Notes under the pieces: generated by a model | What the model was told of the DNA's origin: nothing | Seen by the model: the letters and a program-made list of their open reading frames with translations, nothing else | The model's database searches: none | Position numbers and translations under genes: made by a program | Shown: positions 1 through 28,068 of the stretch, piece by piece | How the letters are laid out: every line of letters starts with the position of its first letter | Position numbering within the stretch: position 1 is the first letter of the stretch | Source: a virus | Taxonomy: Duplodnaviria > Caudoviricetes | Direction: 5' to 3' (one strand) | Length of the DNA stretch: 28,068 nt | IMG/VR virus record: IMGVR_UViG_3300025674_000283 | Coordinates: 1-28,068 of that record

Positions 1-1
1 T

Positions 2-61
2 CAAACAGAGCTGTTAGCAATATTAAACAAAAACCCTGTCATTGATGCGGAAGTAGAATAG
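2..61 (+). CDS. 3' end of upstream gene, probable terminase small subunit (partial)
   Basis: Open frame from window edge QTELLAILNKNPVIDAEVE* ending TAG at 59-61, 2 nt before the large terminase start; function inferred from position only. Confidence 0.55.
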   Translation, partial: QTELLAILNKNPVIDAEVE

Positions 62-63
62 CA

Positions 64-1548
64 GTGGATTTAACGCCAGAACAACTTGCAAAGATTCCAA
101 AGGAGCAAAAGAAACGTCTTCTTGAATTGTTGAAGGAACAGAAAGAAAGAATAAAGTTCAACAAGAAAGATCACTTTGATTTGTATCCGTGGCAACAGAG
201 TCTAGCTAATTCCACCAAAGATGCTCATCAGGTGTTGGCAATGTGTGCTAACCAGATTGGTAAGTCTACAAGTGGTGCATACATTACAGCGTGTCACTTG
301 ACAGGTTTATACCCTGATTGGTGGAAAGGTAATAGATTTGATAAGCCTATCTACTGTTGGGCGGCAGGTGTATCTAACGATACGACAAGAGATATTCTAC
401 AGACAGAATTGTTTGGTCTAGCTGAAAGTGAAGACATGTGGGGTACAGGCATGGTTCCGTTGGCTATGATTGGAGAGAAGACTAGACGTAGAGGTGCAAC
501 AGGTAACACGTATGATAGTGTCATGGTTCAGCACCACGATAAGAATGGCAACCCTGATGGTTGGTCTCGTATTGGCTTTAAGTCCTACGAGATGGGTGAA
601 GAGAAGTTCTATGGCAGACCAGTAGATTGGATTTGGCTCGATGAGCAACCACCTTCTAATATCTACACCCAGTGTATTACACGTACCGTAGCAACAAACG
701 GATACGTAATGATGACGTTTACTCCAGAGGACGGTATGACTCCTGTTGTAAACCAATTCATGAATGACATTAAAGAAGGTCAAAGATTAATACAGGCTAC
801 GTGGGACGATGCTCCTCACCTAGACGAAGATACCAAAGAACAGCTACTGGCTCAGTATCCTCCACATGAGAGACAGCTAAGAAGTCAAGGTATCCCTGTA
901 TTTGGTTCTGGTCTTGTGTTCCCTGTAGCAGAAGACAACATCATGGTTGATTCTTTTGAAATACCAGACCATTGGAAAAGAATTGCAGGTCTTGACTTTG
1001 GTTATGACCACCCTACAGCAGTTGCTTGGATAGCTATAGACGAAGAAAGCGATACGTATTATGTCTATGACATCTACTCAAGCCGTCAGGAAACCGCTAT
1101 AATCCATTCTGCGGCGATTAAACAACGACCCCAATGGATACCAGTAGCATGGCCTAAAGATGGCTTACAGAGCGATAAGGGAAGCGGAGTGAGCCTTGCT
1201 TCACAGTATCGAGATCAAGGTGTCAACATGTTGCATGATTGGGCGCGTAATCCAAAGGCTGTTGGCGAGACAGGAAAAGGTAACAACTTTATTGAACCTT
1301 CTATTATGGAAATGCTTCAAAGAATGGAGACAGGAAGGTTTAAGGTATTCTCACACTTAGAAGAGTGGTTCAAAGAGTTTAGAGCATACCACAGGAAGGA
1401 TGGAAAGATAGTACCAATAAAAGATGATATTCTGTGTGCAACGAGATATGCTGTAATGTGCGCTCAGTTTGCAATAGCAGGTAAGTCACAGAACTGGACT
1501 GATTACGGTGATCGGTCTCTCCCAATTAAAAACTGGAGTAATGTATAA
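64..1548 (+). CDS. terL: Terminase large subunit
   Basis: Walker A-type ANQIGKS, Walker B WIWLDEQP, coupling motif MTFTP, RNase H-like nuclease motifs GLDFGYDHPTA and KDDILCATRY; lies before the portal. Confidence 0.96.
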   Translation: MDLTPEQLAKIPKEQKKRLLELLKEQKERIKFNKKDHFDLYPWQQSLANSTKDAHQVLAMCANQIGKSTSGAYITACHLTGLYPDWWKGNRFDKPIYCWAAGVSNDTTRDILQTELFGLAESEDMWGTGMVPLAMIGEKTRRRGATGNTYDSVMVQHHDKNGNPDGWSRIGFKSYEMGEEKFYGRPVDWIWLDEQPPSNIYTQCITRTVATNGYVMMTFTPEDGMTPVVNQFMNDIKEGQRLIQATWDDAPHLDEDTKEQLLAQYPPHERQLRSQGIPVFGSGLVFPVAEDNIMVDSFEIPDHWKRIAGLDFGYDHPTAVAWIAIDEESDTYYVYDIYSSRQETAIIHSAAIKQRPQWIPVAWPKDGLQSDKGSGVSLASQYRDQGVNMLHDWARNPKAVGETGKGNNFIEPSIMEMLQRMETGRFKVFSHLEEWFKEFRAYHRKDGKIVPIKDDILCATRYAVMCAQFAIAGKSQNWTDYGDRSLPIKNWSNV

Positions 1549-3534
1549 ATGGAAACAAGTATAACAGATGAAGCACTAGCACAGTTAGTCGGCATAGAAC
1601 TGAACACGGCTGACTCTTGGGCTAATAGTGATCTAGCTGAACAACAGTCCGAGGCTTTAGACTACTACTATGGAAAGCCTTTTGGCGATGAGGAAGATGG
1701 CTTTTCTTCTGTAGTTACTAGAGATACTTTGAAAACAGTAGAGGGTATTATGCCTTCTCTGATGAAAGTATTTGCTTCAGGGGATACATTTGTTGAGTTT
1801 GAGCCAACAGGAGCTGAAGATGAAAACGCGGCTCAACAGGCTACAGACTATTTGAACTATGTGTTTGACAAGCGGTGTGATGGTTTTAACGTATTGTATA
1901 CATGGTTCAAAGATGCTCTTCTAATGAAGAACGGTTTGGTAGAAGTAAGTTGGCAACAAGATGAATACTGTGACATTGAGAACTTTACAGGTATTGAAGA
2001 GATTGAAGTCCAAGCTCTTGAAGAAGATGAGAAACTAGAGATTGTTAAAAAGGAAGTTAATGAAGAAGACCCGAACCTCTATGATGTTACTGTACGCCGT
2101 GACGATTATCGCGGTAAGCCAGTCGTTGACAACATCCCATCCTCTGAGTTTAGGATTAAGGCGAGAAGTAAAAGTCTTAAAGACGCAACCTTTGTCGCAA
2201 GAGTACAAGAAGTTAGCATTGGGTCACTTGTTGATGCAGGTTATAATCGAGAAGATGTCCGAGAGGGACACCGATCAGTCTTGATGAACTCAGAAGTTGA
2301 GAACTCTAGATTCGATGATGTAGAAGAACCTATTGACTTTTCAAACGATACAGTTGTTGAATACATTAAAGCATGGGTTAGAGTATTTGACGAAGACGAA
2401 GAAAAGATGAAGCTCATGGAAGTACACATGGTAGGTAATGTTGTACTTGACAAAGAAGAAGTAGGTCACTTGCCTATTATCAACTTATCTCCAATCATGA
2501 TGCCTCACAAGTTTACTGGTGTTAGTATTGCTGACCTTGTAAAAGATATCCAAGAAATTAGAAGTAAGATGTGGAGACACACTCTTGATAACCTAGCACT
2601 ATCTAATGCAGGTAGATATGCGGCAGTAGAGAATCAAGTAAATCTGCAAGACCTTATCGACAACCGCATTGGCGGTATCGTGCGTGAGAAGGTACAGGGC
2701 GCTGTTAGACAGCTTCCAGTGCCACAGCTAGGTCAGGCTACCTTCCCCTTCTTAAACGAGCTAGACAAAGAAAGAGAAGATCGTGTGGGTGTTTCTAGAA
2801 TGACTCAAGGCTTAGACCCTTCAGCATTAACATCTAATACAGCCGCTACAGCAGTTAATCAGGTGATGACTGCGGCTCAGGAAAAGATTCAGCTTATTGC
2901 TCGTATCTTTGCAGAGACAGGCGTTAAAGAACTATTCTTACAGCTCTATCGTTTAATCCGTACAAACAACAGTGAAGTAGATATTGTTAAGCTTAGAGGA
3001 CAATACGTACCTGTTGCCCCTTACGATTGGAAAGATAGATTTGACATGGCAGTGACTGTTGGTTTAGGTAATCAAAACAAAGACCAGCAATTAATGCACT
3101 TAAACAACATTGCAACCATGCTTAGAGGCGTAGGTGAAACTCAAGGTGGTTATCTAATTAAACCAGAGCATATTCATGCTTTAGCTAGTGAGTTTATTAA
3201 AAATGCAGGCTACCGTAACCCATCTAGATTTATTGGCGATCCTCGTCAGATTGAACCGCCCGAACCACAACCAAGCCCAGACATGATTGCGGCTCAGGGT
3301 GAGTCACAGAAAGACATGGCTGATGCTCAGTTAAAACAAGTACAGGCTCAAGCGCAACAAGCAGAAGCTCAGATGAAACAGTCTGAGTTCCAGTTGAAAC
3401 TAGAGACTCTAAAGTTTGAGCGTGAGAAGTTTGAATGGATGAAGAAGAAAGAAGCGGCAGAACTTGGACTTGAAGCTCAACAGAAACGACCAGTAGGTAT
3501 TGGTGACAGTAAACTAAGAATGAGTGGTGAGTAA
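1549..3534 (+). CDS. Portal protein (P22/SU10-like) with C-terminal Q/A/E-rich coiled-coil barrel
   Basis: 661 aa; ALDYYYG, FEPTGAEDENAAQQATDYLNY, WFKDALLMKNG, GVSIADLVKDIQEIRS motifs typical of podovirus portals; follows terL. Confidence 0.92.
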   Translation: METSITDEALAQLVGIELNTADSWANSDLAEQQSEALDYYYGKPFGDEEDGFSSVVTRDTLKTVEGIMPSLMKVFASGDTFVEFEPTGAEDENAAQQATDYLNYVFDKRCDGFNVLYTWFKDALLMKNGLVEVSWQQDEYCDIENFTGIEEIEVQALEEDEKLEIVKKEVNEEDPNLYDVTVRRDDYRGKPVVDNIPSSEFRIKARSKSLKDATFVARVQEVSIGSLVDAGYNREDVREGHRSVLMNSEVENSRFDDVEEPIDFSNDTVVEYIKAWVRVFDEDEEKMKLMEVHMVGNVVLDKEEVGHLPIINLSPIMMPHKFTGVSIADLVKDIQEIRSKMWRHTLDNLALSNAGRYAAVENQVNLQDLIDNRIGGIVREKVQGAVRQLPVPQLGQATFPFLNELDKEREDRVGVSRMTQGLDPSALTSNTAATAVNQVMTAAQEKIQLIARIFAETGVKELFLQLYRLIRTNNSEVDIVKLRGQYVPVAPYDWKDRFDMAVTVGLGNQNKDQQLMHLNNIATMLRGVGETQGGYLIKPEHIHALASEFIKNAGYRNPSRFIGDPRQIEPPEPQPSPDMIAAQGESQKDMADAQLKQVQAQAQQAEAQMKQSEFQLKLETLKFEREKFEWMKKKEAAELGLEAQQKRPVGIGDSKLRMSGE

Positions 3535-3758
3535 TGGATGCAGAAAGAAAAGCAGACGTAGCCCGACAGTTACTTAGGGGAGGTCTCTTAGAAGAGGTCT
3601 TCTCTGATATCCAAAACAGCATAGCTGTAACGTGGGCTAAGTCACAAGAAATTGACGAACGTGATGATCTTTGGCATTTACAAAAAGCAGTAGGTATGGT
3701 TGAAGATGTTATTGAAGGTTACGTGTCAAACTACGAATACCAACAAAAAGTAAAATAA
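3534..3758 (+). CDS. Small hypothetical protein between portal and scaffold
   Basis: 74 aa, TAATG stop/start overlap with portal. Confidence 0.75.
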   Translation: MDAERKADVARQLLRGGLLEEVFSDIQNSIAVTWAKSQEIDERDDLWHLQKAVGMVEDVIEGYVSNYEYQQKVK

Positions 3759-3761
3759 AGC

Positions 3762-3790
3762 TTTACATTTGCTTAAAAGTATGGTATAAT
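3762..3790 (+). promoter_or_regulatory. Sigma70-type promoter for scaffold-capsid genes
   Basis: TTTACA (3762-3767), 17 nt spacer, extended TGn then TATAAT (3785-3790); SD AGGAG at 3811-3815 before GTG 3826. Confidence 0.85.
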
Positions 3791-3825
3791 ATACATATAT
3801 AGAACTACATAGGAGACTACCCCAA

Positions 3826-4848
3826 GTGGATGTCAATGAAACTCTTACAATGAATGAAGCCGTAGCTAAACTTCTTAATCCCTCCGAAGAGGAGCAAGTG
3901 AAGGAAGAGGAGCTAGAGCAAGAAACCCTCGAAGAGGAAACTCAAGAGGTCGCTACTGAAGACGAAGACACAGAAGTCGAAGATGAAGTAGAGGAAGAAA
4001 CCGAAGTCGAAACGGAAGAAGACGAAGGTGACGTTGAAGTGGGGGATTCTGATGAAGTTGAAGAAGAGTCTGAAACTCCAGAGACGACTACAGAAGATAC
4101 ACTGCACACTGTTAAGGTGGATGGTGAGGAGTATGAAGTCAATCTCGAAGAGTTAAAGAAAGGATATCAACTTGAAAAGAATTACACTAAGCGTGTCCAG
4201 AAGCTACAAGAGGAGTCTAAAGAACTTGAAAGTTTGCAGTCTACTCTTAATGCTGAGAGACAGCAGTATCTGCAACTTATGGAACTAGCCGCTACGAATC
4301 AACTAGCGGAGGTTAATAAGGCTAAAGAACTGTTAGGCACTATCGACAAAGAGAATGATCCTGTTGCATTTGTAAAACAGCAACTACGTGTTCAAGAGAT
4401 TGAAGATAATCTCCGTCAGAGCATTGCAGGTTTTCAACAAGCTAAAGCGCAAGCTGACAAGCAACAACAGGAACAACGAGCTAAGTTGATGGAGCAGGAA
4501 CAAGCGAAGCTATCAGAAATACTACCTGAGTGGGTTTCGCCTGAGTTCCAAAAGTCTGTTGTAGAATATGCTAGAGGTCAAGGGTATGATGATGACACTT
4601 TAGCTAATCTTATGACAGCGCGTGATGTATCTGTAATAAACAAGGCAAGACTATATGACGAACTTGTTAGCAAGAAGGCAACTGTCAAGAAGAAGCGACA
4701 GCCTATTGTTAAAAAGAAAGTTAAAGCTAGTTCGCCTCCTACAGCACAAACACGCAAAGCTCGCGCCGTTAAGGAACAACGACAAAAGCTAAAAAGCTCT
4801 GGCAAAGTGACAGATGCGGCAAACGCCATTCTGTCTTTAACCTCTTAA
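3826..4848 (+). CDS. Capsid scaffolding protein
   Basis: Very acidic N-terminus, VKVDGEEYEVNLEELKKGYQ..NYT motif, coiled-coil middle, basic C-terminus; directly before major capsid gene. Confidence 0.88.
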   Translation: MDVNETLTMNEAVAKLLNPSEEEQVKEEELEQETLEEETQEVATEDEDTEVEDEVEEETEVETEEDEGDVEVGDSDEVEEESETPETTTEDTLHTVKVDGEEYEVNLEELKKGYQLEKNYTKRVQKLQEESKELESLQSTLNAERQQYLQLMELAATNQLAEVNKAKELLGTIDKENDPVAFVKQQLRVQEIEDNLRQSIAGFQQAKAQADKQQQEQRAKLMEQEQAKLSEILPEWVSPEFQKSVVEYARGQGYDDDTLANLMTARDVSVINKARLYDELVSKKATVKKKRQPIVKKKVKASSPPTAQTRKARAVKEQRQKLKSSGKVTDAANAILSLTS

Positions 4849-4873
4849 CTTTATTTAATAAGGAAATTTAATT

Positions 4874-5812
4874 ATGGCAGTTTATAAGACTTATGATGCA
4901 ACAGGTATTAGAGAAGACCTTGCGGACATCATTTACAACATTTCTCCAACAGACACTCCTTTTATCTCTAACGTAGGTAAAGGTTCTACTAACGGTACTT
5001 ACTACGAGTGGCAAGTTGACTCTTTAGCAACTGCGGCTAACAATGCTCAAGTTGAAGGTGCTGATGCTCCTGCGGCGGCGGCTTCTGCAACTACTCGCGT
5101 TGGTAACTACACTCAGATTGCTAGTAAAACTGTTAGCGTTTCTGGTTCTAACGAAGCCGCAGATGCGGCAGGTCGCGCTTCAGAAATGGCCTATCAGCTT
5201 GCTAAAGCAGGTATGGAACTAAAACGTGATATGGAGTTCAGCCTAGTAGGTGTTGATAAAGCACAAGACGTAGGTAACGGCACTAACAACCCACGTGAGC
5301 TTGGTTCTGTTTACTCTTGGCTTGGTACTAACTGTTTAGTTGGTGCGGGTTCTGGTGCGGCTCCAACAGGTGATGGTACTGACGTTTACACAGCAGGTAC
5401 TGATCGTGACTTTACTGAAGACCTTCTAACAGAAGTTGTTGAAGACATTTGGGAGCAAGGTGGTAATCCTTCAGTTATTATGTGTGGTGCGGCTCGTAAA
5501 GCAGAACTAACTGACTTTACTGGTACTGCTAACCAATACAAATCAGTTGATCCTAAGACTATTGTAAACGCAGTTGACATCTACGTATCTGACTACGGCG
5601 AGTTAACTGTTGTTCCAAACCGTCACATGCTAACTGATTCTGTACTTGTTCTTCAGCCTGACATGTGGTCTGTAGATTACTATCGTGATTTCCAAACCAT
5701 TGATCTAGCTAAAACAGGTGATGCCGATGAGAAGCAAATGCTTGTAGAATACACTTTGTGTTCTAAAAACGAAGCGGCTTCTGGTGTTATCCGTGACGTA
5801 GCAGGTGCATAA
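4874..5812 (+). CDS. Major capsid protein (SU10 MCP / DUF5309 family)
   Basis: REDLADIIYNISPTDTPF, EWQVDSL, NYTQI, ELKRDME, YVSDYG, LAKTGDA..QMLVEY motifs; SD AAGGA; followed by terminator. Confidence 0.93.
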   Translation: MAVYKTYDATGIREDLADIIYNISPTDTPFISNVGKGSTNGTYYEWQVDSLATAANNAQVEGADAPAAAASATTRVGNYTQIASKTVSVSGSNEAADAAGRASEMAYQLAKAGMELKRDMEFSLVGVDKAQDVGNGTNNPRELGSVYSWLGTNCLVGAGSGAAPTGDGTDVYTAGTDRDFTEDLLTEVVEDIWEQGGNPSVIMCGAARKAELTDFTGTANQYKSVDPKTIVNAVDIYVSDYGELTVVPNRHMLTDSVLVLQPDMWSVDYYRDFQTIDLAKTGDADEKQMLVEYTLCSKNEAASGVIRDVAGA

Positions 5813-5822
5813 TAAGTAACAC

Positions 5823-5857
5823 ACTAGGCTATCTTTCGGGGTAGCCTAGTTTCTTTT
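5823..5857 (+). terminator. Rho-independent terminator after capsid gene
   Basis: ACTAGGCTATCT-TTCG-GGGTAGCCTAGT 12 bp stem (2 G-U) with UUCG loop, followed by TTCTTTT. Confidence 0.9.
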
Positions 5858-5868
5858 CTGAGGTATCT

Positions 5869-6180
5869 ATGTCTGACGTTAAAACACATATCATTAAAAA
5901 CAATGATGATACAATTACATTTGGTACTACTCAAGACTTTAGTTCGATTCTTGAACGAAACAAAATAGAAGCAAACAACAATTTAAATAGAAGAACAGAT
6001 AAGGATACCTTTGGACGTAAGGTAGCTTCTATTCCTCTCAATTTAATTAACGCATGGTGTCACGAGTGGAACTGCACTATGCAACAGTTATTCAACGATC
6101 CTGATTTAAAAGCAAAGATGATGGCACGACTACGAAGTGCTGATTACTTAAAACTTAGAACCGATCATGGGCGAATATAA
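5869..6180 (+). CDS. Hypothetical protein (head module)
   Basis: 103 aa, SD GAGG upstream, RKVASIP motif, stop overlaps next start. Confidence 0.8.
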   Translation: MSDVKTHIIKNNDDTITFGTTQDFSSILERNKIEANNNLNRRTDKDTFGRKVASIPLNLINAWCHEWNCTMQQLFNDPDLKAKMMARLRSADYLKLRTDHGRI

Positions 6181-6797
6181 TGGCAGTTAATAATCTAGGT
6201 GAACTCAGAGCTTTAGTTAAAGACTGGGCAAACCGTAAAGACATTTCAGATTCAACATATAATTCATTTATTAACTTAGCCCAAGACCGAGCTAATCGTG
6301 TCTTGCGTATCCCTGTTCTTGAAGGATACAACAATAATCTAGCTGTAAACTCTGAAGGTGCTGTAGCTCTTCCTGAAGACTACTTAGAAGCAAAAGCAGT
6401 GTCGTTTGACTCTGGTGGTAGAACTTACGAACTAGAACGCAAAACACTTCCATACGTAGTTGGTATGCAAACAGCAGAAGGCTTCCCAAAGTACTTTGCA
6501 AGACAGCAGAACAGATTCTTAATAGCTCCCTTAAATGGTGAGATATCTAGTATAAAACTATATTACTACATCGTTGCTGATAACTTAGTTAACGATACAG
6601 ATACTAACTGGTTTGTTGAACAAGGAACAGACCTTTTACTTTATGGTGCATTAGCTGAACTAGCACTATATACAAAGAATACAGAAGAGGCTCAACTGTT
6701 TGAGTCTAAGTTTAGAGGGGCGGCGGCAGAGCTTGAAAACATGGCGATGAAAGCTGAGTTCTCAGGATCAACCATTGGTGTACTTCCACAAGGATAA
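6180..6797 (+). CDS. Head-tail adaptor protein
   Basis: WANRKD, FINLAQDRANRVLR, LPEDYLE, G.PKYF, TNW....DLLLYGALAE pattern of podovirus adaptors; gene position. Confidence 0.8.
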   Translation: MAVNNLGELRALVKDWANRKDISDSTYNSFINLAQDRANRVLRIPVLEGYNNNLAVNSEGAVALPEDYLEAKAVSFDSGGRTYELERKTLPYVVGMQTAEGFPKYFARQQNRFLIAPLNGEISSIKLYYYIVADNLVNDTDTNWFVEQGTDLLLYGALAELALYTKNTEEAQLFESKFRGAAAELENMAMKAEFSGSTIGVLPQG

Positions 6798-6800
6798 ACA

Positions 6801-9554
6801 ATGACAGGATTCTACAAAGATTACGCTGATTCTTCTGATACGCATCAAAACAGTGCGGAGGCTTCTGCGGATGCGGCAGAGTCTGCAAAGCTTATAGCAC
6901 AAAGTGCGGCGCAAACATCAAGCACTAAAGCAATAGAAGCCACAACTCAAGCAGGCATAGCCACAACTCAAGCAGGTATAGCTACAACCAAAGCAAGCGA
7001 AGCCGCGGCATCTGCAACTGCGGCTCAAAACGCGGCTCAAAACGCGGCTCAAAACTTAGAAATTACATCAGCATCGTTTGACACTGCCGATGGTATCTTG
7101 ACACTTACTAAAGGTAACAGCAATACAGTTACTACAGACCTCGATGGTCGATACCTAACTTCTCATCAAGATATTTCAGGAAAGGCTAACTTAACAGGGG
7201 CTCAGTTTACTGGTGGAGTTAATGTAACTGGTGGTGGTCTTAGTGTAGGTACTCTGCTTGCTAATCAAAATGTAAATGTTTTTGGTGATATTTCAATTAC
7301 AGGCACAGTAGACGGAGTAGATATAGCAAGTCTAAACACTACTGTAGCAGGCAAAGCAGACTTGTCGGGTGCTACATTTACTGGTGATGTTACTGCGGCA
7401 GGGTTAACTGTAGACACAAATACTCTTCATGTTGATGCTACTAACGATAGAGTGGGTATAGGTACTACTAGTCCTGTAACCAACCTTCACGTAGCAGGTG
7501 GAAGCTCAGGAACTAACCAAGCATTATTTAGAACAACATCAGGCGGTGGTGGTGGTCTGCAAATAGTGTGTTCTGATTTAAGTCTTGCAAATCCTTTATG
7601 GAGTATAAACACTTTCTACGGAGAAGCCCTTGCGTTTGGTGATGGTACTAGTGAACGTATGCGTATCGACTCATCAGGCAACGTATTGGTGGGTACTACT
7701 GACAACAACGTAAGCAATAACTCAGGAGCTGAAAACAGCGGTATTAATTTATTAGCTACAGGTCAAATATTTGCGGCTTACGGTGGTAACTCTGGAAACT
7801 TTAATCGACTTGGTAGCGATGGCAGTATTCTTAATTTTGACAGAGACGGTACAACTGTAGGGTCTATTGGTGGTGAAACTAATAATTTAGTTATAGATGT
7901 TCCTAATAATGGAAATGCTTTAATATTTGAAGGTTCAAATACTGGCGGTACAACTACTAGACTTGCTATGACTAATGCTGGTGGTTCAGAAGCATTTAGA
8001 CCTTTTAATTCAGATAGTGATGATTTATTTGACTTAGGCTCTAGTGCAAGAAGGTTCAAAGACCTTTACCTATCTGGTACTGGTTACTTTGGCATAAACG
8101 TAGGTATAGGTACTGACGACCCAAATGAAGCTTTAGACGTTGTAGGTAATATTGCAGTAAGCGGTACTGTAGACGGTGTAGATATAGCAGGTTTAAACAC
8201 TACTGTAGCAGGTAAAGCAGACACAACAGGAGACACGTTTACTGGCGATGTATTATTTAACGATGGAGTAAAAGCTAAGTTTGGTACAGATAGTGACCTC
8301 TTAATTTACCACAATAATGGTGAACCCTCTGTGATTGAAGATGCAGGGGAGTTAGGTCTTATACTAAAAACTAACGGAAACATATTTGCTGTAGCTTCAG
8401 ACACTAACGAAAACATGATTACTGCTTCTCCTAATGGTGGTGTTAGTTTATATTATGACAATAATATTAAATTAATTGTAGGTGAAAATGCTGTTAGTGT
8501 GGGTGAACACCTTAGTGTATCTAGTGGTTTTGATTTAGATGTATTAGGTGGCGACCTAAATGTTACAGGAGCTTTAACTACCACAGATACTATCACAGCA
8601 CCTAATGTAGACATAAGTACATCAGGTACAGTCACTACTAATATTGCTACTGGTAATCACGACAATACAGCTTCTACTAAAACTGTAAACATAGGCACAG
8701 GGTTTGCAGGGTTTTTTGCAGGACTCACAACTGTTAACATCGGTACGCAGTCTACAGATTCACAGAATACAATCAACTTAGGTTCTGGTGTTAGTGTTGC
8801 AGGGAAAGAAGACACTATTAATCTGAAGGGTAATGTCACTGTAGATGGTACAATTAACGCTGTTACTGAGTATCCTTTTTATAATATTCTTTCACACGCT
8901 ATGGGTTCTACTCAGGTTTTAAATGATACTCCAACTGCAATTTCAGGAAATGCTTTTGACACACCTTCTGGTATTGGTTCTAAACATATAGACTTTTCAT
9001 TAGATTTAGTATATTATAATGTAAGCAATACTAATGATGGTCAACTAACTGTTAGCGTATCAGCCCCTAGTCCTTCTTCTGAAGCTGTAGTAAATTTAGG
9101 AACCGTACAAAGTACTTCAACCCCAACAAGCTACATGAAAGAATGGCAAGTAACAGGTAACTTTGTTAAACATTTTTCGCAATACTGTGGCTTATCTAAA
9201 AATAATTCTAGTGGTGGAGTATCTATGGGTTTGATATATAACTATCGTTATGATGTTTCTACAGATAGAACAATCGTAACAACAGGTACGTATACAAATT
9301 CACCTGTCGTTGGAGATACTGTATATCTACACCCCTTTGATTGGGAATCGCAAGGTACTTCTATTGACGGTGTCCACTATAAAATTGATGGTACAACAGA
9401 TAGTGCTTTTGAAATACGTAGAGATTTTACACAATTTTTAGGATATTTTACTAGTTCTGTTGGTGTAAGTATTAAAGCTAGAGAAATTAGTGCTACGGCT
9501 GATAATATTGCAGTAGATACTATACAAGGTAAAACGGTAAAAATAAGGAACTAA
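6801..9554 (+). CDS. Long tail fibre / receptor-binding protein
   Basis: 917 aa; Ala-rich coiled-coil N-terminus, DLDGRY, G/T/S/N-rich beta repeats VGIGTTSP, ERMRIDSSGNVLVGTT, DLGSSARRFKDLYLSG typical of phage fibres. Confidence 0.9.
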   Translation: MTGFYKDYADSSDTHQNSAEASADAAESAKLIAQSAAQTSSTKAIEATTQAGIATTQAGIATTKASEAAASATAAQNAAQNAAQNLEITSASFDTADGILTLTKGNSNTVTTDLDGRYLTSHQDISGKANLTGAQFTGGVNVTGGGLSVGTLLANQNVNVFGDISITGTVDGVDIASLNTTVAGKADLSGATFTGDVTAAGLTVDTNTLHVDATNDRVGIGTTSPVTNLHVAGGSSGTNQALFRTTSGGGGGLQIVCSDLSLANPLWSINTFYGEALAFGDGTSERMRIDSSGNVLVGTTDNNVSNNSGAENSGINLLATGQIFAAYGGNSGNFNRLGSDGSILNFDRDGTTVGSIGGETNNLVIDVPNNGNALIFEGSNTGGTTTRLAMTNAGGSEAFRPFNSDSDDLFDLGSSARRFKDLYLSGTGYFGINVGIGTDDPNEALDVVGNIAVSGTVDGVDIAGLNTTVAGKADTTGDTFTGDVLFNDGVKAKFGTDSDLLIYHNNGEPSVIEDAGELGLILKTNGNIFAVASDTNENMITASPNGGVSLYYDNNIKLIVGENAVSVGEHLSVSSGFDLDVLGGDLNVTGALTTTDTITAPNVDISTSGTVTTNIATGNHDNTASTKTVNIGTGFAGFFAGLTTVNIGTQSTDSQNTINLGSGVSVAGKEDTINLKGNVTVDGTINAVTEYPFYNILSHAMGSTQVLNDTPTAISGNAFDTPSGIGSKHIDFSLDLVYYNVSNTNDGQLTVSVSAPSPSSEAVVNLGTVQSTSTPTSYMKEWQVTGNFVKHFSQYCGLSKNNSSGGVSMGLIYNYRYDVSTDRTIVTTGTYTNSPVVGDTVYLHPFDWESQGTSIDGVHYKIDGTTDSAFEIRRDFTQFLGYFTSSVGVSIKAREISATADNIAVDTIQGKTVKIRN
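6939..7055 (+). repeat. Tandem repeats in fibre N-terminus
   Basis: 21-mer GCCACAACTCAAGCAGGYATA x2 (6939-6980, ATTQAGI) plus partial third copy; perfect 12-mer GCGGCTCAAAAC x3 (7020-7055, in TAAQNAAQNAAQN). Confidence 0.9.
7302..8252 (+). repeat. Dispersed ~90 bp direct repeat within tail fibre (7302-7391 and 8163-8252)
   Basis: GTVDGVDIASLNTTVAGKADLSGATFTGDV vs GTVDGVDIAGLNTTVAGKADTTGDTFTGDV, 861 nt apart, similar at DNA level. Confidence 0.9.
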
Positions 9555-9555
9555 A

Positions 9556-9789
9556 ATGAAAGTAGGTTACTTACAAAAAAACAGTGACGGTTCTGAAGAA
9601 AGAATTATACACAGCACATATGACACAAGAGAAGAAGCGCACACAGAGGCTGTAGCGTTGGCTGATAGTTTTGTAGGTAACGATAATATTTTACAGGTAG
9701 AAAGAGGTTATGCTATTGATGACACTACTTATCTACCTAGAGTAATTTACAACGTACCACCAACTGACGCACAAAGAAATCCATCGTAA
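9556..9789 (+). CDS. Hypothetical protein, possibly fibre-associated or chaperone
   Basis: 77 aa, starts 1 nt after fibre stop, SD AGGA; function from position only. Confidence 0.7.
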   Translation: MKVGYLQKNSDGSEERIIHSTYDTREEAHTEAVALADSFVGNDNILQVERGYAIDDTTYLPRVIYNVPPTDAQRNPS

Positions 9790-9803
9790 CAAGGAATAAT
9801 ATT

Positions 9804-9971
9804 ATGGTAACGGAAGAAACAAAACAAGCTGTAGACGTAATGGCGGCATCAACTGGTATAATGTCGTTGGCGGCTTGGTTGCCTCCCATTGCCAGTTTAT
9901 TTACGATTATCTGGTTAGGTATTCGTATTTATGAATCAAAGACAGTACAGAAGATTGTACACAAGAAGTGA
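9804..9971 (+). CDS. Small membrane protein, holin-like (not in ORF track)
   Basis: 55 aa MVTEETKQAVDVMAASTGIMSLAAWLPPIASLFTIIWLGIRIYESKTVQKIVHKK; SD AAGGA; hydrophobic core, basic C-tail; GTGA overlap with next gene. Confidence 0.8.
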   Translation: MVTEETKQAVDVMAASTGIMSLAAWLPPIASLFTIIWLGIRIYESKTVQKIVHKK

Positions 9972-10594
9972 GACAAGTATTTTGTTTACTAATGATGTTG
10001 TCTTGGGTAACATTAGCGGACAACGCGCAAGAAGGTAGTTTGAATACGTACCACGGTGCTAACTCGACTACGAATAGCAATAACACTACACAAGATGATT
10101 CAGTAAGTAACACCTACAACGGAGTAGGAAGCAGTAGTGAGATACCAGTAGGCTCTGCAATTAGTCCTAGCTATATGAGTAGCGGTATGGACACTTGCCT
10201 TAAAGGTACAGGGGGTTCGCTACAGACAGTAGGTGTAGGGTTTAGCAGTGGTAGCTATAAAGTTGATCCTAACTGTGATAGACGTAGAGATTCTAAGTTG
10301 TTATCAGATTTAGGAATGAAAGTAGCGGCAGTTGCTAGAATGTGTGAGTCAGTAGAAGTATGGCGTTCAATGTTTGTTTCAGGTACTCCTTGCCCTTTGC
10401 TTTTAAACGGTAAGTTAGTTGTAGGTAAACGTGCAGTATTGGCTATGAAGAGACAGCCTGAGATTTACATTCCTGACTACAACAAAGATACAAAAGATTG
10501 GTACAATACTATATTAAACATAGGAGAAGAGGATGCAACTGAAGAAGACACTACTGTCTCTATTATTGCTAAGTTCCGCACTACAAGCAAGTGA
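9968..10594 (+). CDS. Exported cysteine-containing protein of unknown function
   Basis: Signal-peptide-like MRQVFCLLMMLSWVTLA|D, N/S/T-rich linker, then four Cys (DTC, PNC, RMC, GTPCP) and GMKVAAV motif. Confidence 0.8.
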   Translation: MRQVFCLLMMLSWVTLADNAQEGSLNTYHGANSTTNSNNTTQDDSVSNTYNGVGSSSEIPVGSAISPSYMSSGMDTCLKGTGGSLQTVGVGFSSGSYKVDPNCDRRRDSKLLSDLGMKVAAVARMCESVEVWRSMFVSGTPCPLLLNGKLVVGKRAVLAMKRQPEIYIPDYNKDTKDWYNTILNIGEEDATEEDTTVSIIAKFRTTSK

Positions 10595-11381
10595 AAAAGA
10601 TGAGTTACTAAATACCTCTTCTGATATTGTTAATCAGATTACTACAGGTATTAAACTAGTAGGGGCGGCTACAGAGTATGCACATCAAGGAGATGCTTTA
10701 TCGACAGGTAGTCTTTCTACTTCTGCTCATATTAGCGAAGCGCAAGTCGAAGCGTATAATCAAGCTTTAGATAACTTTGTAAATAACTATAAGCCCTACG
10801 GTGATATTAAAGCTGTTTTAGAAAACAAAGCTATGGATGAACTAGACTTGATGGATGAGGCGATAGGTCGTTTTACCGAAGCCGTAGTTGACATGAGTAC
10901 AGTGTTGCAGGTTAATGAAAAGATAGAGGAAGCTTCGACCCCTCAACAAGAAGATGAAGTACAGCAGTTTGTATCTTCAAACCAAGAAATATTAGAAGTA
11001 TCTCAAGAAAGCGTAGATAACTATAATCAATCTGTAGATGACATTGAGACCCATGCTAACAACGCTAGTGCTTACTTAGCTGTAGCAGGTTCAGAAGAAG
11101 CGGTAGCGTTTTTAGAGCAAGGTATTGAGAATGCTAATACTACGGCAGAGCAAACTACTATCTTTTACGATGCTAACGCACAGTGGGTATCTATGGGTTA
11201 CAACACTACACGTAACCTAACTGCTGTGTTCTTAAACGGTAATGATAACATGGGACTTGATTTGTACGTAACAGAAGCTGATATCTTAGCTTTAGGTAGC
11301 GAGTCAGAGTTCTTTCAAACTAGTCCTGTAGGTCAAGGCTATAACTGTTTTATGTACAATGAGGGATGTAACGAACTATGA
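10533..11381 (+). CDS. Exported acidic helical protein of unknown function
   Basis: Signal-peptide-like MQLKKTLLSLLLLSSALQA|S, SD AGGAG at 10522-10526, C-terminal CFMYNEGC pair. Confidence 0.8.
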   Translation: MQLKKTLLSLLLLSSALQASEKDELLNTSSDIVNQITTGIKLVGAATEYAHQGDALSTGSLSTSAHISEAQVEAYNQALDNFVNNYKPYGDIKAVLENKAMDELDLMDEAIGRFTEAVVDMSTVLQVNEKIEEASTPQQEDEVQQFVSSNQEILEVSQESVDNYNQSVDDIETHANNASAYLAVAGSEEAVAFLEQGIENANTTAEQTTIFYDANAQWVSMGYNTTRNLTAVFLNGNDNMGLDLYVTEADILALGSESEFFQTSPVGQGYNCFMYNEGCNEL

Positions 11382-11851
11382 AGCTATCAGAAACTGAGTT
11401 GACTATTGGTGGTGTTAAGTTAAAAGGTATTTATATAGCGGTTGTATTATCATTAGCAACCACAATAGCCTCAGCAGTGTGGACTGCAAGTAGTTTATAT
11501 TCTCGTTTAGCTATCGTTGAAAAGAAAGCATCTGCTGTTAAACCAGTTGTAGAAAAGGTACAGCTTATAGAGCAAAGACTCGAAGACAACGATGTGAGCC
11601 AATTAAAGGGTAAATTAGCCACTTTAAAGACTAGCCTAGATACCCTAGTGGTACAGCAAAAGAACCTCTTAGAATTGAAAGGAGACGTTTCTGAGCTATC
11701 TAAAGATATAGAGTCTATCAAAGGCACTGTGGCTAAGGCTGAGATTATTATTAAGGACATTGGCGATACAGATGCCAAGTTTAAAACATTAACAAAAGAA
11801 GTAGAAGATTTATGGCAGGGTATGGAATACCTGTCTAATCCATTGAAGTAG
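11378..11851 (+). CDS. Membrane-anchored coiled-coil protein (i-spanin-like topology)
   Basis: N-terminal TM IYIAVVLSLATTIASAVWTA followed by heptad-rich coiled coil; ATGA overlap with previous gene. Confidence 0.75.
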   Translation: MKLSETELTIGGVKLKGIYIAVVLSLATTIASAVWTASSLYSRLAIVEKKASAVKPVVEKVQLIEQRLEDNDVSQLKGKLATLKTSLDTLVVQQKNLLELKGDVSELSKDIESIKGTVAKAEIIIKDIGDTDAKFKTLTKEVEDLWQGMEYLSNPLK

Positions 11852-11859
11852 GAGTTAAC

Positions 11860-12150
11860 ATGCCTAAGAAGAAAGATTCAAGACTAGCTAGAGCAGGTGT
11901 ATCTGGCTACAACAAACCTAAGCGTACTCCGAATCATCCTAAGAAGTCACATATTGTTGTGGCTAAAGAAGGCGATAAAGTTAAGACAATTCGTTTTGGA
12001 CAGAAAGGTGCTAAGACAGCAGGTAAACCTAAAGCAGGTGAATCAGCTAAGATGAAAGCAAAGCGTAAGTCTTTTAAAGCTCGTCATGCTAAGAACATTG
12101 CTAAGGGTAAGATGAGTGCGGCTTATTGGGCAGATAAGGTTAAGTGGTAG
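11860..12150 (+). CDS. Small highly basic protein
   Basis: 96 aa K/R-rich, SD AGGAG, motifs IRFGQKG, RKSFKARH, SAAYWADKVKW. Confidence 0.85.
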   Translation: MPKKKDSRLARAGVSGYNKPKRTPNHPKKSHIVVAKEGDKVKTIRFGQKGAKTAGKPKAGESAKMKAKRKSFKARHAKNIAKGKMSAAYWADKVKW

Positions 12151-12159
12151 GAGGTCGGT

Positions 12160-12240
12160 ATGTATAGATACAGCAAACCAAAGAAGACTAAGAAAAAGAA
12201 AGTAACTGTTAAAAGAAAAGGAAGAAAACGTGCCTACTAA
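12160..12240 (+). CDS. 26 aa very basic peptide (not in ORF track)
   Basis: MYRYSKPKKTKKKKVTVKRKGRKRAY; perfect SD AGGAGG at 12149-12154; fills the gap between two basic genes. Confidence 0.7.
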   Translation: MYRYSKPKKTKKKKVTVKRKGRKRAY

Positions 12241-12433
12241 AAGAAAACCTGCTAAGAAGAAGAAGAAGTCTACAGTAAACTCAGCAGGTAACTACACCAA
12301 GCCAACTATGCGTAAGAATCTGTTTAACAAGATTAAAGCAGGTAGTAAAGGTGGTAAGGCAGGGCAATGGTCAGCACGTAAAGCACAGATGCTTGCTAAA
12401 GAATATAAAGCTAAAGGTGGAGGATATCGGTAA
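12230..12433 (+). CDS. Basic protein, DUF5872-like N-terminal half
   Basis: NYTKP..R...KGGKAGQWSARKAQMLAKEYKAKGGGY; family recalled from motif. Confidence 0.8.
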   Translation: MPTKRKPAKKKKKSTVNSAGNYTKPTMRKNLFNKIKAGSKGGKAGQWSARKAQMLAKEYKAKGGGYR

Positions 12434-12687
12434 TGCCTCTAAAGAAACAACAAAAGAGTTTAAAGAAGTGGACTAAGCAGAAGTGGGGTACTAAGTCAGG
12501 TAAGCCTAGTACTCAGGGAAAGAAAGCTACAGGTGAGCGTTACCTTCCCAAGAAAGCTAGAGATGCATTGTCCAAGAAAGAATACGCCGCTACCTCTCGA
12601 AAGAAAAGAGCAGACACTAAGAAGGGTAAGCAACACAGCAAACAACCACGAAAGATAGCTAAGAAAACAGCTAGGTATAGAAAATAA
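12433..12687 (+). CDS. Basic protein, DUF5872-like C-terminal half
   Basis: QKSLKKWTKQKW.TKSG, TGERYLPKKA, KKGKQ; TAATG overlap with previous gene. Confidence 0.8.
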   Translation: MPLKKQQKSLKKWTKQKWGTKSGKPSTQGKKATGERYLPKKARDALSKKEYAATSRKKRADTKKGKQHSKQPRKIAKKTARYRK

Positions 12688-12700
12688 CTAAGAGGCTAAC

Positions 12701-13558
12701 ATGGGACTTGAAACTGTAAACGATGACGGCACGGCAAGACTACATCAGCTAAACACCGCTAACCCTACAGGTACTGATAATAAGAATCAGGGCGATGACC
12801 ACATTCGTAATATTAAAAAGGCTATAAAAGATCAGTTTAGTGGTATATCTGAAGATACTGATTCAGGCGCTGTCACTGCAACTGCGGATGAGTTAAACAA
12901 GCTAGATGGCTGTACTGCTACTACTGCTAACCTTAATGCTCTTACAGGAATTACCGACTTATATGACGTTATATATCCTGTAGGTTGTATTTATGAGTCA
13001 ACAGAAAGCGATAACCCCAACGACTTATTCCCAGGGACTACTTGGAGTTCTTTTGGTCAGGGTAAGATGCTAGTAGGTTTAGACCCTAATGATGATGATT
13101 TCGATAGTACTTCTGACAGTGGTGGTTCTAAAACTGTAACACTTACAGAAGATCAAATGCCATCGCACGACCACGATGATACCTTTGCAACTTTGGGTTC
13201 AGGGGGTCACAGTCACAGCGTATCGGGGACAGCCGCTAATGGTGGTTCGCATACTCATGGTACTAACCTAAGATTTAAAACTAACGATGCTATTCTCGGG
13301 GGTCAAAAAACAGTTACTGGTGGAACAACATCAATAGACGACGACTATCATGGTGACGGACACGCTGCTTTTACTTCTACTATAGGTAACAATGTTACAA
13401 CCCACACTGGTCACACCCACAGCGTATCAGGTACTGCCGCTAATGTAAGCAATCACACCCACACTATAACTGGTAGCGTTAGTAATGCAGGTGGTGGCCA
13501 AGCGCACGATAATATGCCTCCCTACGTTGTTGTTTACCGTTGGAAAAGAGATAGCTAA
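12701..13558 (+). CDS. Short tail fibre / collar protein with T4 gp10/gp12-like C-terminal region and HxH motifs
   Basis: IYPVGCIY, GGSKTVTLTEDQMPSHDH, five HxH motifs, GGGQAHDNMPPYVVVYRWKR; N-terminal GDDHIRNIK attachment-type motif. Confidence 0.82.
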   Translation: MGLETVNDDGTARLHQLNTANPTGTDNKNQGDDHIRNIKKAIKDQFSGISEDTDSGAVTATADELNKLDGCTATTANLNALTGITDLYDVIYPVGCIYESTESDNPNDLFPGTTWSSFGQGKMLVGLDPNDDDFDSTSDSGGSKTVTLTEDQMPSHDHDDTFATLGSGGHSHSVSGTAANGGSHTHGTNLRFKTNDAILGGQKTVTGGTTSIDDDYHGDGHAAFTSTIGNNVTTHTGHTHSVSGTAANVSNHTHTITGSVSNAGGGQAHDNMPPYVVVYRWKRDS

Positions 13559-13560
13559 AT

Positions 13561-15156
13561 ATGGCTTATAAGAAGATAGAAATAAAAAGACCTCGTGGCA
13601 TTAATCTTGATCTGTCTCCTTATGCTATGCCTAATGAGATATGGAGTGATGGTTCTAACGTAACATTCAGACAGTCTAGAACTAACGTAGCTTTAGGATA
13701 TTCTGAAGTTTATGAAGCTGATGATGACTCGGAAGGAAACCCCATAGCAGGTCATCCGATGATTGCAGTTCCTTGGACAGACTTTAGCTCTAACTATTGG
13801 TTCTATGCTACTGAAACTGATATCTATCGTATTGGGTCTGATAACTCCCACACTAAAGTTACAAGAACCTCTGGAGACTATACTGGAGATTATGATGACG
13901 GTTGGACATCGACACTATTTAATGGTGTTTTAATATTTAACAATGGTGATGATGTCCCTCAGTTTTATAATACATCTTCAAACAAGTTTGAGCCTTTAAC
14001 GGGTTGGGATTCTGATGAAGTTTGTGGTGTTGTACGTCCTTTTAAGAACTATTTAGTTGCTTTAGATATTTATGATGGAAATACTAGCAACGCCTATCCC
14101 ACAATGATTAAATGGAGTGATACTGCTCCTCTAGGCGGCGTACCTGCTTCATGGGACACTGGAGACCCTGCGGTACAGGCAGGTTATAACATTTTACCAG
14201 ATACACAAGGTAGAATTATAGAGGGTAAGGCGCTTAACGATACGTTCTTTATTTACAAGAATGATGCTGTATGGGCTATGCAGTTTATTGGTGGTAATCT
14301 TGTATTCTCATTTAGAAAAGTATTTACAGACGGCTCAGGTATCTTGGCTAAGGATTGCGTTACAGAGTTTTCAGGTAAGCATTTTGTTGTGGGTGTTGAT
14401 GATGTTTACATCCATGACGGAACAACTAAGAAGTCTGTTATTACTAACAAAATGCGTAAGGCTTTTTATTCTCAAATTAATCCAGAGCATACAGACAAAG
14501 TTAAATGTACTCACGATTCTAAAAATAGAGAAGTATTAATTAACTACCCCTCTGTTGATAGTGAAACAGGTGAGTCAGATAAAATAATTATTTACAACTA
14601 CGAGTCAGACACGTGGTCACAGCGTGATGTAGATAGAATAGCTTTTATTGGTCTTGGTCATGTTGAAAGAACTACTGGTGAGCCTGAAGGTTGGGACAGT
14701 GACTCAGGTACTTGGGATGAAGATGGTTCATTCTGGGGAGAAGAGTCTTATAACCCCTCTCGTAATGATTTATTATATGTTAAACATGGCGATGCTAATA
14801 ACGATTCTGGTTTCTTTTTAGGCGATACAGGTCTTAGCATCAACGGAGAAACATACAAACCTTTTGTTGAGCGTATTGGCTTAGACTTTGAAGATGACAA
14901 AGGCTATAAGTATATTAACGCTATATACCCACACTTTGAAGGTGAAGGTACAGTTAACATCTACGTAGGTACTGAAGAATATCAAGGCGGCGGTATTACA
15001 TGGTCACAGCCTCAAGAGTTTGTAATAGGTGAAGACTATAAAGCTACCTTTAGAGAAAGTGGCAGATACATTGGAATTAAAATGGAGTCAAAGACTGACA
15101 ATATCTGGGCATTGACTGGATACTCTATTGAGTACAGCTATGAGGGAAGACAATGA
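13561..15156 (+). CDS. Tail nozzle / DNA stabilisation protein (P22 gp10 or T7 gp12 analogue)
   Basis: 531 aa beta-rich, propeller-like; IKWSD, DVYIHDG, YNYESDTWS, RESGRYIGIK; position in tail module. Confidence 0.8.
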   Translation: MAYKKIEIKRPRGINLDLSPYAMPNEIWSDGSNVTFRQSRTNVALGYSEVYEADDDSEGNPIAGHPMIAVPWTDFSSNYWFYATETDIYRIGSDNSHTKVTRTSGDYTGDYDDGWTSTLFNGVLIFNNGDDVPQFYNTSSNKFEPLTGWDSDEVCGVVRPFKNYLVALDIYDGNTSNAYPTMIKWSDTAPLGGVPASWDTGDPAVQAGYNILPDTQGRIIEGKALNDTFFIYKNDAVWAMQFIGGNLVFSFRKVFTDGSGILAKDCVTEFSGKHFVVGVDDVYIHDGTTKKSVITNKMRKAFYSQINPEHTDKVKCTHDSKNREVLINYPSVDSETGESDKIIIYNYESDTWSQRDVDRIAFIGLGHVERTTGEPEGWDSDSGTWDEDGSFWGEESYNPSRNDLLYVKHGDANNDSGFFLGDTGLSINGETYKPFVERIGLDFEDDKGYKYINAIYPHFEGEGTVNIYVGTEEYQGGGITWSQPQEFVIGEDYKATFRESGRYIGIKMESKTDNIWALTGYSIEYSYEGRQ

Positions 15157-15695
15157 GGCTTGAATATGTTCCACTGCCTCCTCCGCAAGATGTTGAAGGT
15201 ATTCCTGTATATTTACAAAGTGAATTACAGCGTATCTCTAGATTCTTAGGTGGGATTAGTGAAGTACATGACTCAGGTATGTTTTTATCTACAGCAGGGG
15301 CTACGATGGCTCTTACAACTACGCCCGCTACTGTCACAGCTTATGACACTATTAGAGCAGATGAAGAAGGCTTAGAGGCTGACAAAGATGCAGGTACATT
15401 TACGTTCTTATCTGCAAGTAGATATCGTTTAAACTTCAGTGCAAACATGAGTCATCAATCAGGAGGTCAAACAGACACTACGATTGGTGTATATATAAAT
15501 GATGTGTTACAGGAAGGTACAGAGCATACATTAAACTTTAATGGTTCTCATTATCTTCCTATCTCCTTTACTGCTAAAGGAACAGCAGAGCAAGGCGATG
15601 TAGTAAAGATAAAGATGGCTATGGATAGCGGAACTTCAACAGTTACATTTAACATCCTAGACGTAGACATCGAAGGTAAAGCGATAAATGTATAA
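15153..15695 (+). CDS. Probable tail needle/tip protein with C1q/TNF-like C-terminal domain
   Basis: N-terminal YLQSELQRIS helix, then GTFTF..SRYRLNFSAN..GVYIND..GDVVKIKM beta pattern; directly after nozzle. Confidence 0.55.
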   Translation: MRLEYVPLPPPQDVEGIPVYLQSELQRISRFLGGISEVHDSGMFLSTAGATMALTTTPATVTAYDTIRADEEGLEADKDAGTFTFLSASRYRLNFSANMSHQSGGQTDTTIGVYINDVLQEGTEHTLNFNGSHYLPISFTAKGTAEQGDVVKIKMAMDSGTSTVTFNILDVDIEGKAINV

Positions 15696-16095
15696 AGTAA
15701 GCTTAGTAAAAGACGTTGCAGAAATAGAAAAGAACCTGAACGTAATCATTGACTATCTTCTTAAAGTAATTGACAAAGCCCCTGAAGTTACTTTAAAGAC
15801 AGTGTTAGAAAGCATACAGAAAGGACACAGCCAGTTGTGGTTAGTCTATAGAGAAGAAGAAATACTAGGGGCTATTGTAACTAAGCATGTTTCATATCCT
15901 GTTAAGGAAAGGTTATTGATACATCTATGTGGTGGTAAAGATATTAGAGAGTGGGTCAGTCTTTATTTAGAAACTGTTGAAGACTGGGCTAAAGAGAAAG
16001 GACTAGATGGTGTTGAAATATTTGGAAGAAAAGGTTGGACTAAACTTATTCCAGATTATTCTTCCGATATAATATACATGGTAAAGGAGTTTTAA
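15688..16095 (+). CDS. GNAT-fold-like phage protein
   Basis: QLWLV, GAIVT, YP, LCGGKD, WAKEKG, GRKGW motifs; precedes ejection genes as in many podoviruses. Confidence 0.65.
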   Translation: MYKVSLVKDVAEIEKNLNVIIDYLLKVIDKAPEVTLKTVLESIQKGHSQLWLVYREEEILGAIVTKHVSYPVKERLLIHLCGGKDIREWVSLYLETVEDWAKEKGLDGVEIFGRKGWTKLIPDYSSDIIYMVKEF

Positions 16096-17109
16096 ATGAG
16101 TAAGGGTGGCGGTCAAACTACAACTGAAGAGCAAACTACTTCAAGTCAACAAGTACAGTTAGGGGAAGAGCTACGTAATATGTCTGTTGGTGGCTTGATA
16201 GATGCGTACAATCTATACAATCAAGGCACTGAAGGTATCTATCAAGGTACTAGACTAGCGGAAGAAGACCCTCTAGTTGCTCAAGGTGAACAGGCTTTAC
16301 TTGATCTATATGGTGAAGGCGGTGGTATAACTAACTTACTTAGCATGGGTCAGGCAGGTCTTGGCAACTTACTAGGTGCGGCAGGTACGCCTATGTCTTA
16401 TGACACCTCTAGTACTACTGACTTGTCTACTAATACAGCATTTCAAGATCAATTAGCAAGTATCTTAGATGAATCTAATGTTGCCTTCCAACGAGGTTCT
16501 GTTCCGTTGTTCCAGAAAGGTACTGCGGCAGGTCAGTATGGTGGTAGTGAAACTGGTGAAGGTTTGGGTTTACTAGGCGGTGAAATTAACAGAGCTACGC
16601 AGAAGTCAATAGCAGATGCGGCATTAGCACAGCAAAAGTTAAATCTACAAGAACGACAATTAGCACAAGCAGATATAGGTCTCGGACTTCGTGACAAAGC
16701 ATTAGGATATCAAACTGCTTTAGGAGCGTTAGGTCAGCTTCCTGCCTTTACTTCTCAGCTTGAACGCGGTGGTGGTATTATGTCCGCTATAGGTCAGGAC
16801 AGAACGGCAAGAGATCAGGCAGAGTTGATGGATATGATACAACAGTATGATGCTCCGCGTATGGCTGAGATGGCTAACCTTGCACAGTTCTATGACTTCC
16901 TATCTGCAAGTCCTCTAGGTAGAGAGCAGTATCAAACAGGTGAGTCTTCTACCACAGCTACACAAACACAGCCTAACTCTGATCCGTTCAGTACGTTACT
17001 CGGTGTAGGCTTGACGTTAGCGGGTATGCCTGTAGGAGCAGGTCTTGGCGGGGGTTCTGTAGGTGGTAACTTCTTAGCAAATATGATAAAGCCAAAAACA
17101 GGTGAGTAA
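16096..17109 (+). CDS. Ejection / DNA transfer protein
   Basis: Begins MSKGGGQTTT; G/Q/A-rich; AAGQYGGS motif; Gly-rich hydrophobic C-terminus. Confidence 0.75.
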   Translation: MSKGGGQTTTEEQTTSSQQVQLGEELRNMSVGGLIDAYNLYNQGTEGIYQGTRLAEEDPLVAQGEQALLDLYGEGGGITNLLSMGQAGLGNLLGAAGTPMSYDTSSTTDLSTNTAFQDQLASILDESNVAFQRGSVPLFQKGTAAGQYGGSETGEGLGLLGGEINRATQKSIADAALAQQKLNLQERQLAQADIGLGLRDKALGYQTALGALGQLPAFTSQLERGGGIMSAIGQDRTARDQAELMDMIQQYDAPRMAEMANLAQFYDFLSASPLGREQYQTGESSTTATQTQPNSDPFSTLLGVGLTLAGMPVGAGLGGGSVGGNFLANMIKPKTGE

Positions 17110-17112
17110 GTA

Positions 17113-17739
17113 ATGACTAATGATATTGTTCGTAAGTTTGTAATACGAGAAGAAGGCTTTCCAATGGAAGGTGATAAAGCTCGTACTTACATTCCAAAGA
17201 AAGATGGGAAAGCTATCGGCAAGTCTGGCTTAACCTTTGGCGGTGGTATCGACATAGGTCAAATGGACTTGAAAAGCTTTATGAAGCTAGGACTGCCTTC
17301 AAACATACAAGAGTCTTTACTACCTTATGTAGGCAAGCAAGGCGAAGATGCGTTAGCTGTTGAAAGAGAGCTTGGTCATTTTAGCTTGCCTTCTAACGTA
17401 GCAATGGACATAACTAATGCTCACATTGATAAAAGTACTAACAAGGTTAAAGACTACTTTAAAGGTATTGACCTGTCACCTGAACAGTTAGCTGTTGGTG
17501 TTTCTCTAGTACATAACTATGGCGATGGTGCTTTGAAGTTTAACACCATGAATGAAATAATGAAAGGGGATATGACGAAAGGCATTCAAATGCTACGTGA
17601 TCCTAACGAGTGGACAAATGAAGAGCTACTTCCTAGACGTAACCGTGAGGCTGATCTTCTGCAATCATATATAGAAAGACAGGCTAAGGCAATGGCACAA
17701 CAGCGACCTCAGCTACTGAATACTGGAGTAATGCAATGA
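17113..17739 (+). CDS. Pesticin C-terminal-type muramidase (lysozyme fold), probably virion-associated
   Basis: FVIREEG, YIP, SGLTFGGGIDIGQ, SLVHNYG, RRNREADLL. Confidence 0.85.
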   Translation: MTNDIVRKFVIREEGFPMEGDKARTYIPKKDGKAIGKSGLTFGGGIDIGQMDLKSFMKLGLPSNIQESLLPYVGKQGEDALAVERELGHFSLPSNVAMDITNAHIDKSTNKVKDYFKGIDLSPEQLAVGVSLVHNYGDGALKFNTMNEIMKGDMTKGIQMLRDPNEWTNEELLPRRNREADLLQSYIERQAKAMAQQRPQLLNTGVMQ

Positions 17740-18833
17740 CAACTAGAGAAGAAACGCAACAAGCTTATAATCAGCTTCAAACTATTCTTAATCCTCAGCC
17801 TAGCGGTGGTATATACAATCAGCCGTTTTATGAACAGCTTCCTAGCGACCAACAACAAGAGGTAATGATGGATGCTAGACAGAGACTATCACAGACAGGT
17901 AACGCTCTCGGTAACTTCTTTAGCTCTCTGTTTAAAAACAGTTATGGAAGTCCTTTCGTTGTAGGTAGTCCTCTGGATCAGTATGAAACTAAACAGCTTG
18001 GGTTGGCAGAGGATGCTGAGCAGGTTCAGTCAAATTTGAATGCACGTAAGGATAAAGTAATTAAAGACCTACAGGAGGGTAGGATTACATCTCGTGATGC
18101 TCAAAGTGATTTAAACGTAATAAATGAACGTCAGAGCATACTTAACAGTGCTGTAGAGTCTAAAGGTGGTTTAGTAGAGCAACGTAGAGCAGATGAAGTT
18201 GCAAGTGCTGATGCAATTTTAGAAGACCTAGGAGTACCAACTCAGACAGAAACAAAGTCTGGGTTAGAAGAGATTCGTGAGGAAGAAAAAGAGTTAAACC
18301 AAGAGATCGGGACTACTGGTGGAGACTCTGGCACAAAAGATAACTTCTTTGACAGGTTAAACAGCAAAGTAGACTTGATGGCTATGGGTGCGGCTATGTT
18401 GGCTAATGCAGGTAGTGGTCGTGGTACTTTTGAAAACTTGGGTGTTGCGCTACAGACAGGCTTAAAGTCTAGGCAAAAGCAAGACCTTACAGAAGCGGCT
18501 AAGAAACGAGCAGATGCTCAGTTGGCTATTCAGCTATTAAGCGCACAAAGCAAAGGAAGACTAACTAATCCTCAATCCGTAGGTGCTTTAGAATCAGAGT
18601 TGCGTGTCTATGGGGCAGAAGGTGACAATGTTAACACCGTTGCTAACTACCTATACAATCATCCTATAATGGGTAGAAACCTAGACAGTCTATCGCCTAG
18701 TGTTCGTAGAGAATACTTGTCAGAGTTTGTTGACATTGCTCAGGGATGGATGGGCGATGAAATAGAAATGGGCAAAGTGGTAAAAGCTTCAGATAAAGCT
18801 CTTCAAAGAATACTGAAACAACAAGGTAAATAA
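17736..18833 (+). CDS. Probable ejection / internal virion protein
   Basis: 365 aa helical, Q-rich, LMAMGAAMLANAG segment; position; ATGA overlap. Confidence 0.65.
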   Translation: MTTREETQQAYNQLQTILNPQPSGGIYNQPFYEQLPSDQQQEVMMDARQRLSQTGNALGNFFSSLFKNSYGSPFVVGSPLDQYETKQLGLAEDAEQVQSNLNARKDKVIKDLQEGRITSRDAQSDLNVINERQSILNSAVESKGGLVEQRRADEVASADAILEDLGVPTQTETKSGLEEIREEEKELNQEIGTTGGDSGTKDNFFDRLNSKVDLMAMGAAMLANAGSGRGTFENLGVALQTGLKSRQKQDLTEAAKKRADAQLAIQLLSAQSKGRLTNPQSVGALESELRVYGAEGDNVNTVANYLYNHPIMGRNLDSLSPSVRREYLSEFVDIAQGWMGDEIEMGKVVKASDKALQRILKQQGK

Positions 18834-18834
18834 T

Positions 18835-21800
18835 ATGTCAGAATCCATAGGATCAACAGCGTTTGATACACTATGGGATATGTCTGATGCACAGTTTGAT
18901 GAGAATATATCCCGCAAGCCTGATGGAATAGCAGATCAAGTAGGAGCAGGTGTCGATTTAGGACAGGCTCTATTATATCGTGGCGGTCAATCACTAGCAG
19001 AAGCCTTTGGGTTTGCTGACAGTGCGTTTGGTCGTGCAATGGTGGAAGGTAAAGAAGAAAACTTACGTGAAGTTGAGATGGTCACAGCTCATCCTTTGTA
19101 TGAGGATGGTGAGTTTTCGTTTAGAGGCTTGATAGATCAAGTAGCTAGAGGTGCGGGTACAGTTGGTGTTGCCTTGCCTTCATTGTTGGCGGCAGTCCCT
19201 GCGGCGGCTATTGGTGCTAAAGGTTCGGCAGGTGCTTTAGTTGCAGGTGGTGTTACATCTGGATTGATGAACATCGGTGACATTGGTTTGAAAGCTGAGG
19301 ACATGGACGAAGCCTACAACGCATCAATGGCTGACATTGGCACTGGTCTTGCATTAGGTGCGTTAGAACCCCTAGCGGCGGCTAAGTTTGTTAAGGCTAT
19401 GTCTCCTGCTATCAAGAACATAACGCCTGAAGTTCAAAAGGCAATCAACTCAGGTAACGCCAGTGCTTTTAGTACTGCTATTAGAGAACAGGTTGCTCAA
19501 GCACCGTCTCTAGGTAGGACACTAGTTACAGCAGGGTTGGTGTCAGGTGCTACAGAAGCAACTCAGGACTTTTCTACAACTTTAGCGGCAAGTAATGCTA
19601 CATCTTACTGGAACGAACTAGACATTGAAGAGGCTCTTAAAGAGTCTGCTATTGAGGGCTTAATAGGTGGTATCTTAGGTCTTCCTTTCGGTGTTGGCAG
19701 TAGTGTAATGTCAAAGGCTCAGAAGAATCAGGACTTGTCTTTTGCAAAGCAGGTTGACGAGGGTATTATTGAGTTTAATGAAGATACAGGCGCTTGGGTA
19801 AAGAACCAAGAAAAGATACCTGTAACAGAGACTCGATTAGGTCACTTGTATTCTAAGTATTTAGCCCCTGTGTTGGGTGATGTACCTAGTAAGATCGTAG
19901 GTAAGCTACAGACAGAGAAGTCTAGAAAGTTAGCGGCTAAGTTCCAATCTACAAGAGGTGACTTGGGCAGAAGACTAGGCATCACTCCAGTTCACGCAGA
20001 AGCTATGAACTTTAAGTCAATGTACAGCAAAGGTATTGGTACGTTCATGACTTTGGGTGTTGAAGAGGCTCAGGCTGTACATGACCATCGTGTTATGCCT
20101 CAAGATACTAAAGAGCAGAAAGATGCTAAGAACGAGGTTTACTCTAAGTTTACTAAGGAGCAGAAGAAAGCCTCTAACGAGCTTGCCACTTTCCTAGACT
20201 TAACAATTAAGAATGATATTAAAAAGTATGGGCTAGACGAGACACTGTATGAGGGCGGTACATACTTTCCTTTGCATGGTCGTTTAGATTATAAAAAGAT
20301 TAAAGAAAACAGAAGAGAGTTTACTAGGGAAGCGTTAAAGATAGCTGAGGAAAGAGGAGTACCTTTATCAGAGATACAGGTTGATAACTATATTCAACGT
20401 ATTCAGAATCAAGGGTATGAACACTTTGGCATAGATGCTGATACTAAGGCTTTAAGAAGGTTTATAGAAGAAACCGAAGAGCTAGTGAAAGAAGAAGGCA
20501 TCACTAGGGAAGAAGCTGAAAAGAAAGCGGCGAAGAAACTAGACAAAAGACTAGGCAAGAAGTCAGGTAAAGGCGCTAAGGTTAATACCCAGAACGCTGT
20601 TGAAACTCATCGTATGTTGTCTATGTTGCCTCAAGACTTTTGGAACAACTGGACTAATGAAAAGTCTAGCGTTCAAGAGGCTATGTATTCATACTATGAA
20701 ATGATATCAGAAAGACTAGCGCATGTTAAACAGTTTGGAGTCAACAACGAGAAGTTCTATAGAGAAGTATTAGAAGTTGTTCAAGATGCTAGAGAGCGTG
20801 GCGTAGCTTTTGATATTAATGGATTGATGGCAGACTTTGCTAACATGATGAACCTGTCTCAGCGTATTCCTATTAGAAACTTAGACGTTACTCAAGGCGA
20901 TGCCCTTAGAACGGCTCAGAATGCTGTTAGAGCAGGTTTATCTGTAACCTTACTACCCCTATCTATTCTTCCTTCTTTGGCTGAGGTGTTCGTTGTAGCC
21001 TCTAGAACAGGGAAGACAGGCAAGGCTATAACCACAACAGGTAAGTTAGTTTCTAGGATTATTAAACAGCAGTTTAGGCATGGTCGTGGGCTAGACTTTA
21101 CAGATGCAACAAAGCTAGTTGACGAGGGTATCTTAGAAGACTTAGGTATTACTCTATATGAGTTAAAGAATACTACAGCATCTCGAATAGGTGACAATGA
21201 GATCGGTGGTCGTATTACTAACATAGAAAACTTCTTCTATAACCTGACACTAACTCCACAGTTTACTGAGTCTTTGAGAATGACTGCCGCTATCCTTGCA
21301 GAGCAGGGCTTTAGGTCTGACTTGGTTGCTTACGAGAAAGCAGTTAAGGAGGCTAACGTAGATGAACAGCTAAGACTTGGAGACAAGTTTGCTGAAGCTG
21401 GTCTTAACATCTCTGAAGCCTATAACTGGCATCTTCGTGGTGGTAAGAAAGATAAGTATTACAGAGAAGACTTTAAGATGGGTATTCTTAACATCATTGA
21501 AGACACTGTAATGAGACCACGAATGATACAGAAACCTGCTTGGATGTCTGATGAAAGATTTAAGTTGATTGCTCAGTTGAAGTCTTTTGCTGTTGTGTTT
21601 AACAACGTAGTAATGAAAGGTTGGTATAACGCAATGGTGGCTAATGGCACAACAGAGGATAAGCTAAAGCAAGCGGCGGTGATTGCACCTTATATTGGTA
21701 TGATGGTAGCTACACAGATTATGGCATCTGCTCTGCGAGAGTTTGCAAAGACAGGTGACATTGAGAAGTGGGAAGATAGAGATGCTATGGGTCATGCTCT

Positions 21801-22038
21801 AAACGCAATCACTTACATTGGTGGTTTGTCGTTTGCGGTTGATCCGCTACGTGCTAGTAACTGGGGAGTTGATCCAACTACTGTATTGCTAGGCGCGGCG
21901 GCAGGTAAGTTTAATGATTTAATGGGTGGTATTAGTGGAATAATGTCAGGAAACATTGCACCTGAAGATGTAGTCATGGAAGTCGTAAAAGATGTTGGCG
22001 GTGCTTTCCCAATAATACCTGCTCTCTTGGAGGAATAA
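18835..22038 (+). CDS. Large internal virion (ejection) protein
   Basis: 1067 aa; A/G-rich hydrophobic stretches, GATEATQ, YFP, P.WMSD..FKLIAQLKSF motifs seen in large podovirus ejection proteins. Confidence 0.8.
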   Translation: MSESIGSTAFDTLWDMSDAQFDENISRKPDGIADQVGAGVDLGQALLYRGGQSLAEAFGFADSAFGRAMVEGKEENLREVEMVTAHPLYEDGEFSFRGLIDQVARGAGTVGVALPSLLAAVPAAAIGAKGSAGALVAGGVTSGLMNIGDIGLKAEDMDEAYNASMADIGTGLALGALEPLAAAKFVKAMSPAIKNITPEVQKAINSGNASAFSTAIREQVAQAPSLGRTLVTAGLVSGATEATQDFSTTLAASNATSYWNELDIEEALKESAIEGLIGGILGLPFGVGSSVMSKAQKNQDLSFAKQVDEGIIEFNEDTGAWVKNQEKIPVTETRLGHLYSKYLAPVLGDVPSKIVGKLQTEKSRKLAAKFQSTRGDLGRRLGITPVHAEAMNFKSMYSKGIGTFMTLGVEEAQAVHDHRVMPQDTKEQKDAKNEVYSKFTKEQKKASNELATFLDLTIKNDIKKYGLDETLYEGGTYFPLHGRLDYKKIKENRREFTREALKIAEERGVPLSEIQVDNYIQRIQNQGYEHFGIDADTKALRRFIEETEELVKEEGITREEAEKKAAKKLDKRLGKKSGKGAKVNTQNAVETHRMLSMLPQDFWNNWTNEKSSVQEAMYSYYEMISERLAHVKQFGVNNEKFYREVLEVVQDARERGVAFDINGLMADFANMMNLSQRIPIRNLDVTQGDALRTAQNAVRAGLSVTLLPLSILPSLAEVFVVASRTGKTGKAITTTGKLVSRIIKQQFRHGRGLDFTDATKLVDEGILEDLGITLYELKNTTASRIGDNEIGGRITNIENFFYNLTLTPQFTESLRMTAAILAEQGFRSDLVAYEKAVKEANVDEQLRLGDKFAEAGLNISEAYNWHLRGGKKDKYYREDFKMGILNIIEDTVMRPRMIQKPAWMSDERFKLIAQLKSFAVVFNNVVMKGWYNAMVANGTTEDKLKQAAVIAPYIGMMVATQIMASALREFAKTGDIEKWEDRDAMGHALNAITYIGGLSFAVDPLRASNWGVDPTTVLLGAAAGKFNDLMGGISGIMSGNIAPEDVVMEVVKDVGGAFPIIPALLEE

Positions 22039-22430
22039 TGATAGGCGTAACAGATTTAATTGCAAACATATTCAAACCTGCGGCTAACTTAGTTGACGAG
22101 TTACATACGTCAGATGAGGAGCGCTTGAACGCTAAGAGTAAGATGTTAGAGGTACAGGCGGCGGCAATGCAACAGGTGTTTGATTACGAGACACAAGCGT
22201 TAACTGCTCGTGCTAATATAGTAAACAGTGAGGCTAGTTCAGGTAACTTGTTGGCATCTTCTTGGAGACCAATAACAATGTTAACTTTCTTGGTGCTTGC
22301 TGTTGGAGATTCGCTAGGTCTTCTAGCAACCCCTCTCAGGGATGAGGCATGGATGCTTCTACAACTAGGTCTAGGCGGTTATGTCGTAGGTCGAAGTGGA
22401 GAAAAGATAGCGCAGACTATCAAGAAGTAA
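22038..22430 (+). CDS. Holin, 3TM gene-transfer-agent type
   Basis: LVDELHTSDEER, EASS, SWRP, LLQLGLGGYVVGRSGEK motifs with hydrophobic segments. Confidence 0.85.
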   Translation: MIGVTDLIANIFKPAANLVDELHTSDEERLNAKSKMLEVQAAAMQQVFDYETQALTARANIVNSEASSGNLLASSWRPITMLTFLVLAVGDSLGLLATPLRDEAWMLLQLGLGGYVVGRSGEKIAQTIKK

Positions 22431-22437
22431 GGATACT

Positions 22438-22476
22438 AAAAAGCCCCTACACCGTTTGGCATAGGGGCTTTGTTTT
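22438..22476. terminator. Bidirectional rho-independent terminator between the two arms
   Basis: AAAGCCCCTA (22440-22449) / TAGGGGCTTT (22462-22471) inverted repeat with A-run before and T-rich run after; between convergent stops. Confidence 0.9.
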
Positions 22477-22482
22477 ATCTAG

Positions 22483-24348
22483 TTAAATCTCACATGCTCC
22501 TCCAGTACATGCTAGGGTTTGCGCTCCCTCTGTTTTATCACTGTCTTCTGTGATGTCCCATTCAATGTGCTTAGGCATTGCCTTAGCCAACTCTTGATAC
22601 TTCTCTTTGGTAATCTCCTCGTAAGGAGCTTGCTCATAAGAATGCTCGCTGAATGGTAGGAAAGAAACGCCACTACAAGTATCGAAATTATTGTATAGCC
22701 AACTGCCAATATCAAGGAACTCACTATCGCGGTAATATACCGTGACAGACGGCTTGTGTTCACACCAGTGTTTTTGATAAACATCCCATAACTCCAACTG
22801 TTCCATTCCTGTTTGAGACGATGACATCACAGCCCCTTTAGGTGCTTTCTGAGGGAAGCTGAACACCAATGTAGAGGGTGATACTTTGTCTGGCTCTGAT
22901 GCTATCCCCGCTTTCTCAAGTACACCACAAAGAGGATCGCTAACAGAAGCCCTAACACGCCTGATGTAGTACTCGGCGAAACGACCGTGTATACCACTAG
23001 CACTGTTAACAAGCTGACTAACAGTACCGCTAGGCTTGACACAAGTGATTGCTGTGGATTGGTTAATCCCAAGACGTTTAGCCCACTTTTTATTAACGAG
23101 TACAGCTTCTGCTTTAAGTTCTTCAAGTAATTCAGGTAGTCCATCTTTTGCTCCATTGGTTAGTTTACAATCTTGAATGCCTGTCATGGATACACCAAGC
23201 AAGGCTTCTTCTTCTGTGTTCTGTTGCCATTTCTTTCTTAGATATCTGAAGTCAGTTAGTGTTGCTTGCATCGTACCTAGTATTGTTGCGTGACGTACTT
23301 TACGCTTCAATGTCTCAGGTGTGTCATCTGCTCTAACAATAACTTCTGACAGGTTACAGAACTGGTTAGGTCGTAGTATGATTTCACTACAAGGGTTTGT
23401 TCCAAAGTCTTGGTCAGGGTCTCGTCTGCCATTCTTAGCCGCTTGTTTCTGACTAGCTACTCGGCTGAAGAAACCACGCTCTCCACTTCTACTTTCGTAG
23501 AGACTAGACCATTCATTTAGGAACGCTTCAAAGTCAGGCTTCTCTGTGTAACATGCACTGTTGTTTGCAAGACCACGTTGAGGGTTATCTACCCACCATT
23601 GCCCTGACTTGGCTCTTCTAATGCGATCATCGGTGAGGTTACTGAGACTGATAAGAGCCGATCTTCTGACTCCTCCAACGACAACGATTTGTGCAATCTT
23701 ACAGCAGAGATCGTGACATTCGATGGAAGACAGCTTTCTACCTGCGGCAGACCGAAAGACTTCAACAGTGAACTTGAAGAGGTCTTCCAAAGGTTCTTTG
23801 CCACTTGCTCTACCACCGAAGGTTTTAAGGGGTGTGCCTTCAGGACGAACTCTAGATAAGTCCCACTCAGGAACTTGACCACTATAGAGCATTGTGATAA
23901 GTTCACGGTAGGCTTTAGCCCATCCAATCTTAGAGTCGGCAACGTGGATGATGCTTTCTGTGGCATGGAAGTCCTCCGATACTTCTGGTAATTTAGTTAT
24001 GTATTGTCTCTCAACGCTGAATCCGACACCTGTACCGCACATTAGAATGTACATCATCTCATCAAACGCTTTAGGGTGGTCGATAGGTAGGTAACTACAG
24101 TTGAACCCTGCTACATTGTCACGCTCTAAAGCTTCACCTGCTGTCATCAATGCTCTCATTGACGGCATCACTTCATGGTTTAGAATCGCCTGTCGTAGCT
24201 CCTCCTGAGTCTTGTCATCTAGCTTACATCTTTTCTTAAAGAAAGATAAGTAGCGATCAACTGTTTCTTCCCAAGTCTCCCTCCTTTTCTCATCAGGTAG
24301 ATATCTAGCATACCTACTTTTGTGTATATAACTTTGATAATTATCCAT
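22483..24348 (-). CDS. nrdJ: Class II adenosylcobalamin-dependent ribonucleotide reductase
   Basis: PSMR, FNCS, GTGVGFS, VGGVRRSA, GTNPCSEI, TCVKPSGTVSQL, WCEHKPSVT, C-terminal CTGGACEI; no beta subunit gene adjacent. Confidence 0.93.
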   Translation of the reverse strand: MDNYQSYIHKSRYARYLPDEKRRETWEETVDRYLSFFKKRCKLDDKTQEELRQAILNHEVMPSMRALMTAGEALERDNVAGFNCSYLPIDHPKAFDEMMYILMCGTGVGFSVERQYITKLPEVSEDFHATESIIHVADSKIGWAKAYRELITMLYSGQVPEWDLSRVRPEGTPLKTFGGRASGKEPLEDLFKFTVEVFRSAAGRKLSSIECHDLCCKIAQIVVVGGVRRSALISLSNLTDDRIRRAKSGQWWVDNPQRGLANNSACYTEKPDFEAFLNEWSSLYESRSGERGFFSRVASQKQAAKNGRRDPDQDFGTNPCSEIILRPNQFCNLSEVIVRADDTPETLKRKVRHATILGTMQATLTDFRYLRKKWQQNTEEEALLGVSMTGIQDCKLTNGAKDGLPELLEELKAEAVLVNKKWAKRLGINQSTAITCVKPSGTVSQLVNSASGIHGRFAEYYIRRVRASVSDPLCGVLEKAGIASEPDKVSPSTLVFSFPQKAPKGAVMSSSQTGMEQLELWDVYQKHWCEHKPSVTVYYRDSEFLDIGSWLYNNFDTCSGVSFLPFSEHSYEQAPYEEITKEKYQELAKAMPKHIEWDITEDSDKTEGAQTLACTGGACEI

Positions 24349-24479
24349 TATTTCTTTACCTTTTTAGTGTCTTTGTCTTTTGATTTACTGTCCTTTTTCT
24401 TTCCGAATATTGCATCCCAGTTGTTGTCAAATGTTTCTGGGTTTGGAATTGGTCTAGGACTACTGCCTTTGCCTGACAT
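24348..24479 (-). CDS. 43 aa small protein (not in ORF track)
   Basis: MSGKGSSPRPIPNPETFDNNWDAIFGKKKDSKSKDKDTKKVKK; SD AGGAGG at 24484-24489; TAATG overlap with nrdJ. Confidence 0.8.
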   Translation of the reverse strand: MSGKGSSPRPIPNPETFDNNWDAIFGKKKDSKSKDKDTKKVKK

Positions 24480-24487
24480 AGTACCTC

Positions 24488-24739
24488 CTATTGTAATGTA
24501 GTTGAGACATCTGGTTCACCTGCCAACAATCCAATCTTAGCTGATTCAAGTAGGAAGATAGACTCTGCTATGCTTAGACTAGTTCCTATTGTCGTGAATC
24601 CCTCCCTGTTATAAACTATCAAAGCAAACTCTGTATCAACATCTTCTTCATCTATGTCCATACTATCGACTACTTTGGTAATCTTTTCTAGGGTCGTGCT
24701 TTCGGGTGTCTTGTTGAATTTACCATCAATCACTTTCAT
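24488..24739 (-). CDS. Hypothetical protein (start revised to MKVIDGKF)
   Basis: ATG at 24739 has SD AGGA and lies 2 nt after the previous stop; 83 aa. Confidence 0.7.
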   Translation of the reverse strand: MKVIDGKFNKTPESTTLEKITKVVDSMDIDEEDVDTEFALIVYNREGFTTIGTSLSIAESIFLLESAKIGLLAGEPDVSTTLQ

Positions 24740-24741
24740 AT

Positions 24742-25065
24742 TTATTCCTGTTCTTCTATTAGTTTCTCCAAGTACCACTTAGCTTTGCGTAGGTCTTCTA
24801 AAGGTTTCTTCTTGTATGTATATCTCCAAAGATACTTTAGAACATTACCTTTTAGATACCCATGATAAGCTGTCTGATTCATGGATGCCCTGATAGCATC
24901 AATACATTCAACGTCACCTGAGTTGTAATGCGGTGGTTCTTCTACCATTGCTTCCATTAGCTTGGCTTCTTTCTCAGCCATATTCTTGTAGCTTAACATG
25001 GCGGCAGAGTGCATCTTACCCGCAACTCTATCCCATTCTTCAGGACTGGCATCATTAATACTCAT
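24742..25065 (-). CDS. DUF3310 family protein (related to T7 gp1.7 nucleotide kinase)
   Basis: PPHYNSGDVECIDAI, GYLKGNVLKYLWRY..K, EDLRKAKWYL. Confidence 0.88.
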   Translation of the reverse strand: MSINDASPEEWDRVAGKMHSAAMLSYKNMAEKEAKLMEAMVEEPPHYNSGDVECIDAIRASMNQTAYHGYLKGNVLKYLWRYTYKKKPLEDLRKAKWYLEKLIEEQE

Positions 25066-25217
25066 TCTAGTTCCTCCTCAAGTTCTTCATAGCGGTCTTC
25101 AATCTTGTCCTTAAACTTTTCAACGATATCCTCACTAGCTATGTCTAGTACTTCTAGCAATGTTATCTCGTCTAGGTGGGCAAGACGTTCGCATAAGTCT
25201 TTAAATGTTAGTGCCAT
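25062..25217 (-). CDS. Small acidic hypothetical protein (start revised to MALTF)
   Basis: 51 aa MALTFKDLCERLAHLDEITLLEVLDIASEDIVEKF...; GGAG upstream; ATGA overlap with next gene. Confidence 0.75.
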   Translation of the reverse strand: MALTFKDLCERLAHLDEITLLEVLDIASEDIVEKFKDKIEDRYEELEEELE

Positions 25218-25977
25218 ACTTCTTCTCCAAGTAGGACATTGATACAGGCATCTCGTCAAACTGTCCCTTGTTGACTTCATGGAGCATCCATATTCCACTC
25301 CAACTGCCGTTAGTCTGATGGTTTAGATAGTCCTCATCATGAGCATAGTAGATACCTGCAAACAATCCAGTGATTCTAGTGCCGTCTGCTTTCTTAGAGT
25401 ATGCACATTCTCTGTCTTGAACGTGACCCATGATGCAACTCTGATGCTTCTTGGTTAGCATGGATCGTGCGCTACTTACTGGTCTACCCATGACACCACT
25501 AGTAAAGTAGTGGCAATATGCTACATCGTCAATGATGGCAGGTTCTAAGAAGTCATACACTTCCCAACCATATTCATCAAGCTTAAAGTCTTCATAACCT
25601 ATCAAGCCGTCTAGCTTGGCATCGTTCTCAATAGCACGTTCGATGCGCTGTTCATGATTACCTATCAGGAATACCAATCTAGGATTCCATACTTTCTTGC
25701 GGTTCTGACGTAGCCTTTGTTGCTCTGCCCTGATGGGTTTAAGGAAGGCTTCCATACCTCTGTGTCCTGCCTCGATGTCATTGGTGTATCGTCTGCCCTC
25801 GAAGGACTTCTTACCTACATCATACATCGACAACGATGGCATATCCCAATGGTCTCCCAGATGAACAATAACCTCTGGCTTCTTGGCGGCGGCATACTTA
25901 CCTGCCCACTCAAGATGGTCAAAAGACTGATCTGGTTTACATTGAGTATCTGGTATTACTAAATGTCTAGTTGTCAT
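25201..25977 (-). CDS. Calcineurin-like metallophosphoesterase (start revised to MTTRHL)
   Basis: IPDTQ, HLGDHWD, GNHE, YCHY, MGHVQ metal-binding motifs. Confidence 0.88.
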   Translation of the reverse strand: MTTRHLVIPDTQCKPDQSFDHLEWAGKYAAAKKPEVIVHLGDHWDMPSLSMYDVGKKSFEGRRYTNDIEAGHRGMEAFLKPIRAEQQRLRQNRKKVWNPRLVFLIGNHEQRIERAIENDAKLDGLIGYEDFKLDEYGWEVYDFLEPAIIDDVAYCHYFTSGVMGRPVSSARSMLTKKHQSCIMGHVQDRECAYSKKADGTRITGLFAGIYYAHDEDYLNHQTNGSWSGIWMLHEVNKGQFDEMPVSMSYLEKKYGTNI

Positions 25978-26353
25978 TTGCTTTACGCTCCTCACGCTCT
26001 GCGTTAGTCTTCTTCTGATGGCAGGGTTTACATAGCACCTGTAATCCATCGACTTCACAGAACATATTCTCTACGAATTTAGGTAGGTCTTCGTACTTAC
26101 GCAGTGTACCTGCGGGTACGATGTGATCTACTTGTACTTCCTTATCCTTGAACCATTGTTCGCAACAGGCACATTGAAACTCGAAGCGATGACGTTGACC
26201 AACCACTGCTTTCTTAGCTTTAGCTTTGGCGGCATATCTTGGTGGGAATCTTCTGTTCGCCTCTCTTAACGCTGAACGTATGAATCCCCAATACCTTGCT
26301 TCTGTCCACTTACCTCCTGCTCTGGTTCTAGGTACTCTAGGTTTCTTAGCCAT
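25967..26353 (-). CDS. HNH endonuclease
   Basis: CACC zinc knuckle, VQVDHIVP, LQVLCKPCHQKKT. Confidence 0.88.
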   Translation of the reverse strand: MAKKPRVPRTRAGGKWTEARYWGFIRSALREANRRFPPRYAAKAKAKKAVVGQRHRFEFQCACCEQWFKDKEVQVDHIVPAGTLRKYEDLPKFVENMFCEVDGLQVLCKPCHQKKTNAEREERKANDN

Positions 26354-27134
26354 TACCTACCCTTACCTGAAGCTTCTCTTCAGAGTCTATGTCAGCACTG
26401 ATCGGTGCAGATGGTGGTGTTCCACCTATAGGATTGACACCGTTATGGTTATCCTTTCGTGACACAGGATCGACCCACCATTCTTCTTCATACCTACGCA
26501 AGTAGAGTAGTCTAGCGTTCTCATACAAGCTCTCAGTATCACCCTTATAACAAGTTATAACGGCTTGGTACAGGTCTTCTTCTGTCTCACACCATTGCAA
26601 TGCTCGGTCTGCTTTAACCTCGCCAATACCTACACAACCCTGAATGTTATCTACTCTGTCTCCAGTTAGCATTTGTTTGTATAGGAAGTAAAGCCCATCC
26701 CATTCATTTACTGTAGTCCATTCGTCTCTATTGAAGTTGTAATGTCTACATGGTACTTGAAGGAAGTCTTTATCAATACTACAGATCACAGTGTCTTTGC
26801 CTTGAGCAGTGGCTTCGATAGCAATGGCATCGTCAGCCTCCTGTCCCTCGACAACAATAGCATCCCACTTGTCTACCATGTAATCACGCAACAGGTAAAA
26901 GTGTTCTGGCTTCTCTGATGTTCTGTTTCCTTTGTAAGGTTTGATTGTGGCAAGTTTGTTTCGGTAGTTACCTTTGCCAGTTAAGTAGAGTTGGTAGGGG
27001 ACTGCATCATCACAGCCCCTTACCAGTATGTCCAACACCAAGTTATCTAATTGAGAAATAGCAGTCTCAACAGTCTCTTCTTTACAGGCAAAGCCTATTC
27101 TGTAACTTAGAATGTCGGCATCAATGAGTAACAT
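26346..27134 (-). CDS. 5'-3' exonuclease (T7 gp6 / flap endonuclease family)
   Basis: LLIDAD, NYR, PYKGNR, EADD, SIDKD, QMLTGDRVDNIQG..GIG. Confidence 0.93.
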   Translation of the reverse strand: MLLIDADILSYRIGFACKEETVETAISQLDNLVLDILVRGCDDAVPYQLYLTGKGNYRNKLATIKPYKGNRTSEKPEHFYLLRDYMVDKWDAIVVEGQEADDAIAIEATAQGKDTVICSIDKDFLQVPCRHYNFNRDEWTTVNEWDGLYFLYKQMLTGDRVDNIQGCVGIGEVKADRALQWCETEEDLYQAVITCYKGDTESLYENARLLYLRRYEEEWWVDPVSRKDNHNGVNPIGGTPPSAPISADIDSEEKLQVRVGNG

Positions 27135-27544
27135 TAGATTACATCATCCATGTCGATAGCCCCGCCATCTCCATCCTTATCATAAACAGCAACCTCAGTA
27201 ATCAGTAGCTTGGACAGACTAGCTGATGTACCTTTCTTGCCTTTAAAGTCCCAATGATATGGCTTGAGAGCCGCGTTAGCTTTACTACCATTACCAATCA
27301 AAGCAGAGTCTACCGAGTCTGTGTTAGAGAACGCAGGTACGATTGGATGCTTTGACTTAACAGTAACATAGTTACCCCTATCATCACCTTTGTTGTGAAC
27401 TTCAATGCCCATGCTCGACAGCACTTCTACTGCCTTAGAGGATAGCTTACCTACATCCACCTGATACTTGCCTGACATCTCATTAGGCTTGCTCAAGAAA
27501 GGCCAATGAATTTCACATGATACTACAACTGGTTTATCGTTCAT
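27134..27544 (-). CDS. Single-stranded DNA-binding protein (T7 gp2.5-like)
   Basis: WPFL..PNEMSGKYQVD, IGNGS, acidic C-tail DMDDVI; lies between polymerase and exonuclease. Confidence 0.82.
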   Translation of the reverse strand: MNDKPVVVSCEIHWPFLSKPNEMSGKYQVDVGKLSSKAVEVLSSMGIEVHNKGDDRGNYVTVKSKHPIVPAFSNTDSVDSALIGNGSKANAALKPYHWDFKGKKGTSASLSKLLITEVAVYDKDGDGGAIDMDDVI

Positions 27545-27636
27545 ATTAGTTTACCTTTGTATTTAACTATTAAGATTATGTTGCATTCTTTAGATTACAT
27601 TAAACGTAATCCATTGAAAGTTAATTAATTATTTAA

Positions 27637-27720
27637 CTTTATAGTAATATTATAGCATGTATTTCACCTCCTGTAAAGTCTTTATAGTAAATAAATAGTA
27701 CACAGCCCTCCCTATAGTAA
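27637..27720. repeat. Direct repeats flanking the SSB promoter
   Basis: CTTTATAGTAA at 27637-27647 and 27680-27690; CCCTATAGTAA at 27710-27720. Confidence 0.7.
27649..27677 (-). promoter_or_regulatory. Sigma70-type promoter for SSB-exonuclease-nrdJ genes
   Basis: Minus strand TTTACA (27677-27672), 17 nt spacer, TGn then TATAAT (27654-27649). Confidence 0.85.
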
Positions 27721-27725
27721 GATAA

Positions 27726-28067
27726 TTAGTGAGTAGCACTCCAGTTAGACCCAACACGATACTCTGCATCCATTGGACAACGCATCTTTAACTCAACACC
27801 TGCATCAATGATTGCTTGTCGTGCAACCTGACCAACAACGTCAGCATCTTCTGGTTTAGTCTCGATCTGGAACTCATCGTGTACCTGAGCAACAAGCTTG
27901 TAGAATACACCAAGCTCATCGAGTTTGTTACAACAGTTACGCACAGCAACTTTCATTACAATAGCACCACAGCTTTGCAACAGTCTGTTAAGTGCCTTGT
28001 AGTCCTCGTCAACTTTAATCATACGACCATCAATACCATTGATACGTTTGGTACGTTGAGCAACACC
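27726..28067 (-). CDS. polA: Family A DNA polymerase, C-terminal part (continues beyond window)
   Basis: Frame open to window edge: GIDGR, ALNRLLQSCGAIVMK, motif C VHDEFQ, G.NW..TH end typical of T7-like polymerases. Confidence 0.95.
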   Translation of the reverse strand, partial: GVAQRTKRINGIDGRMIKVDEDYKALNRLLQSCGAIVMKVAVRNCCNKLDELGVFYKLVAQVHDEFQIETKPEDADVVGQVARQAIIDAGVELKMRCPMDAEYRVGSNWSATH

Positions 28068-28068
28068 T

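Follow-up and report, generated by a model that had tools for sequence, protein, structure and literature searches.

A coupled and optional three-gene module of predicted exported envelope proteins in aquatic phages and its possible role in cell-surface display

The locus and its genes

The window (the whole stretch of 28,068 nt analysed here, a 28-kb virus record that is about 74% complete) derives from a podovirus whose portal, capsid, and adaptor are of the SU10 type and which also encodes a class II ribonucleotide reductase and its own three-helix holin (22038..22430, + strand; GTA_holin_3TM, PF11351, E=1.9e-11, phrog_3427). The closest cultured phages, as judged from the 531-aa tail protein, were Pseudomonas podoviruses at approximately 36% identity. 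The sole lysozyme of the window has a pesticin-type domain and is located among the ejection-protein genes (17113-17739); no separate endolysin was recognised in the 74% complete record.

Four consecutive ORFs, referred to as A to D and all on the + strand, are located in the SU10-type late operon between the tail fibre gene and a second tail gene. This position inside the tail module, the four reading frames, and their overlaps (GTGA, 62 nt, and ATGA) were re-found as described in an earlier sequence-only reading. Gene A (9804..9971) encodes a 55-aa holin-like membrane peptide with a single helix, gene B (9968..10594, GTG start) a 208-aa exported protein, gene C (10533..11381) a 282-aa exported acidic helical protein, and gene D (11378..11851) a 157-aa anchored coiled-coil protein. 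Searches of Pfam, PHROGs, and NCBIfam placed none of the four in a named family, and B matched only phrog_20531, which is of unknown function. An upstream ATG precedes C in the window (10533-10541), and close relatives start C at MKK two codons later; the B/C overlap, 62 nt in the window, may be 56 nt in relatives.

Export of B and C was assessed using a signal-peptide rule that was passed by 23 of 932 other proteins of at least 200 aa from the same loci. In the window's clade, 71 of 77 distinct B proteins and all 55 distinct C proteins passed, which bears out the signal-peptide-like starts noted earlier; in the CRP-810 clade, where start calls are uncertain, the values were 38/66 for B and 34/56 for C. 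The reported absence of a lipobox was also confirmed, since none was found in 77 B, 55 C, and 43 D proteins of the window's clade or in a scan of the whole window that recovered both positive controls.

B consists of a signal peptide, an N/S/T-rich stretch, an SAxxP linker, a Cys-closed beta-hairpin, and a helical domain. Cys6 lies within the signal, and the mature protein has the four cysteines described previously (Cys77, Cys103, Cys126, and Cys142), of which Cys77 and Cys103 are near-invariant and delimit the hairpin (10196..10276, + strand). Residues 78-95 are nearly uncharged, with a Gly/Ser/Ala face opposite a face of large hydrophobic residues: column statistics for 133 sequences gave frequencies of 0.90-1.00 for small residues at positions 80, 82, 84, 91, 93, and 95, and of 0.85-0.99 for large hydrophobic residues at positions 85, 90, and 92. 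In the monomer model, the hairpin strands had a pLDDT of 66-71 and the helical domain containing Cys126 and Cys142 a pLDDT of 89-96. Judged from the column statistics and the model strands, the hairpin is amphipathic, uncharged, and long enough for a membrane crossing, and its pattern appears to be the one that a barrel subunit contributing two strands to the membrane would show; B is predicted to be the subunit of an oligomeric outer-membrane pore. Pore formers in which each subunit contributes two strands include alpha-haemolysin, through its stem, and MspA. B is like beta-barrel pore formers in its uncharged, Gly/Ser-rich, amphipathic hairpin with strands of about ten residues, but the resemblance is one of pattern only, with no sequence or fold match to a solved structure in monomer searches of the PDB (best Z 2.8). 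A fold search of BFVD returned nine unnamed phage proteins, and the ESM Atlas returned hypothetical clusters only. The N/S/T-rich stretch has a median length of 35 aa here and of 187 aa in another clade, where it reaches 496 aa. B length rises with C length (rho 0.75, n=53), as does the length of the N/T/S-rich stretch (rho 0.74, 37 clusters), both values ignoring kinship; the stretch does not lengthen with D.

C of the window has an Asp+Glu content of 16% and ends in the previously noted cysteine pair (residues 272 and 279), which is clade-specific (54/54 in the window's clade versus 0/56 in the CRP-810 clade). It was modelled as a short helical protein with a pLDDT of 88, for which the fold search gave no specific match (the best, Z 7.0, being generic helical hairpins) and three unnamed phage proteins. 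C has 664 homologues, and the gene is the predicted occupant of a variable cargo slot in which products range from 213 to 965 aa and fall into three groups unlinked by BLAST. Long C proteins have a signal peptide, a variable N-terminal head, often Cys-rich repeats, and an acidic stalk; their types weakly share a C-terminal motif (E=6.6e-4), and one of 12 tested gave a sub-threshold match to NIDO (E=0.0017). The C of the window lacks an adhesin-like domain and could not be linked to the long types.

D has a single hydrophobic 19-mer (residues 17-35) followed by a coiled coil, contains no cysteine, and terminates in NPL, and it is predicted to be an inner-membrane tether. Residues N154 and P155 are invariant in 14 representatives, and an NPL or SPL end is found across all clades. 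Family matches of D were to generic coiled coils and weak, including the Rz-like phrog_7686 (E=0.0012). Two GenBank labels for module proteins were not supported. 'OmpA family protein' for the B of CRP-810 (L001:5824-7632) is unsupported, the B of the window having no Pfam match, and 'lysozyme' was given to the D of CRP-810 and CRP-207 (L002:3292-3873), two proteins without a Pfam match; neither word occurs in the main text of the associated paper.

A contains one hydrophobic 19-mer (residues 22-40), which fits the earlier description of a membrane peptide. In the window's clade, 80 of 101 loci have A immediately before B, as against none of the 226 loci from three other clades, and A is retained where B-C-D is absent. 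Relatives of A adjoin a lysozyme or holin gene in phages KZY1 and Mae-JY29 and in locus L061. The lack of A upstream of B in those clades and its retention where B-C-D is absent rule it out as a fourth member, so the proposed four-gene unit is reduced to three genes, with A as a membrane peptide that stands apart and is linked to lysis. Also outside the module are three small Lys/Arg-rich ORFs of 96, 67, and 84 aa (11860..12687, + strand; phrog_7595, 17747, and 14910, of unknown function), which are kept in loci with and without B-C-D. Their Lys+Arg content is about 30%, many marine phages carry them again in the vicinity of the module and of capsid genes, and contigs of relatives pile up at these positions in one RNA run; DNA-condensing or disruptin-like peptides are a possible identity.

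Coupling, distribution, and absence of B-C-D

Loci were fetched with four B queries and constitute a non-random sample. A gene counted as D-type if its ORF encoded a hydrophobic segment and a C-terminus of the NPL/SPL type, and this test was applied to those of the 299 loci with at least 5 kb downstream of B, named records being excluded from the count. Such a gene was found downstream of B in all 129 loci (61 clusters at 90% B identity), compared with 4 of 134 when the same test was applied upstream of B. A stricter first rule had linked B to D in 184 of 216 loci, the misses being mostly SPL endings or inserted genes; in the relaxed rule the downstream minimum was also raised from 3.8 to 5 kb, which excluded one locus (L352) that has B and C and no D-like gene among the next genes. 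When C was used as the starting point, B was upstream in 62/62 loci and D downstream in 75/75. B-C-D is thus almost certainly a real coupled module of exported proteins, and the claim of a coupled, exported, lipoprotein-free, and undescribed envelope module stands for these three genes.

The order B-C-D is kept in the Roseobacter phages CRP-810 and CRP-207, the pelagiphages HTVC023P and Baldr, and the T4-like phage Mosig. The carriers are aquatic podoviruses and a T4-like myovirus, and their assigned hosts include SAR11 and Roseobacter. The B family comprises 1,094 clusters at 50% identity, and one subclade motif of B was estimated to occur in approximately 7,300 IMG/VR stretches. The reverse search with D retrieved only 12 close relatives and did not reach distant phages. 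A scan of GTDB, for which one divergent member served as the query, matched only the phage-like contig of that member, and none of 14 control genomes. One metatranscriptome contains a contig of 253 nt that matches part of B exactly, which cannot show transcription. In a divergent branch, B occurs by itself (RSP15, RSL1, RsoM2USA, JWAlpha, and JP1; neighbour sequences were examined for RSP15 only).

Five close relatives of the window phage (L397-L401, drawn from 35 loci fetched by a neighbouring tail gene; the three checked were fragments 33-36% complete) have A joined directly to a basic ORF, with B-C-D absent from this site and no substitute gene. The complete genome of HTVC010P is without B, which is present in HTVC023P, HTVC033P, Baldr, and Mosig, all recorded for that same host strain. 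Because these five relatives lack it at this site and HTVC010P lacks B, B-C-D is an optional module of aquatic phages. No description of the module was found in the accessible text of the literature searched (including PMC6775973, PMC11288001, PMC12014285, and PMC7029224), which mostly left out subscription papers and in which supplementary gene tables could name the genes; within that scope, the view that B-C-D is undescribed as a system is supported.

Comparison with spanins and pelagiphage curli

The two-component spanins, of the lambda Rz/Rz1 or phrog_739/812 type, are outlined in the available part of PMC6139136, and B-C-D is not a spanin under the definition given there. The likeness consists of the N-terminal anchor and coiled coil of D, which give it the topology of an i-spanin and that only, a Cys-containing partner, and a late, often lysis-linked location. 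B-C-D differs in having two signal-peptide proteins instead of an outer-membrane lipoprotein, in being optional, and in coexisting with a true pair in some loci. The absence of a lipobox from B, C, and D in the clade and from the window excludes an o-spanin by that mark, and none of A-D combines a lipobox with a C-terminal transmembrane helix as a u-spanin does, the ICBM1 control being recovered. Other podoviruses, one of them marine, have further solutions to the outer membrane: in the portions of text available, the cobavirus u-spanin is a lipobox protein with a C-terminal anchor (PMC6775973) and the phiKT disruptin gp28 is one small cationic peptide (10.1101/515445), both unlike B, C, or D. 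A is not cationic in this manner (K+R 0.11, D+E 0.07), and B-D are neutral to acidic proteins that are either exported or anchored.

Two kinds of small lipoprotein were observed near the module in other loci. The first, a paralogue of the B helical domain that has 70-86 aa and lacks the hairpin, lies directly upstream of B in some 60 CRP-810-clade loci (for example L001:5606-5866); it is unannotated in CRP-810 and CRP-207. The second, a lipoprotein of 56-78 aa that contains a Cys pair, directly follows D in L355 (11071-11274) and in six further loci of this kind, and in six loci it stands just before an Rz/Rz1 pair.

A precedent for a phage-encoded outer-membrane pore and fibre is the curli module of pelagiphages, for which the accessible text of PMC9599517 proposes roles in aggregation, sibling capture, and superinfection defence, and that of PMC9004378 a role in lysis timing. 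From what these texts contain, the curli or type VIII secretion system (CsgG, CsgF, CsgA/B) is like B-C-D in being an optional multigene envelope module that has moved between SAR11 podoviruses and myoviruses, and in pairing an outer-membrane pore with an exported repetitive protein. However, B is not a lipoprotein, B-C-D has the predicted inner-membrane tether D, and no FecR, kinase, or cyclase was seen with it, unlike in the curli module. CsgG (PF03783) was found in 0/47 module-bearing records and in none of A-D, the control being positive in 4 of 14 genomes, and no curli Pfam match was obtained for B, C, or D of the window. B carries N/T/S-rich repeats, and the Pfam curlin check covered the B of the window. 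Since CsgG is found in none of the 47 records, B-C-D is not a curli system; it is analogous but unrelated to that of the pelagiphages.

Possible roles of the module

Tentatively, B-C-D may be a minimal phage-made device, composed of a pore in the outer membrane, a cargo, and a tether in the inner membrane, by which the infected cell is given a new surface late in infection. B would oligomerise through its Cys-closed hairpin to form an outer-membrane barrel, C would be an exported cargo that this barrel retains or lets through, and D would be the inner-membrane tether, its NPL end docking on the helical domain of B. A contact between B and D is suggested because the core of B and the end of D are constant while C is swapped. 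The altered cell might stick to new hosts or particles, or be shielded from rival phages and grazers, and the device would not fuse membranes. The barrel, the protein contacts, the surface exposure, and the function are what we infer from the observed gene coupling, optional presence, rule-based export signals, hairpin pattern, and coexistence with spanins. The cargo-like slot of C, with its length range and swappable heads, and the growth of the N/T/S-rich stretch of B with C suggest display from the sequences. Counting against it are the low monomer confidence of the B hairpin and the C of the window, which is short, helical, and unlinked to the long types; in addition, the spanin-bearing loci all belong to the long-C clade, the module-free relatives are fragments, and the scarcity of spanin lipoproteins and the lysis genes near the module fit lysis instead.

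Somewhat less probable, and on balance doubtful, is a lipoprotein-free spanin-like or lysis-accessory machine, in which D would serve as the i-spanin, the hairpin of B as a fusion-loop-like or barrel anchor replacing the lipid, and C as a bridge, the complex disrupting the outer membrane once the endolysin has acted. Consistent with such a machine are the late-operon position, the topology of D and its weak Rz-like match, a lysis gene at most three genes from the module in at least 93 of 231 loci (a raw count with no control set), and, in the CRP-810 clade, the B-paralogue lipoprotein placed upstream of B like an o-spanin. A canonical spanin lipoprotein was absent from 18 of 19 near-complete module-bearing records in the lipobox scan, and phrog_812 was absent from 44 of 47 module-bearing records and present in three; this absence is not specific, however, because HTVC010P lacks both B and, in the same scan, the lipoprotein. 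Mutual exclusion with Rz/Rz1, a check put forward in the sequence-only reading, fails: intact-looking pairs (phrog_739 + phrog_812; E from 2e-7 to 9e-16) lie about 5 kb or less from B in 11 loci (7 clusters), all of the long-C clade and none of the window's clade. In six loci the order is B-C-D, a small lipoprotein gene, Rz, Rz1, and then a lysozyme, and in L356 another spanin pair and an endolysin directly precede B. A fusion model has no role for C proteins that reach 965 aa and bear variable heads, and JWAlpha has its stand-alone B alongside an o-spanin-like lipoprotein. The proposed spanin replacement is therefore weakened by the coexistence with Rz/Rz1 and by the loss of the module from five relatives with nothing substituted at the site, which also indirectly disfavour any need for B-C-D in outer-membrane disruption.

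Three further explanations were weighed. It is unlikely that B, C, and D form a periplasm-facing complex, never at the surface, that jams receptors or DNA-entry channels or stops progeny from adsorbing to debris, even though the module is optional, highly variable, exported, and spread over unrelated phages of the same hosts, and stand-alone B is located among non-structural genes in JWAlpha and RSL1. Superinfection-exclusion genes are usually early, whereas the module occupies a late operon with no intergenic room in the window for a promoter of its own, and the hairpin pattern suggests membrane insertion. The masking or exclusion option raised previously is nevertheless close to the display reading. 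A lysis-timing sensor, in which C would detect periplasmic or external cues and signal through D to the holin, much as the T4 antiholin RI acts on holin T, is very unlikely. D is a single-pass membrane protein and a holin gene adjoins it in 51 of 231 loci, being of the GTA_holin_3TM family directly after D in other phages, but the neighbouring holin families differ, the holin of the window is 10 kb away, and no likeness to known antiholins was found in Pfam, PHROGs, or NCBIfam. Least probable of all, and close to negligible, is that the proteins are structural components of the virion tail with incidental hydrophobic starts, as the location between tail genes in the window might suggest; the signal-peptide pattern recurs across all clades at far above the control rate, the same module takes unrelated positions in podoviruses and in a T4-like myovirus, and it is absent from close relatives. 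A virion-proteomics paper makes no mention of HTVC or CRP phages.

The many unrelated carriers, together with the spanin genes alongside the module in some of them, argue for a display module rather than a spanin replacement. A more detailed form of the display reading is possible but rather unlikely: an apparently phage-specific, three-gene secretion and display system, common in aquatic viromes, in which B would supply a barrel of two strands per subunit with an Asn/Thr fibre, C a swappable adhesin on an acidic stalk, and D the tether, letting infected SAR11 or Roseobacter cells capture hosts or evade rivals and grazers before bursting. If display is correct, proteins with no named family or solved fold would constitute a new small secretion system and give phages a route to altered cell encounters in dilute water; if the module is a lysis device, it would explain how marine phages that lack spanins get past the outer membrane. 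Among the carriers are phages in culture that infect the most abundant marine bacteria (HTVC023P, Baldr, Mosig, CRP-207, and CRP-810), and cultured phage-host pairs with and without the module on the same strain make both readings testable.

Unusual forms of B were also observed. Stand-alone B genes whose products have long Gly/Asn/Gln-rich N-termini are located outside late operons in phages from soil and wastewater and in one phage-like contig (L008, L378-L381, and L409), and these proteins may be a self-contained pore or fibre. One 52-kb record contains two B copies (G011:C1:11496-12175 and 49203-49870), each with a lipoprotein paralogue, which represent either a duplication or an assembly artefact.
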